This document shows positions 1-62,350 of a DNA stretch of 62,350 nucleotides, piece after piece. How positions within the stretch are numbered: position 1 is the first letter of the stretch; the number at the start of each line of letters is the position of its first letter. Source of the DNA: a bacterium (lineage in GTDB: Bacteria; Verrucomicrobiota; Kiritimatiellia; RFP12; UBA1067); assembly GCA_025360845.1 (NCBI GenBank), contig JANYBJ010000239.1, positions 1 to 62,350 of the forward strand, read 5' to 3'. A program made the position numbers and the translations under genes. The notes below the pieces were generated by a model. It was given only the letters and a program-made list of their open reading frames with translations. It was not told where the DNA came from and made no database searches.

Positions 1-1644
1 CACGCCGTTCACCGTGGCACCGCTGTTGTTGCCGAAATCGAGCAACTGAACGTAGTTCCTCCCTGCGGAAATCTTGGACGCACCGGCGGCTCCCGTGGAA
101 ACAACCGAGTCACTGTCCGCCACAGTCGTGATGTTCCCGGCGCCGGAAAGGCCGGCGATCGTCTGATTGGCGCCGCTCCAGATTTCCCACGTCGCACCGG
201 GAGCGATGGAGACCGTGCCGGGGCCCGTCGCATGGCTCGCGACCGACTTCAGGGTGCCGCCATTGATGATTGTGCCGCCGCTATAGGTGTTCGTCCCGAA
301 AAGCGTCTGCGTGCCAGGCCCCTTTTTGACCAAGGCGATATCGCCGTCGATCGAGCCCTCGAACCGGTGATTTTGGGCATCGCCGGTGGTGATGGCGGTG
401 AGCGTCGCACTGTAGATGCTGGCACTAGGGGACGCATCAGTGAGGTCTTCAAGGGTCGCCCCATACCAGTGAAAGGTGTTCCCGGCGTTCAGAGGGTACA
501 TCGCGATCGACGCCGTCGCGGCGGTGGCTTTGAACCTATAGGCGTAATACCCTAAGTGCCCCGGATCAGTGTCGTACATCGCCTGACTTTCCGCGCCGTT
601 GGTGAAAATCGCTTTTTCCTCACGCATGCCCCAGCCTGGATCACTGAAAATCACGGCTTCATAAATTCTTCCAACGGTGAGGTTGCTGAACGTAAGAACG
701 CCTGGGTTACCGTTGTAATAAAAATATTTCAAAAGAAGACCGTACCCACTGTCACCGCTGCTGCCGCCGCCGGCATGATCTAAAGTGACGCCGGTGAGCG
801 ACCATCCCACGCTGGCGGGCGCGGGTCCCGTTCCGGTGAGTCCCGCGGCGGTGAAGTAAACGCCGTTCACCATTGCAGCTTCGCCAGGATTATCGAAGTC
901 GAGCTTAAGGACATAGTTTTTGCTCGCGGAAATCTGGGCCGCGCCATCTGTTCCGGTGTAGACGGTGCCTCCGCTCTCGTTCCGAATCTGCCCCGTACCG
1001 TTAAGGCCGGCAACGGCCTGTCTGTCGGCTCCGAGCAGCCATGTGGTGCCGGAAGCGAGGCACAGCAGGCCAGAGCCGACCGCATCGACAGTCTTCGATC
1101 TCAAGGTCCCTCCGTTGAGATACGTTGCGCCGTTGTATTGACCGGACTGTGCCATCACGACCGTGCCGGCACCGTTGATGGTGACGCTGGCGCCCGAGAA
1201 GGTGTTGTCGTCCTGGTTGATCCGCCCGTTGAAAGTCAGCGTCTTGCCCGCCGCAACGACAAAGGTTTGGTTATTCCAAGCGTTCAAATCGGCGTTGAAA
1301 GTGAGGTTCGCTCCGATCACCGTGATGGGGGCTTCGTTCTTAGGCAATTTGATGCCCGAGATGGCGATGTCGGTGGCGCAACTGCCGTCCACGGTGAATG
1401 CGTTGTGCCCTTGGTAGCTGTTGTTATTAACGCTGCCGTTGACAATGCCGGAGCTGAAGAAAGCGCTGTTCCAGTTGCCCGCGACTAAGCCGGTCACCCA
1501 ATTGGCGGCATTCAACCAGTTGTTGTCCGTGCCGCCACCGGTCCATGTGCCATCCTGCTGCGCAAGGGCCGATCCGACGAAACCGGCTGTCAGCGCGACC
1601 GCCAGTGTGCATGTCCGAGTGATTCCTTGACTGCTTTGTTTCAT
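1..1644 (-). CDS. Autotransporter-associated beta-strand repeat surface protein; 3' end lies outside the window; paralog of 1671..4547
   Basis: Not in the ORF track because it has no stop in the window. Manual translation from ATG at 1644 (AAGGAG upstream) is open to base 1: MKQSSQGITRTCTLAVALTAGFVGSALAQQDGTWTGGGTDNNW..., with repeats LVKKGPGTQTLFGTNTYSGGTIINGGTL. Confidence 0.9.
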   Translation of the reverse strand, partial: MKQSSQGITRTCTLAVALTAGFVGSALAQQDGTWTGGGTDNNWLNAANWVTGLVAGNWNSAFFSSGIVNGSVNNNSYQGHNAFTVDGSCATDIAISGIKLPKNEAPITVIGANLTFNADLNAWNNQTFVVAAGKTLTFNGRINQDDNTFSGASVTINGAGTVVMAQSGQYNGATYLNGGTLRSKTVDAVGSGLLCLASGTTWLLGADRQAVAGLNGTGQIRNESGGTVYTGTDGAAQISASKNYVLKLDFDNPGEAAMVNGVYFTAAGLTGTGPAPASVGWSLTGVTLDHAGGGSSGDSGYGLLLKYFYYNGNPGVLTFSNLTVGRIYEAVIFSDPGWGMREEKAIFTNGAESQAMYDTDPGHLGYYAYRFKATAATASIAMYPLNAGNTFHWYGATLEDLTDASPSASIYSATLTAITTGDAQNHRFEGSIDGDIALVKKGPGTQTLFGTNTYSGGTIINGGTLKSVASHATGPGTVSIAPGATWEIWSGANQTIAGLSGAGNITTVADSDSVVSTGAAGASKISAGRNYVQLLDFGNNSGATVNGV

Positions 1645-1670
1645 ATACAGGATCTCCTTCCAATCGAGTT

Positions 1671-4547
1671 CTACAAGAGTATAATCATCGTGCCGGAAAA
1701 CTTTCCGTTCAACACATTCAGCATACCTGTTCCGGTAAACCAGTTGGCATGCGGATACATGGCGCCGCTGCCGACTGCGCCGTGTGTTCCAGGTTGTTTT
1801 TCGTTTCCGTCGAAATACAGCCGGGAAACGGTTTGCGTCGTGCCCCCGAGGTCCAGCCAGGCGCCGAACGCGATCGACACCGTCGAGTTGGTAGACAGGC
1901 TGCCCCCGATTCCGCTGAGGGATGAGATGCCGTCAACGGCGGTGGCCGAATCGCCCCCTACCTTATCACCTGCAAAGGCCAGCGTGTGGGTTCCGGCATT
2001 GATTTTGGCGAACGCGGTAAACGTCTGGAACATCCCTTGCGAATTGAACGCGCTGGCCGGGAAGCTGCTGCTGATCACACCGTCAACCATGAGATTGAGG
2101 CCCGAGGCTGAAAAGCCCGGACGGTTGGCCGCCTTGAACGTCAGCTTGTACGTCCCTGAAGCCGCCACCGTGACCGCCTGCGAAATGACGCCGTAGTTCT
2201 GAATATAGGCGGCATAAGAGCCGTCAAGGGCAGCGCCGGTGGCCACCCAGGGCGTGCCAGGGGCGGCAATGCCGGAGGTCGTGTCGAACGTCCACGTCGC
2301 GCCGGTCGGATTGTAGCCCCAGGTCCCGTTGGCCAGGGCGTCGTGCGTCTCGAACGACGCGTTGTCAAGGGTGACCGTGCCCTCCGGCGGCGAAGGCAAC
2401 TCCAGTTTCAGCGTTCCGTCGTTGACGGTGGTGGAACCGGTGTACGCGACCGGCCCGGCGAGCGTTTGCGTGCCGCTTCCCTGCTTCACCAACGAGACGG
2501 CGCCGTTGATCGCGCCCTCGAACCGGCGGTTTTGGGCATCGCCGAGGGTGAGCGTCACGCCGTTGGTGAACAGGTTGACCGCGGCGGGCGGAAGCGCTTC
2601 CAGGCTGGCGGCGAACCAGTGGAACGAGTTCCCGGGGTTAATCGGGACCATGGTGACCGTCGCCGTTTCGGCTTTCGCCTCGAACTGATAAGAGTAATAC
2701 CCGACGGTCCCCGGATCGGTGTTGATCAGTTGGATGCTGTCAGGGCCATTGGCGAACGTCGCATTCTGCCAGCGGTAACCCCAGACGCCTATTTTGGTAT
2801 AGAGCACGATGTCGTAGCACTTGCCGATGGTGAGGTTGTAGAACGTGAGCACGCCGGGGTTGCCTCCATAGAGGAAGTCCGACATCAGTTGATCGTACCC
2901 GCTGCCGCCATCGGCGAAGTAGGGCGCGGTCGCTCCTCCGAGCAACCAGCCCGTGCCGCTGTTGTTGCTCACGTTGTCGAACGTCACTCCGTTCACCTCT
3001 GCGCCTGCGCCATTACCGAAGTCGAGCTTTTGGATGTAGTTCTTGCCGATGGAAATCTGGGCCGCCCCGTCAGCGCCGGTGGACACAGCGCCGCTGAACG
3101 CCTCAACCGTACCGGCGCCGGAAAGGCCGGCAACGGTCTGATGGGCGCCGTCCCAGATTTTCCACGTCGCACCGGAAGCGACGTCGACCGCGCCGGCGCC
3201 GACCGCGCCGGACGCGGTTGTCGTCAAGGTGCCGGCCTTGACCGCAGTGCCGCCGGCGTAGGGGTTCGCCGCGGCGAGCGTCTGCACACCGGAGCCCTGT
3301 TTGACCAGCGAGGTGTCGCCGTCGATCAGCCCCTCGAAGCGGTAGTCATTGGCATTGCCGACGGTCAGCGGAGGCGACAGTTCCAGCGTCGCCCCGTACC
3401 AGTGATACGTGGCCGCAGTGAGAGGGGCCATGGTGACCGTCACCGTAGGGTCGGTCGCCAGGAACGCGTACGCGTAATAGCCGTTGTCCCCCGGATTGGT
3501 GTTGAGCATCTGGTGGCTGTCCGAGCCGTTGGTGAAGGTCGCATTCTGCGGGCGATAGCCCCAGCCGGGACTCGAAAAAACCACGACCTCGTACGTCCTG
3601 CCGACAATGAGGCCGTTGAACGTGAGCGTGCCCGTGCCTCCGTAATAGAAGCCTGACAGCAGCCGTCCGTAACCTGTTTGGCCGGGATCTTCGTTGAAAA
3701 TATTCGCCGTGCCGGTCAGCGACCAGCCCGGACCGCTGGTGCCGACTCCGGAGAACTTAACTCCGTTGACGGTGGCGCCGCCGCCGCCGTTGGGTTCGAA
3801 GTCGAGGGCGTAGACATAGTTCTTGCTGGCGGAAATCTGGGTCGAACCGTCAGGACCGGTGGACAGTACTCCATTGCTGATGCGTGTCACGTGACCCGCA
3901 CCGGCCAGCCCGCCGACGGTCTGGCGGGCTGGGCTGCGATCCCATGTCGTGCCGGCGCCGACGGTCATCGGGCCGGGGCCGATCCCGTTGGCCGTAAGGG
4001 TCTTCAAGGTGCCGCCGTTGAGGATGGTTCCGCCTGTGTAGAGGCCGGCTCTCGTCATCACGACCGTTCCTTCACCGTTCATGGTGACGCTGGAACCGGT
4101 GGCGTTGCCTTCATCCTGGTTAATCCGCGCGTTGAAGGTCAGCGTCTTGCCGGCTGCCACGACAAACGTTTGAGGACTCCACGCGTTCAAATCCGTGTTG
4201 AACGTGAGATTCGCCCCTGTCACCGTGATGGGGGCTTCGTCCTTGGGAATTTTAATTCCGCCGATCGCGATGTCCATCGGGCAACTGGCGTCCACCGTGA
4301 TCGCACGGTGCCCTTGGTAGCTGTTGTTATTAACGCTGCCGTTGACAACGCCGGAGCTAAACAAAGCGCTGTTCCAGTTGCCCGCGACTACGCCGTCCAC
4401 CCAGTTGGCGGCATTCAACCAGTTGTTGTCCGTGCCGCCACCGGTCCATGTGCCATCCTGCTGCGCGAGGGCCGACCCGACGAAACCGGCTGTCAGCGCG
4501 ACCGCCAGTGTGCCTATCCGATTGATGCCTTGACCGATCTGTTTCAT
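1671..4547 (-). CDS. Secreted autotransporter-associated beta-strand repeat protein (958 aa) with no C-terminal beta-barrel
   Basis: Signal peptide ending SALA. Three passenger-associated repeats (GEGTVVMTRAGLYTGGTILNGGTL, LVKQGSGVQTLAAANPYAGGTAVKAGTL, LVKQGSGTQTLAGPVAYTGSTTVNDGTL). AAGGAG RBS upstream. Confidence 0.88.
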   Translation of the reverse strand: MKQIGQGINRIGTLAVALTAGFVGSALAQQDGTWTGGGTDNNWLNAANWVDGVVAGNWNSALFSSGVVNGSVNNNSYQGHRAITVDASCPMDIAIGGIKIPKDEAPITVTGANLTFNTDLNAWSPQTFVVAAGKTLTFNARINQDEGNATGSSVTMNGEGTVVMTRAGLYTGGTILNGGTLKTLTANGIGPGPMTVGAGTTWDRSPARQTVGGLAGAGHVTRISNGVLSTGPDGSTQISASKNYVYALDFEPNGGGGATVNGVKFSGVGTSGPGWSLTGTANIFNEDPGQTGYGRLLSGFYYGGTGTLTFNGLIVGRTYEVVVFSSPGWGYRPQNATFTNGSDSHQMLNTNPGDNGYYAYAFLATDPTVTVTMAPLTAATYHWYGATLELSPPLTVGNANDYRFEGLIDGDTSLVKQGSGVQTLAAANPYAGGTAVKAGTLTTTASGAVGAGAVDVASGATWKIWDGAHQTVAGLSGAGTVEAFSGAVSTGADGAAQISIGKNYIQKLDFGNGAGAEVNGVTFDNVSNNSGTGWLLGGATAPYFADGGSGYDQLMSDFLYGGNPGVLTFYNLTIGKCYDIVLYTKIGVWGYRWQNATFANGPDSIQLINTDPGTVGYYSYQFEAKAETATVTMVPINPGNSFHWFAASLEALPPAAVNLFTNGVTLTLGDAQNRRFEGAINGAVSLVKQGSGTQTLAGPVAYTGSTTVNDGTLKLELPSPPEGTVTLDNASFETHDALANGTWGYNPTGATWTFDTTSGIAAPGTPWVATGAALDGSYAAYIQNYGVISQAVTVAASGTYKLTFKAANRPGFSASGLNLMVDGVISSSFPASAFNSQGMFQTFTAFAKINAGTHTLAFAGDKVGGDSATAVDGISSLSGIGGSLSTNSTVSIAFGAWLDLGGTTQTVSRLYFDGNEKQPGTHGAVGSGAMYPHANWFTGTGMLNVLNGKFSGTMIILL

Positions 4548-4570
4548 ATGCAGACTCTCCTTGCAACGTG

Positions 4571-4576
4571 ATTATA
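4571..4576 (-). promoter_or_regulatory. Candidate -10 box (TATAAT) for the surface-protein genes
   Basis: ATTATA on + strand reads TATAAT on -, ~25 nt upstream of the 4547 ATG. No good -35 box. Confidence 0.45.
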
Positions 4577-4651
4577 CGCACTCCAAACAGGAAACACTCC
4601 TATCCATTTATTAACCACGACTATAACGCTATAGTCACTGAAAAGTCGATG

Positions 4652-4685
4652 CACTTTTTGACCAAACTTTTACACTTTTTGACCA
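4652..4685. repeat. Perfect 13-bp direct repeat CACTTTTTGACCA x2 with 21-bp period; candidate operator
   Basis: Copies at 4652-4664 and 4673-4685 in an AT-rich intergenic region. Confidence 0.75.
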
Positions 4686-4836
4686 GCATCTGACGGGAAT
4701 ATATAAATATTCTTATGTAGCGACGTTATCAGATCAATTATTATAGGGCACAAAAAAAGCAGATACTGCCTGATTTCCCCGGCAATATGACCAAAGTTTT
4801 GCCACGAACATCAGAGCATTATAAATGAACGGCCCC

Positions 4837-6024
4837 TCACCACGCCCGGCACAGCAACCCTTTGAGATAGAGCCCTTCGGGGAAGCACAGCCCTTCAGGG
4901 TGGTCCTCGGCCTGCTGCAGACGCGTGGTCACCTGAATGTCGCGCTTGGCGTCGACCGCCGCGTCCGCGACCACTTTGTGGAACAGCGCGGGCGTCATCA
5001 GCCCCGAGCACGAGAACGTCGCCAGCAGCCCTCCGGGCCGCAGCAGCTTGATGCCCAGCAGGTTGATGTCCTTGTAGCCGCGCGCGGCTTTCATGAGGCT
5101 GCCCTTGGACTCGGCGAACTTGGGCGGATCCAAGATCACCAGATCGAAGGAACGGCCCTCGTCACGAAACTTGCGCAGCACCTCGAAAACATTGCCTTGG
5201 ATGAAACTCGACTCTTCCACATGGCAGGTGTTCAGCCCGGTGTTGGTTTTGGCCAACTCCAGCGAAGGGGCCGACAAATCCACGTGGGTCACCGAAGCCG
5301 CGGCGGCGGCCACCGCCGCGATGCCGAAACCGCCCGTATAGGAAAAGGCGTTGAGCACGTCGCAACCGTTCGCATAGCGTTTGACCAGATTGCGGTTGTC
5401 GCGCTGGTCAAGGTAGAAGCCCGTCTTGTGGCCCTCGCGCACATCCACCAGATAGCGGCAGCCGTTCTCGACGATCTCGATCCGCTCCGGCGGAGGCTCG
5501 CCCGCCAGCACGCCGGTCACCGGCGGGAGTCCCTCGTGCTCGCGCACGTCCACGTCGGAGCGCTCGTACACGCCGCGGCAAGGCGAGAAGCACTGCAAGG
5601 CCGCCACGATCTCGCGTTTCCACCTCTCTGTCCCCGCCGCCGTGAACTGACAAACGATCCATTCGCCATACCTGTCCGCGACCAGCCCCGGGACGCCGTC
5701 CGCCTCGGCGTTCACCAGGCGGAACGCGTTGGTCGCGCCCTCGGCCAAAAACACTGCCCGAGCGCCGACCGCACGTCCGATCCGGTCCGCCACAAACCCC
5801 TCGTCCACGACCGCCGACGGATCGAACGTCCACATGCGGACACGGATCTGTGAGGTCGGCGAATAGGCCCCGTAACCCAGCACCGTGCCGTCGGACGACA
5901 GCACGCGCACGGAGTCGCCCTGGGCCGGCGTGCCGTCCACCTTGGCGACGGCTCCCGAAAAGATCCACGGGTGGCGCCGCAACACGGAAAAATCGCGCTT
6001 GGGATGCAGGATAAGATCAGTCAT
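4837..6024 (-). CDS. rlmI: 23S rRNA m5C1962 methyltransferase RlmI-like (class I SAM-dependent)
   Basis: PUA-type N-terminus HPWIFSGA, then HKTGFYLDQRDNR, LNAFSYTGGF, DPPKF and EGLYLKG. Start may be 6024 or 6030. Confidence 0.88.
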   Translation of the reverse strand: MTDLILHPKRDFSVLRRHPWIFSGAVAKVDGTPAQGDSVRVLSSDGTVLGYGAYSPTSQIRVRMWTFDPSAVVDEGFVADRIGRAVGARAVFLAEGATNAFRLVNAEADGVPGLVADRYGEWIVCQFTAAGTERWKREIVAALQCFSPCRGVYERSDVDVREHEGLPPVTGVLAGEPPPERIEIVENGCRYLVDVREGHKTGFYLDQRDNRNLVKRYANGCDVLNAFSYTGGFGIAAVAAAAASVTHVDLSAPSLELAKTNTGLNTCHVEESSFIQGNVFEVLRKFRDEGRSFDLVILDPPKFAESKGSLMKAARGYKDINLLGIKLLRPGGLLATFSCSGLMTPALFHKVVADAAVDAKRDIQVTTRLQQAEDHPEGLCFPEGLYLKGLLCRAW

Positions 6025-6095
6025 GCACATTATTTAACCACACTTCCCCCTGCCGCAAAAGCAGGAATGAACAACGTGCGACCCACGTTTTCCGT

Positions 6096-7349
6096 TCAGC
6101 GGCGCGTCGGCAGGACATCGGGGAACGGCTGGCGCGACCGGAACAGGCGGGTCGCCTCGCCGGTCAGCCACAGGTAGTGGTCGGACGGCAAGGTTCCGTA
6201 ACTCAGATAGGTGAAGCCATCACCCTTGGGCGGCGCGTTGTTGATCTTGAAGATCTGCGTGCCCTCGTCCACCTCGTCAAACATCGCCACATAGACGCAA
6301 CCAACACCCGCACGCTTGGCGGCCGCGAACTGCGACCACAGGAACACGCCGTCGCGGCGCGGGATGCCATTGCTCGCGCCCATCAAATTGCCCCAACTGA
6401 AGCCCGGAAAGACCACCGGCATGAAGGTCAGCCCGTTCTCGCGACACCACTCCGCATCCTCGCGCCAGACCGCCTCGGCACGCTGCACGCCCGCCTCGTC
6501 GCCGAACCGCCCGACGCTCCACGAGTGGATGATGTCGGCCTTGCGCAGGACCGCGTGCAGACGCTCGTCCGCCACCGTGTCGGTTTTCAGCGAGCGCCAA
6601 TAGAAAGGCACGCCCAACAGCACCGCATAGCCCTCTCCTTTGAAGAAATTGACCAGCCGTTCGCAGGCATCGAGCCCGTATTGGCGGTTGTCGTTGAACC
6701 CCATGCCCCAAAGCGCGATGATGGGCTTGCCTTTGTGACACTGCCACGCCACATCATTCGTTACGCACACCACGCCCGTTCCGACCAGATGCCGCCAGTC
6801 GGCCATCACCACCGCGTCGGCGTTGCTACCGAGGCCGGAGAGATCGTACAGCAGCGAATAGGAGCGCCCGCTCTCGGCCGCCGCCTCGCGGCAATAGCCC
6901 AGCACGCGGTCGCCCGAAGCGCGGAACGGCGCGGGCGCGAGGTCGCGGCCATAGAAGTCGGTCGGGAAGCGCTGCACGAACACGCCGTCGATCCCGTACT
7001 GCCGCATCCAGGCGAAGTGGCGGTTGACGGTGTTGCGGTTGTCGGAAGAGACGACCTCGGCGACGCCGCCATCCGCGCACGCCAGCGGCAGGCGGCAACG
7101 CTCCTCCGCTTTGACTTCGGAGACGTCGGGGAGGTAGTCGTTGACCGGCAGCCACGCGCCGCCGCGCTGGCGCAGGTAGTGGCGCCAGCCCGCCTTGGCC
7201 TGATCGTCGGGCGTGCGGAACCAGCCCTGATAGCCGCACAGCACACGCCCGTCGAGCGAGGGGTAAAGCGGAGGCGCCCCCGTCGCGGCCTGCGTTGCCG
7301 CAGTGCTGAAAACAAAGACGAGTGCTGCCCATATCGTTGTCTGAACCAT
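6096..7349 (-). CDS. Secreted glycoside hydrolase, GH71/99-like
   Basis: Signal peptide; motifs VLCGYQGWF, WMRQYGIDGVFVQRF, PVVFPGFSW.NL and YVAMFDEVDEGT. Confidence 0.75.
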   Translation of the reverse strand: MVQTTIWAALVFVFSTAATQAATGAPPLYPSLDGRVLCGYQGWFRTPDDQAKAGWRHYLRQRGGAWLPVNDYLPDVSEVKAEERCRLPLACADGGVAEVVSSDNRNTVNRHFAWMRQYGIDGVFVQRFPTDFYGRDLAPAPFRASGDRVLGYCREAAAESGRSYSLLYDLSGLGSNADAVVMADWRHLVGTGVVCVTNDVAWQCHKGKPIIALWGMGFNDNRQYGLDACERLVNFFKGEGYAVLLGVPFYWRSLKTDTVADERLHAVLRKADIIHSWSVGRFGDEAGVQRAEAVWREDAEWCRENGLTFMPVVFPGFSWGNLMGASNGIPRRDGVFLWSQFAAAKRAGVGCVYVAMFDEVDEGTQIFKINNAPPKGDGFTYLSYGTLPSDHYLWLTGEATRLFRSRQPFPDVLPTRR

Positions 7350-7552
7350 AGGTGACTTTCCCGCCTAACCGGCGTGTTACTTTCAGATACTTTAGCGGAT
7401 TTTCGTTACGAAGTCCGCCGGAATATAAATGAGGGCCGCCAGTCCCCCTTCAGTCAGGAAACAGGCGACCCCAAGGTCGTGATTGCGGAACAGACTCTGC
7501 CGCGAGGCAATATGATGGACTATCTGGTTATAAAAGGCCGTGCTCCCACGCT

Positions 7553-9577
7553 TCAGTAAACCTGAATCAACGTGCCCTTGTGGTCTTCCCACCCGTAGAG
7601 TTCGAGTTCCGTGATGTTGCCGTAGAAGTCGCCCGAATCCTTCGTCACGAAAATGTAGCGGAAGGCTTCCGAGCTGGTGGTCGACACCGTCGCGTAGACG
7701 CCAGCCACGCCGCCGCTGAAGGTGGCCAATGTCGTGTAAGGCGAGAGTGTCGCGCTGTTCGAGCCGCGCAATTCCGCGCCATTCGCGCGATATTCGAGTC
7801 CTGCGCGGGCACTGAACCTCACATGCCCGATGCAGTAGCGCTTGCCCAAGTCAACGCCGACCGAACTGTTACCAGGAGACACATCAGGGAAGGAGCTGAG
7901 GTCGCCGTCGAACATACGGTCGACTCCCAAGCCGAAATTGACAGTCCCGGCCGTGATCAGGCTCATGCCCGGCTTGACCGCAGTCCGATTGTCCCAACTC
8001 CGCTCAAGCCATTCGCAGCGGCGGTAGGAGACCGCATCCGAGAGCGGCCCCTCGCTGCCGTCACGGGAGTCGAGCGCGCACACTTTGTAGTAGTTCAGTT
8101 TGCCGACCTGTGCGCCGGTGTCGGTCCAGGTGCGACCGCTGACGCCGGACGCGACCGCGGTGTAAGGGCCGCCGGGGGAGGTGGCGCGATACACCCGGCC
8201 GACATCGAGGTTCAGCGAGGCGAACGTCCAGGTCAGGACAGGATAGTCATTTGTCAGGAGAGGATTGTAATTTGGAGAGAGCGCCGAGGTGATCGTCAGG
8301 CTGCTCGGAGCGAGCGGGGCTTCCGGAGCAAGGTCATACTCAAGTTCCCCTGCGTTGCCCCAGCCGCCAGGCGGCGAAACATAACGGACGTACCGGTAAG
8401 GTCCTACAGGAGATGCTAATGCGTATTCGGCCATGCCCGCGAAGCCGGGAGCCGAGGGAATGGTGTAAAGGGTGACGGCCCCGGTAAAGTCGGCGTTGTC
8501 TGCGGCTTCGAACCGTCCTCCGACCATACGCCCAGGCCCTCCATCCCAACCCTCCGGTATTCTTCGCGGCGTGTAACGGACGCCGGTGATGGTGCGTGGT
8601 GTGCCAAGGTCCAGCGCGGCCCAAGGCGCGTCGCCAGACCCTATGCCCCAATAGGTGTCAAGGAAAGTCTCGCAATCCGAATCGTACAACTTGTCGCTGG
8701 TGTACGGCGTATAACCCGACGCGCCAAAAGGTGTGCCGACTGCGGCGTTACGTGCGGAGGCCGTAAAGGTGTACCACTCCGAAGCGCCGACGTTGTTGAG
8801 CGCCCGCACGCGATACCTCGTGTCTGCGAGAAGCGTCTGCGTGTCGCGCCAGTTGGCGATGCCGGTGTTTTTGTAGAAGTCGGTCAAGAGCGTCGTGTAC
8901 TCGGACTCGTCCGACCGTTTGCGCTGAACCTCATACGCCAGCGCATCCGCCGCGACTGTCCAGAGCAGATTGGCATGCCAGTTCGGGCTTCCCGTGAACG
9001 TCATCACCGGTGTCGTCGGCGCACTGGCCAGGGGGTCGATGCCGTAGAACTCGACCTCTCCGGCATTCCCGCCATAAGAGCCCCAAGCCGTGGCGATAAA
9101 GCGCAGGTAGGTAAAGGCCCTGAGTGCGTTTGTCGTGGTTAGCGTGACGTCAATCCAGGTGGTGCCGTTCCAACCGGGAGGCGTCACATGCGAATAGAGT
9201 GTCACCGCGTCGCTGAAATCCGCCGTGTTCGCACCCTGGAAGAGCACACCGATGAAGCGGTCGGAAACCTGTCCGTCGGGTCGGCCGATGTAACGGATGC
9301 GGGTGACGATCTTGGGGGTCTGAAGCCCGTAGCCGGCCCAGGCGTTCTGATGGACCGGCCATGTGTCATTGAAGGTAGCCGTGTCCCCGTCAAAGGGTTT
9401 GTCAGGGTTGTGCGCGGCATCAAACCCCGGTGTGCCGAGTGCGACCAGCGCACCGGAGGCGTTGGTCACCGCAAACTGGGTCAGCTTCGTGGCTGTCCAG
9501 TTCTGTGCCCGGACCGCTGTGAACGGTATCAGGCTGAAACAGGCTGCCAGCGCAGCCATAATCCGATAGTTTCTCAT
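7553..9577 (-). CDS. Secreted multidomain protein with discoidin (F5/8 type C)-like and FN3-like modules
   Basis: Likely start MRNYRIMAALAACF at 9577 (the track extends to 9721). Repeated FDGD.....D...LDLG....RY..R....G..F.G.N pattern and FN3-type W...YEVQR / YYKV segments. Confidence 0.75.
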   Translation of the reverse strand: MRNYRIMAALAACFSLIPFTAVRAQNWTATKLTQFAVTNASGALVALGTPGFDAAHNPDKPFDGDTATFNDTWPVHQNAWAGYGLQTPKIVTRIRYIGRPDGQVSDRFIGVLFQGANTADFSDAVTLYSHVTPPGWNGTTWIDVTLTTTNALRAFTYLRFIATAWGSYGGNAGEVEFYGIDPLASAPTTPVMTFTGSPNWHANLLWTVAADALAYEVQRKRSDESEYTTLLTDFYKNTGIANWRDTQTLLADTRYRVRALNNVGASEWYTFTASARNAAVGTPFGASGYTPYTSDKLYDSDCETFLDTYWGIGSGDAPWAALDLGTPRTITGVRYTPRRIPEGWDGGPGRMVGGRFEAADNADFTGAVTLYTIPSAPGFAGMAEYALASPVGPYRYVRYVSPPGGWGNAGELEYDLAPEAPLAPSSLTITSALSPNYNPLLTNDYPVLTWTFASLNLDVGRVYRATSPGGPYTAVASGVSGRTWTDTGAQVGKLNYYKVCALDSRDGSEGPLSDAVSYRRCEWLERSWDNRTAVKPGMSLITAGTVNFGLGVDRMFDGDLSSFPDVSPGNSSVGVDLGKRYCIGHVRFSARAGLEYRANGAELRGSNSATLSPYTTLATFSGGVAGVYATVSTTSSEAFRYIFVTKDSGDFYGNITELELYGWEDHKGTLIQVY

Positions 9578-9647
9578 TTTTTGTTCCTTTTTTTCATAGG
9601 CAGTGCCCACACGGGCACTAACCAACAGGGTTCGCACGGAAGGCCGG

Positions 9648-12600
9648 TCACTTGGTGACGAAGCCCGCGTTACACCAGTCCGCATGGTCGCATTCAATCC
9701 CGTTTCCGGCATCGGTGACATGCAGCCTTAACCGCTTGACGCCCTCGGGAATGGCGACATCCACACCGACAGCCATTTCCGGAGACATCACGTCGGATTG
9801 GAACAGCAGGCTCTCGCCCGCAATCGCCTCCGCGGCGGCGGTTCCATCCCGGACATCGACGTAAACCTGAAAGACAACGCTGGGTTGCCTGTAATTCCGC
9901 ATGCAGTCGTCAACTCCGACGTACGCGACAAACCGTTTATAATCCGGTTTGACTTCGTAGACCAGGTCCGATGCCGCATGCACGCCCATGCCTTTTTGGA
10001 ACTTTGTCCCCAGCATCGAGAGCGGAGTCTTATTCCAAGCCAGATCGTTCTGGGCTATCGTGCCTGGAACGCCCACAGTCGCCTTGAGAGCCTTCAAATC
10101 CGAAAGATAAATATCGGGAAGCTGCGGGGCCGGCAAACCCGCACGGAAAGTGGCCGCCGACACGCCGCTTGCCTCACCGTTCAGGTAGACTCTGGCCCGG
10201 ACCATCCCCTGCTGGTTCAGTTTAAGCGGTTCTGAATAGCGGAGAGACGTTTCAGTCGGCACCGATCCGTCCAGCGTGTAACGCACCGTGGCGTTCGTCA
10301 TCCAGCCCGGCGCCCGGATCTCGACCGTCTTCTCGTTGAAGATCATGCCCTTGTCAGGGATGATGGCCGGGCTCGGCGGCAAGCACCTCACCCATTCGTT
10401 TTCAAACACGCCCTGCGGAATCAGCCGCCCTTCAGGGTCACACACCTTGAACTGAACATGCGCTGTTTCTTTCAATGACACCGGAGCCTTGAGTTCCTCG
10501 AAGTCCGTCCAAACGCCCTTTACTTTTTCTCGCTTGTAGATTTTGGCCGAGGTAAGCGCGCTCTCGACTTTCAGCGTCGCCTCTTTCAAAAAAGCTTTGG
10601 AGGCTGGCGACACCTTCGTATGGACGATGCGCACCATGGCGCAACCGTGTTTCAACGGCACGCTCACTTCCTCACCCGCTTTCAAAGGCTGCTCCCGCAG
10701 CGGCTTCCACTCGGCGTCCCCCACGTGAAGCGTCTCAACAAAACGAGCACCCTTCATCACGGTGTTTTGTGAGTTCACCGTAAGCCGGGCCTCCTGGTTT
10801 TGTCCCCCCAGCATGAGCGCAATGAGCAAGCCCCCGGGAACCTCGAAACAGTTGCCTTTCGCGCCCTTCACCTCGATCGGGAACGCCTCCAGATTCCACT
10901 TGCGGAACCGGAGGGCTTCAAACAGCAGACCGTAGTCGAGATACAACTGGTCTGCCTCGGCGTTCCCCGGCTTGATCGTATGATTGTTATAGGGCATCGG
11001 CGCGGTCATGTACGCGCCGAGGTAGAGATAACGCTGAAAGAAGTCGTGAAGGGGCACGTTTGAAGGAAGTCCCCAAGTCCAGCCCACATACGGCTTGTCC
11101 AGCGCCATGAAAGAACAAACCGAGATGCTGTGGCAATCCGACTGTCCGAACTCGTCATAAAAACCGTCGATGTTTTCGTAGAGATCCAAACGGCGATAGA
11201 GGGGATTACAGTAGATGACCTTCTCCTTCTCATGAAACAGGGGGCCGATCTTGCTCATGTATTCAACCCATCCCAAGGCCAGCGAGCCGCAGGCGGCACC
11301 CGTAACCCACGAGAGCCCGTCATCCCGTTTCCAGTTGAAGAAACGGAGATAATCGGTCCGGTCAAAGCAGACGCCGGAACTCTCCGGCAGGGCGTCCAGA
11401 TGCTTCTTGGCTTGTGCGATCAGATGGTTCTGAAAGGAGGGCACCCCGATATCCATGAGCACGCCCCGCTCCCACGCCCTGTACGGCTCGGCCTGGTCCT
11501 TCGGGAAAAGAACCGCGTCGCGCAGCTTATAAAAGACAAAGTCGTTGGCGTCTTTCCACAGGTCCTCGTCGCGGGCCGCCTTCCGCGCGGGAGGCGTCGC
11601 AAAGCTCTGGATCTTCAGGCCCAGCTCGGCCGGATTCATGTAGTTCATGACATGAAGGCCACACTCCCTCATCCTCTTGGAGTAGTTCGCCAGATTACGC
11701 AGTGACGTTGGATAAGGAGGAGCCTCCGCTCCCTCAAACCGGGCATTCGTCCACGCGTAGTCGAGATCGTTGGTGTAGGGAAGGAACATTCCCATGTAGA
11801 CATAGTCGTAGCTGGCCTTCCAGTTGAATTGCAGACCGGAGCGCAGCAGCTGATAGGCATCAACCTCCCCCTCGTATTCGGAGTAGGCCCCGTTTCCCGC
11901 GACTAGCCAGGTCGCGTCTGTTTTGGGCGAGAAAAATTGAACGTATCGCTTATGATACCAACCCAGCGCAGGCCTCCAGTCGGTGGCTTGCGAACGCAGG
12001 TACAGCACATATGAAAAGGGCTTCCCTTTTTCGATCCGGTGATTGAAGCGGTTGAACTGGACGGCGCCCGTCGGGTCCACCTGAGCAGACATGCTGATGA
12101 TCGTTCCCTCGAGCCCGTGGGCCACCATGACCGCCCGCTTCGTGTCGGCTTCACCCACCACGAAGAGGGGGACGGAAATCGCGTCACGCTGCTCGTGGGA
12201 CGTGCCGCCGAAATCAAATGTCCTCGAATTCAATTTGGCAAACTGGAGCGGGTCATCCCAGTAGTTGCGCCCGTCTCCGATGAGACTCTTAATCTCCGGA
12301 TCAGAAGCGGCCGTGCCCCAGGTGGTCCAGTAGACAGACGCTGGCGACGTGGGGATAACAACCTTGGACGAAACCTCGCAGGAGAACGGCGCTCCCGCGC
12401 CTTCGACCGTCACCTCCCAACGGATCGCGTCCCCCTCCACGGAAAAACGGTCTCTGACCGCGCAGGAATCTCCACCGCCTTCACGCTTCATCAGCCGCTT
12501 AAACTGCGCAACGCCTGCTTTTGAGAGATCAGACTCGACACCGCCAGCCGTCTTCAAGCCGGACAGGTCACTGAGCCCGGAAAATACGGACTGACCCGCG

Positions 12601-12770
12601 CCGGACTGAAAAGTCGCCTGCCCTTGGGCGTCCATTTGAAGGACCAGGTCGCCTGACCGCAGCGTCAGCGTTGCCACGGAGGCTTGCTTAACCGGTTCGG
12701 CGGCGCCCGCTGCGAAGAGCACGCCGAACAGGACCATCGTTATGACAGGTGAAAACCGCTTGATCATCAA
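9648..12770 (-). CDS. Secreted putative glycoside hydrolase with Fn3-associated and NPCBM/NEW2 C-terminal domains
   Basis: Signal peptide; VRYTLDGSVPTETS.RY (Fn3-associated); YLSDL...KGMGVHA.S.L.Y...F.A.VGVDD...DHADWCNA (NPCBM). The catalytic family was not recognised. Confidence 0.7.
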   Translation of the reverse strand: MMIKRFSPVITMVLFGVLFAAGAAEPVKQASVATLTLRSGDLVLQMDAQGQATFQSGAGQSVFSGLSDLSGLKTAGGVESDLSKAGVAQFKRLMKREGGGDSCAVRDRFSVEGDAIRWEVTVEGAGAPFSCEVSSKVVIPTSPASVYWTTWGTAASDPEIKSLIGDGRNYWDDPLQFAKLNSRTFDFGGTSHEQRDAISVPLFVVGEADTKRAVMVAHGLEGTIISMSAQVDPTGAVQFNRFNHRIEKGKPFSYVLYLRSQATDWRPALGWYHKRYVQFFSPKTDATWLVAGNGAYSEYEGEVDAYQLLRSGLQFNWKASYDYVYMGMFLPYTNDLDYAWTNARFEGAEAPPYPTSLRNLANYSKRMRECGLHVMNYMNPAELGLKIQSFATPPARKAARDEDLWKDANDFVFYKLRDAVLFPKDQAEPYRAWERGVLMDIGVPSFQNHLIAQAKKHLDALPESSGVCFDRTDYLRFFNWKRDDGLSWVTGAACGSLALGWVEYMSKIGPLFHEKEKVIYCNPLYRRLDLYENIDGFYDEFGQSDCHSISVCSFMALDKPYVGWTWGLPSNVPLHDFFQRYLYLGAYMTAPMPYNNHTIKPGNAEADQLYLDYGLLFEALRFRKWNLEAFPIEVKGAKGNCFEVPGGLLIALMLGGQNQEARLTVNSQNTVMKGARFVETLHVGDAEWKPLREQPLKAGEEVSVPLKHGCAMVRIVHTKVSPASKAFLKEATLKVESALTSAKIYKREKVKGVWTDFEELKAPVSLKETAHVQFKVCDPEGRLIPQGVFENEWVRCLPPSPAIIPDKGMIFNEKTVEIRAPGWMTNATVRYTLDGSVPTETSLRYSEPLKLNQQGMVRARVYLNGEASGVSAATFRAGLPAPQLPDIYLSDLKALKATVGVPGTIAQNDLAWNKTPLSMLGTKFQKGMGVHAASDLVYEVKPDYKRFVAYVGVDDCMRNYRQPSVVFQVYVDVRDGTAAAEAIAGESLLFQSDVMSPEMAVGVDVAIPEGVKRLRLHVTDAGNGIECDHADWCNAGFVTK

Positions 12771-12795
12771 CTACGCTCCAATCTATGAAGTGCCG

Positions 12796-13860
12796 CTACC
12801 ATTTCTCCAACCGTTTCAGGATGTCCGGCTGTACGGCTTCCGGCGCAGCTAGACACACGTACAAACCCTCTGGTTCCATCTCGGCAATGAACGGCTCCAA
12901 CTCGGCGAGCTGGAGATCCACGACAACGCCCTTGCCCGCGGCCTGTATCCGCTTGATCACCGGCAGCCACTGCATGATCGGCAGATCGTCGCCCACCCCC
13001 TGCACGAACTGAACAGCGTGTATCTCCGGCAGCGCCAGAATACTGTCCAAGTGCCGGATCATGCCTTTGCCGTCGAGATGGAACACAGTGTGGGTCATGT
13101 GCCGGACTTCCGCCTTCAGCGAAGGCAGATAAAACGCATCAAAATCCTCTGTCGACAGCATGGAGGTAAAATCGCAACTTGGGATATGCATCTTTCCCCG
13201 GCTCGGTATGCACATCCATGTGACCGAAAGCTGCCCGTGCTTTTTAAGGACAGCGTCGTACTGATCAAACACGGAGAGAAAACTCTTATCCGCCAAGGCG
13301 ACGGCCTCATGAACCTTTTCAGGGCAATCAAGCAGATCCATGCAAAGCACCTGCGGGTCACGCCAGTCCGCCACACAGTCGAGGCTGCCGTGCAGGTCCG
13401 TGTACCCGACCATGAAGCGTCCCTCGCATTTGTCAAGCGCGAGGCGGGTCAGCTCCCCGATCTTTTTGAAGTAGGCGTTCTCGGCGCAGAAGGCCAGCCT
13501 GTTCAAATCGTCCCAGTCGTGGATGCAATGCCGGACCCACGAGGTCACTTCGCCGAAGTCCAGCTCCGCGCCATGAAAGGCCGCAAAAACGTTAGGTCCG
13601 AGATTTGGGGAAAACACCGGGAAGGTCTCGCCGTAAAACCGCCGTCCCTCGATGGAGGCGGCGAATTGGTCCACCTGATGCTCGGCGTCGAACCAGCGCT
13701 CTTTGAGGCTCTGCCATCTTCCGTCTGCACCGGGGCCTTGGCTATACTCCGCGTTGTGGAGGGCAAACCTCACGGGCGGACGGTCAAGCATCTCCTGGCT
13801 GAACCAGGCCTCCACACGCGCCATCGCCCGCTCGAAATCCGGTTTGTTAATGAGTTCCAT
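12796..13860 (-). CDS. UroD/MetE-fold (uroporphyrinogen decarboxylase family) protein
   Basis: Likely start MELINKPDFE at 13860, overlapping the transporter stop. Motifs VGYTDLHGSLD, SCDFTSMLS.E.F..FYLP and VFHLDG. Confidence 0.7.
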   Translation of the reverse strand: MELINKPDFERAMARVEAWFSQEMLDRPPVRFALHNAEYSQGPGADGRWQSLKERWFDAEHQVDQFAASIEGRRFYGETFPVFSPNLGPNVFAAFHGAELDFGEVTSWVRHCIHDWDDLNRLAFCAENAYFKKIGELTRLALDKCEGRFMVGYTDLHGSLDCVADWRDPQVLCMDLLDCPEKVHEAVALADKSFLSVFDQYDAVLKKHGQLSVTWMCIPSRGKMHIPSCDFTSMLSTEDFDAFYLPSLKAEVRHMTHTVFHLDGKGMIRHLDSILALPEIHAVQFVQGVGDDLPIMQWLPVIKRIQAAGKGVVVDLQLAELEPFIAEMEPEGLYVCLAAPEAVQPDILKRLEKW

Positions 13861-15232
13861 AGCAATGCTCTTCCGCTCCCTCGTTCTCCGGCAAGCCGAC
13901 CAACTGGATCTCGATCTCCTCCAGCGACTTCCCTTTTGTCTCGGGGATGTATTTCCAGACAAAGACCAGAATGACAAAACAGATGACCGCATAGGCGCCG
14001 AAGGCTGAGGTGATCCCGAACCTGGCCTCGATCATCGGGAACGTCTGCAGGAGAATATAGTTCGCAGCCCACAGGCAGAGGTTCGCGATAGACATGGCTA
14101 CCCCGCGGATGCGGTTGGGAAAGATCTCGGAAAGAATGACCCAGGTCAGGCAGGCGATTGAACTGCAATAGGCCGCGATGTAGGCAAGCACGGCGATCAG
14201 AACCGGCAGTCCGGTGGCATGAACATGGAAAAGCCAAGTCAATGCGCACATGACAACCGCCATCACAGACACGCCGGTTATCAGCAGCGGCCGTCGCCCG
14301 ACCCTCTCAACCAGCAGGATCGGAATGAAGGTGCAGATGAAGTTGATCAGACCGATCAGAGACGTCTGAAAAAGCGAATCGTGTAAGCCTGCGCCGGCCT
14401 GTGAGAAAATCTTTGGAGCATACAGGAACACGGCGTTCGCACCTGATATTTGCGAGAACACTCCCAATAAGGAGCCGATGACCACAATCCTGAGCGTCCG
14501 CGGTTTGAGGATGTCTGACAGCCTGCCTTCGCACACGTGCAGGGTTTGCCCGATCACGGCCATCTCGGCCCTCGCATACGCCTCGCCGTCGATACGCGTC
14601 AGGACACGCAGCGCTTCGGCCTCCCGCCCGCTTTTGACCAGCCAGCGCGGCGTTTCCGGGACAAGGAAGAGCAGCCCGAAAAACAGGCCAGCCGGAACAA
14701 CTCCGGCAATGAACATCCACCTCCAGGCGTCATCGCCTATCCCCAGCAGAAAGTAGTTGGAATAATAGGAGGTCAAAATGCCCACGACGATCGCCAACTG
14801 ATAGAAAGACACGAACCTTCCGCGGAACCTCGTGGGTGCCGTCTCGGCCACGTAGACAGGGGCCACGCCCGACGCGGCCCCGATCGCAAGCCCGCCGAGC
14901 AGACGACACAGGATAAACGCATTGAAGGAACCTGCCCATCCCGCGCCGACGGCGGAGAGGGCGAAGAGAACCGCGGTGACAACGAGGACTTTCTTGCGGC
15001 CAAACACATCGGCCAGTTTGCCGGCAAACCCGGCACCGACGATGCAGGCAAGGATGCAACTGCTGACAGCCCAGCCGAGGCCTGCGCCGCTGAGACTGAA
15101 TACTTTCTCAAGAAACGGCAGCGTCCCCGAAACCACCGTCATGTCAAAACCAAACAGGAACCCGCCGAGAGCCGCTATCAGGCTGATGCCGATGATATAC
15201 AACAGGCTGCCAGATTTTTCAGTAAGATTCAT
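13847..15232 (-). CDS. Sugar porter family MFS transporter (XylE/AraE/GalP-like)
   Basis: ALGGFLFGFD, D.FGRK, PVYVAETAP...RG, PETPRWL, ERVGRR and PETKGKSLEEI sugar-porter signatures. Confidence 0.93.
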   Translation of the reverse strand: MNLTEKSGSLLYIIGISLIAALGGFLFGFDMTVVSGTLPFLEKVFSLSGAGLGWAVSSCILACIVGAGFAGKLADVFGRKKVLVVTAVLFALSAVGAGWAGSFNAFILCRLLGGLAIGAASGVAPVYVAETAPTRFRGRFVSFYQLAIVVGILTSYYSNYFLLGIGDDAWRWMFIAGVVPAGLFFGLLFLVPETPRWLVKSGREAEALRVLTRIDGEAYARAEMAVIGQTLHVCEGRLSDILKPRTLRIVVIGSLLGVFSQISGANAVFLYAPKIFSQAGAGLHDSLFQTSLIGLINFICTFIPILLVERVGRRPLLITGVSVMAVVMCALTWLFHVHATGLPVLIAVLAYIAAYCSSIACLTWVILSEIFPNRIRGVAMSIANLCLWAANYILLQTFPMIEARFGITSAFGAYAVICFVILVFVWKYIPETKGKSLEEIEIQLVGLPENEGAEEHCYGTH

Positions 15233-15351
15233 AGCATTCTCGATCCGTGCTGACAGGATAGCTCATCAAGGATGCCTTTAGCAATGGACACGCTTGCTTT
15301 TTGGTGGATTTTCTTGCTAAAATCATTTGATGGTGTTAACGTAATGAAATT

Positions 15352-16326
15352 ATGAAAGCGACAAAAAAAATCACGCTTCCTTACGAAAAGGCCGGAGAGA
15401 AATGGAAGGAATATACCCGCTCGTACAAAGCGACCGTGCACCATGCTCTGAGTCTTAAGGACCGCGAACAATGGGTTCGGGCGAAAGAACTGTCTGACTT
15501 CAGGATTTTCGCCTGTGGCTGCTACACTCAGGCCTGGGGCCATTTCTGGAAGCGACGTCATCTGGAAGAGGGCGTTTACATCTATTGCGTGGCTGGGAAA
15601 GGTTACTATAAGCAGGGGAACAAAACGTGGAGCATCAGGCCGGGCGAACTTCTCTATTGCCAGCCCGGCACGCAACACGAATACGGGGCCGACGCCGCTG
15701 ACCCGTGGACCCTTTACTGGCTGCACGTCTCCGGACGGCGGAGCGGCGTGTTTGAAGAGCATCTGGGGTTGACGCGAGCGAGCCCTGTCATCCAAGTCGG
15801 AATTGTTCCAGATATCGTCGAACTGTTCATGCTGCTGTTCTCCTTGTTCACCACAGCAAGCAACAACACGAACAAGCTTGCCATCCAGTCCTGTGCCGCC
15901 GCGACTCTCAGCGCGATGGCTGTCGCAGCTCAGTCAAGCCGTGCGGCTCAAGACTATACGCAGGAGGTCACCGCCGCTTTAAAGTTCATGGAAGACTCGG
16001 TTTCCTTGCCTTTGGACGTTGCGGCAATGGCCCGTCACGCCGGCGTTTCCACGTTTCACTTCTGCCGTATTTTTAAGAAGGCCACCGGCCAGTCTCCCAT
16101 GAAGCATTTTAACCATCTCAAGGTTCGCAGGGCCTGCGGCCTTCTTGCAGGCTCGCCACTGAAAATCAAAGAGATCGCCTTTCAGCTTGGGTTTGAGGAC
16201 ACGCACTACTTTTCCAGGTTCTTCAAAAAAATCATGGGGTTCCCCCCTGAACAATATAGGCCACAAACAATCCCGAAGCCCCCAAGTAGTTTAGGGGGAC
16301 GGGGTCGGGACATGCGGTTGCGCTGA
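15352..16326 (+). CDS. AraC family transcriptional regulator
   Basis: Cupin ligand domain (IYCVAGKGYY, HEYGAD..DPWTLYWLH) plus double HTH (IKEIAFQLGFEDTHYFSRFFKK). Divergent from the transporter. Confidence 0.93.
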   Translation: MKATKKITLPYEKAGEKWKEYTRSYKATVHHALSLKDREQWVRAKELSDFRIFACGCYTQAWGHFWKRRHLEEGVYIYCVAGKGYYKQGNKTWSIRPGELLYCQPGTQHEYGADAADPWTLYWLHVSGRRSGVFEEHLGLTRASPVIQVGIVPDIVELFMLLFSLFTTASNNTNKLAIQSCAAATLSAMAVAAQSSRAAQDYTQEVTAALKFMEDSVSLPLDVAAMARHAGVSTFHFCRIFKKATGQSPMKHFNHLKVRRACGLLAGSPLKIKEIAFQLGFEDTHYFSRFFKKIMGFPPEQYRPQTIPKPPSSLGGRGRDMRLR

Positions 16327-16457
16327 GAAAGCCGGCGGGCGTTGCAAAAATCAGAGATGCCTTCCCCACAGCCGCCACACGCACAGGCCTGCCGCCAGGC
16401 AAACCAAGCCCGGACGGGCACCTTCGAATATTCCGGTGCCGGGCCTTTAGCTTGCGG

Positions 16458-16486
16458 TTGACACCACACCTGTTTTTCACTAACGT
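16458..16486 (+). promoter_or_regulatory. Sigma70-type promoter TTGACA-N17-TAACGT
   Basis: TTGACA 16458-16463, 17-nt spacer, TAACGT 16481-16486; 30 nt upstream of the ATG at 16516. Confidence 0.6.
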
Positions 16487-16515
16487 TCAAAGCAAACAAC
16501 CCTTTTCGTCAAGTC

Positions 16516-18066
16516 ATGTTTCAGACACATATCCCAGTTGATTACTTGCGGGACGAATCGCGCACATCCGGCACGGCGGTGGCCATCACCTTCCCGCAGA
16601 CCGTTGCCGAACTGGCCGACAGCCTGCGCGAGGCTGCCGTGCGGGAACTGCCGGTTACCGTTCAAGGCGCGCGCACAGGCATCTCGGCCGGGTCTGTTCC
16701 CGATGGCGGCGTGATCGTCAGCCTGACGAAAATGGATCGCCTCCTCGGCACACGCACCGGAAGTGACGGCTCCTGTTTCATCCGCGTCCAACCCGGCCTG
16801 CCGCTCGCCGCCCTCCGCCGCCATCTCTCCTCCGACCTCCGGCCTCCGACCTCTGGCCTCTTCTTCCCCCCCGACCCAACCGAATCCTCGGCCAGTGTGG
16901 GCGGCATGGCAGCCTGCAACGCCTCGGGCGCGTGCTCCTTCGCTTACGGCCCCACGCGCGACCACATTGAAGGCCTGACCGTGGTGCTCGCCGACGGCGA
17001 CACGCTCACGCTTCGGCGCGGACAGGCGCGTGCGGAAGGACTCCGTTTCTCGCTGGTCACCGACAGCGGCCGCCTACTCACGGGCCTGCTGCCAGACTAC
17101 CGGATGCCCCGGGTCAAGAACGCGGCCGGATACTGGGTCAAGCCAGACATGGATCTTCTCGACCTGTTTATCGGCAGCGAGGGCACTCTGGGCGTCATCG
17201 CGGAACTCGAGTTGCGGTTGCGCAAGAAACCAGCAGCGACGCTGGGCGTCCTCTGCTATCTCGCCGACGAAGCGCGCGCCTTGACGCTTGTGGAAAGGCT
17301 GCGTGCCGAGGCCCCGTCCTGCACGCCCCACCTTCTCGCCGCGCTCGAGTATTTCGACGAAGGCTCCCTGCGCCTGATCCGCTCCGGCGCGCCTCAGTCG
17401 GGGTTGTTGCTGCCTCCCGCCCGACCGCACTGGAACGTCGCGCTCTACGTCGAATGTGCCCTTCAGCCGGACAACGCGGACAAGCCGCTGAGCCTGCTGT
17501 GTTCGCTGCTTGACGTGTGCGGCGGTCAGGCCGACGACACCTGGGTGGCGACTGACGCGCCGGCTCTGGAAAAAATGCGGGGCTTCCGCCACGCGGTGCC
17601 GGAACAAGTGAACGCGACCATCGCCGAGCGCAAACTCAGAAACCCGCAGCTCACCAAACTCGGCACCGACCTCTCGGTGCCGGACGACCGGCTGAGGTCC
17701 GTCATGCGGTTTTATCGTGCGGATCTGGAGGCCACCCGGTTGGAGCACGTGATTTTCGGTCATATCGGCAACAACCATGTCCACGTCAACATCCTGCCCC
17801 GCGACATGGACGAGTACGCCGCAGGCAAGCTCCTTTACCGGAAATGGGCCGAACAGGTGGTCGCCTGGGGAGGCAGCATCTCGGCCGAACACGGCGTCGG
17901 CAGACTCAAGAAAGAGCTGCTCGCCATCCTGTATGGACCGGAAGGCATCGTTTCCATGCGCCGCCTGAAAGCCCTTTTCGACCCCGCCTGCCGGCTCAAT
18001 CCCGACCGCTTGTTCCAAGCGGAACCGTCCGCCGAGTGTATACACGACCACACAATCCGGACCTGA
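16516..18066 (+). CDS. FAD-binding oxidoreductase (GlcD / D-lactate dehydrogenase family)
   Basis: FPPDPT..SA.VGGM.A.NASG, KNAAGY, DLFIGSEGTLGVI, FGHIGNNHVHVN and SAEHGVG. Confidence 0.88.
   Translation: MFQTHIPVDYLRDESRTSGTAVAITFPQTVAELADSLREAAVRELPVTVQGARTGISAGSVPDGGVIVSLTKMDRLLGTRTGSDGSCFIRVQPGLPLAALRRHLSSDLRPPTSGLFFPPDPTESSASVGGMAACNASGACSFAYGPTRDHIEGLTVVLADGDTLTLRRGQARAEGLRFSLVTDSGRLLTGLLPDYRMPRVKNAAGYWVKPDMDLLDLFIGSEGTLGVIAELELRLRKKPAATLGVLCYLADEARALTLVERLRAEAPSCTPHLLAALEYFDEGSLRLIRSGAPQSGLLLPPARPHWNVALYVECALQPDNADKPLSLLCSLLDVCGGQADDTWVATDAPALEKMRGFRHAVPEQVNATIAERKLRNPQLTKLGTDLSVPDDRLRSVMRFYRADLEATRLEHVIFGHIGNNHVHVNILPRDMDEYAAGKLLYRKWAEQVVAWGGSISAEHGVGRLKKELLAILYGPEGIVSMRRLKALFDPACRLNPDRLFQAEPSAECIHDHTIRT
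16830..16857 (+). repeat. Four tandem heptamers within the CDS (CTCCGAC CTCCGGC CTCCGAC CTCTGGC)
   Basis: Read directly from the sequence; encodes part of SSDLRPPTSG. Confidence 0.7.
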
Positions 18067-18206
18067 CAGCCGAACGCTGGAACACACCCCCGGCACAATT
18101 ATCGGTAACCGCGCAATAACCGATCCTGTCTGCCGTTCTTACGCAAGTGAAACCACAACCAAATACCCTCTTATCCTTAGGCACAAAACCTGCTATTCTA
18201 ACGCGC

Positions 18207-21200
18207 GTGAAACACATATTTTTTCTTCTGTCGGGGGGACTTCTCTTTTTGTGCGGTTCGCTATGTGCCGCCGAGGTTCCGCAAGACTGGACCAACCGCG
18301 TCGAGGTGGCGGACCGTAACATGCTGGCCGCGATGAGCCTGAAGCCCGATAACGGCGAGCTGCGCATCCGCCTTCTGAACCCCGAAAACAACAGTCAGGC
18401 GGAACTGACGCTGAACACGGGCAGCACCCGCTGCCGGCTGCTCCCGTCCGCCTGCTTCCCGAAAGAGTATTCGAAGCAGCTCACGTCGCGTCCTTGCCCG
18501 GCCCTGACCAACGACCTCTGCCTGTTCACCCTCAAGCGCACCGAGGACGCCTGGCTCGCGTATGTCGACGACCAGCCGGTCCTGCGTTTGCCGGAACTCT
18601 GGTCCGGTAAGCTCGAACTCCAGCACGCCCCCGTTTCCCTGCCTGCCGGAGCCGCCAAAGACGACTACACGCAACGCCTCGGCGCGTTCAAGTTCGAGGA
18701 CAATTTTCTTGTGCCCGCAGGCTCGGAGTTCCCTCCCACGTGGGAAATCATGAGCGGCATCTGGAAACTGCACTCCGTGACCGGCTCCTTGAGCGGCGCG
18801 TCGGGCGGCTACCAGCTCGCGCGCCAGCCCAAACCCGAAAAGAGCCCGAACTTCTATTCACTCGAAGGCTACGGCACCAACGCCGTCGTGCTCACGGGCG
18901 AACCGTTTTACAGCCGCTACTCCTACCGTGCCGCGGTCCAGCACAACAGCGGCACCAACGGCATCGTCTTTCTGGCGGGCGAGCATGGCGGGTACTTCGC
19001 CTTCACGGCACGCACCGATCCGGCCTCGGACCGCCTGATCCTGGAGCTGTGGCAGCAGCCCGCCGCGACGAACGCGCCGCGCCTTCCGATCGACGCGGTG
19101 CAGACCGAGCTGCCTGCAGGCCAGTGGCTCCTGCTCGAAGTCCAAACCTTCGATGACCGCATCATTTGCCGCGCGGACAACATCGAAGTCATCCGCCGCC
19201 GCATGGGACTCCCTCCCGGCGGACGTTTCGGCTTCTATGCGAACGTGCCGGCCGGCGAGGCTACGCGTTTCGACGACGTGTCGGCGGGGTCCCACGAGGA
19301 CCGCCTTTTCGAATCGCCCGAAGACCTCGCCTTCGCGACGCGCAGCCAGACTCCCGGCGTGCAGTCGCTGCTGCGCAAAGGGACGGCCTGGACCTACTTC
19401 CCGCCGTGCGGCTCCGGCACCAACCGCTGGGAGTTCGGCGCGCAGGACTCCGGCCCGCTGCGGCAGGAGATTCAAGTGGTCGCCACCTCCGAGGCTTTCC
19501 TCTGCGGGCTCACCACCGGCGCCGCCACCTCCAATGCGCCCTCCTACCGCTTCTCCTGCGCCCAATCAAAAGACGGGCGCTCTTACACGCTGGAACAGGT
19601 CGGCGCCACCAACACGGTCACGCTCGACGCCTTCACGACCCCGAGCGGCAGCAACCGCGTCACCCTCGCCCTCGACGCGCTGCGCCCCAATGAGCTGCGC
19701 TGTTTTGCGGATGGCCGCATGGTCTGCTTCCACCGTCCCGAGAAACAGCCGGGCGGCCTCCAAAGTGTCTTCGCGGCCAACCCTTCGGATCTCTTTTTCA
19801 CCGCGCCTGTCGTCACCTCGAAAGACGCCACCATGAGCGAGCGTTTCGAAAAAAACCCGCTCTATGTGAATGATCCCTTCATGCGCCACTGGGCCTCGCC
19901 AGAAGGCCAGTGGGTGACCTTTAAGGACGGCATGACCTGGTTCAAAGGCGACATCACCGGGCCGATCAAAGTGCGTCTGCCGGTGGTCAACGGCATGGAG
20001 CTGCACCTCTGTGTCGAGGAGGGGTCCACCAACGGTTTCTGCCGTGTCGCGGTCAAAGACGATCAGATCAGCGTTTTCACGCCGGACTCCGGAACAAACG
20101 CCGCCTTCACGGTGCCCGCCGCGCAAGTCCCCGAAATCGCGTTCGACAAAACTCAGGTGCGCCTCTACACGCTTGGCATCGAAGGCTCCCTCGTGTGGCT
20201 GGGCGGAGACGATATCCTGCTGGCCAAAGCCCACGTGTCCGCTCCCTTGCGCGGCCGCAGAATGCGCATCATGGGCATGACACTCGAAAACCTCGGACGC
20301 ACCCTCGTCAAACGCGACAACGTCTTCGACACGCTCTTCACCGAATCCCTCTATAACTGGACCATCAACGGCGGCCGCTGGGAAGTCATCAACCGCTTCT
20401 TCTGTGAGCCCACCTGGTCGCACATGAACGGAGAAAGCTCCGACTCGCTCGCCGCGCTCTGGTCCAACTATATTTTCAGCGGCGACTTCAGCATCGAGTT
20501 TTACGCGGGCATGCGCATGGGCTGGTACGAACGCCCCGGCGACCTGAACTTGACGGTCATGAGCCGTTCAAACGCCACCGGCGACGGCTATACCGCCATT
20601 GCCACAGGTTGGGATCCGGATCATTCGCAGCTCTATTCGCGCCTGCTCCGCAACGGCGAGCTCATGGACATCTCCACCAAGTACCTGGTGCCGCGCGCCC
20701 GCGCCGGTAATGCCCGCCAAGGCTATCAGCCGCTGGTCGCCGCCGGGCGCGACATCCACGGCGCCTGGTACGGCATGCAGCTCCGCCGCGTCGGCAACCG
20801 GCTCCATTACATCTACGACAACGAAGAGGTTTTCGACGTCGAGGACAAAGACCCGCTGCAAAACGGCTCGCTCGGCATCTGGACCTTCTGCAATTCGATG
20901 ATGGTCGCACGCATCAAGATCGCGGCCGAGTCGATCAAGCCGCGCCCCTTCGCCTTCAAGACCATCCCCGCCGGCGTTCCGGCCGCACCCGAACCGCCTC
21001 CCGTCGCCGACTCCGGCGTCCGCATCAACGGGCGCGTGGCCCAGCCCCTCGCTCCCGATTACTGGCAGGCCTTCGACACCGTGAGCCATCCGAGTATCCG
21101 CTTCCGCCATCTCGACACGGCCCACCCCGAAATGCGCGTCACCTCCATTCTCGGCGGCGGCACCTTCCTCGTGCGCTGCGACCTGCCGCCCGCCCAGCCT

Positions 21201-23960
21201 GACAAACTGCTCGGCTGGCGCTTCGAGATCGCGCGTCATCCCAAAGGCCTCGTCAATTTCGAGTTTTCCACGGTCAAAGACGACGGCAAAGGCGGCTTCA
21301 TTCCGCTCCAAGGCTGGACCTACGTGCTGTCCGGTTCGGGTGAAACGCGCGGCCCGCGCAAGATCGCCGGCACCCTCGAAGCCTTCCCGCCTTCTGATCC
21401 TGAAGGCACCAACACCGTCTGGACGCCGGTCGAGGTCTGGGTGCCCTCCGAAATCATCCGCGCCAACCAGTCCGTGCAGATCGAAGGTTTCGGCAACCTT
21501 CAGCCCAGCGACGTACAGCAGGGCCTCAAAGGCAACCCGCCCCACGCGTGGTACGCGATCCGGAACTTCCGCGAGATCCACCGCGGCGTTCCGGTGCTCA
21601 CGGCCCCGCCGGAAAAACGCAACGAGATCGCGGCTCTCGCGCAGATCGTCAACAGCCTGCGCCCCGGCGAGCTGCAAATGGTCGAAACGCCCGAGAACCT
21701 GGATCCGCGCAAGCCCGTCATCGAATGGGCCGTGCCCGAGCTCGCCAACTTCGGTCTGCGCGCGCAGGCCGACTCCTCGATCCCCGGCTCGATCCTCGTC
21801 ACGCCCACCCACCCCTGGCCCTCGCCGGTGCTGCCGCCCAACCGCGTGCTCACCGACGCGCAGCCCGCGCCGTTCGTCACCGAGGGCAACAGCATCCGCG
21901 TGTTGGTGCCCTTCGAGATTCTCCAGCCCGGGCGCATGACCCTCGCGCTCGAACTTTCCGACGGACGCTTCTTCCGCCAGGTCGTCTCCATGCGCCCGCT
22001 CGAAGAGGCGAACCACCCGCCGGTCTTGCTCAAGCTCGAAATGCCCGAAGGCGGCATCCAGACCTTCGAGGCCCGCCCCGGCGACGCCGCCCCCTATCAG
22101 ACGGGCGCAAAGGCCTCCATCGATTATTCCGACCCGGTGCATGGCGGCGTGCTGAAATTCGAGAACGGCGGCGTCTACGGCCGCCGACTCGACGGCCTGC
22201 TCTGCAAACAGTTCAACCCCACGGCCACCCCGCTCATTCAGTTCCGCTACAAAGGCGACCCCATGTCCGTCGTCTCCCTCGCCTTCGGCACGTACGGCTT
22301 CACGTTCTCCGAGGTCTTCAACACCCACGTGCGTTTCGGCGGAGGCGTGGCCGCGCCCATGGACAATACGTGGCACATCTGGACCGGCATCCCCTTCGAC
22401 AGCGTCGGCACGATGCCTCTGACCCAGCGCACGACCATACCTCCGGGCGACCTCCGTTTCGCCTCGCGCAGCGACCGCGACCAGACCGGCCTGCACAGCA
22501 CCCTGCGCATCGATGATGTCGCCTGCGGCCCCGCCGTCGGCCCCAACCGCACCTTCGCCTTCAAAGCCGACTACACAGACCCCGACGGCATCGCCGAAGT
22601 GGCCTATGCGATTATCCAAGGTCCGGTCGCCTTCGACAACCGCACCGAAGCGGAGAAGCAGAAGGTCGTCTGGGTGCCCGCCAAAAACAGCGAGGTCATG
22701 CAGCCTGATCTCGCGGCCGTTCCCGATGGCATCCACCACCTCATCGTCCGCGCCCGCGACAAGCGCAACCTCTGGTCCCTGCCGGCGGACATGCCCTTTA
22801 TGCTCGACCGCGTCGCGCCCGTCGTCACCCACACCGTCAACGCCGTCGAGAAGTTCAACGGCAGCAGCCTCACGCTCACCATCGCCGATCCCGTCTCGCC
22901 TCCGGTGATCAACACGATCCGCTTCACCTGCCTCGGCGCGCCGCTCAACCTGGCCACCGACAACGGCTCTTGCGCGATCGGCCAAGGCACCGTCACCTAT
23001 GAACTGGACTGGGTCTGGCTGCTGCGCAACCAGCTCAAAGCCGCCAAAAACGGCGACGTGCTGCCGCTCACGGTCGATGGCGTCACCGACGCCGCAGGCA
23101 ACGCGATCCCGGCGATGAAGATCGACCTGTCCCTCAACCTCGAGGCCGACAAGCGCCCGCCCACCGTGCTGCCGCTGGGCAAGACCGACAACGTGCTCGT
23201 GTCCGAGCTCTCGCTCCCCGCGCTCGCGCCGTTCTTCACGGAATCGAAGAACGTCGCGGCCGCGCCGGTGGCGACTCCGGAAGGCAACGTCGTCGAAATC
23301 ACACCCAACGGCGAAGGCAACGCCTTCATCCAGCACGCCTTCGCGCCTGCCTGGGATCCGGATAAGTACCCCTATCTGGCCCTCTCGTTCCGCACCATGG
23401 ACGCCGCCGGCGGAGTCAAGCCGTTCACGCTGGCCTTTAACACCGGACCGCGCCGTCCCCGCGGCATCAAGGACGCCCACACAATGAATTTCACCGACAC
23501 CAATCACCTCGCCTTTGTGACCGGCGAAACCTCCCGCACGCCCGGAGAGTGGAACGACGTGATCATCAACGTGCGCGACTTCCTTCGCGCCGAGACCGAG
23601 GAGCACAAGGACACCCCCGACCTGACCTTCCTTTCCCTCTTCTTCTCGCCCAAGGCCAAAGGAAACAAGATCCAAATCCGTTCCCTCGCCATCCTCGCGC
23701 CGTGGAACTCCGACCACCTGATCCCCATCAAAGCCTATGACCTCAGCAGCATCAAGAGTCTCGTCTGGCAAGGCGGCGAGTCCGAGAACACCGGCCTGCG
23801 CCCGGCCAATCTGGCGTTGCCCGCAAATGATCCGAACTGGTTCCGCTTCCGCATCAGCGACCGCCGCGGCAACCTCACCGACACCTGGATGCTTCCCATT
23901 CCTCCCGGCTCCTCGAAAACCAAAGCCAACCTGCCCGCCTTTGAACCCGTAACCTTTTAA
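18207..23960 (+). CDS. Very large exported hypothetical protein (~1,920 aa) with probable concanavalin/LamG-like beta-sandwich domains
   Basis: Uninterrupted ORF with strong GC3 codon bias. GTG at 18207 gives the signal peptide MKHIFFLLSGGLLFLCGSLCA (track start 18147). Patterns such as GRFGFY...TRFDDV and GSLGIWTF....MVARIKI. Confidence 0.8.
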   Translation: MKHIFFLLSGGLLFLCGSLCAAEVPQDWTNRVEVADRNMLAAMSLKPDNGELRIRLLNPENNSQAELTLNTGSTRCRLLPSACFPKEYSKQLTSRPCPALTNDLCLFTLKRTEDAWLAYVDDQPVLRLPELWSGKLELQHAPVSLPAGAAKDDYTQRLGAFKFEDNFLVPAGSEFPPTWEIMSGIWKLHSVTGSLSGASGGYQLARQPKPEKSPNFYSLEGYGTNAVVLTGEPFYSRYSYRAAVQHNSGTNGIVFLAGEHGGYFAFTARTDPASDRLILELWQQPAATNAPRLPIDAVQTELPAGQWLLLEVQTFDDRIICRADNIEVIRRRMGLPPGGRFGFYANVPAGEATRFDDVSAGSHEDRLFESPEDLAFATRSQTPGVQSLLRKGTAWTYFPPCGSGTNRWEFGAQDSGPLRQEIQVVATSEAFLCGLTTGAATSNAPSYRFSCAQSKDGRSYTLEQVGATNTVTLDAFTTPSGSNRVTLALDALRPNELRCFADGRMVCFHRPEKQPGGLQSVFAANPSDLFFTAPVVTSKDATMSERFEKNPLYVNDPFMRHWASPEGQWVTFKDGMTWFKGDITGPIKVRLPVVNGMELHLCVEEGSTNGFCRVAVKDDQISVFTPDSGTNAAFTVPAAQVPEIAFDKTQVRLYTLGIEGSLVWLGGDDILLAKAHVSAPLRGRRMRIMGMTLENLGRTLVKRDNVFDTLFTESLYNWTINGGRWEVINRFFCEPTWSHMNGESSDSLAALWSNYIFSGDFSIEFYAGMRMGWYERPGDLNLTVMSRSNATGDGYTAIATGWDPDHSQLYSRLLRNGELMDISTKYLVPRARAGNARQGYQPLVAAGRDIHGAWYGMQLRRVGNRLHYIYDNEEVFDVEDKDPLQNGSLGIWTFCNSMMVARIKIAAESIKPRPFAFKTIPAGVPAAPEPPPVADSGVRINGRVAQPLAPDYWQAFDTVSHPSIRFRHLDTAHPEMRVTSILGGGTFLVRCDLPPAQPDKLLGWRFEIARHPKGLVNFEFSTVKDDGKGGFIPLQGWTYVLSGSGETRGPRKIAGTLEAFPPSDPEGTNTVWTPVEVWVPSEIIRANQSVQIEGFGNLQPSDVQQGLKGNPPHAWYAIRNFREIHRGVPVLTAPPEKRNEIAALAQIVNSLRPGELQMVETPENLDPRKPVIEWAVPELANFGLRAQADSSIPGSILVTPTHPWPSPVLPPNRVLTDAQPAPFVTEGNSIRVLVPFEILQPGRMTLALELSDGRFFRQVVSMRPLEEANHPPVLLKLEMPEGGIQTFEARPGDAAPYQTGAKASIDYSDPVHGGVLKFENGGVYGRRLDGLLCKQFNPTATPLIQFRYKGDPMSVVSLAFGTYGFTFSEVFNTHVRFGGGVAAPMDNTWHIWTGIPFDSVGTMPLTQRTTIPPGDLRFASRSDRDQTGLHSTLRIDDVACGPAVGPNRTFAFKADYTDPDGIAEVAYAIIQGPVAFDNRTEAEKQKVVWVPAKNSEVMQPDLAAVPDGIHHLIVRARDKRNLWSLPADMPFMLDRVAPVVTHTVNAVEKFNGSSLTLTIADPVSPPVINTIRFTCLGAPLNLATDNGSCAIGQGTVTYELDWVWLLRNQLKAAKNGDVLPLTVDGVTDAAGNAIPAMKIDLSLNLEADKRPPTVLPLGKTDNVLVSELSLPALAPFFTESKNVAAAPVATPEGNVVEITPNGEGNAFIQHAFAPAWDPDKYPYLALSFRTMDAAGGVKPFTLAFNTGPRRPRGIKDAHTMNFTDTNHLAFVTGETSRTPGEWNDVIINVRDFLRAETEEHKDTPDLTFLSLFFSPKAKGNKIQIRSLAILAPWNSDHLIPIKAYDLSSIKSLVWQGGESENTGLRPANLALPANDPNWFRFRISDRRGNLTDTWMLPIPPGSSKTKANLPAFEPVTF

Positions 23961-23966
23961 CCTCTT

Positions 23967-24425
23967 ATGACACGCATCACCATCCCCCAACTGGACGCCA
24001 ACCTGGTCGACGTCACCGTCACCCGTTGGCGTAAAGCCATCGGCGACACCGTCGCCGCAGGCGAAATACTGGCGGAGCTTACCACCGACAAGGCGGTGTA
24101 TGAACTCGAAGCGCCCGCGGCTGGCTTGCTGCTCGCCGTCTACGCCGCCGAAAAGAGCGTCGTGCCCACCGGCTTCATCGTCGGACTCATCGGCACGCCC
24201 GGCGAAGACGACCCGGAGGCCGAAGCCGCGAACGCGGATCTGATGCTCGCCTACCGCGGGCCTGCCGCCGCGCCGGCTCCTTCACGTGACCGCGGCGCAC
24301 GCGTACGGGCCACGCCCCGGGCGCGCCGCCTCGCGCAAGACAAGGGCATCGACCTCGCCAAGGTCCAGTCCGAGACCGGCGCTGAGGTCATCGACGAGGC
24401 CGTCCTTTCCGCCTATCTTAAATAG
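23967..24425 (+). CDS. Stand-alone lipoyl domain + E3-binding (PSBD) protein
   Basis: Lipoyl motif ELTTDKAVYELEAP and PSBD motif VRATPRARRLAQDKGIDL. No acyltransferase core. Confidence 0.85.
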   Translation: MTRITIPQLDANLVDVTVTRWRKAIGDTVAAGEILAELTTDKAVYELEAPAAGLLLAVYAAEKSVVPTGFIVGLIGTPGEDDPEAEAANADLMLAYRGPAAAPAPSRDRGARVRATPRARRLAQDKGIDLAKVQSETGAEVIDEAVLSAYLK

Positions 24426-24430
24426 CAAAC

Positions 24431-25684
24431 ATGTTCCAGTTAACTATGACACCCATCCTCGTTCAGTCTGAGAATAACAAAATAGCGGTGAGCTCCCTAA
24501 GCCACCCTGCCGTAGTCGGCCAAGTGCTGGCAGAACTCCACCTTCGCGCGAAAAAGCAAGGCTATTCCACTATTATTATTGACTGTTCAGAAGCCGTGAG
24601 CGCGTTTCCGAATGTCGTTGTTCCCATCTCGGCCGTTCTGGAGTTCTACCGTAGACAACAGCGCACGGATATCGAAGTTGTTGGATTGTCCAACTACGTT
24701 CAAATGACGCGGTTCAATGCACCCTTAACTGTCGCCGACGTTTCCACGCAGAATTCATTTCTCGACCGCGTATGGGCCTTCTCGGATTTTGAGCAGGTCG
24801 GACAACTGGTAAACGGAATTGTGCATGACCTCGAGGCGCGGACTCAATTCCATGACGGCGTATTAGGGGGCATCGAATGGTGCCTCAACGAAGTTATGGA
24901 CAACGTCCTCCAGCACTCAAGCCCTGGGCGTCCCCCTTTAGGCCATGTCATGGCGCAGGTGCATAGTAACCGCGTTGCCATCTGCATCAGCGATTGTGGA
25001 CACGGTCTGCTCAAATCGCTCTCGACATTCGCGCGTAGTCCCAGCACCGATGAGGCCGCAATCGTTCTTGCCGTACAAGAAGGAGTGACGCGCGACTCAG
25101 CCATCGGGCAGGGCAATGGACTGTGGGGCTTGCACAACATTGTGCATAATAACGGAGGGCGTTTGGTGATCACCTCCGGCTCCAGCACTGTGACTTGGAG
25201 CCAAGATGACTGTGAAAAGCATGGAAGCCAACTCTTTGTGGACCACGAGAGCAAAGGGGTCACAGTCGATTTTCAGCTCAATGCAAAAAAACGCATCTCC
25301 CTGCGTGAAGCCTTGAACGGCCATCAGCCCTTCCGTTGCAGCCTGATCACGCGGGAGGATGAACATGGATGCCAGCGGTTCCCCATCAAAGACCAACCCG
25401 GCAAAACGAGCACGCGTCTGGCGGGACAACATTTGTTCAACCGCATCCTCAACACCTGTCTCGACACAGACCAACGCATCATTTTGGATTATTCCGGTGT
25501 TTCGTTGGTTTCCTCATCCTATGCGGACGAAACCGTCGGAAAATTGGTGGTCAAATTCGGCTTTGCCGATTTCACGCAGCGTATTTTGCTGCGAAACATG
25601 ACCGAAACCGTCGAAGTCATTATCAACCAAGCAGTTGAAAAGCGCATCGCAGAAGCCCTGCGTGTACGGGGCGTGAAAGTATGA
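24431..25684 (+). CDS. Histidine-kinase-like ATPase (GHKL) with a C-terminal STAS-like (DUF4325-type) domain
   Basis: N box NEVMDNVLQHS, G1 ISDCGHG, G2 GQGNGLWGL; C-terminal IILDYSGVSLVSSSYADE. AT-richer codon usage than its neighbours. Confidence 0.78.
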   Translation: MFQLTMTPILVQSENNKIAVSSLSHPAVVGQVLAELHLRAKKQGYSTIIIDCSEAVSAFPNVVVPISAVLEFYRRQQRTDIEVVGLSNYVQMTRFNAPLTVADVSTQNSFLDRVWAFSDFEQVGQLVNGIVHDLEARTQFHDGVLGGIEWCLNEVMDNVLQHSSPGRPPLGHVMAQVHSNRVAICISDCGHGLLKSLSTFARSPSTDEAAIVLAVQEGVTRDSAIGQGNGLWGLHNIVHNNGGRLVITSGSSTVTWSQDDCEKHGSQLFVDHESKGVTVDFQLNAKKRISLREALNGHQPFRCSLITREDEHGCQRFPIKDQPGKTSTRLAGQHLFNRILNTCLDTDQRIILDYSGVSLVSSSYADETVGKLVVKFGFADFTQRILLRNMTETVEVIINQAVEKRIAEALRVRGVKV

Positions 25685-26418
25685 AAACCGCCCTCGTCAC
25701 AGGTGCCGCCAAAGGCATCGGCCGCGCCATCGCGTTAGCGCTGGCACGCGACGGCTTCCGCGTCGCGGTCCACTACCGCGCCTCACAGGATGCCGCAGCG
25801 GCGACCGTCGCCGCGATCCGTGCTGCGGGCGGCGAAGCCGAGGCGTTCCACGCCGACCTTGCTGATTCCGCTCAGGTCGACGCGCTCGTGAAAACGGTTG
25901 AACAGGGACTGGGCCCGATCCATACGCTCGTCAGCAACGCCGGGATCATCAAGAACCAGCTCATCGCCTTTACAAAGTTCGAAGACTGGCGCGAAGTCAT
26001 GAGCGCCAACCTCGACGCCGCTTTTCTGCTCACCAAAGCCGTGTCGCGCCCTATGGCCCGCCAGAAGGCTGGGCGCATCATCTACATTTCATCCGATGCG
26101 GGCCTGCTCGGCGACCTCATGCGGGCGGCCTACAGCGCCTCCAAGGCGGGTCTCTTCGGCCTTGCCAAAACCGCCGCCCGTGAACTCGCCGCCTCGGGCG
26201 TCACCGTCAACTGCGTCGCGCCCGGCATCATCGCCACCGACATGACCGCCGACATTCCGGAAACGCGCCGCGTCAAACAGCTCGCGGCCATTCCCATGGC
26301 CCGCTTCGGCACCCCGGAAGAGGTCGCCGGAGCCGTCCGGTTCCTCGCCTCCGGCGACGCCGCCTGGATCACCGGACAGACCCTCTGCGTCGACGGCGGC
26401 CTCTGCATGCACGGCTAG
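25681..26418 (+). CDS. fabG: 3-oxoacyl-ACP reductase FabG-like short-chain dehydrogenase
   Basis: TGAAKGIG, NAGI, YSASK and NCVAPG.I.TDM. Start overlaps the previous stop (ATGA at 25681). Confidence 0.8.
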   Translation: MKTALVTGAAKGIGRAIALALARDGFRVAVHYRASQDAAAATVAAIRAAGGEAEAFHADLADSAQVDALVKTVEQGLGPIHTLVSNAGIIKNQLIAFTKFEDWREVMSANLDAAFLLTKAVSRPMARQKAGRIIYISSDAGLLGDLMRAAYSASKAGLFGLAKTAARELAASGVTVNCVAPGIIATDMTADIPETRRVKQLAAIPMARFGTPEEVAGAVRFLASGDAAWITGQTLCVDGGLCMHG

Positions 26419-27079
26419 TCCACTTGCTTTGGCAGACGGATAGGGACACCCCTCTGAGTCGCCACTTTTACTGGCCCGCCTGGCTGATAGTCTATCTCCA
26501 CTCTTCCCGCATTCGAAGAATACAACGCGGCGCACAACGGCTTGTCCATGGGCCATGCAGGCAGCACGACGATGCCGTCATCCACATCCCTGCAAATCAT
26601 CTCGTATAGATGGCAGATATTTGCGCCCATGCCTTGCATGCTCGGATAGAGCGGCAGCGAAGGTTGTTCGGCGAATGTAGGAAGGTGCCGGTCAAAGACT
26701 TCGGCAGGCAGGAACACAGACTCTTCAGGTGGACACGAACGGTCAACGACCGGCCCCTTATCCGAGCATGTCCATCTATCTTTTGGAACCGATGGCAGCG
26801 CTCGCAGAGTCTCTGTAGCCATTTGTTCGAGCTCCTTGTCCTTGAACTCCCGCGCGATTAGAATCGTGCGCGGCAAAACCGCCTGCAGTGCGAATATCCA
26901 ACTGGCCGGATTCTTAACGTCATACCAGGTCTCTCCGGAGGATGCCGGATCGAGTGTGATGACGCCGTTTTCAACCGGGTAATGGTGCCGAAAGCGTGAG
27001 GCTGGGCAGGTTGCACCCCAGACGTTGGCGAACTTAGAACAGCCAACAGCAACAGGGCACGTACAGGATGCATACGCAT
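26415..27079 (-). pseudogene. Probable frameshifted secreted hypothetical protein
   Basis: ATG at 27079 starts a signal-like segment (MRMHPVRALLLLAVLS). The frame of track ORF 26415..26876 stays open upstream to 27080 with no ATG. Adding one base near 27031 joins the two frames. Confidence 0.5.
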
Positions 27080-27285
27080 ATTACATGGATAAGAAATCGC
27101 CCGTCGGTCGGCACCGGCACTCACATGCCGGAATCATGCCTGAACCCACAGGAAGCACCGACTTCATGGCGGGTAACTTGCCAGATGCGGGAAATGATGT
27201 CAAGCAAACCGCCCGAAAGGCGTGATGTCCCGCACGCGCACCTGACCCTCACCGGCTGAGGATTGACATCGTTCTCGTTTTTCTT

Positions 27286-27309
27286 CTTTGTGCCTTTGTG
27301 TCTTCGTGT
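27286..27309. repeat. Three tandem octamers CTTTGTGC CTTTGTGT CTTCGTGT upstream of cmk
   Basis: Read directly from the sequence. Confidence 0.6.
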
Positions 27310-27362
27310 TAAAGTTTCGCATCACTTATCACAAACCATTAACCGCCAACTTCTGTTCTACT

Positions 27363-28040
27363 ATGAATCGAGTGATCGCTATCGACGGGCCGTCCGGGGC
27401 AGGCAAATCCTCTGTTTCCAAACGCGTGGGCACGATGCTGGGCTTCCTGCACGTCGATTCCGGCGCGCTCTACCGCATCATGACGTGGCAGTGCCTGCTG
27501 AACCGCATCGATACCGCCAACCCAGCGGCCGTGGCCGCCTTCGCCCAGACGGTGAACGTCGAGTGCGTGCCGCGCAACGGCGCGATCGCCTACTTCGTGA
27601 AGGGCCAAGAACCGGGCGACGCCATCCGCACACCCGAGATCAACAAGCACGCCAGTCCCGTGGCGACCGTCAAAGAGGTGCGCGACCGCGTCACCGCCTG
27701 GCTGCGCGGCATGACGCGCTTCGGCGACCTGATCGTCGAAGGCCGCGACATCACCACCGCCGTCTTTCCCGAATCTCCCGCACGTTTCTACCTCGTGGCC
27801 AGCGCCGAGGCGCGCGCCGAGCGCCGCCGCAAGGAAGAGGTCGAGAAGGGCATCGCCAACCAGTCCGCCGAAGAGGTCAAACGCTCGCTGCTCGCACGCG
27901 ACGCCATCGACACTACGCGCAAACACGCCCCGCTGAGAAAAGCCGACGGGGCTTTGGAAATCGACAGCACAGACCTGACCCTCGACGAAGTGGTGCAGAC
28001 CGTCATCGAGGCCCTGCCTGCCGAATGGAGAAGAACATGA
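27363..28040 (+). CDS. cmk: Cytidylate kinase
   Basis: IAIDGPSGAGKSS, VDSGALYR, VEGRDI...VFP and R..RD..D. Start MNRVIAIDG at 27363. Confidence 0.95.
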   Translation: MNRVIAIDGPSGAGKSSVSKRVGTMLGFLHVDSGALYRIMTWQCLLNRIDTANPAAVAAFAQTVNVECVPRNGAIAYFVKGQEPGDAIRTPEINKHASPVATVKEVRDRVTAWLRGMTRFGDLIVEGRDITTAVFPESPARFYLVASAEARAERRRKEEVEKGIANQSAEEVKRSLLARDAIDTTRKHAPLRKADGALEIDSTDLTLDEVVQTVIEALPAEWRRT

Positions 28041-28903
28041 TCATGCAAGACCCCATCGACGACGGCAAGATCGCCCAAATCGACGCTGAACTCATCCGGA
28101 TTTTTCTTGCCGGAATGGATGACGCGCTGGCCCGCAAGCGCGACACCCTCGTCGCCAAAAGGGAAGAGTCGGAAGCGCTTTTCTACGATTCACTTGAAGC
28201 CGCGACCACGGAGGAGGAGTGGAACCTGCTCACGCAGGCGATGGATGAGGATCCGGGCAACGTGGATGTTCTCTTGTCCCTGCTGGACTTTCTTGTGGTC
28301 ACGCTCGACGAGGAGATCCTGGCTTTACGTAAAATCGTGGCCTTGGGCGAACGGCGTCTGGGCAAGAAGGGCTTTAAGGATTACGCCGGACATTTCTGGG
28401 GATCCCTCGAAACGCGGCCCTACATGCGGGCACGGGCATGGCTGGCCGATGCGCTGTATGAGGCGGGCAAGACCGACGAGGCGCTCGCCGAGCGGGAGGC
28501 GCTGTTGCTCCTGAATCCGGGCGACAACCAAGGCATACGGCACCTCCTGTTGCCGACCTATCTGGAACGGCGGCAGATGGACGACGCCGCCCGACTTCTC
28601 GACGCGTACAAAGACGAGTGCGAGTGTTGTGCGACGTTCGCTTGGTGCCGCGTGCTGGAGAGGTTTCTGTCGGGTGACGAACCCGGCGCCGCGCAGGCGC
28701 TGACCGTGGCCCGCAAGCAGAACGGCTTCACCGAGGCCCATTTGTTAGGCCACAGGAAGCAGTCCAAATATCTGCCCGAATCTTATGCGTCGGGCAGCAA
28801 GGAAGAGGCCGACTGTTTCGCGGAGTCCCTGAACAAGGCCTGGGGCGCGCACCCTGCGGCACTGAAATGGTTGGCCGCCCAGCCCAAGCCCCGCAGCCGC
28901 TAA
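28037..28903 (+). CDS. Helical TPR-like conserved hypothetical protein
   Basis: ATG overlaps the cmk stop. Motif FWGSLETRPYMRAR...LNPGDNQGIR. The track's N-terminal extension to 27263 is a shadow of cmk. Confidence 0.75.
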   Translation: MIMQDPIDDGKIAQIDAELIRIFLAGMDDALARKRDTLVAKREESEALFYDSLEAATTEEEWNLLTQAMDEDPGNVDVLLSLLDFLVVTLDEEILALRKIVALGERRLGKKGFKDYAGHFWGSLETRPYMRARAWLADALYEAGKTDEALAEREALLLLNPGDNQGIRHLLLPTYLERRQMDDAARLLDAYKDECECCATFAWCRVLERFLSGDEPGAAQALTVARKQNGFTEAHLLGHRKQSKYLPESYASGSKEEADCFAESLNKAWGAHPAALKWLAAQPKPRSR

Positions 28904-28911
28904 ACGAGATA

Positions 28912-28944
28912 GGTAGCGGCAGCGGCGGTTTTGGAAAAACCGCC
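28912..28944. repeat. GTAG-preceded palindrome (REP-like, or a bidirectional terminator) between convergent genes
   Basis: GGTAG, then a 9-bp stem GGCGGTTTT-GGA-AAAACCGCC at 28924-28944. Confidence 0.55.
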
Positions 28945-28967
28945 CGACCCCGCAAACACAGGCCGCT

Positions 28968-30320
28968 TCAGTCTGCCAACTTCCGCTCGTGGAACTTTTT
29001 CCACTCGTCCCCGAGGTCCTGCACGCTCTTGCCGGTCCAGGTTTTCCAGAGCGCCTCGTCATAGCGCCCCTCGCGTGCGGCGGCATTGAGCTTATGTAAA
29101 AGGTCCTTGTCGTATTTCTGCGTCACCCAGTTCAGGAAGTTGCCGGTGATGCGGTAACTGCCATCATATTTCGCCCCGGCGAGGTTATGCTTGGTGATCT
29201 CCGCGCCATGGGTCTGCGGCTCGTAGAGGAACCAGCGGACGTAATCCGCAATCCCTTCGACCACCCATCCCGGCGTGGGCGCGGGCTTAGGATTCGTGCG
29301 GTTCGCGCGGCCATAGTTCTGAACCACATGCACCATCTCATGCACCACCGACCCGAGCGCCTCGCGCTTCAGCTCGGCCCGGAACCAAGCGGCGTTGAGG
29401 TTGATGCCGCCCCCGCCGGCCGATGCGGGCGTACCGCCCATGTCGTTCTGAAAGCGCAACATGATTTCAGCGGGAGCGCTGTAGCCGTCGCTCGACAAGA
29501 GTGCGACGAGCTTGGGATACCACGTCTGGGCCACCGGCTTCAACTCCTTCTCAGCCCACTCCGCCAAATCCGGCGCGTCGGTCGAATCGATGATGAAACT
29601 GTATTTGCCGTTTCCGGCTTCAAACGTCGTCTGAATCGCTTTGACAGCCACAACACCCGACGTGGGGGCTGGGCCTTTAGCGTCGATCACGTCGATCTCG
29701 CTGTAGAACGTGTTGCCGAACGCGTCGCGGCTCTCCGTCTGCGAAACGTCGAACAGAAGATAGCGGAAGGTCCCGATCACCCCGCTGTCGGACGTGATGG
29801 CTACGCCGTGCTGGCCGCCACCGTCGTCGTCTTTCACCCGCGTATCGACCCGGGCGATCAACGCCCAGCCGCAGGACGAAGGATCAACGCCCCGCTTCGG
29901 ATCGGGCTTAAAATTTTTCGCCTGTCCGTCCGCGGCATACAGCGCATACACCTGCGGCCCACGCGCACCCGCATGCCACGAGTAGCTACCGACCTGTTTC
30001 ACGGAAACCTCACGGCCCAGATCGACCTGGATCCGCCCGCCGTCCGAGCCGGGCCGAAAGAAGAAATTCTTTGCCGGCTGGTCAGCCCCGGACGGCACGA
30101 GCCCATCGTGAAGCACGTCCACACTGCCGCCATTGCGGTCGCCCTCACCGTCCACAACAGTGAAGCGCGCCGCGGTCGCGGCATCGTTGTTCGCGGGCAG
30201 GGGCACCTTCTTGAAAACGAAATCCGTCCCCATCGCGCGATGCCCCGTGGCGACGTTGATCTTCGCCTGGGCACTGACAGCCAGCCCTGCAACGACATAT
30301 ACCAACAGAGAGCGTCTCAT
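28968..30320 (-). CDS. Secreted basic secretory protein (BSP) family zinc metallopeptidase-like protein
   Basis: Signal peptide; HEMVH (HExxH); PGWVVEGIADYVRW; YDGSYR.T..FL.W. Confidence 0.82.
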   Translation of the reverse strand: MRRSLLVYVVAGLAVSAQAKINVATGHRAMGTDFVFKKVPLPANNDAATAARFTVVDGEGDRNGGSVDVLHDGLVPSGADQPAKNFFFRPGSDGGRIQVDLGREVSVKQVGSYSWHAGARGPQVYALYAADGQAKNFKPDPKRGVDPSSCGWALIARVDTRVKDDDGGGQHGVAITSDSGVIGTFRYLLFDVSQTESRDAFGNTFYSEIDVIDAKGPAPTSGVVAVKAIQTTFEAGNGKYSFIIDSTDAPDLAEWAEKELKPVAQTWYPKLVALLSSDGYSAPAEIMLRFQNDMGGTPASAGGGGINLNAAWFRAELKREALGSVVHEMVHVVQNYGRANRTNPKPAPTPGWVVEGIADYVRWFLYEPQTHGAEITKHNLAGAKYDGSYRITGNFLNWVTQKYDKDLLHKLNAAAREGRYDEALWKTWTGKSVQDLGDEWKKFHERKLAD

Positions 30321-30321
30321 G

Positions 30322-31029
30322 TCACTCCTTTGCCTGACTGAGTGCGGGACAGAGATCCGGACGCTGTTTCCGGATCTCCTCTACGATCCCCGTGATCCCC
30401 GCAAAGTGCCAGCCATCTAACGTGTGGCGCTCACCCGATTTGACCTTGAGCGCCACAATCCCCTTCTCGTCCCACTTGGCCCAGTCGATCCGCACAAGGT
30501 CGCCATAAGGAATCGTCTGTCCGCCAAAGCCGCTGCCGCGCAAGCCCGCTTCGTCAGCGCAGTAACGCTTGCGTGACTTCAGCCCGACCGTGAGAAACGC
30601 CAACGCGCCCAGGGCCAGTGTGATCGCCGCCTGAACAAACTGCGTCTGCAAGTCGTGCGGGCCATAGACCGGACCCTCGAATATCTTTTGCACCCGTTTC
30701 GCCTGCATCTCGTAGAGCATCGTCTTGTCCGTAGCCGACGGGGAGATCTTCAGCTCGCCCAACTTCTTGATCAGCTTGGACGGCACGGTCAAACCTTTTT
30801 CGACAAATACAGTCTTGAGGGGGGAGCCGCCGTCATCACCGCGCGCCACCCAGGCTTCGGCCGTCATATGGGTCGCCAGCAGAGCCGGACGCACCTGCTC
30901 CAAGTTCCGGTTGAGCCGAGGCCATGCGACCATGCCGTCGTACAGCGACCACACGCACATGCCGAGCATCATCGCTCCGACGCCCAAGATCCGGAGCGCA
31001 TACTCACGATTCAGTTTCGCTTCAACCAT
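30322..31029 (-). CDS. Hypothetical membrane protein (two hydrophobic segments)
   Basis: ORF lies in a co-directional, tightly spaced run; hydrophobic stretches LGVGAMMLGMCVWSLY and AAITLALGALAFLTVGL. Confidence 0.7.
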   Translation of the reverse strand: MVEAKLNREYALRILGVGAMMLGMCVWSLYDGMVAWPRLNRNLEQVRPALLATHMTAEAWVARGDDGGSPLKTVFVEKGLTVPSKLIKKLGELKISPSATDKTMLYEMQAKRVQKIFEGPVYGPHDLQTQFVQAAITLALGALAFLTVGLKSRKRYCADEAGLRGSGFGGQTIPYGDLVRIDWAKWDEKGIVALKVKSGERHTLDGWHFAGITGIVEEIRKQRPDLCPALSQAKE

Positions 31030-31044
31030 CCTTCCGCCCTCCCC

Positions 31045-31809
31045 TTACCAAAAACCGTATTGTCTCGAAAGAATCACATAGACGCCAAGCAGAAAGTTCG
31101 TCACACCGTGCGCAATCGCCGCGGCCCAGATATCGCCCGTCCGGACCGTCAACCACCCGTAAACCACACCCGCAACCATCCCCGCGAACCAGCGGTCATG
31201 CTCAAGTCCGAACACCGCCACCACGGTCCAAAACGCCTGCGTGTCGAACGTGGTCAGCGGCACCGTCCAGAACGCGCCTTTCCTCAGCCACCGGTAGAAG
31301 AACCCGCGGAAAAAAAACTCCTCGATCACCGCGATCACGCACGCCGACCCCGCAAGCTTCAGCAGCGTCAGCGGCCACCCCGCCTCCTCCGGCGAATAGG
31401 CCAGCGACCGGTGTCCAGGCGGCAGCGCGGGAAAGAAATCGGCATCGAAATAATCGGGCAGCGTGCCCGGCATCATGATCAGCCAGCGGTTATAGAAATC
31501 CTGAAGCCCGGGCGCGACGCGTCCCGCCCACGGCGTTTCCGGCAAAATCCACACAACCGCCATCGCCACGCCCAAGCCGGTCGCCAACGGCAGGTGTCGC
31601 ATCGCGAGCGGCACATACACGCTCCAAGGCCTGAACCACAGGAAGAGCCCGGCGCACGCCACCGACTTGACCGCGTAGCTCCAGGGGATGAGCAGACGGG
31701 GACAGAGCGACGCGGATTCCAGCGCCTGCAAAAGCAAGATCACGCCCACCCACACCGCGAACGGCGCGACGTGTCCCGCCAGCACTTTTCTATCCGTTTC
31801 CATCGTCAT
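31045..31809 (-). CDS. CAAX prenyl protease-related (Abi/CPBP) intramembrane protease
   Basis: IEEFFFRG, FGLEH and AIAHGVTN motifs. The tail WFAG..AG..Y......GD...A..AHG.TN.LLG.YV resembles the PEP-CTERM-associated subfamily. Confidence 0.88.
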   Translation of the reverse strand: MTMETDRKVLAGHVAPFAVWVGVILLLQALESASLCPRLLIPWSYAVKSVACAGLFLWFRPWSVYVPLAMRHLPLATGLGVAMAVVWILPETPWAGRVAPGLQDFYNRWLIMMPGTLPDYFDADFFPALPPGHRSLAYSPEEAGWPLTLLKLAGSACVIAVIEEFFFRGFFYRWLRKGAFWTVPLTTFDTQAFWTVVAVFGLEHDRWFAGMVAGVVYGWLTVRTGDIWAAAIAHGVTNFLLGVYVILSRQYGFW

Positions 31810-31833
31810 GCCTCATCGCGCTCATGAGTCGGG

Positions 31834-33309
31834 TCACTTGGCTTTCTTCCACTCGTCCAACTGCTCCTGCGTCGGCGCGGAAACCACCTCGAACAGATGC
31901 CACTCGCCGAACTCCTCAGCATACAACAACCGCTCGGCGCCCCCCGCATAAATGTCGGGGTGCTTCCAGAAGACGCTTTCTGCGCGTACGGTCCCTGCGG
32001 GTCGCGGAACCAGCACATAGAGGTTCTGGCCTTTGTAGGCCCGCCGCAGCGATCCGACATGCAGGTCCATATTCGGCATCAGCCGCTCGCCCGCATAGCC
32101 GCGCAACAGATCCATTCCAGCATACCCGAGCACAAAGACCCGGCCGTAGGGCGTGCGCGCGTTCACATAGGCCTCGACCTCGCCGCAGATTTTTCCGGGC
32201 GCCGCCGTGGCAGCGGGCGGCTGCACTTGACCGCCGAACCAGGAGGCGCTCAGCCAGACGAAAAGGCCCAGCGACAAGGCCAGCCGGTACAGCGGCTGAC
32301 GCAACCGCGCCAACGCGATCATCAGCACAGCCAGGGCGCAGACATTCAGTGTGACGGTGTTCCATCCGAGCCCGAAGAAGCCGAGCACTTTGGCGCAAGC
32401 GCTCAGCACGCACGCAAACGAGACCAAGAGCGCCGTGGCCGCCACCGGCCCCGAGCCCGGCTTATCCGCACGCGCATCACACATCCAGGTCACAATCAAA
32501 GCGGGCGCCAGCAGAAGCCCAGGGGCAAAGACCGACGCAAGAAACAGAGACGGGTTCGGCACCAGATACCCCAGCGAACGCAAGAAGAAGAAGGCGTCCC
32601 CCAGAATCAAACGGTTCAAAAGCAGCCACACGCCCACCGTGTACACCAGCGGCAAACCGCCCAGCAGCAACCACGCCTGAAAGCGCACGCGCGTCTCGCG
32701 GTCACCGCACGCCGCGAACGGCAGGAGCATGACCGCCAATCCAGCAGGGCCGAACACGGGAAACCCGCACAGCATCAGGAACGCGCCCGACGCACCCGCC
32801 GTCACCACGTCGCGCAGCCGACGATAGGCCGCCCAGTCCGCCACCGCCGCGGCCGCCAACAGCATCAGCCCCGCCGTCAAGGCCGTGGCGATCTGCAACG
32901 CCTGCGGCTGACGCGACACCGCCATCATGCCCGCGATCGCCGACTGTGCCAACACGATGCGCCAGCCCGAATGCCCCGCGGCCTTCACCGCCTCGCGCAC
33001 CGCCCAGAACACAAACAGCCAAGCCACAAAGAAAGCCGACCACCCCGCACACGGCTCGGGCAACAGCCAGGCGAACGGCAAATAAAACAGCACGGGCAGC
33101 GGCGCCACCCAGCAGGAGCCGAACAGCGCCTGCCGCCCCTCGGTCGTGCCCGCGATCAGCTCGCGGCAGATGCCTGCTGTCTGCGCGCCGGGCTCCCACG
33201 CGCCGTCGTGCAGACGCGCGAAAACCAGCAGCGCCGCAGCCAGGACCACCGGCGTCACGCCTCCGGTCAACAGCCGCACCAGCCTATATGCTTTCCGATC
33301 CTGATCCAT
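31834..33309 (-). CDS. Polytopic membrane protein, possible GT-C-type glycosyltransferase
   Basis: About 10-12 hydrophobic segments, an early loop motif GSCWVAPLPVLFYLPF and a soluble C-terminal domain. GT-C status is inference. Confidence 0.6.
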   Translation of the reverse strand: MDQDRKAYRLVRLLTGGVTPVVLAAALLVFARLHDGAWEPGAQTAGICRELIAGTTEGRQALFGSCWVAPLPVLFYLPFAWLLPEPCAGWSAFFVAWLFVFWAVREAVKAAGHSGWRIVLAQSAIAGMMAVSRQPQALQIATALTAGLMLLAAAAVADWAAYRRLRDVVTAGASGAFLMLCGFPVFGPAGLAVMLLPFAACGDRETRVRFQAWLLLGGLPLVYTVGVWLLLNRLILGDAFFFLRSLGYLVPNPSLFLASVFAPGLLLAPALIVTWMCDARADKPGSGPVAATALLVSFACVLSACAKVLGFFGLGWNTVTLNVCALAVLMIALARLRQPLYRLALSLGLFVWLSASWFGGQVQPPAATAAPGKICGEVEAYVNARTPYGRVFVLGYAGMDLLRGYAGERLMPNMDLHVGSLRRAYKGQNLYVLVPRPAGTVRAESVFWKHPDIYAGGAERLLYAEEFGEWHLFEVVSAPTQEQLDEWKKAK

Positions 33310-33340
33310 CCCGAAACCCCTTGCCTGTAACCTGTAGCGC

Positions 33341-34810
33341 TTAGCCCTTTTTAACCAATCCGTGCTGGGTCTTCTCCCACACGAACGGGTCGCGGAAGAA
33401 TTGGATGACGGCCCGCCACCCGCTGTAGCTCATCATCATCCAGTACACCGGCGTCAGAAGCGCCCACCACATCAGACTGTCGTTCTTGCGCTTGCAGCAG
33501 CCGAGCAGGTTGATGTAGATAAACACGAAGTTGCCGAGAAAGAGACAGACCGCGCCCGCCGCGAACACCGGCCCGGGAAACATCTGCGCCGCACCCTCGG
33601 GACGGAACACGAACCACACCAGCGCCATGGCCCAGAAAACCGGATTCACCAGCACGGAGAAGGTCACCCCTCCGATCAATAACTGGTAGTGCAGAAAGTT
33701 GACGAACCCCAACTCCTTCACCAGTTTGAGCGGCTGCCGCATGTGTACGAACCACGTCTGGATATACCCCTTCTGCCAGCGCGTGCGCTGCTTGATCCAG
33801 AATTGGAAAACGCTGCACGCCTCTTCCCACGTCGTGGTCTCGAGCATCCGCGTGGTATAGCCCGCGCGCCCCAGCCGCACGCCCAGGTCGCAGTCTTCCG
33901 TCACGTTGTAGGCGTCCCAGCCCATCAGCTCCTGAAGAATCCGGGTCTTGAAGTGATTCGAGGTGCCGCCCAGCGGGATCACCGCACCCAGCGCGGCCAG
34001 CCCCGGCAACTGCAGGTCGAACCAAGCCGAGTACTCCGCGGTGAACCAGCGCGTCAGCACGTTCTGCCGCGGGTTGTAATAGTTCAGGCGCGACTGCACG
34101 CACGCCACGTTGGCGGGTGACGCCTCGAAGGCCATCACCGCCTTCTTGAGCTGGTCCTTCTCCGGCAAATCCTCGGCGTCGTAGATCACCAGATACTCGC
34201 CTGTGGCCAGATGCAGCCCGATGTTGCACGCCTTGGGCTTGGTGCGCGGGAACGACTCCGGAATCTCGGTCACGCGGAAGCCCGGCGGCATCGTCAGCGC
34301 GCGTGCGGCGGCCAGCGTCACAGAGTCGTCCGCCTCCAGCAGGATCTGCACGTCTTTCTTGTCCGCCGGGTAGTCCATCGCCGCGAGCGAAGCCACCATC
34401 TGCTTCACGGTCTCGGGCTCTTTGTACATCGGCACCAGAAGCGAGAAGAGCGGCCACGCGCGCGGCTCCTGCGCGGCGATCTCGCTGGCGGAGAATTTCA
34501 AAATGGCGGAGGGCGAGAGCGACGCGCGGATCACCACGAACTTGTAAAGGGTCATGACCACATAGAACAGCGTGCAGACCGCGATCAGGCCCTGTGCGGT
34601 CTTCAGCGGCCAAACAACAAACGCGGCCGCCAGCGCCGCCGCCAGCGACACCATGACGATCTTTTGCGTACGCGTCAGCGGCTGCGACGCGCTCCAGTCG
34701 GGGCGCCGGCGCGACAGCTCCAACGGGTCGGCCGAAGCCGCCGTTCGCTGAGAAGCCCCCTGCTGTTCGGTCACGTCACTCATTCGCTGTCCATCCCTCT
34801 CGATCCCCAT
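33341..34810 (-). CDS. Processive family 2 glycosyltransferase (cellulose-synthase-like)
   Basis: LVPMYKE, TKPKACN, IYDAED, TEDCDLG and QRTRW (QxxRW), with flanking TM helices. Start may be 34783. Confidence 0.9.
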   Translation of the reverse strand: MGIERDGQRMSDVTEQQGASQRTAASADPLELSRRRPDWSASQPLTRTQKIVMVSLAAALAAAFVVWPLKTAQGLIAVCTLFYVVMTLYKFVVIRASLSPSAILKFSASEIAAQEPRAWPLFSLLVPMYKEPETVKQMVASLAAMDYPADKKDVQILLEADDSVTLAAARALTMPPGFRVTEIPESFPRTKPKACNIGLHLATGEYLVIYDAEDLPEKDQLKKAVMAFEASPANVACVQSRLNYYNPRQNVLTRWFTAEYSAWFDLQLPGLAALGAVIPLGGTSNHFKTRILQELMGWDAYNVTEDCDLGVRLGRAGYTTRMLETTTWEEACSVFQFWIKQRTRWQKGYIQTWFVHMRQPLKLVKELGFVNFLHYQLLIGGVTFSVLVNPVFWAMALVWFVFRPEGAAQMFPGPVFAAGAVCLFLGNFVFIYINLLGCCKRKNDSLMWWALLTPVYWMMMSYSGWRAVIQFFRDPFVWEKTQHGLVKKG

Positions 34811-34934
34811 GTTTTAAATTGCTGCAACTATACCATAACTCCCTGTGCCTGACAAATGACGCCTCGCGCCAATTTTGATCACTGTGTTTTCACGGAGCTA
34901 CGATTCATCTGATTGATTTGCACGTGTAGTGATC

Positions 34935-34963
34935 TTGAACAGCCCCCCTAATGTGGCGTATAC
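34935..34963 (+). promoter_or_regulatory. Sigma70-type promoter TTGAAC-N17-TATACT for the ATPase-PIN island
   Basis: TTGAAC 34935-34940, 17-nt spacer, TATACT 34958-34963. Confidence 0.65.
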
Positions 34964-35014
34964 TCTACCCCGATTGTGAAAGGACGTCATCTCTGTGCTA
35001 GCATCAGGACACTT

Positions 35015-36331
35015 ATGAAACAACGTGATACGATTACAGGTTTAAGTGTAAGCGGTTTCAAGTCGATTGCCGATGAGCAACATCTCGACATCCGTCCCTT
35101 GACCATTTTGGCTGGCGCGAACAGTTCTGGAAAGTCTAGTTTCATGCAGCCTCTTTTGCTGCTGAAACAGACGCTGGAGGCTCCCGGCGACCCAGGCGCG
35201 TTGTGGCTTGGCGGACCAAACGTGAAGTTTACGTCTGCAGAGCAATTTCTGACACGGTTTTCGCGAGATGGTGGCGAGTTTTCGGTTGGCCTTTTTATGG
35301 GTGAAAACGACCACATAGAAATGACGTATGCTTATTCTAAGGATTCAGGATTTTCCGCCAAACAACTTGTGGTGTCTCTTGACGGAGACTCTTTTACAAT
35401 AAAAACTGACATGTCTCATGACGATATTGTTGAAATCCTACCATCGGCAATTGATGATAAGCGAAAACACATCGAGAAACAGTCGAAAGGAAGCGTCAGA
35501 TGGACCGTCAATCGTGATCGTTGCTTTCTGGAACTCGAATTGGAACAATCAAATCGCCCTCTTTATTGGTTTGGACCGGACGAAGTCATACCACTACGGT
35601 CATATTACTCGCTGATTCAAAATGTGATTCATCTTCCGGGGTTGCGTGGCAACCCTCAGCGCGATTATGCTAGGCAGGCCGTGGGACGGCGATTCCCCGG
35701 CACATTCGACACCTATGTTGCAAGCGTAATTGAACAATGGCAAAAGAGTAAATCAGAAAACTTAAAATCTTTGGGTGCCGCCCTAGAAAACATGGGGCTC
35801 ACGTGGAAAGTAAAAGCTGCCCCGCTGAATGACACCATGATGGAGCTAAAAGTGGGACGTCTTCCCCACAGTAAACGAGGTGGTGCGAGTGATCTTGTGA
35901 GTATCGCCGATGTTGGGTTCGGTGTCTCACAATCGTTGCCAGTTATCGTTGCCCTGCTAGCGGCTAAAAGAGGGCAATTGCTCTATCTGGAGCAACCAGA
36001 GATTCATTTGCATCCGCTGGCGCAGCGAAAACTGGCTCAAGAACTTGCGAGTGCTGCTAAACGTGGTGTCATTGTTATAGTGGAGACCCATAGTGCATTG
36101 TTGTTGCGAGAAATCCAGACCCTAGTGGCTAAGAATGAATTACCGTCTAAGGAAGTTGCACTTCACTGGTTCAGCCGTAATGTGGACGGCGCGACGACAA
36201 TTCAGTCGGCAGAACTGGACAAAAACGGTGCATTTGGGACATGGCCTGTGGATTTTGATGAGACCGACATGGCATCCGAAGATGCCTACTTGAACGCGGT
36301 CGAGGCACGGAGGGCGTTCCATGCCGAGTAA
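35015..36331 (+). CDS. AAA_15/AAA_21-type ABC-like ATPase with a DUF3696-like C-terminus
   Basis: GFKSI, Walker A GANSSGKS, signature GFGVSQ, Walker B LEQPE.HLHP, ETHS and GTWPVDFDE. Likely ATG at 35015 (track start 34976). Confidence 0.88.
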   Translation: MKQRDTITGLSVSGFKSIADEQHLDIRPLTILAGANSSGKSSFMQPLLLLKQTLEAPGDPGALWLGGPNVKFTSAEQFLTRFSRDGGEFSVGLFMGENDHIEMTYAYSKDSGFSAKQLVVSLDGDSFTIKTDMSHDDIVEILPSAIDDKRKHIEKQSKGSVRWTVNRDRCFLELELEQSNRPLYWFGPDEVIPLRSYYSLIQNVIHLPGLRGNPQRDYARQAVGRRFPGTFDTYVASVIEQWQKSKSENLKSLGAALENMGLTWKVKAAPLNDTMMELKVGRLPHSKRGGASDLVSIADVGFGVSQSLPVIVALLAAKRGQLLYLEQPEIHLHPLAQRKLAQELASAAKRGVIVIVETHSALLLREIQTLVAKNELPSKEVALHWFSRNVDGATTIQSAELDKNGAFGTWPVDFDETDMASEDAYLNAVEARRAFHAE

Positions 36332-36788
36332 AATACCCTCTCGGCAACTTGTGGTGGATGCGAACGTCATGCGATCTTCAGGAGAGACCGAGCATCCCAT
36401 TTCTTCGAGATGCCGACAAACGTTGAACGACATTCTTGCCATTTGCCATCATGCGATTGTTGACGCACGCTTGCAAAGCGAGTGGGGGCGTCACGCATCG
36501 CATCGTGCCACAAAATGGCTAGGCACAATGACGCGGCGAGGCAAGATCGATCAAGCATCAGGCTATGTTGCTGACATTAAGTTCACGAAAGTTCGTTCAG
36601 ACGACCGCGCCATCATCGAAAAAGACCGGATGTTGGTGGATATCGCCTATGGTTCAGATAAAATCATCATTTCCATGGATGACAAAATTCGACAGGCTCT
36701 GGAACGCACTGGCAACGGGAAATTAACGAGCGAAATTCGCTGGTTCAACCCATGTACAGCCCCTGCAAACTATCTCGAAAACTTATAG
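36321..36788 (+). CDS. PIN-like domain protein
   Basis: LVVDANV, SEW, KDRMLV and IISMDDK give the acidic quartet pattern. Overlaps the ATPase stop by 11 nt. Confidence 0.7.
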   Translation: MPSKIPSRQLVVDANVMRSSGETEHPISSRCRQTLNDILAICHHAIVDARLQSEWGRHASHRATKWLGTMTRRGKIDQASGYVADIKFTKVRSDDRAIIEKDRMLVDIAYGSDKIIISMDDKIRQALERTGNGKLTSEIRWFNPCTAPANYLENL

Positions 36789-36817
36789 TTTGATCGGAAT
36801 ATTTCTGGTTCGTCATC

Positions 36818-37372
36818 ATGAACATACGGAACGACATAATACAATCTGCGCGGACAATCCGGATCAAGCCAAATGAGGCGATGCTACCGATCAAAGTGCC
36901 TAACGCCACACCTGAAATCCTACTTGCAAATGCTTTTGATGATGAACAGGCGCTTTTGGCAAAAGTCCGCTATAACCGGCTGATCGACCTTTTCCTCGGC
37001 ATTACGACGCATTCTCTACAGAATCATCTGCGCACAACGGTTAAGGGTATCGGACAAGTCGAAATCGACGAGCTTTATGTTGGTTTGAACCGTCGGGGAA
37101 GTCAGTTCATTGTTCCGGTTCAAGCAAAGGTCGGCAAAAACCAGCTGGGCCCTGTGCAAACGCAACACGCCATCTCCCTTTGTGCAAAACGCTATCCTGA
37201 ATTGATATGCCGCCCGGTCTCTGTTCATGCGCTGAGTGGCGACCGGATCGCTCTGTTTGAACTGACGTTGAGCGAGGGCGAAATACGAATCGTCGATCAA
37301 AAGCACTATATGTTGGTGCCGGCCTCTGACATCACGGCGGACGATCTGCGCCGATACGGAATGGGAAGTTGA
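36818..37372 (+). CDS. PD-(D/E)xK restriction-endonuclease-like protein, probably N-terminally truncated
   Basis: EIDELYVG...FIVPVQAK catalytic-like motif and DEQALLAKVRYNRLID. Appears shorter than the family as I recall it. Confidence 0.6.
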   Translation: MNIRNDIIQSARTIRIKPNEAMLPIKVPNATPEILLANAFDDEQALLAKVRYNRLIDLFLGITTHSLQNHLRTTVKGIGQVEIDELYVGLNRRGSQFIVPVQAKVGKNQLGPVQTQHAISLCAKRYPELICRPVSVHALSGDRIALFELTLSEGEIRIVDQKHYMLVPASDITADDLRRYGMGS

Positions 37373-40300
37373 CGCCTCACATCACATTTCCGCCCGAGCT
37401 TCCGATCACCGCACACGCCGATGCCATCGCGGCGGCGCTGCGCAACCACCAGGTCGTCATCGTCTGCGGCGACACCGGCTCGGGCAAGACCACGCAGCTT
37501 CCCAAGATCGCGCTCAAAGCGGGCCGCGGCCGCCGCGGCCTGATCGGCTGCACCCAGCCTCGCCGCCTCGCCGCCCTCGCCATGGCGCGCCGCGTGTCCG
37601 AGGAGTTCGGCCAGGAGCCCGGCGGCTTCGTCGGCTACCAGCACCGCTTCGACAAAAAGCTCTCTCCCGAAACCGTGGTCAAGTTCATGACCGACGGCAT
37701 CCTGCTCGCCGAGACGCGCCGAGACCGCCTCTTCCGCGCCTACGACACGCTCATCATCGACGAGGCCCACGAGCGCTCGCTCAACATCGACTTTCTTCTC
37801 GGCATCCTCAAACGCGTGCTGCCCCGCCGCCTGGACCTCAAGCTCATCATCAGCTCAGCAACCCTCGATGTGGAGCGCTTCTCCGCCTTCTTTGACCGCG
37901 CCCCCATCGTCTCCGTGCCCGGCCGGCTCCACCCCATCGAAACGCGCTGGCGTCCCGCCGAGGAGGACGACGACCCCGACCTGCCGCGCCAGATCGCCAA
38001 CGCCTGCGACGAACTCATCTCCGAAGGCCCCGGCGACATCCTCGTCTTCCTGCCCGGCGAGCGCGACATCCGCGACGCCACCGAAACCCTCACCGGCCGC
38101 CGCCTGCCACACACCGAAATCATTCCCCTGCTCGCCTCGCTGCCCGCAGGCGAACAACAGCGCGCCTTCAAGCTCTCCTCCAACCGACGCATCATCCTTT
38201 CCACCAACGTCGCAGAAACCTCGGTTACCCTGCCCGGCATCCGCTACGTGATCGATTCCGGCCTCGTGCGGCTCAGCCGCTACAACCCGCGCACGCAGGT
38301 GCAGCGCCTCCAGATCGAGCCGGTCTCGCAGGCCAGCGCCAACCAGCGTAAAGGCCGCTGCGGCCGCATCGCGCCCGGCATCTGCATCCGGCTCTACGGC
38401 GAGGACGACTTCAAGAAGCGCGACGACTATACGCCACCCGAGATCCTGCGCGCCAGCCTCGCGGGCGTGATCCTGACCATGCTCGACCTCAAGCTCGGCG
38501 AGATCGAAACCTTCCCCTTCATCGACCCGCCCTCCTCGACCATGATCCGCGAGGGCTACCGCGAGCTCGACATGATCGGCGCGATCGAAATGGGACACCC
38601 GACGCTCGACACTCGACGCTCGGAGACGGATGCATCCCGCGAGTCGAGCGTCGAAGGTCGACCCTCCCTCACCCACCTCGGCCGCCAGCTCGCGCGCCTG
38701 CCGCTCGAGCCCGCGCTGGCCCGCATCCTCTTCGCCGCGCATCACGAGAAATCCCTTGCCGACACGCTCATCGTCGTGGCCGCGCTGGAGTGCGACGACC
38801 CGCGCCGCCGCCCAATCGAGAAACAGGCCGAGGCCGATAAGCTGCACGCCCGCTTTCTCTCTCCCGTCTCCGACTTCGCCGCGATCATCCGCCTCTGGCG
38901 CTGGTACCGCGACCAGACCGCAAAAGCCTCGCAGTCGGCCCTGCGCCGCCTCTGCAAGGACAACTTCCTCTCCTATCCGCGCATCCGCGACTGGACCGAC
39001 CTGCGCGACCAGCTCGAACGCCTCTGCAAGGAACTTCAGCTCGATGTCACATCCGCCGCAGGCGGCGACGCGGGCCTTCACCGCGCACTGCTCACCGGCC
39101 TGCTCGGCAACATCGGCAAACGCGACCCCGAGACCAGCGAATACCGCGGCGCACGCGGCATCCGCTTCGCGCTCTTCCCCGGCTCCGGCCTCGCCAAACT
39201 CAAAGAGCAGAAGCCTGACCCCGCCGCGCCGCGCCATGGCCAAAAGACGATCTCGCGAGAATGGATCATGACCGGTGAGCTGGTCGAGACCTCCCGTCTC
39301 TTCGCCCGTACCGCCGCCTGCATCGACCCCGAGTGGATCGAGCCCGCCGCCAAACGCCTCTGCAAATACAGCTACCACTCGGCCTGGTGGGACCCCGACC
39401 GCGGCTTTGTGCGCGTGAAAGAAAAGGTCACGCTCTTCGGACTCGTGCTGGTCGAGGCCCGCACGCGCGACTACAGCCGCATCAACCCCGTCGAGGCGCG
39501 CGCCATCTTCATCCGCGAAGGCCTTGTCGCGGGAGCCTTCCCAGCGCCCCAGCCGCCCTTCCTGTGTGCGAACCTGACGCGCATCCGCGCCTTGCTCGAT
39601 GCCGAAGAGAAGACGCGGCAGCACGGCATGCTCTTCGATCCGGAAACAGCCAGCGCCTTCTACGACACGCGTTTGCCGCAGACGGTCAGCAACGCTTCTG
39701 ACTTGCGCGAGTGGCTCAAGGGGGCGGAAGTCAGAAGTCAGAAGTCAGAGGTCGGCGATCGGCAATCCGCAATCGCTGCGAATCATCCGTCCTCTGACCT
39801 CTCGCTCTTCATGGTGGACGCCGATTTGCCGCCCGTGCGCGATCTGGCGCAGGATTTCCCGGACGCGATCACGCTCAGCGGCAACCGCCTCGCCCTCACC
39901 TATCGTCACGCACAAGGCGAGCCGGACGACGGCGTCACCTGCACGGTTCCCGCGCCGCTCTTGCCGCTTGCCGCGGCCTGGCGCAGCGACTGGCTCGTGC
40001 CCGGCATGCTGGACGAGAAACTGCGCTGGATGGTCAACGTGCTGCCGACCAAGTTCCGCCGCCTGCTCCAACCGATCGACGAAACCCTCGCGATGTGCCG
40101 CTCCAAAATGACGCCCGGACGCGGCGTACTCACCGACGCCTTCTCAGACGCGCTCTACTCCGTTCGTGGCGTGCGCGTGCCGCCGGAGACGTGGAAAGAA
40201 GAGGCCTACCCCGACCATCTGCGCATGCGTTTCGCCGCCGTGAACGAGGACGGACGTGAGCTGGGCAGCGGACGCAACATCGCGCCGCTGGTCAAGATTT

Positions 40301-41235
40301 TAGCCGCATGCGTCGCGGCGGCAGCCGCCTCCGAACGCGCCGCCAGTCCGTACCACAAGGACGGCCTCACGCGCTGGGACTTCGGCCCGCTGCCTCCGCA
40401 GGTGGATGTGGGCAAGGCGGGCTGGCCGATCATCAACTATCCCGCGCTCGTCGACGCCAAGACCTCGGTGTCGCTGCGCCTCTTTACCGACGCTTCCGCG
40501 GCGGCCGCCTCGCACGAGAAGGGGGTCTGCCGACTCTTCGCGCTGGCCCTCGGCAAGGATTGGAAGCGCTGCGTGCAGCCGCCCTCCCTGCCGCGCAACG
40601 TGGCGCTTCACGTCAAACAGCTTGAGATGACCGCCGAAGCGCTGGGAGAGGAAATCGGCGCGGCCACGCTGCGTGAAACCTTCACCGATGACAAACCCGT
40701 CATCCGCGATGAGAAGAGTTTTCAAGAACGGTTGGTTTCCGAACGCATCCGCATCAACAGTGTCCACACCGACCGCACGCGACTGGTGGTCGCGGTCCTG
40801 CATGCGGCGAGCGAACTGGAGCGCCTCTTGCTGAGCACGCCCCTGCCGCAACCGACGGTCGATGACCTGTCCGAGCAGCTCGCGTGGATGATCTTCCCCG
40901 GCTTCGCCGAAGCGGTGACGACGATTCAGCTCCAGCATATCCCGCGCTATTTGGAGGCCTGCCGCATCCGCATCCAGCGTGCCCAGACCAATCCGGCGGG
41001 CGACCTGCGCAAGCTCGCCGAACTCCAGCCGCTGTGGCAGCGCTACGTGCTGCACACCGCACTGGCCGAACCGCCGCGCCACGACAAGGCGCTCCTTGCC
41101 CAGTACCGGTGGCTGATGGAAGAGTATCGCGTCTCGCTCTTCGCGCAAGAGCTGCGCACGCCCGCGCCGGTCTCCGCCAAGCGCCTCGACGCCCTGTGGT
41201 CACAGATCTTCTCCCCTGCGAACCACGCCCGTTGA
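37369..41235 (+). CDS. hrpA: ATP-dependent RNA helicase HrpA
   Basis: GDTGSGKTTQLP, DEAH, SAT and QRKGRCGR motifs; C-terminal WLMEEYRVSLFAQEL.T..PVS.KRL. Confidence 0.96.
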   Translation: MTPHITFPPELPITAHADAIAAALRNHQVVIVCGDTGSGKTTQLPKIALKAGRGRRGLIGCTQPRRLAALAMARRVSEEFGQEPGGFVGYQHRFDKKLSPETVVKFMTDGILLAETRRDRLFRAYDTLIIDEAHERSLNIDFLLGILKRVLPRRLDLKLIISSATLDVERFSAFFDRAPIVSVPGRLHPIETRWRPAEEDDDPDLPRQIANACDELISEGPGDILVFLPGERDIRDATETLTGRRLPHTEIIPLLASLPAGEQQRAFKLSSNRRIILSTNVAETSVTLPGIRYVIDSGLVRLSRYNPRTQVQRLQIEPVSQASANQRKGRCGRIAPGICIRLYGEDDFKKRDDYTPPEILRASLAGVILTMLDLKLGEIETFPFIDPPSSTMIREGYRELDMIGAIEMGHPTLDTRRSETDASRESSVEGRPSLTHLGRQLARLPLEPALARILFAAHHEKSLADTLIVVAALECDDPRRRPIEKQAEADKLHARFLSPVSDFAAIIRLWRWYRDQTAKASQSALRRLCKDNFLSYPRIRDWTDLRDQLERLCKELQLDVTSAAGGDAGLHRALLTGLLGNIGKRDPETSEYRGARGIRFALFPGSGLAKLKEQKPDPAAPRHGQKTISREWIMTGELVETSRLFARTAACIDPEWIEPAAKRLCKYSYHSAWWDPDRGFVRVKEKVTLFGLVLVEARTRDYSRINPVEARAIFIREGLVAGAFPAPQPPFLCANLTRIRALLDAEEKTRQHGMLFDPETASAFYDTRLPQTVSNASDLREWLKGAEVRSQKSEVGDRQSAIAANHPSSDLSLFMVDADLPPVRDLAQDFPDAITLSGNRLALTYRHAQGEPDDGVTCTVPAPLLPLAAAWRSDWLVPGMLDEKLRWMVNVLPTKFRRLLQPIDETLAMCRSKMTPGRGVLTDAFSDALYSVRGVRVPPETWKEEAYPDHLRMRFAAVNEDGRELGSGRNIAPLVKILAACVAAAAASERAASPYHKDGLTRWDFGPLPPQVDVGKAGWPIINYPALVDAKTSVSLRLFTDASAAAASHEKGVCRLFALALGKDWKRCVQPPSLPRNVALHVKQLEMTAEALGEEIGAATLRETFTDDKPVIRDEKSFQERLVSERIRINSVHTDRTRLVVAVLHAASELERLLLSTPLPQPTVDDLSEQLAWMIFPGFAEAVTTIQLQHIPRYLEACRIRIQRAQTNPAGDLRKLAELQPLWQRYVLHTALAEPPRHDKALLAQYRWLMEEYRVSLFAQELRTPAPVSAKRLDALWSQIFSPANHAR
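38598..38663. repeat. Inverted heptamer repeat (hairpin) in frame within hrpA
   Basis: CCCGACG CTCGACA CTCGACG ... GTCGAGC GTCGAAG GTCGACC; 38600-38610 is the exact reverse complement of 38643-38653. Confidence 0.75.
39726..39804. repeat. Seven tandem heptamers plus a partial inverted arm in frame within hrpA
   Basis: GGAAGTC AGAAGTC AGAAGTC AGAGGTC GGCGATC GGCAATC CGCAATC (39726-39774), then CCTCTGAC (39791-39798), the reverse complement of GTCAGAGG. Confidence 0.8.
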
Positions 41236-41266
41236 CGCGATTGCCTTCAGGGAGCTAAGCGTTCGT

Positions 41267-42298
41267 TCAGGCCAGTTGCGCGAGCAGCGCGTCCGTCTGC
41301 TCTTCTGTGCCGATCGTGATGCGGAGGTATTCGCCCGTGGCCGGACCCGGAAAGTAGCGCACGAAGATTTTGGCCGCCTTCAGCGCATCGAACACCCGTT
41401 TCGCATTCCCGTCCGGCGGACGCGCGAAGAGAAAGTTCGTCTGTGAAACGCAGACCGTCCAGCCGCGCCGCCGCAGTTCAGTGGTCAGCCGTTCGCGCGT
41501 CGCGCGGATCTTGCGCACGTTCTCGCGCATATACGGCAGGTCGCTGAGCGCCGCCAAACCCACCACCTGAGCGAGCATGTCCATGTTGTAGGAGTCTTTG
41601 ATCTTATAGAGCGCGCCGATCAGGTCCTCGGGGCCGATCACATAGCCGAACCGCATGCCCGCCAGCGAGAACGATTTCGAGAAGGTGCGCATCACCAGTG
41701 TGTTCGCGTTACCCGACGCCAAGGCGAGATCCATGCAGTTCGAGTCCGCGAAATCGCCGTAGGCCTCGTCGATCAGCACCACGCCGTCGAACGCCGTGCA
41801 GAACGCCGTGACCACCGCCTTGTCGTGCATCATGCTGGTCGGCGCGTTCGGATTGGTCATGAAGAAGAGCGAAGCGCAATAATCTTCCGGCATGCGCCAG
41901 GTGAAATCCGCGTTGAGCTTCACCGGGCGCAGTTCGACACCGCGGCTCTCAGTCAGCACCGGATAGAGCGAATAGGAAGGCAGGAAATAGCCGACGCTGC
42001 CGTCGTTCTCCACAAACGCCCGCGTGCAGAGCGCAAGGATTTCATCCGAGCCGTTGCCGATGAAGATCTGCTGGACCGGGCACCCGTGGATCTCAGCGAT
42101 GCGCTGGCGCAAGGCCATAAAGACAGGATCGGGATAGAGACGCAGCCGCGCGTAGTCGAACGTCTTCAGCGCCTCGGCCACCTTCGGGCTCGGCGGATAA
42201 GGGTTCTCGTTGGTGTTGAGTTTGATGATGCCCGGATCTTTCGGCTGCTCGCCGGGCGTGTAGGCTTCAAGTGCTTGAACGTTTTTGCAGATGTACAT
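41267..42298 (-). CDS. hisC: Histidinol-phosphate aminotransferase
   Basis: YTPGEQP, IKLNTNENPY, GNGSDE, NPNAP, DEAY and RTFSKSFSLAGMRFGY (PLP lysine). Confidence 0.95.
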   Translation of the reverse strand: MYICKNVQALEAYTPGEQPKDPGIIKLNTNENPYPPSPKVAEALKTFDYARLRLYPDPVFMALRQRIAEIHGCPVQQIFIGNGSDEILALCTRAFVENDGSVGYFLPSYSLYPVLTESRGVELRPVKLNADFTWRMPEDYCASLFFMTNPNAPTSMMHDKAVVTAFCTAFDGVVLIDEAYGDFADSNCMDLALASGNANTLVMRTFSKSFSLAGMRFGYVIGPEDLIGALYKIKDSYNMDMLAQVVGLAALSDLPYMRENVRKIRATRERLTTELRRRGWTVCVSQTNFLFARPPDGNAKRVFDALKAAKIFVRYFPGPATGEYLRITIGTEEQTDALLAQLA

Positions 42299-42375
42299 AG
42301 CGCGTGAACTATATCACACCGCGGCGTGTTTAGCACCCCGCCGCGTGCCTTTTTTAAAAAACTTGTTTTGTCCCC

Positions 42376-42405
42376 TTGCCAGACCGTGATCCGGTTTGCT
42401 ATTGT
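42376..42405 (+). promoter_or_regulatory. Probable tRNA promoter (TTGCCA ... TGCTATTGT extended -10)
   Basis: TTGCCA, an 18-nt spacer and TATTGT, ending ~15 nt before the tRNA. Confidence 0.5.
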
Positions 42406-42420
42406 GTGGCTCACTTTTTC

Positions 42421-42495
42421 GCGCCCATCGTCTATCGGTTAGGACACAAGGTTTTCATCCTTGGAAGCGGAGTTCGACTCTCCGTGGGCGCGCCA
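42421..42495 (+). tRNA. tRNA-Glu (anticodon TTC)
   Basis: Acceptor GCGCCCA/TGGGCGC, discriminator G, encoded CCA; anticodon arm CAAGG-TTTTCAT-CCTTG; T arm GCGGAG-TTCGA-CTCTCCGT region. Confidence 0.97.
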
Positions 42496-42504
42496 GTCCG
42501 ACAC

Positions 42505-42536
42505 CCGCAAGCCGTTTCTGTCTTGCGGATTTTTTG
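42505..42536 (+). terminator. Rho-independent terminator after tRNA-Glu
   Basis: Stem CCGCAAG / CTTGCGG followed by ATTTTTTG. Confidence 0.75.
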
Positions 42537-42563
42537 TTTCGGGATCAGTCTGCGGGGCCGACT

Positions 42564-44387
42564 ATGAAAATCCTGCTGATCACGCCGCCGCTCGTCCAAC
42601 TCAACACGCCCTATCCGGCGATGCCCACGTTGGCCGGCTTCCTGCGCGACCAAGGCGTGGAGGTGGCGCAGGCGGACCTTTCGCTTGAACTTGTCCTGCG
42701 GCTCTTCTCCCGCGACGGGCTCCGCCAAGTCGCCGAAGCCTGCCGCGCGCGAGCCAAGCCGACACCGCATGTCCGCTTCTTCCTCGACCACCTGGATTCC
42801 TATCTGAACACGGTCGAAACCGCCGTCGGCTTTCTCCAAGGCCGCGACGAGGCCGCCGGCTGGCTCATCGCCCGTCGCGGGCTCCTGCCTGAAGGCCCTC
42901 GCTTCTCCGCGCTCTCGCCCGACGGCACTGGCGGCGACGAGGAGGCGACACTCGCGGAACTCTTCGGGACCTTGGGCGTCACCGACCGCGCCAAACATCT
43001 CGCCTCGCTCTATCTCGACGACCTCGCCGACATCATTCGCGAGGGGGCCGATCCCGACTTCGGCTTCGCGCGTTACGCCGAGCGGATCGCCGTCGCCGCG
43101 CCGATCTTCGACCCGCTCCTGCAACGGCTCGCCGCGCCGCCCACGCTGATCGACCGCCTCATCGACAACCTCACGGAAGAGACGCTGCGGCGGCACGCGC
43201 CCGAGATCGTCGGCCTCACTCTCCCTTTTCCAGGGACCGTCTACGCCACGTTCCGGATCGCCGCGGCGGTGCGCCGCCTCGCGCCTGCCACACGCATCGT
43301 CATGGGCGGCGGCTACGTCAACACCGAGCTGCGCAGCCTGACCGACCCGCGCGTGTTCGACCTCGCCGACTTCCTCTGTTTCGATGAGGGCTTCGCCCCT
43401 TGGCTCGGGATCGTCGGCAAAGCACCCTTCACCCGCACGATGACCGTCGACCTTCGTCTCCCGCTCGTCTGTACGGGCGACCGGCCGGTCGCCCCTACCC
43501 CCTCTTATACGGGCCTCGACCTCTCGCGCTACATCAGCCTGGTCGAGATGGCCAACCCCATGCACCGCATCTGGTCGGACGGCAAGTGGATCAAGCTGCA
43601 GCTGGCCAACGGCTGCTACTGGCACAAGTGCGCCTTCTGCGACGTGGCCTTGGACTACATCGGACGATACGAGGCTCCGGACGCGAAGTCGCTCGCAGAC
43701 AAGCTGGCACGCCTGAAACGCGAGACCGGCCAAACCGGCTTCCACTTCACAGACGAGGCGCTGGCTCCCGCGCTGATCCGACAACTCTGCGAGGAACTTC
43801 TGGCGCGCGGCGAAACGCTCACCTGGTGGGGCAATGTCCGTTTCGACAAACACGTCACACCGGCCCTCGCCCGCCTCATGGCGCAAGCCGGCTGCATCGC
43901 CGTCACGGGCGGGCTCGAGTGCGCCCATGACCGGCTGCTGAAGCTGATGAACAAGGGCATCACGCTGGCCAGCGCGGCCCAGGCGTGCCAAGCCTTCTCC
44001 GACGCGGGCATCCTCGTCCACGCGTACCTCATGTACGGCTTCCCCACGCAGACCGAAGCAGAGACGCTCGACGCGCTGGAGTACGTGCGGCAACGCTTTG
44101 AGGCAGGCCACATCCAGTCCGCCTACTGGCACCGTTTCGCGCTCACCGCACACAGCCCCATCGCAAAGCACCCGGAGACCTTCGGCATCCGGTTGACACC
44201 GCCGGCCGAACCGCCGCGGCGCTTCGCGCTCAATGAAATCCCCTATGCGGAACCCGGCGCACCTGATCACGACCGACTGGGCGAAGGCCTCCGTCGCGCG
44301 CTTTACAACTACATGCTTGGGCTCGGCCTTGACCTCCCTGTCCGAAAGTGGTTTGTCCTGCCCAAGCGGAATGTAATTAACGGTTGA
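42564..44387 (+). CDS. B12-binding-domain radical SAM protein
   Basis: Start MKILLITPP at 42564; TPYPA motif; RIVMGGGYVNTELR; CxxxCxxC = GCYWHKCAFCD. Confidence 0.9.
   Translation: MKILLITPPLVQLNTPYPAMPTLAGFLRDQGVEVAQADLSLELVLRLFSRDGLRQVAEACRARAKPTPHVRFFLDHLDSYLNTVETAVGFLQGRDEAAGWLIARRGLLPEGPRFSALSPDGTGGDEEATLAELFGTLGVTDRAKHLASLYLDDLADIIREGADPDFGFARYAERIAVAAPIFDPLLQRLAAPPTLIDRLIDNLTEETLRRHAPEIVGLTLPFPGTVYATFRIAAAVRRLAPATRIVMGGGYVNTELRSLTDPRVFDLADFLCFDEGFAPWLGIVGKAPFTRTMTVDLRLPLVCTGDRPVAPTPSYTGLDLSRYISLVEMANPMHRIWSDGKWIKLQLANGCYWHKCAFCDVALDYIGRYEAPDAKSLADKLARLKRETGQTGFHFTDEALAPALIRQLCEELLARGETLTWWGNVRFDKHVTPALARLMAQAGCIAVTGGLECAHDRLLKLMNKGITLASAAQACQAFSDAGILVHAYLMYGFPTQTEAETLDALEYVRQRFEAGHIQSAYWHRFALTAHSPIAKHPETFGIRLTPPAEPPRRFALNEIPYAEPGAPDHDRLGEGLRRALYNYMLGLGLDLPVRKWFVLPKRNVING
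43471..43498 (-). repeat. REP-like palindrome inside the radical SAM CDS
   Basis: Minus strand reads GTAGGGGCGACCGGCCGGTCGCCCGTAC; perfect 20-bp palindrome at 43475-43494. Confidence 0.75.
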
Positions 44388-44444
44388 AGCAAGCCACCCA
44401 TTTAGGCTATTTTAAAAAGTCAAAGGTAAGCGTTTTCTAAAAGT

Positions 44445-45365
44445 ATGAACTGGCGCGGAAAAATGATAGGCGGCAGCATAGGCTCGTTCCTCGGGCCGTG
44501 GGGCGCACTGGCCGGTGCGGCCGCCGGCCATGTCTTTGTCGACCGCAAGGAAGCCGCGACCGCCGAGAAGCAATCCTTGCGTCTCTTGGCCGTCACGGCG
44601 GGCGCTCTGTATGAGCTGGCAGGCGCTGACGGGCGCTACACGGTCACCGAGGACAAGGTGATCCGTTCGATCCTGGCGGAGATCAACCGGAACGTGGGAA
44701 CCGCGCTCGCGCCGCACGAACTCGCCTATCTGATCGACGACGCCGCGCGCATCGACCGCAGCCTGGCGCGCCTCGCGACGACCGTGCGCGGCAATCCGCA
44801 TCTTGCCCGCGCCGCCGTCTCCTGGCTCTGGCGCGTGGCCGTGAGCGACAGTGACGAAAACAGCCGGGAAGCCGCCTGCATTGGCTCCTTTGCGCAGCAC
44901 GTCGGCCTCTCGGAAGAAGAGCTGCGCCACTCGGCGCTCCTCTACACGCGCTCCGCCGCGTCGGCCTCGGACAAAGACCGTCACGAGGCCTGTTCCGTGC
45001 TCGGCGTTCTCTACCATGCCGACGCTGCCCTGATCAAGACCGCCTACCGGGGCCTGAGCCAGAAATACCATCCCGATAAACACGCCGGCCTTGACCCCGA
45101 CATCCGGGCGTTGACCGCAGAAAAATTCGCTCAGGTCAAAGCCGCGTACGACACGTTGACTGTCGAAACGGCGCATGCCTGGTTCGCGAAACAGGCGGAC
45201 TCTGGAAGGCTCGCGCCTGCGGCAGCCGAGTCGGCCGTGTGCTGTTTCGCCTGCGGCCAAAAGAGCCGTCTGCCGTCACTCGAACGCATCGTCTCGGCGC
45301 GGTGCCCGACCTGCCAGACGCTGCTCGCGTTCGAACGCGACCTTGCCGAAGCCCTGTGGACGTGA
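44445..45365 (+). CDS. DjlA-like co-chaperone (TM anchor, TerB-like domain, J domain) with a C-terminal Cys4 zinc ribbon
   Basis: N-terminal GKMIGG..G..LGPWGALAGAAAGH; J-domain YRGLSQKYHPD; CFAC...CPTC. Confidence 0.82.
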   Translation: MNWRGKMIGGSIGSFLGPWGALAGAAAGHVFVDRKEAATAEKQSLRLLAVTAGALYELAGADGRYTVTEDKVIRSILAEINRNVGTALAPHELAYLIDDAARIDRSLARLATTVRGNPHLARAAVSWLWRVAVSDSDENSREAACIGSFAQHVGLSEEELRHSALLYTRSAASASDKDRHEACSVLGVLYHADAALIKTAYRGLSQKYHPDKHAGLDPDIRALTAEKFAQVKAAYDTLTVETAHAWFAKQADSGRLAPAAAESAVCCFACGQKSRLPSLERIVSARCPTCQTLLAFERDLAEALWT

Positions 45366-45390
45366 CCGCGACACGCGCGCTTGAACGGCT

Positions 45391-46350
45391 TCATCCAACA
45401 TCCGCGACCGCTGGAAGGCTGTTCTTTTCATGCGCCCGCCGGATCTGACGCCACAGCAGCAGCAAGATCAAGGCGTCAACGCAGGCCGCCACGGCCGCCA
45501 CCGGCGGATTGCTCAAGCGCAAAAGAACGGACACACCCGCGTTTTGCAGATACCATCCGACGCCAAAGCACAAGAAAGCCGGAAGCGACAGCCAGCCGAA
45601 CCGTTTCAGCAGCCAGCCGTATAAACAGATAACCCCGGCAAGGGCGATAAAATAGAGAAGCGGACTGGCCTTGGCTCCGGCGATCGTCGAGAGCAGCGTA
45701 AAGGGAAGAAGAATGCTCATCCCGAAAAACATCGGCTTGAGCGAGGGGACGCCGACGTTTGTCAGCAAGCCCCCTTTGAAAAGAAATCCCAAGCTGAAAA
45801 GGGCGGCCATCATCGAGAGGATGAGCGCATGCTGCAGCGGCGTGCCTTTAACGCCTTTCTCTGATGCGCCTAGAAACACAAGGCTCGCAAACAGGATGAC
45901 AAAAAAACCGAGAGCCGTCGCGACCTTGGCTTTGAGCCACGGTTTATGGGCCGCTTGAGGAAAGAAATAATGGGTCAGAGAGACGGGAAAGACAACCGAT
46001 GCAAAGGCGTGCCAGACGCCAATCCCCGCAGCCCAGGGAAAACTGATTCCCAGCCAGCAGCCGTAGTCGTCATATTGGTTGACCGGCAAGGCGCTGTGGA
46101 TGATGACGGTCTTCGCGAGCAGACCCTCGTTCAACAGGCTATAGGCCACCCCGAAAAAGATCAGTCCGCTCAACCCGATGCTGTGGCGGACCGCCAGTTC
46201 CCGGATCAAGAGAATCGCCAGCCCATATCCCAGGCTGAGGAACAGAACCAGGCCCAAGTTCAGAAAACCCGTCAACGGCGTGCTTCCGGTGAACAGTTCG
46301 GGAAGGACGGTCGCAAACAGAAAGAGCGTGAGTATGGGTAAACCTCGCAT
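45391..46350 (-). CDS. Hypothetical integral membrane protein
   Basis: About 9 hydrophobic segments; conserved-looking PELFTGSTP and YSLLNEGLLAKT. Confidence 0.75.
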   Translation of the reverse strand: MRGLPILTLFLFATVLPELFTGSTPLTGFLNLGLVLFLSLGYGLAILLIRELAVRHSIGLSGLIFFGVAYSLLNEGLLAKTVIIHSALPVNQYDDYGCWLGISFPWAAGIGVWHAFASVVFPVSLTHYFFPQAAHKPWLKAKVATALGFFVILFASLVFLGASEKGVKGTPLQHALILSMMAALFSLGFLFKGGLLTNVGVPSLKPMFFGMSILLPFTLLSTIAGAKASPLLYFIALAGVICLYGWLLKRFGWLSLPAFLCFGVGWYLQNAGVSVLLRLSNPPVAAVAACVDALILLLLWRQIRRAHEKNSLPAVADVG

Positions 46351-46554
46351 ACGGTGATGAGATTATTGCATTTACTTCACCTTCTGCCTACCCTGAACCG
46401 ACACTTGATTTGAAAAGGTACCTGTTTTAGGGGTTTCAGGGAATCACCTTGCATAGATGTACCGGTGGTGCTACCTTGTCCATAATTAGTTAATACTTTT
46501 ATTAAAAAGGTGTTTACTTATGCAACGTGTGATAATGATCGGAAAAGCAGCCCC

Positions 46555-46965
46555 TTGAAACGGACTGCCCTCTGTTTGGTGGCGTGTGCAGCCGTGGTTT
46601 GCGGCTTGGGGTTTTCCGCGCACGCCGAGCTGATCGGCCACTGGGTCGCGGGCGCGCCGAGCCGCAGCGAATCTTCCGGATATCGTCCTGCTGGCACGCA
46701 TGACGGCTTGGTGATTGGCAATGCCGAGGCGCTCTCCTACGTGGGCAGGAAGGCCTACACGCTTGAAGTGATTAACGCCGACAGCGGCGGGTGGGGCTGG
46801 ATGACCATGGATAACGTTGGTGCCGGGTCCTTTGCCGGCAAAGGCACCGCAGCCTTGAAGAAATCCGCATTCAGCGCCTCCGCCCAAAGCCTCGCGGCCT
46901 TGATTTCGCCGGCTTTATTGAGGTGGACTTTGTCTGTCGTATCCTCCTCGGCCAGGGTGTCGTAG
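46555..46965 (+). pseudogene. Deletion remnant of a secreted protein gene
   Basis: Signal peptide from TTG at 46555 (MKRTALCLVACAAVVCGLGFSAHA), a short N-terminal piece, then an unrelated-looking piece (EVINADSGGWGWMTMDNV), then antisense overlap with the convergent gene. Confidence 0.5.
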
Positions 46966-49376
46966 TCCGCGCCGGGGAAGCAGTGAGGGTACTCTTTGAC
47001 CATGCGCTCCTGCACCCGGCGGATCTGGCCGAAGCCATCCGGGGGCGACTGGCGGTTGACCACCACCGCCAGGCCAGGGAAGCCGACGTCTTTGCGGGCC
47101 TGTTCGATCCAAGCCTTGTAGTTCGCGATAATCTTGTCCTCGTCCTTCTCGGGCCAATCGTTCTGGCCCTGGTCGGCGAGGATCGCGCGCAGACCCGTGA
47201 CCGCGCAATACTTCGTCAGCGCGTGTTCAAGTTGGATGTAAGGCATTCGGATCGACGAAATCACGAACGGGTGCTCGAACGGTTCTCCGCGCGCGGATTT
47301 GGCCCAGTGTTCCAGGCTGGTGCCGCCAAAGGCCGCATTCAGCAGCAGCACCGGCACGTTCTGCGCCTTGGCGACGTGCTCCGCGAAGGCCGCCCAGAAG
47401 TACGTGCCTCGCCCGACTGGAGCAGGCTGGACGTTGGCCTCAAAATGCGTTCCGACCGCCTCCGGCAAATAACGCGGGTCGCCGGTAAATTTGTATCGGC
47501 GCTGCGCTTCCATATCGCCCGCAGGAAGCGCGATGGTGCTGACGCGGTCATCCTCCGCACCGGGAAGATTGATCTGTCCGCCGTGCGCGACCGAATGGCC
47601 CACAACCACAAATACCTCGCCGACGCCGAAGCGCTCGACCGCGGCGGCGGCCGAAGTTCCCTCTCCACGGGCGCGAACCTCCAGCGCGTACCAGCCCGCC
47701 GCGACCGTGAGCTTGCCTCGGTATCCGTAATCCGGCTGCACCGTTCCCAGCGAGGTCCACTCGCCGGCCTTGCCCGTGGCGGCGTCAACGATCCGCGCCT
47801 CGACCGGCGCTCCCGGCCACGCGCAGCTTCCGGCGACATGAATCGTCGCGTCTCCGGTCTGGCCGCGCTGAAAAACCAGCCGGTTCGCGGGCGCGGCGAC
47901 TGAGAGCGCCACTCGCGCCGTCGCGCCGCCGGTCGGCCGCAGGCGGATCAGCGCAAGGGCCGGAGCCTTCAGCGTCAGGCGCAGCGCGGCGCTCTTGCCC
48001 GTGACCGGCTCGCTCCGCGCATTCGCGAAATCGCTTCCGGCATCGACGGTGCGGATCTCCGCCGTCACGCCGCCGGTCCAGGCGAAGCCTTTCCAGCTCA
48101 GCGCGATCTCCGAGCGCGCGTCGTCGAAGTTGCTCACCAGAATGGATGCCTCGCGCCCGTCGGCACTCAAGCCGGCGCAGCAAGCCAATTTTCCGGCCAC
48201 GGCGCCGCGGGTTGTGACGCGCCGCGGCGTTTCCGCGAGACCCTGGAACGCGCGCAGGGCCTGGTAGGCCTTCAGCGGCGCGCCCTGCTCGGTGAAAATG
48301 CCGAATCCGCCCAGTTCGCCGTGGTAGAAATTGCAGACGTCAACCGGCGCATCCTGCAGTTCCAACAGCGAAGCCGCGACGAACGCGGCTCCCGGCGCGC
48401 CGGCCATTTGATCGTAGCAGCGCTGGCGCGTGGCCGGGGCACTCGAGCGATCGAGCGCTGCCCAGGAGTTGCCGGGAAGATAGTTCCACTCGTTGAGATG
48501 GCTCTCGGTCTCGGTGAAGCCCTTGGAGTCCAGCAGCCGCCGGATCGCCCGGGAGCGCGCGGAAAGTTCGGCGGGGTCAGCCGTGTAGCAGTGCCAGGAG
48601 AAGAAATTCAGCGGCACGTTGTCTTTCCGGCACATGGCCAAAAAGTTCGCGGCAAAGTCCGTCGGACGAAATTCGCCATCGACAAAACTGCCGCTGGCGC
48701 CGAGCGCCGGTCCGCCGACCTTCAGGGCGGGGAACTGCTTTTTGATGGCTGTCGCGGCGGTGCGGTAGAGCCGCAGGTAGTCGTCGTCCGTCCCGCTCCA
48801 CATGGCCGGGCGGTTCTCGGGCTCATTCCAAATTTCCCAGTAACGGATGTTGTGATGGAATCCGTTCGCCCATCCTTCGTTGTAATGACGGATAATGCCG
48901 AGGCAGACCGCCGACCACTTTTCCATGTCGGCAGGCGGATGGGCATATCGCTTGACACGCGTGTGCTCGATGCTCTCGCCCAGGCGGTAGATCGGTTCCG
49001 CGCCGGTCTTGCGCACCGCCTCGATGTATTCGTCGGTGAGCCTGAAATCATAGCTCTCCGGCAGTGCGGGATCGGCGTTCGGGTTGGGGAAAACCGCATG
49101 GTGATCGACGACATAAGGATTAGGCCAGCCGCAGTCGTGCAGGCGCGTGAACGGAATCCCCAGTTCTTTCTGCTCCTTGATCACGTCGAAGATTCCTCCC
49201 GGCGACAGCGGCCCCTTGTTGATGCCGTGGAGCGGGCGGATGGCGCCGGTGTGAACCGAGAAGTCTGCGCTCAGAACAGCCTCCTCGGCTCTGAGCGGAG
49301 AGGAGGAGAGGAAGACGGCGGTGAACCCCAGAAAACACAGGGTCGAAATCGAGCGGTGAGTATTCATAGGTGTCAT
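46755..49376 (-). CDS. GH39-like glycoside hydrolase fused to a sialate O-acetylesterase (SASA/SGNH)-like domain
   Basis: Clan GH-A motifs WEIWNEPEN and HLNEWN. Esterase motifs GEVFVVVGHS, DQGQND and DKVH. Confidence 0.82.
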   Translation of the reverse strand: MTPMNTHRSISTLCFLGFTAVFLSSSPLRAEEAVLSADFSVHTGAIRPLHGINKGPLSPGGIFDVIKEQKELGIPFTRLHDCGWPNPYVVDHHAVFPNPNADPALPESYDFRLTDEYIEAVRKTGAEPIYRLGESIEHTRVKRYAHPPADMEKWSAVCLGIIRHYNEGWANGFHHNIRYWEIWNEPENRPAMWSGTDDDYLRLYRTAATAIKKQFPALKVGGPALGASGSFVDGEFRPTDFAANFLAMCRKDNVPLNFFSWHCYTADPAELSARSRAIRRLLDSKGFTETESHLNEWNYLPGNSWAALDRSSAPATRQRCYDQMAGAPGAAFVAASLLELQDAPVDVCNFYHGELGGFGIFTEQGAPLKAYQALRAFQGLAETPRRVTTRGAVAGKLACCAGLSADGREASILVSNFDDARSEIALSWKGFAWTGGVTAEIRTVDAGSDFANARSEPVTGKSAALRLTLKAPALALIRLRPTGGATARVALSVAAPANRLVFQRGQTGDATIHVAGSCAWPGAPVEARIVDAATGKAGEWTSLGTVQPDYGYRGKLTVAAGWYALEVRARGEGTSAAAAVERFGVGEVFVVVGHSVAHGGQINLPGAEDDRVSTIALPAGDMEAQRRYKFTGDPRYLPEAVGTHFEANVQPAPVGRGTYFWAAFAEHVAKAQNVPVLLLNAAFGGTSLEHWAKSARGEPFEHPFVISSIRMPYIQLEHALTKYCAVTGLRAILADQGQNDWPEKDEDKIIANYKAWIEQARKDVGFPGLAVVVNRQSPPDGFGQIRRVQERMVKEYPHCFPGADYDTLAEEDTTDKVHLNKAGEIKAARLWAEALNADFFKAAVPLPAKDPAPTLSMVIQPHPPLSALITSSV

Positions 49377-49397
49377 CGTTTAGTCATGTGTTGAAAA

Positions 49398-51383
49398 CTA
49401 TTTTGCGTCCTTCTCGGTGGGGCTCGGGGCGACGGCTTTTTGCACGGTTACGTCGGCGTTCCGGTAAAGTCTCCCCTCCCACCAAGCCTCGCTGGCTTTC
49501 CATCCGCGTTGCATGATCCAGACCTCCTGCACGGATTTCGCACGATTGGCCATGGCGTAGAAGGGAATCGCGACAAACCCTTTTCCCTCGGCATCGTCGC
49601 CGGTTACGACCCGGACGCCACCGAGCAGATCGGGCCGGGCCTCAACCCGAAGCTGCGGTTGCTCCCCCAGTTCGATCGCTGCCTTTCCGCCGTTGTCGAC
49701 GCCCTCGAATCCATAGACCAGCGGACCGCGCTGAAGGGCCACCTTGCCCACGCAGTCCTTGATCATCGGGTGGGCCTCGATGCGCTGCACCGGCATTTCC
49801 ATAACGAACCCGATGACATCGTTATCGCGCCACTCGCGCTCCAAGCGGATGTAGCCGCGGTCGGTCTTGGTCAGGGGATTGACCGCCGAACCGTTGATCG
49901 CGAGCGTCGCGCGCTCGCACCAGCCCGGCCAGCGCAGATTGATAGCGAAGCGGGACACGTTACCGGGCGTCACGCTGATGTCCACCCGTCCTTCCCACGG
50001 ATACTCCGTCTTGATTTTCAGTCCGACCGGGCCGCCCTCCATCGGCAGCTGCACGGTTCCGGCCACGAATAAATTCAGGTACGCATCCCGGCCGCCAGAA
50101 GCATAGGCGTAACGCCCGACCTGAAAAAGGGTGCGTGACAGATTCGGAGGGCAACAAACCCACGAATTGTAGCGCTCGCGATTCATGTCGCTAAGGGGGT
50201 TTTGATAGTAGGAATGGGTGCCGTCCAGCGAGATGCCGTGCAAGACCGCATTGTATAGAACGCGCTCAAGCACATCGCCGGAATCGGACCCGCCTTCCAG
50301 AAGGAACATCCGCTGCGCGAAATCCGCCAGTCCGCAGGCCCCGCACGACTCGTAATAGCCGTTGTTGGGAAGCTCGTAATCCTCTCCCAACGCCTCATGC
50401 TCATGGCGAGGCCCGGTGCTGCCCGTGATCGTCATTCGCCGCAGCGTGACACTGTCCCAGAACCGGTTCGCCGCGAGACGATAGTCCGGCTCGCCGGCGG
50501 CCAAGGCCAAGTCCGCCACCCCGGTCGCAAAGAACGTGGACCGGACAGCGTGCCCGTCCAGATTCCGCTGCTGGCGAAGCGGAACCGAATCTTGAAAATA
50601 GGACCGAGGGGTTGCACCGTAGGGCCGCACCACCCCTCGCCCGCGCCACTCGACGAACGCGCGGGACAGCTCGACATACCGCGTGCGCCCGGTGGCGCGC
50701 GCCAATTCCACCAGCGCCATTTCCAGTTCAGCATGTCCGCAAAAACCGGGCACGCCCTTTGGCCCCAGAAAATGCTCGCACGCCTCGTCAGCCGCTTTGC
50801 AGGCAATGTCGAGAAAAGCGCGTTTGCCCGTGTTCGCATGATACTCGAGGGCGGCCTCGATCATGTGGCCCAGCACATAACCGTCGTGGGAGCCGTCGAG
50901 AAAGGCGGGGTCCCACTCCGGCTTGCCCTCATTGATGATAAAGACATGGGCATATCCGTTCGCGCGTTGCGCCCGCCCGAGCAGGTCCACGATCTCGTCC
51001 ACCTTCTGCTCCAGCGCGGCATCCGGAAACATCCCGAGGGAGTGGGCGATGGTTTCGAGGAGCTTATACAGGTTCGCCTCGTCCCAGGTGCCGTTGAACG
51101 GGCCGTCTATTTTTTCACCCGCCGCTTTGCGCAGCGCGCGCAGGTTGCCATCCATGTATTGCCACGAATGGGGGATGGAACGCTCTTGGTAAACCCGAAT
51201 TTTCGGCCCCCAAAAACCGCCTTCCAAGCGCACGTTGCGCACCGGCACAGGCGAGATCTTCCCCTCTCTCCCCGCCCAATGGCCCGCGCCTTCCGGAACA
51301 CCCGGCACCCCCGCCGCCGTGGCTAAACAGCCTCCGCCCGCACAGGCCATAAGGAACAGAGCGAAACGTTTGAACATCTTCAT
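49398..51383 (-). CDS. Beta-L-arabinofuranosidase-like glycoside hydrolase, GH127 family
   Basis: GHAELEMALVELAR.TG, GHAVR, YYESC..C, ERVLYNAV and CCPPN; ALQRGPLVY C-terminus. Confidence 0.88.
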   Translation of the reverse strand: MKMFKRFALFLMACAGGGCLATAAGVPGVPEGAGHWAGREGKISPVPVRNVRLEGGFWGPKIRVYQERSIPHSWQYMDGNLRALRKAAGEKIDGPFNGTWDEANLYKLLETIAHSLGMFPDAALEQKVDEIVDLLGRAQRANGYAHVFIINEGKPEWDPAFLDGSHDGYVLGHMIEAALEYHANTGKRAFLDIACKAADEACEHFLGPKGVPGFCGHAELEMALVELARATGRTRYVELSRAFVEWRGRGVVRPYGATPRSYFQDSVPLRQQRNLDGHAVRSTFFATGVADLALAAGEPDYRLAANRFWDSVTLRRMTITGSTGPRHEHEALGEDYELPNNGYYESCGACGLADFAQRMFLLEGGSDSGDVLERVLYNAVLHGISLDGTHSYYQNPLSDMNRERYNSWVCCPPNLSRTLFQVGRYAYASGGRDAYLNLFVAGTVQLPMEGGPVGLKIKTEYPWEGRVDISVTPGNVSRFAINLRWPGWCERATLAINGSAVNPLTKTDRGYIRLEREWRDNDVIGFVMEMPVQRIEAHPMIKDCVGKVALQRGPLVYGFEGVDNGGKAAIELGEQPQLRVEARPDLLGGVRVVTGDDAEGKGFVAIPFYAMANRAKSVQEVWIMQRGWKASEAWWEGRLYRNADVTVQKAVAPSPTEKDAK

Positions 51384-51412
51384 AAGCGCAGATTCCTAGT
51401 CAAAAACGCCGT

Positions 51413-53341
51413 TCATTTGGGTGATGCCGAGAGTCCGTATTTCGGGGTGCTCTTGCTGAAGACGCGGAGCATCGGCCACTGGCGATGCATCTTCACGTCG
51501 CGCTCCTGACCGGGTGCGATTTTCAACCTTACGTTCCACTCGGGAGTGTCGGCAAAGGGCCAGACAAGGAAGATCATCACCAGGTCGCCGCCGTTGTCCC
51601 ATTTGAAACAGAGCGGCTGTTTTTTTTCGGCCTTTTCGAGAATGTCGCGGCGCTCGTTACCCACAGGGCTCACCCACGATTTGCCGGCGTCCAAGCTGTA
51701 CTCCACAACGCTGCGAGGCATGGTGAGGAACCTTTCGTACTGTTTGAGGCGATACTCGGCCAACTTGGTATAGGCGAGGTTGTAGCGCGGCTCGCGGGGG
51801 TAAAGCGGCCCCTTGGGCACGACGCCCTCACCGCCATCGCTCGGAGCCCCCAGCACCAGCGGCGCCTTGGCCGGGCCGTCCGAGTCGGGTTCCCAGATGT
51901 ACGGCCCCATCCCATAATCATCGGGACGCCTGCTGCGGTCGCTGCCTTCCGGGCCGTTGTCATGCCACCAGTGAAACCCGTCGCCAAACAGGTGGCCGAT
52001 GTAGGTCGCGGTCATCACCCACCAGGGGGCGGGCACGATGCGGTTGTAATAGCCGAGCCACCCGCCTTCCATGCGGATGTACTGGCGGTAGGGCAGATCG
52101 TTGTCCGTGCCGAACCAAGCGAAACCGAGAATGGTGGAGTCAGCCGGGGTGATGAGCTTCGCGTTGATGGTGTCGAACAGATTGCAGTAGATCTGATAGA
52201 TCGCGGTGCGGCGACGATCCGGAAAGATATTCGATTTGAGATACCAGTCGATGGTGTAAACCCGGCAGACCTCGCGCATCGAATGCCGGGTGCCGTCGCG
52301 GTAGGTGAACGACCGGAAGGCGGGTCCGGTGTTCTTCTCGGGGTCTTCGGTCTGTTCAATGAACTGCGGACGCAGCGGATAAGCCTCGCCCTGGTCATAG
52401 AACGAGTTGTTCCATTTAAGGGCACGGTAGTAGTCGCCGCTCTTCCGGGCGGGATTCAACCGGTTCATTTCGGAAATGAAATCGTAATAATTCTGGAGCA
52501 CCTTTTCGTCCGGCAGATCGATGCTCCAGTACGTCGGGGTGTTATGCCAGCCGGGCTGCTTTTCCCAGTCGGTGAGATAAAAAGCGAGCGGCGGGACCTT
52601 CGACGCGTAGCTGGCGAGTTCCTCCTTGCTCAGCGCGGCGAAACCCTGTTCGCCCATGGCATCGAGAGGGTCGCCGACCGTCAACAGCATGTTTTCGTGT
52701 CCGCCCGGGCCCACGCCGCTGGCGGTGTGGCTTGCGCCGTGCCGGAGGATATCCTCCCACGTCTGATCTGCGTTATATCGATAGGAGGGCGAGGTTTTGC
52801 CCAGAATCGGCGCAAAAGGCGGGATGGCCTTAAGCTCCTGATCGCGCCAGTCCTCGGTATCGATGGCAAAGGTCGGAGGAATGAACAACTCGCCCTCCAC
52901 GCCGAGCGGACCGGGCTTGATCACCCACTCCATGGCCGTTTCCGCGTCCTTCAAGTCCCACATGTCTTTGCCCTCCCGCCAGCGTTTGCACTGGATCTGA
53001 CAGATGCCGCCACGCTCCGGCAGAGGATATCCCTTCTCGAGCGAGGGCCCGATGTTCTCCATGTCCACGTAGTAGGCGCGGCGCGGACGGGAGTCCTTGT
53101 AGTCGGCATTCTTGATTCTGTCACGGACGAAGCAGCGCCCGCCTTCCCGATAAATCTCGATGTCCATGAAGCCCGGAAAAGCCTTCGAATAGATGACCTT
53201 CGCCTCGACGTTCCAGGCCGGAATCTTGGTGTTCATCGGCTCGGGCGGCACGCCCCCGGCTTTAACCATTGTTTCTGCGGCGGTGGCTACGTTCGACACA
53301 AAGATGAGAATAATGATCGAGCGGATAGCTAAGTTAATCAT
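51413..53341 (-). CDS. Secreted hypothetical protein (~642 aa)
   Basis: Likely start MINLAIRSIIILIFVSNVATA at 53341; the track's extension to 53614 overlaps the regulator. Aromatic-rich; family not recognised. Confidence 0.75.
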   Translation of the reverse strand: MINLAIRSIIILIFVSNVATAAETMVKAGGVPPEPMNTKIPAWNVEAKVIYSKAFPGFMDIEIYREGGRCFVRDRIKNADYKDSRPRRAYYVDMENIGPSLEKGYPLPERGGICQIQCKRWREGKDMWDLKDAETAMEWVIKPGPLGVEGELFIPPTFAIDTEDWRDQELKAIPPFAPILGKTSPSYRYNADQTWEDILRHGASHTASGVGPGGHENMLLTVGDPLDAMGEQGFAALSKEELASYASKVPPLAFYLTDWEKQPGWHNTPTYWSIDLPDEKVLQNYYDFISEMNRLNPARKSGDYYRALKWNNSFYDQGEAYPLRPQFIEQTEDPEKNTGPAFRSFTYRDGTRHSMREVCRVYTIDWYLKSNIFPDRRRTAIYQIYCNLFDTINAKLITPADSTILGFAWFGTDNDLPYRQYIRMEGGWLGYYNRIVPAPWWVMTATYIGHLFGDGFHWWHDNGPEGSDRSRRPDDYGMGPYIWEPDSDGPAKAPLVLGAPSDGGEGVVPKGPLYPREPRYNLAYTKLAEYRLKQYERFLTMPRSVVEYSLDAGKSWVSPVGNERRDILEKAEKKQPLCFKWDNGGDLVMIFLVWPFADTPEWNVRLKIAPGQERDVKMHRQWPMLRVFSKSTPKYGLSASPK

Positions 53342-53390
53342 GGGCGTCTCTTTGATTGGAGTTAATACGGGTTGCGGACTTATCCTTCTT

Positions 53391-54287
53391 CTAAACGCGC
53401 GGTTCCGCCCGTTGCGCCGCACGGTAGTCGCGCGGCGAGAGTCCCGTTTTCTTCTTGAAGACCGTCGAGAAATGCGCGGCAGACGGAAAGCCGGTCTGTT
53501 CGGCGACCTTTGACAACGACGCAGTGGATGCCTCGAGGCTGCGGCAGGCGGCGGCCAAACGACGGGTGATCCGGTACTGCGCCGGACTGGTGCCGACCTG
53601 CGCCTTGAAGGCATGCCGGAACGCGGAGTAACTCATGCCCAAGCCGCACGCCACCGTTTCAAGATCCGGGCTCTCGTTCAGCGGTGCCGCATCCAACAGC
53701 GCCCGCGCCCGCTTGATCTTTTCCATGGTCTGAGCAGCCCCGTCCTTCTCCCTGAGCTGAGCATGACATGCGCGTTGCGCGGCATCGACGAGCGCGCGCA
53801 GCTCGGGATAGGCGGCGCCCAAGGTGTCCAGCGGCAAGCGGCTCGACGGCCCCGTGAACCAGATGCCGGCAACCGGCACTCCTGCGGGATCGAACACCGG
53901 CACGGCCAGGCAGTGGCACCCCTCTACCTCCTCGGCCCGGTCCAGCGCATAGCCGCACGCCCGGATCGCGGCCAACTCTTTGCGGAACGCCTGCCGCGTC
54001 GTCAGCGTGTTCTTTGTGAAACGCCGGAACACCATCCGCTTGAAGAGCGCCTCGACCCGCTCACGGGGAAGAAACGCCAGCATCGCTTTCGCCGGCGCGC
54101 CGGTGTGGAGCGGAAAACGGTGCCCCGCACACAGGGTGAAACCGAAACGCCCCGTCTCCTGAACCGCCGCGACGATCACCCCGACCGCTGCCGGCTCGTC
54201 CAATACCGCCAGTCCGACCGTCTCGTGGAAACGCTCGCGGATCTTCTTCAGGCAAGGCAACATCATGTCCGACCAATCAATTTTCAT
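53391..54287 (-). CDS. Hybrid regulator: IclR-type effector-binding domain + C-terminal AraC HTH
   Basis: ETVGLAVL, G.RFPLHTGAPAKAMLA, FTKNT and IRACGYALDRAE..EG..CLAVPV (IclR effector domain); MSYSAFRHAFK..VG.SP..Y and FSTVFKKKTGLSPRDYR (AraC). Likely ATG at 54287. Confidence 0.85.
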   Translation of the reverse strand: MKIDWSDMMLPCLKKIRERFHETVGLAVLDEPAAVGVIVAAVQETGRFGFTLCAGHRFPLHTGAPAKAMLAFLPRERVEALFKRMVFRRFTKNTLTTRQAFRKELAAIRACGYALDRAEEVEGCHCLAVPVFDPAGVPVAGIWFTGPSSRLPLDTLGAAYPELRALVDAAQRACHAQLREKDGAAQTMEKIKRARALLDAAPLNESPDLETVACGLGMSYSAFRHAFKAQVGTSPAQYRITRRLAAACRSLEASTASLSKVAEQTGFPSAAHFSTVFKKKTGLSPRDYRAAQRAEPRV

Positions 54288-54425
54288 GCCCCAGTATAAA
54301 CCCATCGGAAACCGACGTAAACAAACCTTTGCCAAAAAACGAAACTTTTTTGCAAAAATGCCAGAAGAGGGATTTTATTCCGCACAGGGAACGTGCATAC
54401 TAATAACAACTCAGGGGAACAGGTT

Positions 54426-56963
54426 ATGAAATGCAGCGTGCGAGGGATTCTTCTAGGTACACTATGGGTATGCGCGTCGACGTTCGGCGCGTCGGAGTGG
54501 CTCTCACCGGCAGCGCCGGGCGCAGCCTATCCCGACGGCGAGGCCGACCGCCAGTGGGCCTTCCTCGCATACGACCTGACGCAGAAGCCGCGCTTCGCGA
54601 GCTTCGCTGGCGAGACCTGCTGCGCCGACGCTCTGGTCAACGACGCCGACCGCGATCCGCTCGATGTCCTGCTCCGCCGCACCGCGGCGTTGCTGGCCGA
54701 TGTGCGCGCCCTGCCCGGCACGCGCGCCCTCGCAGCGGAACAGCGCGACCTCGACACCCTGCAAGCCGAGTCCGCCGCCGTCGCCACCGATAACGCTGCC
54801 GCACGCCGCGCCCTCTTCAACCGCCTGCTCGTTGTGCGCCGCCGGGTCGCCTTCGCCAATCCCCTGCTCGACTTCAACGGTTTGCTCTTCATCAAGCGCG
54901 AGGTGCGCGGCGTGATGGAGCACTGCTGCGACCAGTTTTACGGACAGCAGCAGCGATCAGGCGGCGGCCTGTTCGTGCTCTCCGACCCCTTTGGCGCAAA
55001 GCCCGGACTGCGTGACCTGCTGGCGGACGCGCGCGTGGCCAACGGGCGCATGAAAGACCAGCCGCTCACGTTCGGCACCCGTGCGACACAGGGCAAAGAC
55101 GGCGGTTCGCTGCTCTCGCCCGCGGTTTCGTATGACGGCAAAGCCATCGCCTTCGCCTACGTCGAAGGTGTCGGTTCGCGTCGCCACATCAGTCACCTGA
55201 ACCACGCGCAGGACGGACACTGGGAACAAGGTTTCTGCTACCACCTCTTTTCGGTCGGCGCGGACGGCAAACAACTCACGATGCTGACGGACGGAACGTG
55301 GAACGACTTCCAGCCCTGTTTCACGCCGGCGGGCCGCCTCGCCTTCATCTCCGAACGGCGCGGCGGGTACCTGAGATGCGGACGCGCCTGCCCGACCTTT
55401 ACGCTTTTCGACATGCTTCCCGACGGTTCGGACATCCGCTGCCTGAGCTTCCACGAGACCAACGAGTGGTCGCCCGCCGTAACGCACGACGGCATGTTGC
55501 TCTGGACGCGCTGGGACTACGTGGACCGCCACGGCTGCACGGCACACCACCCGTGGACGACCACCCCCGACGGACGCAACCCGCGCCCGGTCCACGGCAA
55601 CTATTCGTTCCGCTACAAGCGCGCCGACATGGAACTCGACTCCCGCGCGATCCCCGACTCGCATCGCTTCGTCGCTACGGGCGCGCCGCACCACGGACAG
55701 GCGTTCGGATCGCTGGTCGTGATCGACCCGCGCGTGGCTGACGACGACGCCATGGCGCCGGTGCGGCGACTCACCCCCGACGCAGGCTTTCCTGAGAGCC
55801 AGGGCGGGGCGCAGACGTACGGGACCGCTTGGCCGCTGAGCGAAAAGTACTTCCTGTGCGCGTACGAACCGGCCGAGGTCCAAGGCGTGGCGCAGCAGCA
55901 TGTGTTCGGCCTCTACCTGCTGGACAAGTTCGGCAACAAAGAGCTGATCTACCGCGATCCCGGCATCGCGTGCCTGAGTCCCATGCCGCTGCGCGCGACG
56001 CCCGTTCCGCCGGTGATTCCTGAACAGCGCAAGCCGCTCAAAGCCGGCGGGCGCGGCGAAGCCACCGTGACCGTCGCGGACGTCTACAAGAGCCAGCAGC
56101 CTTGGCCTGCGGGGACCACCATCACCGCCTTGCGTGTGTGGCAGATCTTTCCCCTCTCCGTGGCCTCCGAAGAGGTCCCGCACAATATCGGCCTCCAGCT
56201 ACCCGAAGGCTTCGACTCGATCAACCTCGCACGCGTGGTGCTCGGCACGGTCCCCGTCGAGAAGGACGGCAGCGCGTATTTCAAGGTGCCTGCGGGCGTG
56301 GAGGTCTTCTTTCAGGCGCTCGATGCCAATGGCTGCGCCGTCCAGTCCATGCGGTCCTCCACCGCCTTCATGCCGGGCGAGCAGATGTCCTGTCAGGGCT
56401 GCCATGAGTCCAAAACCGGCGCGCCTGAGCCGACTCCGGCCGCCACGCCTCTGGCCATGAAGCGCGCGCCGTCGATCCTGCGGCCCGGACCCGAAGGCTC
56501 CAACCCCTTCAGTTACCCGCGCCTGGTGCAGCCGGTTCTGGACGCGCGCTGCGTGACCTGCCACGCGGAGAAGATCAAGGCCGCACAGGCCGGGCAGAAG
56601 CTGCCGCCGCGGCTGGACCGGGAACAGATGGAGCTGCCGGTGCAGGGGTGGATGAATAAAACATCTTTATATTATGCCTCTTTTTTGAGTCTCGCCCAGC
56701 CCTACGGCTTCACCACCTACGGCTCGAACCGCGACTGGAACTCGCCGAAGTTCTACCGCACCACGCCCGGCGAGTTCGGCGCCCGAGCCTCCAAGCTCTA
56801 CGCGCTGCTCAAAAAGGGGCACCACGACGTCAAGCTGACCGAGGATGAAATGAACCGTATTGTCACCTGGCTTGACTCGGTCTGCCAGTTCTACGGCGTT
56901 TATGAAAAAGCGGGCGGCGTGGCCCAACTCGCAGGCGAACTCGCCCAGCCCACGCTGCAATAA
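54426..56963 (+). CDS. HzsA-related exported beta-propeller protein with two c-type haem motifs
   Basis: Signal peptide from 54426; FANPLLDF, RWDYVDR, GTVPVEKDGSAYF.VPA...FFQALD and QSMRS; CxxCH at CQGCH and CVTCH. Confidence 0.85.
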   Translation: MKCSVRGILLGTLWVCASTFGASEWLSPAAPGAAYPDGEADRQWAFLAYDLTQKPRFASFAGETCCADALVNDADRDPLDVLLRRTAALLADVRALPGTRALAAEQRDLDTLQAESAAVATDNAAARRALFNRLLVVRRRVAFANPLLDFNGLLFIKREVRGVMEHCCDQFYGQQQRSGGGLFVLSDPFGAKPGLRDLLADARVANGRMKDQPLTFGTRATQGKDGGSLLSPAVSYDGKAIAFAYVEGVGSRRHISHLNHAQDGHWEQGFCYHLFSVGADGKQLTMLTDGTWNDFQPCFTPAGRLAFISERRGGYLRCGRACPTFTLFDMLPDGSDIRCLSFHETNEWSPAVTHDGMLLWTRWDYVDRHGCTAHHPWTTTPDGRNPRPVHGNYSFRYKRADMELDSRAIPDSHRFVATGAPHHGQAFGSLVVIDPRVADDDAMAPVRRLTPDAGFPESQGGAQTYGTAWPLSEKYFLCAYEPAEVQGVAQQHVFGLYLLDKFGNKELIYRDPGIACLSPMPLRATPVPPVIPEQRKPLKAGGRGEATVTVADVYKSQQPWPAGTTITALRVWQIFPLSVASEEVPHNIGLQLPEGFDSINLARVVLGTVPVEKDGSAYFKVPAGVEVFFQALDANGCAVQSMRSSTAFMPGEQMSCQGCHESKTGAPEPTPAATPLAMKRAPSILRPGPEGSNPFSYPRLVQPVLDARCVTCHAEKIKAAQAGQKLPPRLDREQMELPVQGWMNKTSLYYASFLSLAQPYGFTTYGSNRDWNSPKFYRTTPGEFGARASKLYALLKKGHHDVKLTEDEMNRIVTWLDSVCQFYGVYEKAGGVAQLAGELAQPTLQ

Positions 56964-56987
56964 CAATTGGACAAAAAGTAAATGAAG

Positions 56988-57041
56988 GGTAGGGACGGTT
57001 CCCCGAACCGTCCGCGGACGCCTCGGGGAGGCGTCCCTACC
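56988..57041. repeat. REP doublet (GTAG class) forming a composite hairpin
   Basis: Terminal GGTAGGGACG / CGTCCCTACC inverted repeat enclosing two internal hairpins, GGACGGTTCCCCGAACCGTCC and GGACGCCTCGGGGAGGCGTCC. Confidence 0.8.
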
Positions 57042-57068
57042 AGAAAGACCTGTTCCTATTTGGGGAGA

Positions 57069-58082
57069 ATGATGAATGCAACTGAACGCATGTGTGCCGC
57101 GATCCGGCGTGAGACGCCCGACCGGATTCCGACGTTTGAGTGGTTTATCGATGTCCGTGTCGGCCAGGCGCTGACCGGCTCCGATGATCCGCTGGACGTG
57201 GTGGAGCGTCTGGACATCGACGGCATCAACATCCGGCCCGACTACGCGAAACGTTTCATCGACGTCCAGACCTTCGAGGACGAATGGGGCAACCGCCGCC
57301 AGCTCACCGGCGACTGCATCCCCGCCGTCATCGCGCAACCGCTCTCGGACGTCACCCGCCACGCGGAGTTCACGTTTCCAGACCCGTGCGCGGACCACCG
57401 TCTCGCCACGCTGCGGCGTGCCGTCGAGCGTTTCGGCGACACGCGTGCGGTGGTGCTCAACCTGCGCGACGGGTTCTCTGACCTGCGCGACCTGCTGGGC
57501 TACGAAGAGGCGCTGATGGCCCCGCTGGTCGAGCCTGAGGCCTGCGCCGAGTTCCTCGACCGGATCGTCACCTACAACCTGGCGATCGCCGGGCATGCGG
57601 TCCGCACCTTCGGCGTGAGGATCATCGCCACCACCGACGACGTCGCCATGACTGCGGGTCCCCTCTTCTCTCCCGATGTTTACCGTGAACAGCTTCTGCC
57701 CTCGTTCCGCCGGGCGATCCAAGGCTTTAAGGCGCTGGGCTGCCTGACCGTGAAGCACTGCGACGGCAACGTGCTCCCGCTGGTGGATCAATGGATCGAA
57801 GCCGGTATCGACTGCCTCGACCCGATCGATCCGGGCGCCGGGCTGACCATGTCCGATATGAAGGCTAAGTACGGCAGCCGGATCGCGCTCAAGGGCAACA
57901 TCGACTGCGTACACACCCTGTGTGCCGGCACGCCCGACGAGGTGCGCGAAGAGGTGCGCCGCTGCATCGCCGACGCCGGTCCCGGCGGGTTGATCGTCTC
58001 GTCCAGCAACACGATTCACCGCGGCGTGAGACCCGCGAACTACCGCGCCATGCTGGAGGCGCTGCGGAGGTACGGTGCGTAG
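57069..58082 (+). CDS. UroD/MetE-fold (uroporphyrinogen decarboxylase family) protein
   Basis: DEWG, TTDDVA....PLFSPD.Y, KHCDGN, ID.L.PID, LKGNID and SSSNTIH. Likely start 57069 or 57072; the track's 5' extension is the REP. Confidence 0.8.
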   Translation: MMNATERMCAAIRRETPDRIPTFEWFIDVRVGQALTGSDDPLDVVERLDIDGINIRPDYAKRFIDVQTFEDEWGNRRQLTGDCIPAVIAQPLSDVTRHAEFTFPDPCADHRLATLRRAVERFGDTRAVVLNLRDGFSDLRDLLGYEEALMAPLVEPEACAEFLDRIVTYNLAIAGHAVRTFGVRIIATTDDVAMTAGPLFSPDVYREQLLPSFRRAIQGFKALGCLTVKHCDGNVLPLVDQWIEAGIDCLDPIDPGAGLTMSDMKAKYGSRIALKGNIDCVHTLCAGTPDEVREEVRRCIADAGPGGLIVSSSNTIHRGVRPANYRAMLEALRRYGA

Positions 58083-58101
58083 AACAAGGGCCTTTGGTTT
58101 C

Positions 58102-58170
58102 CGTTTGTAGTGTGCCCGTAAGGGCATTCCGTCGGCTCGTGAGACACGCCTTACGGCGTCACTACAAACG
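58102..58170. repeat. Inverted REP doublet (GTAGTG type)
   Basis: 11-bp terminal inverted repeat CGTTTGTAGTG / CACTACAAACG, with related inner palindromes TGCCCGTAAGGGCA and ACGCCTTACGGCGT. Confidence 0.8.
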
Positions 58171-58211
58171 AAAGGAACGCTCTTTCAGACAGAATAACAC
58201 GGAGGCGAAAG

Positions 58212-59222
58212 ATGACGACTGGATTGATGCTGATTGTACTGGGCGCGTTGTGTGGCGGATCCTTCGGTCTGCCCAGTAAATTCGTGCGTAAGGGGACGCC
58301 GTGGGAAACGCTCTGGGGTCCCTTCTTTTTCTTCGCCACGATCCTTCTGCCGCTGCTGGCGGGGCCCGCGCTGGTAAAGGATTTGTTCGGCCTTTGCGGT
58401 TCGCTCACGCCCAGCCAGTGGATCGGTCCGGTGGTTTTCGGCTTCCTGTGGGGACTGGGGTCGATGACGCTGGGACTCAGCTTCGCTTTCGTGGGACTCT
58501 CGCTGGCCTACGCGATCAACTACGGCGTGCAGATCGCCTTCGGCATGATCGTTCCGGCGCTGATCTTTACCCCGAGCGTCTTCGGCACGGCCAAAGGCGC
58601 GATGATGCTGGGAGGCGCGGCGGTCTGCATTTTGGGCGTCGTGGCGTCCGGCAAGGCAGCGCTTCTCAAAGAGCTGAGCGGCAGCGCAGCCCAAGCGCCG
58701 CGCAAGCTCGGCAAGGGGATTGCCGTGGCCGTGATCTCCGGCGTGCTCTGCGCCTGTTACGCGCTGGCCTTCGGCTTCGGCGGCGACGTCATGAAACAGG
58801 CCTCCGCCGCGCCGTTCGACAATCCGGGGTGGCGGGCGAGCTTCGCGGTGACCGCGCTGGCGCTCTGGGGCGGGTCGCTCTCCGCCTGCGGCTACTGCGC
58901 CCAGCAACTGACCGCGAACAAGACCTGGTGTACGCTGGTGGGTCCGGGCGTGCTGCCGGTCTACGCCATCGCCTTCGCGATGGCCCTGCTGCACGACGGC
59001 GCCATCGCCTGCTTCGGCGTCGGCTCGCCGATGCTGGGCGCGCTCGGCGTCTCGGTCGGCTACGCCATCTTCATGTCGCTCGCGATTTTCACGGGGACCG
59101 TCAACGGCTTTCTGACCGGCGAGTGGCGCGGTGCCGACACCCGCGCCGTACACGGCATCCGGCTCGCCTTGGCGATTCTGGTGGTCGGCGTCTGCATCCT
59201 GGCCTGCGCCAATGCGATGTAA
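58212..59222 (+). CDS. L-rhamnose/proton symporter RhaT-family transporter
   Basis: GGSFGLP.K......WET.W, FGFLWGLGSMT.GL, GLSLAYAI..G and NG...GEWR motifs; ~10 TM segments. Confidence 0.85.
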   Translation: MTTGLMLIVLGALCGGSFGLPSKFVRKGTPWETLWGPFFFFATILLPLLAGPALVKDLFGLCGSLTPSQWIGPVVFGFLWGLGSMTLGLSFAFVGLSLAYAINYGVQIAFGMIVPALIFTPSVFGTAKGAMMLGGAAVCILGVVASGKAALLKELSGSAAQAPRKLGKGIAVAVISGVLCACYALAFGFGGDVMKQASAAPFDNPGWRASFAVTALALWGGSLSACGYCAQQLTANKTWCTLVGPGVLPVYAIAFAMALLHDGAIACFGVGSPMLGALGVSVGYAIFMSLAIFTGTVNGFLTGEWRGADTRAVHGIRLALAILVVGVCILACANAM

Positions 59223-59273
59223 CGACAGGCTTGCCGTCGGGGTGGAAACTGTCGTATATTTCTATCGCTCGGC

Positions 59274-60053
59274 ATGAGTACAATCAGATCCATAGACTTT
59301 TTCCTGCGCGGCAAAGTGTCCGGCGTCGATTTGACGCCGCGCACAATTGGTTTGTCCCAGTTTAACGAGTTTAACCAACAGGTGGAGGCTTTCCTTGCCG
59401 GTTCTCAGAAGGGAAAACAGAACGAGACGCATGTAGAGATCGGGGAAGGCTCCTACAAGCTACGGGTCATCCTTACCGCCGCGACCTCTTTGGCATTGGA
59501 GACTGACCTTGCCGTGCTGACCCGGGAAGATTCTTTGGGAGAGATTGATCCAAAACGAGCGGAAGTGGTTGCCAAGTGGCAGGCGAACGCCCGCAAGGAC
59601 GGCGGGTTGGAATACGACATCAAGCCCGACCGGGAAGATTTGCCCACCGTGCGACTGACACACTCTTCAGACTTCCGTGTGGGAGCCGTCGTTCCTTGGG
59701 TGACGGTAGAGAAGTATTTGTTCGGCATAATCGAGAACATGGGCGGAGCTCAAAAGGCCAATGTTCACTTGCGGTTGCGGGATACAGGGCAGACGGTCAT
59801 CGTCAATACGTCTCAGGACTACATCCGTGATGAACCTCAAAACCGCGTGTACCGCGACGCACTTTTGCGGGTGCGTGCTGAACAACACTTTCGGACAGGC
59901 CAGTTGCGGAACGTGCATTTGATCGCTTTCGAGGACTACGAGCCTACCTACGATGAGGAGGCACTCAATCGATTTACCGAGCAGGGCGCGGAAGCATGGC
60001 GCGACGTCCCGGACGCCGTGGCGTGGGTTCGCGAACAACGGGGAGGAACGTGA
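59274..60053 (+). CDS. Hypothetical protein translationally coupled to a PIN gene
   Basis: 259-aa ORF with AT-richer codon usage; its TGA overlaps the next ATG (TGATG, 60051-60055). Confidence 0.8.
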   Translation: MSTIRSIDFFLRGKVSGVDLTPRTIGLSQFNEFNQQVEAFLAGSQKGKQNETHVEIGEGSYKLRVILTAATSLALETDLAVLTREDSLGEIDPKRAEVVAKWQANARKDGGLEYDIKPDREDLPTVRLTHSSDFRVGAVVPWVTVEKYLFGIIENMGGAQKANVHLRLRDTGQTVIVNTSQDYIRDEPQNRVYRDALLRVRAEQHFRTGQLRNVHLIAFEDYEPTYDEEALNRFTEQGAEAWRDVPDAVAWVREQRGGT

Positions 60054-60565
60054 TGGGCGCCGGTATCGTACTCGACACGTCTTTTCTCATCACGTTGGCT
60101 GACCCGGCTCGAAACCACCACGAGATCGCCCTTCGTTATTGGAGACATTTCATAGAAGATCGTATACCCGTGTTCCTGCCGACTATCGTAGTCAGTGAAT
60201 TCTGTGTCCGGCAACCGATCCCGCCCGAAATCCTTAGATCTTGCATTGTTCTACCCTTCAACTGGGATGATGCCATCAAAACGGCGGAGTTGGATTTTAA
60301 GCCGTTCAAGGCAGATGGCGAGAGTAGTCCGGCGATCAAAGATGACATGAAGATCATCGCGCAAGCCGCTATTTGCGATGCGCGGCATGTCATTTCTGAA
60401 GACGCTGATACGCCCTTACGCTATGTGATGCAACTCAACGAGACCGGCAAGATCCGCGTACAGGCGATCTGCCTGCGGGACGGCTTCGACAGGTCTTTTT
60501 CCGACGTGAACGGCCAATGCGATTTCCACGACGCGCTCGATGCGGCTGACGCCGATGCGGAGTAG
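60053..60565 (+). CDS. PIN domain protein (putative RNase)
   Basis: Start MGAGIVLDTSFLI; acidic residues in VLDTS, VVSEF, IKDD.KIIA and ISED. Confidence 0.85.
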   Translation: MGAGIVLDTSFLITLADPARNHHEIALRYWRHFIEDRIPVFLPTIVVSEFCVRQPIPPEILRSCIVLPFNWDDAIKTAELDFKPFKADGESSPAIKDDMKIIAQAAICDARHVISEDADTPLRYVMQLNETGKIRVQAICLRDGFDRSFSDVNGQCDFHDALDAADADAE

Positions 60566-60735
60566 CTGCAGGCTTGGCGAATCGACACGCCTAGCAGCAC
60601 GATCATAGATCGGGTTAACCTCAACTCCCGTCTGCACTGTGATTCATAGCCGTATGGGTCAGTATATGACGCGATCTCTGAGGCGATCTGGTGCGTCAGG
60701 AGTCCACCAGAAGCCCTTCAGTGTCAGTTCTACGG

Positions 60736-62350
60736 TCATAGTTTAGAAACTTCCACGATGGCGATCTCTTCGGGGGTGAGCGCGTAGAGCTGATAGACCA
60801 GCGCGTCGATCTGGCGGTCCGTCGCGTGAAGCTGACGCTGGACCGCCTCTTTCTCGTCTGGAGATCGAGCGGCGTTTACCCGCGCGTGCAAGGCAGTCAT
60901 CCTTTCCGCTGCCTGCCGCAATACGACCGCCACCTCTTCGCCTGGAAGCGCGACCGGAAGCTGCTCGATATACTGGCGGTTGAGGGCGATATACCCGCCG
61001 CGGAACGGCGTGCTGGTCGCCCGCAGATACCGGCTGATCAGTGTCGAGTTGAGAATCCCGAGGAGGCTTCCGTAACCGATCGCGGCCGGCTCCCGGAGAA
61101 TGACGCCGTACCCGCCACCGCCCCCGCCGCCACTGCCGACAAAGGTGTACATTCCATCAAGGTCGGGCGCAAAGCAGCTCCCCGTCGCAAGGGAGGGGAC
61201 AAGCAGCTTGGGAAGCGCCATCCGGGTGTGGTTTTTCTTGTAAACATAACCGTGCCAGTCCGCGCCCATCCGCCCCTTGTTGCGCGCCGACAGGCGGGGC
61301 TGGCATTCGCTGAGATAAGCCCACGTCAGGGGAAAACGCGCCGCGTATTCGGCGGGCGGAATCAGAACGGATTTCCCGTCGCGCATCTCATACGGGAAGA
61401 CCAGAAGCTTGGAAACGTCGGAAAAGTGATAGCGCCGGATATTGAGCGAACCTTTGAGGAAAGGCTTCAGGTGCTCGGCCTCCAACCAGTGCTCGCGGCC
61501 CGTATGCCGGGAGCGGCAGAGTACCCGGTTCTTCGTCCGCCGGGCTTCCTCCAGGATATAGACGTCGTCGGCGTCCGTCTGGATGCCGACGAACAAATCG
61601 GCGATGTCGCCCAGCTTCAGCGGCCATTTGCCGAGACGCTCGAACAGCCCCGCATCGGGGCCGACCGCGAAATTCCATTCGTCTGCGGTGATGCTCCGGG
61701 CTGGGACGATTCCCTCGGTTTGCAGAGCATCGCGCGTCTGCCTCCTGACCCGATAGACGGCAGCAGCCTCACTAACTGACACCGCTTCCGCTCCGACATC
61801 ACCGGTGTCATCGGATTGCGACAATTTGCGCAGCCAAGCCTGTAAGTCATGTACCTTGATGAAACGGCACGCATCGGCTCCTGCCTTGTCGAGAAACATC
61901 AGGCATGTGTAGGTTGTCGCTTGCGCGAAAACCTGCTGATCACCGAAATGCACGACGTGGGAAAGGTGCCGCCCCTTGGCGATGATCTCGCGCAAAGCAG
62001 AGCCGTATTGCGCGTTAAAGAACTTGTGCGGCAGGATAAATCCGGTCCGTCCGGTTGGATTCAACAGGCCGAGGGCCTTTTCCACAAAGATCACGTAGAT
62101 GTCATAATTACCCGAAGCCGCCGAGCGGTAAAGCGTCTTGTAGAGTTCTACTTCGATCGGTGACCCTTCCTTCAGAACCTGGATGCGGATATACGGCGGG
62201 TTGCCGATGACGCAATCGAAACCGCCGCGTTTCATGATGGAGGGGAAGCCCTTGCTCCAGTCGAAGACGTTGATGCGGTACTGGGTGTCATCGTCGAGCA
62301 GGAGCATCTGCTCTTGCGCGTAGAAGTCGGGACCGATGAGGGAGTTGCCG
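60736..62350 (-). CDS. Type IIG (Eco57I/TaqI-like) restriction-modification enzyme, 3' part; 5' end lies outside the window
   Basis: GGFDCVIGNPPY adenine-methyltransferase motif IV, YDIYVIFVEK, a TaqI-C-like target recognition domain (KLLVPSLA) and the tail QIDALVYQLYALTPEEI. The frame is open to the window end. Confidence 0.9.
   Translation of the reverse strand, partial: GNSLIGPDFYAQEQMLLLDDDTQYRINVFDWSKGFPSIMKRGGFDCVIGNPPYIRIQVLKEGSPIEVELYKTLYRSAASGNYDIYVIFVEKALGLLNPTGRTGFILPHKFFNAQYGSALREIIAKGRHLSHVVHFGDQQVFAQATTYTCLMFLDKAGADACRFIKVHDLQAWLRKLSQSDDTGDVGAEAVSVSEAAAVYRVRRQTRDALQTEGIVPARSITADEWNFAVGPDAGLFERLGKWPLKLGDIADLFVGIQTDADDVYILEEARRTKNRVLCRSRHTGREHWLEAEHLKPFLKGSLNIRRYHFSDVSKLLVFPYEMRDGKSVLIPPAEYAARFPLTWAYLSECQPRLSARNKGRMGADWHGYVYKKNHTRMALPKLLVPSLATGSCFAPDLDGMYTFVGSGGGGGGGYGVILREPAAIGYGSLLGILNSTLISRYLRATSTPFRGGYIALNRQYIEQLPVALPGEEVAVVLRQAAERMTALHARVNAARSPDEKEAVQRQLHATDRQIDALVYQLYALTPEEIAIVEVSKL

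Follow-up and report, generated by a model that had tools for sequence, protein, structure and literature searches.

VapBC modules, among them M. tuberculosis VapBC15, Shigella VapBC (MvpAT) and Neisseria FitAB, consist of a tightly coupled gene pair in which the partner gene comes first, and are mobile and patchily distributed. The toxin is a PIN protein of about 130–170 aa with four conserved acidic residues and a VapC-like fold, and the VapB antitoxin has about 70–100 aa with an N-terminal DNA-binding domain. VapB-type antitoxins neutralise the toxin through a C-terminal segment, from which an arginine reaches the acidic site of the toxin (R68 in FitA). PIN toxins with a non-VapB partner have also been described (DUF433-PIN_10 and Xre-DUF955-PIN; Matelska et al. 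2017, PMC5499597), as have PIN genes in transcriptional coupling with subunits of type I restriction-modification systems, in some cases with no antitoxin that could be recognised (same paper). A further point of comparison is PrrC, which like some other genes lies between hsdS and hsdR within type I restriction-modification operons. This embedding signal has served to find validated defence systems, and the 'guilt-by-embedding' candidates obtained with it include the HEC and PDC families (Payne et al. 2024, bioRxiv 10.1101/2024.01.29.577857). HEC-03 of that set pairs a PIN domain with an ABC ATPase and not with an OB-fold protein.

We analysed a stretch of 62,350 nucleotides (the window), which ends in a two-gene cassette and part of a restriction-modification gene (Table 1). 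The genes of the cassette, here called A and PIN, are currently annotated as 'hypothetical protein' and 'PIN domain protein' and are not linked to each other. We think it reasonably probable that the pair is a toxin-antidote module akin to VapBC whose antitoxin is new and of sensor size, plausibly acting as an anti-phage abortive-infection system.

Table 1. Coordinates of the A-PIN cassette, its parts and the adjoining gene in the window.
Feature	Position	Strand	Basis
Mobile cassette with promoter, both genes and a 3' flank of 134 nt	59216..60699	+	blastn against L008
Predicted cassette promoter, TTGCCG-18 nt-TATATT	59231..59260	+	consensus scan
ORF A, 259 aa, unnamed partner, putative antidote/sensor	59274..60053	+	ORF list
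A residues 1-130, alpha/beta N-domain	59274..59663	+	AlphaFold model secondary structure
A residues 142-221, OB-fold barrel	59697..59936	+	AlphaFold model, Foldseek
A residues 222-259, C-terminal tail module, YxPxYDE-helix-DVPD-helix	59937..60050	+	conservation
GGAGG Shine-Dalgarno of the PIN gene, within the last A codons	60042..60046	+	direct sequence reading
PIN-domain nuclease, 170 aa, VapC-like, putative toxin/effector	60053..60565	+	PF01850, conserved acidic residues
Type IIG restriction-modification enzyme, C-terminal 537 aa, outside the cassette	60736..62350	-	Pfam, PADLOC

The stop codon of A (TGA, 60051–60053) and the start codon of PIN (ATG, 60053–60055) share a single base within GTGATGG, TGATG occupying 60051–60055. 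The PIN start that yields 170 aa is backed by the relatives; the alternative is a 189-aa ORF from 59996. In about 50 other loci the gap between the two genes is 0–15 nt. The partner-first bicistronic order, the overlapping junction and a promoter of its own give the pair the organisation of a VapBC operon. GC content is 54–56% over the pair and 65–70% in the flanks. A previous interpretation made from the letters and ORFs alone (the sequence-only reading) had described an unassignable 259-aa ORF, coupled by TGATG to a PIN protein with its catalytic acidic residues, in an AT-richer pair convergent on a restriction-modification gene. All of this was borne out.

The PIN residues in question are D8, E49, D98 and D117, which are all present in the window protein, invariant in 41 relatives and found in about 55. 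In contrast to VapC toxins, the window PIN lies under the Pfam threshold (18.2 bits against PF01850, cut-off 23.6), while PF01850 is assigned to most of its relatives. The modelled PIN of the relative L012, which is 55% identical to that of the window, matched VapC15, Shigella VapC and Caulobacter VapC1 in Foldseek (4chg_A, 6sd6_D, 5k8j_B and 7vwo_A; TMt 0.63–0.70, probability 1.0). Judged from this model, the PIN family has the VapC fold. By analogy with VapC, the protein would be a Mg-dependent endoribonuclease that cuts tRNA or rRNA and so halts translation; the sites expected of a VapC-like enzyme are a tRNA anticodon loop or the 23S sarcin-ricin loop. A putative RNase effector in the cassette makes an abortive-infection logic plausible.

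Protein A belongs to a family of 338 relatives of about 258 aa and 517 representative clusters, all of them unnamed. Searches of Pfam, NCBIfam, PADLOC, PHROGs and the PDB sequences returned no match to it. When 105 distant members were scanned singly for known families, only scattered chance matches appeared, and 58 family members gave none against PADLOC v2.0.0 apart from one chance CARF match (0.009). Neither window protein matched a PADLOC-DB v2.0.0 model at E ≤ 1, a release that presumably includes the HEC and PDC families. PDB sequence searches with the profiles A1, A2 and A6 and with a single PIN sequence gave nothing meaningful. The sequence-only reading had named a match to a known toxin-antitoxin or defence family as the finding that would speak against it; for A, none came from PADLOC, Pfam or NCBIfam over the 58 to 105 members searched.

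A differs from VapB in several respects. It is about three times the size (the sequence-only reading had called a 259-aa partner atypical) and combines an OB fold with an alpha/beta domain and a tail. AbrB, RHH, HTH and Phd DNA-binding domains were absent from window A and the 105 members in Pfam and NCBIfam searches, and the protein is unrelated in sequence to any VapB family. It is also none of the DUF433, Xre and DUF955 domains that serve as partners in the variants of Matelska et al. Unlike PrrC, the cassette has no ABC-ATPase or anticodon-nuclease domain, and family searches detected no ATPase motif or family in either A or PIN.

The AlphaFold model of A (pLDDT 83) comprises a variable alpha/beta N-domain, an OB fold and a two-helix C-terminal tail. 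In the N-domain, strands and helices are predicted at E6–12, H27–45, E52–66, H69–81, H93–107 and E113–128. This is the most variable part of the protein (column identity averages 0.36 here and 0.48 in both the OB fold and the tail), with G59, S60, R95 and W102 near-invariant. Residues 142–220 fit OB topology in the model, forming a closed five-strand barrel in which a helix separates strands 3 and 4 (strands 142–157, 163–168 and 174–178, helix 181–185, strands 195–205 and 211–220). A conserved loop, G157-G158-x4-N163-x-H165, lies within it, and G157 and G158 are invariant across the 105 distant members. The meaningful Foldseek matches were all OB folds (ExoVII XseA, Rim1 SSB, RPA, ligase OB and CspA), albeit weak ones, with a best E of 0.008 and TM of 0.2–0.6 on the target. 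This weak but consistent agreement points to an OB-like five-strand barrel in the C-terminal half, which the sequence-only reading had suspected from its beta-rich character. Two other assignments were rejected. Several Foldseek matches suggested a minimal ATP-dependent DNA ligase (nucleotidyltransferase plus OB), where the superposition was poor (TM about 0.23, rmsd 9–14 Å) and the conserved KxDG lysine is missing from the family. A 2H-phosphoesterase built on H165 and H205 was discarded as well; HxT/S motifs are lacking and distant members do not conserve H205.

The two proteins are strictly co-inherited. Starting from the PIN side, an A relative was found directly upstream of all 16 PIN matches in 401 genomes of the phylum, and across 46 loci the identities of A and PIN to the window proteins covary with r = 0.98. 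Furthermore, decay of the pair is one-sided. In a survey of about 70 loci, A was intact without a PIN in three (L016, L035 and L036) and intact beside a frameshifted or truncated PIN in four (L023, L028, L039 and L045). Sequencing errors might account for frameshifts in some of the 'broken' PINs, which stem from metagenome bins or, in one case, a complete genome. D117 of PIN is mutated in L029, with A intact, and in L061, with A cut by the contig end to residues 75–258; L088 has a shortened A, or mini-A, beside a D8G PIN. An intact PIN without A was found at none of the approximately 70 loci. Loss or inactivation thus falls on PIN and not on A, which is retained. A is, however, as conserved as PIN, another departure from VapBC, which suggests a function beyond plugging the active site.

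The C-terminal tail deserves separate description. The sequence-only reading had noted an amphipathic W motif at the end of A, and this is real: the sequence W242-R-D-V-P-D-A-V-A-W251-V-R-E-Q-R256-G, with W242, W251 and R256 conserved, belongs to a tail that ties with the OB fold as the best-conserved part of the family. Conservation of R256-G257 may result partly from nucleotide-level constraint by the GGAGG site. Natural in-frame deletions of A (L088, L066, P0402 and P0403) lose the N-domain and OB fold and retain the tail. It also occurs as a stand-alone ORF of 62–84 aa. These small ORFs precede Schlafen AlbA_2/HATPase_c_4 genes, not PINs, which indicates that the tail is not PIN-specific, and together with those genes they sit in the identical hsdS/hsdR slot; one such pair has a 66-aa ORF upstream of a 548-aa Schlafen/HATPase_c_4 gene. 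By analogy with FitA, the tail with R256 could act like the C-terminal arginine of that antitoxin. We folded a natural in-frame A-stop-PIN read-through of L012 as one chain, with the stop as Gly and 12 paired rows. Its domains folded well; the junction and last tail helix (residues 250–263) had pLDDT below 50, and by this measure the fused-chain model gave no confident docking of the tail to PIN.

A consensus scan predicts that the cassette carries its own conserved promoter. It ends 13 nt before the A ATG and would leave a very short leader, and the GCTTGCC(G) element with a TAT/TAC -10 element is kept in 9 of 10 cassettes from unrelated contexts. By blastn, the cassette span is 92.9% identical to L008 9943–11423, while the flanks are 82–87% identical or unrelated. 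The same 1.48-kb span stands alone between rhaT and an FGGY kinase gene in L009, with no restriction-modification gene, and close relatives carry it at differing insertion sites. Within the phylum, 16 of 401 genomes (4%) carry it, representing 14 of 184 genera and each with a single copy, whereas the sampled genome of the same genus lacks it. The pair is scattered across several phyla at 55–60% identity; taxa with the module include Verrucomicrobiota, Lentisphaerota, Planctomycetota and Burkholderiales, among others, in hundreds of sequence clusters. These results indicate that the pair is an autonomous, horizontally mobile small cassette of two genes. A phage origin was rejected: the pair is present on just 1 of 2.9 million viral contigs and is therefore not a phage gene set.

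The setting of the cassette was assessed by six-frame clustering of neighbour genes and Pfam tallies. About 25 of 55 loci lie within or beside restriction-modification operons, typically in the order hsdS-A-PIN-hsdR. In at least 13 loci the pair has hsdS or hsdM on one side and hsdR on the other, which is the type I operon slot of PrrC, and at others it follows an enzyme of type ISP or type IIG. Roughly half of the loci lack any defence gene next to the pair, with MutS, RF3, HrpB, MscS and rhaT among the adjoining genes; unlike PrrC and other embedded genes, the cassette is also found outside restriction-modification loci. Being widespread and frequently placed in restriction operons, the pair has the appearance of a toxin-antitoxin or anti-phage module that has not been described before. 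In the window itself the type IIG gene (Eco57I 1.7e-35, N6_Mtase and TaqI_C in Pfam; PADLOC REase_MTase_IIG 1.7e-108, model positions 498–1007 of 1011) is cut by the contig end. The cassette merely adjoins this convergent gene, which lies outside the cassette homology. Of the 'defence island' proposed in the sequence-only reading, the truncated restriction-modification gene stands; the rest does not, since the window holds no other defence gene and the other flank of the cassette is the rhamnose transporter RhaT.

Co-inheritance, one-sided decay and the VapC fold together make a two-gene toxin-antitoxin or abortive-infection system, as first proposed from the sequence, the best-fitting reading and a fairly likely one. 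The pair's own promoter, low GC, patchy spread and embedding among type I, ISP and IIG restriction-modification genes back it further. In the mechanism that we propose, A would be translated first from the same short-leader transcript as PIN, and would bind PIN directly and hold the nuclease inactive. The neutralising element is probably the conserved C-terminal tail with W242, W251 and R256. The OB fold and N-domain go well beyond what a VapB contains, and A has no recognisable DNA-binding domain. We infer that these two domains are a regulatory or sensor part; they might bind nucleic acid or another infection-linked cue, leading to release of the nuclease or loss of A. The cassette would then provide abortive-infection-type defence, often riding within restriction-modification operons. 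If so, it is a widespread PIN toxin module whose partner has a new architecture, absent from Pfam, the PDB sequences and the PADLOC catalogue, and it extends the VapBC theme by an antitoxin of sensor size. With 1.5 kb it would then be a concrete, small candidate for defence genes embedded in restriction-modification operons, and its short conserved tail peptide would be a directly testable element of nuclease control. A bolder version, which we hold only tentatively and consider doubtful, is that A is an infection sensor latching a VapC-like RNase via a portable 36-residue 'W-W-R' tail, and that free 62–84-aa tail proteins control Schlafen AlbA_2/HATPase_c_4 effectors. These would form an undescribed class of interchangeable latch-plus-effector abortive-infection cassettes backing restriction-modification, in which the OB fold and N-domain sense either nucleic acid from a phage or what state the restriction enzyme is in.

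A could instead be an activator or substrate-delivery subunit. PIN would be inert alone and the OB protein would recruit RNA or ssDNA, for example from a phage, making the pair either a nuclease of two subunits that is constitutively active or an effector switched on by a sensor. The equal conservation and co-divergence of A and PIN and the OB fold with its invariant loop are consistent with this, as is the absence of confident tail docking in the fused-chain model. The intact A genes of L016 and L035, which persist without PIN, suggest that A may have a value of its own. Nevertheless we regard an activator role as unlikely: the decay runs in the direction expected of toxin and antidote, mini-A variants that have lost the OB fold and kept the tail still precede a PIN gene, and the genes are ordered and coupled as in type II toxin-antitoxin systems.

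A PrrC-like guard, in which the pair lies latent on a restriction-modification complex until triggered by a phage anti-restriction protein and the tail is a docking peptide, is less probable again. About half of the loci have no nearby restriction-modification gene, in L009 the cassette stands by itself, transcription can be expected from its own promoter, and the restriction-modification gene of the window is convergent and beyond the cassette homology; the observations that a guard would accommodate are the use of PrrC's slot, the positions behind type ISP and type IIG enzymes, and the tail-only ORFs with Schlafen/HATPase_c_4 genes in that slot. The pair might also be a housekeeping RNA-processing couple, neither selfish nor defensive, in which a PIN RNase works with an OB-fold RNA-binding cofactor. 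Both folds are known in RNA maturation factors, and many loci adjoin housekeeping genes. The sparse single-copy occurrence with absence from the sampled same-genus genome, the low GC relative to the surroundings, the scatter over phyla at 55–60% identity, the differing insertion sites in close relatives and the frequent pseudogenisation make such a role highly improbable.

Two further observations concern named domains. DUF6575 (PF20215) is among the new defence-protein domains of Vassallo et al. 2022 (PMC9519451), the supplements of which do not name the PD system that carries it. The top viral-protein Foldseek match of the A model was a DUF6575 protein (254 columns, E 2.6e-8, probability 1.0), with TM 0.35/0.26, rmsd 14 Å and 11% identity. 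PF20215 had no sequence match in A, the source genome or the 401 genomes of the phylum, and we treat this model-based resemblance as a lead and not as a relationship. At L008, a DUF433 gene adjoins the cassette on the opposite strand.

The partner protein A and the downstream VapC-like nuclease gene PIN overlap at a TGATG junction (Table), as the sequence-only reading had described for a 259-aa ORF coupled to a PIN gene. A 189-aa form of PIN (start 59996) is also in the ORF list; the start aligned to M60053 in 40 of 40 PIN relatives (consensus MAAGVVLDTSFLITLAD), and the product is therefore 170 aa. The remark that the pair is AT-richer also held (54-56% GC versus 65-70% in upstream genes), as did the claim of a convergent restriction-modification neighbour, which is of type IIG (PADLOC REase_MTase_IIG, 1.7e-108, model positions 498-1007 of 1011). 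All statements of that reading on the sequence itself were correct; its one over-statement was to speak of a defence island, as a single defence gene is visible in the window. On the 5' side of the cassette (54393-59222), genes for an 856-aa exported protein, a URO-D-fold enzyme and RhaT are all co-directional; a URO-D-fold gene also lies directly 5' of the A gene in locus L016.

Table. Positions of the cassette features and neighbours in the window, and of tail-only ORFs in related loci
Feature	Position	Strand	Remarks
Predicted sigma-70-like promoter, TTGCCG-18 nt-TATATT	59231-59260	+	ends 13 nt before ATG
ORF A	59274-60053	+	259 aa; ORF list
GGAGG Shine-Dalgarno	60042-60046	+	within final codons of A
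A stop TGA	60051-60053	+	one base in common with PIN ATG
PIN start ATG	60053-60055	+	overlaps A stop; PIN gene ends at 60565
Type IIG restriction-modification enzyme, last 537 aa	60736-62350 (contig end)	-	convergent; Eco57I 1.7e-35
RhaT rhamnose transporter			upstream of A
Small tail ORF	L064:1438-1659		
Small tail ORF	L086:4001-4204		
Small tail ORF	L087:896-1099		

The A profile retrieved sixty loci from species-representative genomes. Of the 55 full-length ones, about 50 have a PIN gene 0-15 nt after A. In 12 loci both genes share a reading frame and are separated by a single stop and 0-2 more codons. A PIN-profile search of 401 genomes of the phylum returned 16 hits, the weakest at E 4e-15, every one of them with an A relative immediately upstream. 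Across 46 loci, percent identity to the respective window protein was correlated between A and PIN (r = 0.98; means 52% and 53%). A and PIN are one unit.

The PIN product of the window scored 18.2 bits against Pfam PIN, below the 23.6 threshold, and PF01850 is present in most of its relatives. D8, E49, D98 and D117 are conserved, in agreement with the earlier statement that the catalytic acidic residues are in place; D98, and not D97, is taken as catalytic because D97 varies in distant members. The A-PIN pair of L012 was modelled as one 430-aa chain with the stop read as Gly, from 12 paired and about 45 unpaired rows. The PIN part of the predicted structure matches M. tuberculosis VapC15 (TMt 0.70), Shigella VapC and Caulobacter VapC1, each at probability 1.0. 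Confidence is low (pLDDT < 50) at residues 250-263, which cover the final tail helix and the junction, and the A-PIN contact is not reliably readable from this model.

That A lacks an assignable family was borne out, as Pfam, NCBIfam, PHROGs and PADLOC all gave no match at a threshold as loose as E <= 1; PDB sequences gave nothing with the A-family profiles, and 105 distant members scanned singly had no Pfam family in common. The 90%-clustered collection contains 338 relatives, nearly all of 256-262 aa and none named, and an exhaustive search gave 517 representative clusters. An AlphaFold2 model derived from 49 relatives (mean pLDDT 83) predicts an N-terminal alpha/beta domain (the N-domain, about residues 1-130), a barrel of five strands with OB topology (142-220) and two C-terminal helices (228-241 and 248-255). 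Foldseek matches to the PDB were weak (best E 0.008) and consistently OB folds: ExoVII XseA, the mitochondrial SSB Rim1, RPA, ligase OB domains, CspA and the LysRS anticodon-binding domain. The barrel and these matches uphold the suggestion of an OB-like C-terminal half. Over the 105 members, at 25-50% identity, just twelve positions are (near-)invariant. Four lie in the N-domain (G59, S60, R95 and W102), five in the OB fold (G151, G157, G158, N163 and H165) and three (W242, W251 and R256) in the conserved C-terminal module (residues 222-259, the tail), where a tryptophan motif had been pointed out. Mean column identity is lowest in the N-domain (0.36) and highest in the OB fold and tail (0.48 each). 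The full-length A model matched two uncharacterised phage proteins in BFVD, aligning over some 254-277 columns. The DUF6575 protein A0A8S5QA00 is its best structural match among viral proteins (E 2.6e-8, with TM at 0.35); A0A8S5T657 had E 6e-7 and likewise a low TM-score. With scores this low, sequence comparison verified no remote relationship to either. DUF6575 is listed among new defence-protein domains (Vassallo et al. 2022, PMC9519451); no sequence-level link between A and DUF6575 could be shown, and the modelled resemblance serves as a structural lead.

Gene integrity and PIN catalytic residues were scored over about 70 non-redundant loci, mostly metagenome bins in which a few frameshifts may be assembly errors. 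Both genes are intact in about 55. An intact A is accompanied by no PIN in L016, L035 and L036, by a truncated or frameshifted PIN in L023, L028, L039 and L045, and by a D117N PIN in L029; in L061 a D117A PIN follows an A cut by the contig end (residues 75-258). Both genes are broken in L044, L062 and L079. An intact PIN with A missing or disrupted was found in none of these loci. L088 (4001-4709) carries a natural 66-aa mini-A, in which an in-frame deletion joins residues 1-26 to the tail (223-258), followed by a PIN with its first catalytic Asp replaced by Gly (D8G; VVVGTSFLI). Other derivatives consisting of head plus tail are the proteins P0402 and P0403 and L066:9680-10087, the last without PIN. 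This repeated retention in deletion derivatives points to the tail as a candidate neutralising element. In L016 (5700-9075), a 265-aa A with an extended C-terminus is followed, after a 260-nt gap, by an unassigned 153-aa gene, a 413-aa HExxH gene without a Pfam hit and a dCTP-deaminase-like gene (DCD, 8e-31), which may form a small defence cluster.

The one-sided decay is as predicted for a toxin with its antidote, and we consider A-PIN to be probably a VapBC-like toxin-antidote cassette. PIN would be the toxin and A a new, sensor-sized antidote that neutralises it through the tail, while the OB fold and variable N-domain would serve regulation. Compared with VapBC, PIN has the features of the toxin side, whereas A is not the small DNA-binding protein of the antitoxin side; we therefore liken A-PIN to VapBC and do not class it as a member. 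The kept A could instead reflect a use of its own, and A might be an activator or substrate-delivery subunit, which is unlikely given the direction of the decay. A role in abortive-infection defence would be an extension of the VapBC-like reading that context alone suggests.

That context is often restriction-modification. Among Pfam hits on the ORFs immediately flanking the pair (about 50 loci), those upstream were Methylase_S (11 loci), N6_Mtase (7), Eco57I (4), Type_ISP_C (3) and MmeI (2), and those downstream SWI2_SNF2/ResIII (13) and HSDR_N (10). Gene calls with precomputed Pfam hits gave the order hsdM/S-A-PIN-hsdR in L003 and, with PIN missing, hsdM-YhcG-IVP-hsdS-A-hsdR in L001; in all four Burkholderiales loci a type ISP enzyme ends 59 nt before A. 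The association arose repeatedly, since it extends to two or more unrelated HsdR types as well as to type ISP and IIG enzymes. With six-frame clusters added, some 25 of 55 loci are within or immediately next to such a system; the remaining loci adjoin housekeeping genes such as MutS, RF3, HrpB, MscS and UvrA. We hold a PrrC-like guard physically tied to these enzymes to be distinctly improbable. A housekeeping RNase pair is hardly credible: A-PIN was present in 4% of the phylum's genomes, in 14 of its 184 genera, at one copy per genome. Matelska et al. (2017, PMC5499597) described PIN genes that are coupled to type I subunits and in some cases lack a recognisable antitoxin. Genes embedded in Hma defence systems are often new defence systems, and the embedding approach was also applied to BREX, DISARM and type I systems (Payne et al. 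2024, 10.1101/2024.01.29.577857). PADLOC v2.0.0 gave no match for any of 58 family members.

The last 36 residues of A read YxPxYDE-helix-DVPD-helix-RG and are all that is conserved in a set of small proteins of 62-84 aa (P0391-P0401, mutually 55-87% identical), which have a variable head and an A-type tail (PPYAPSYDEEELEAAIEKGTRAWADVPDAVAWVRELRG). In four contexts read, such an ORF precedes, by 10 nt, a Schlafen AlbA_2/HATPase_c_4 gene encoding 548-557 aa, the two sitting between hsdS and hsdR of type I operons. The tail is thus a module in its own right and not PIN-specific, and with the Schlafen gene it may constitute a second tail-plus-effector cassette in the same slot. L067, from a Bosea bin, has one more copy within phage-like sequence. 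This portability is our least explained observation; candidate roles for the tail are promiscuous neutralisation, docking to something shared, and regulation. The type I operon of L086 also has a canonical PhdYeFM antitoxin and PIN pair between hsdM and hsdS (1896-2569), and so holds two different embedded cassettes.

The cassette is taken to be mobile and appears to carry its own promoter: a -35 GCTTGCC and a TAT/TAC -10 element are shared by nine of ten cassettes with unrelated surroundings, some of them within type I operons. A GC-rich palindrome in the spacer between these elements varies (CCGTCGG in the window, CCGACGG in L010, GCCGCC..GGCGGC in L011; alignment A7) and is a possible operator for autoregulation, though A has no known DNA-binding domain. 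A-PIN was found in 1 of 2.9 million viral contigs, and in other phyla at 55-60% identity. Two closely related Lentisphaeraceae bins, L008 and L009 (A 96-98% identical to that of the window), have the upstream genes of the window, and homology over A-PIN spans exactly 59216-60699, at 92.9% identity to L008 against 82-87% in the flanks. Between rhaT and an FGGY sugar kinase, L009 (4800-7900) has the cassette alone, with no restriction-modification gene, and the window has A-PIN and the type IIG gene. At the same site L008 (7580-11912) has a 23S_rRNA_IVP-family gene, a DUF433 gene, A-PIN and, after PIN, a HEPN_Apea gene; a 456-nt remnant of the type IIG gene lies there upstream of A. Since its contents differ among the three related Lentisphaeraceae genomes, this site is a variable hotspot in which A-PIN is constant.
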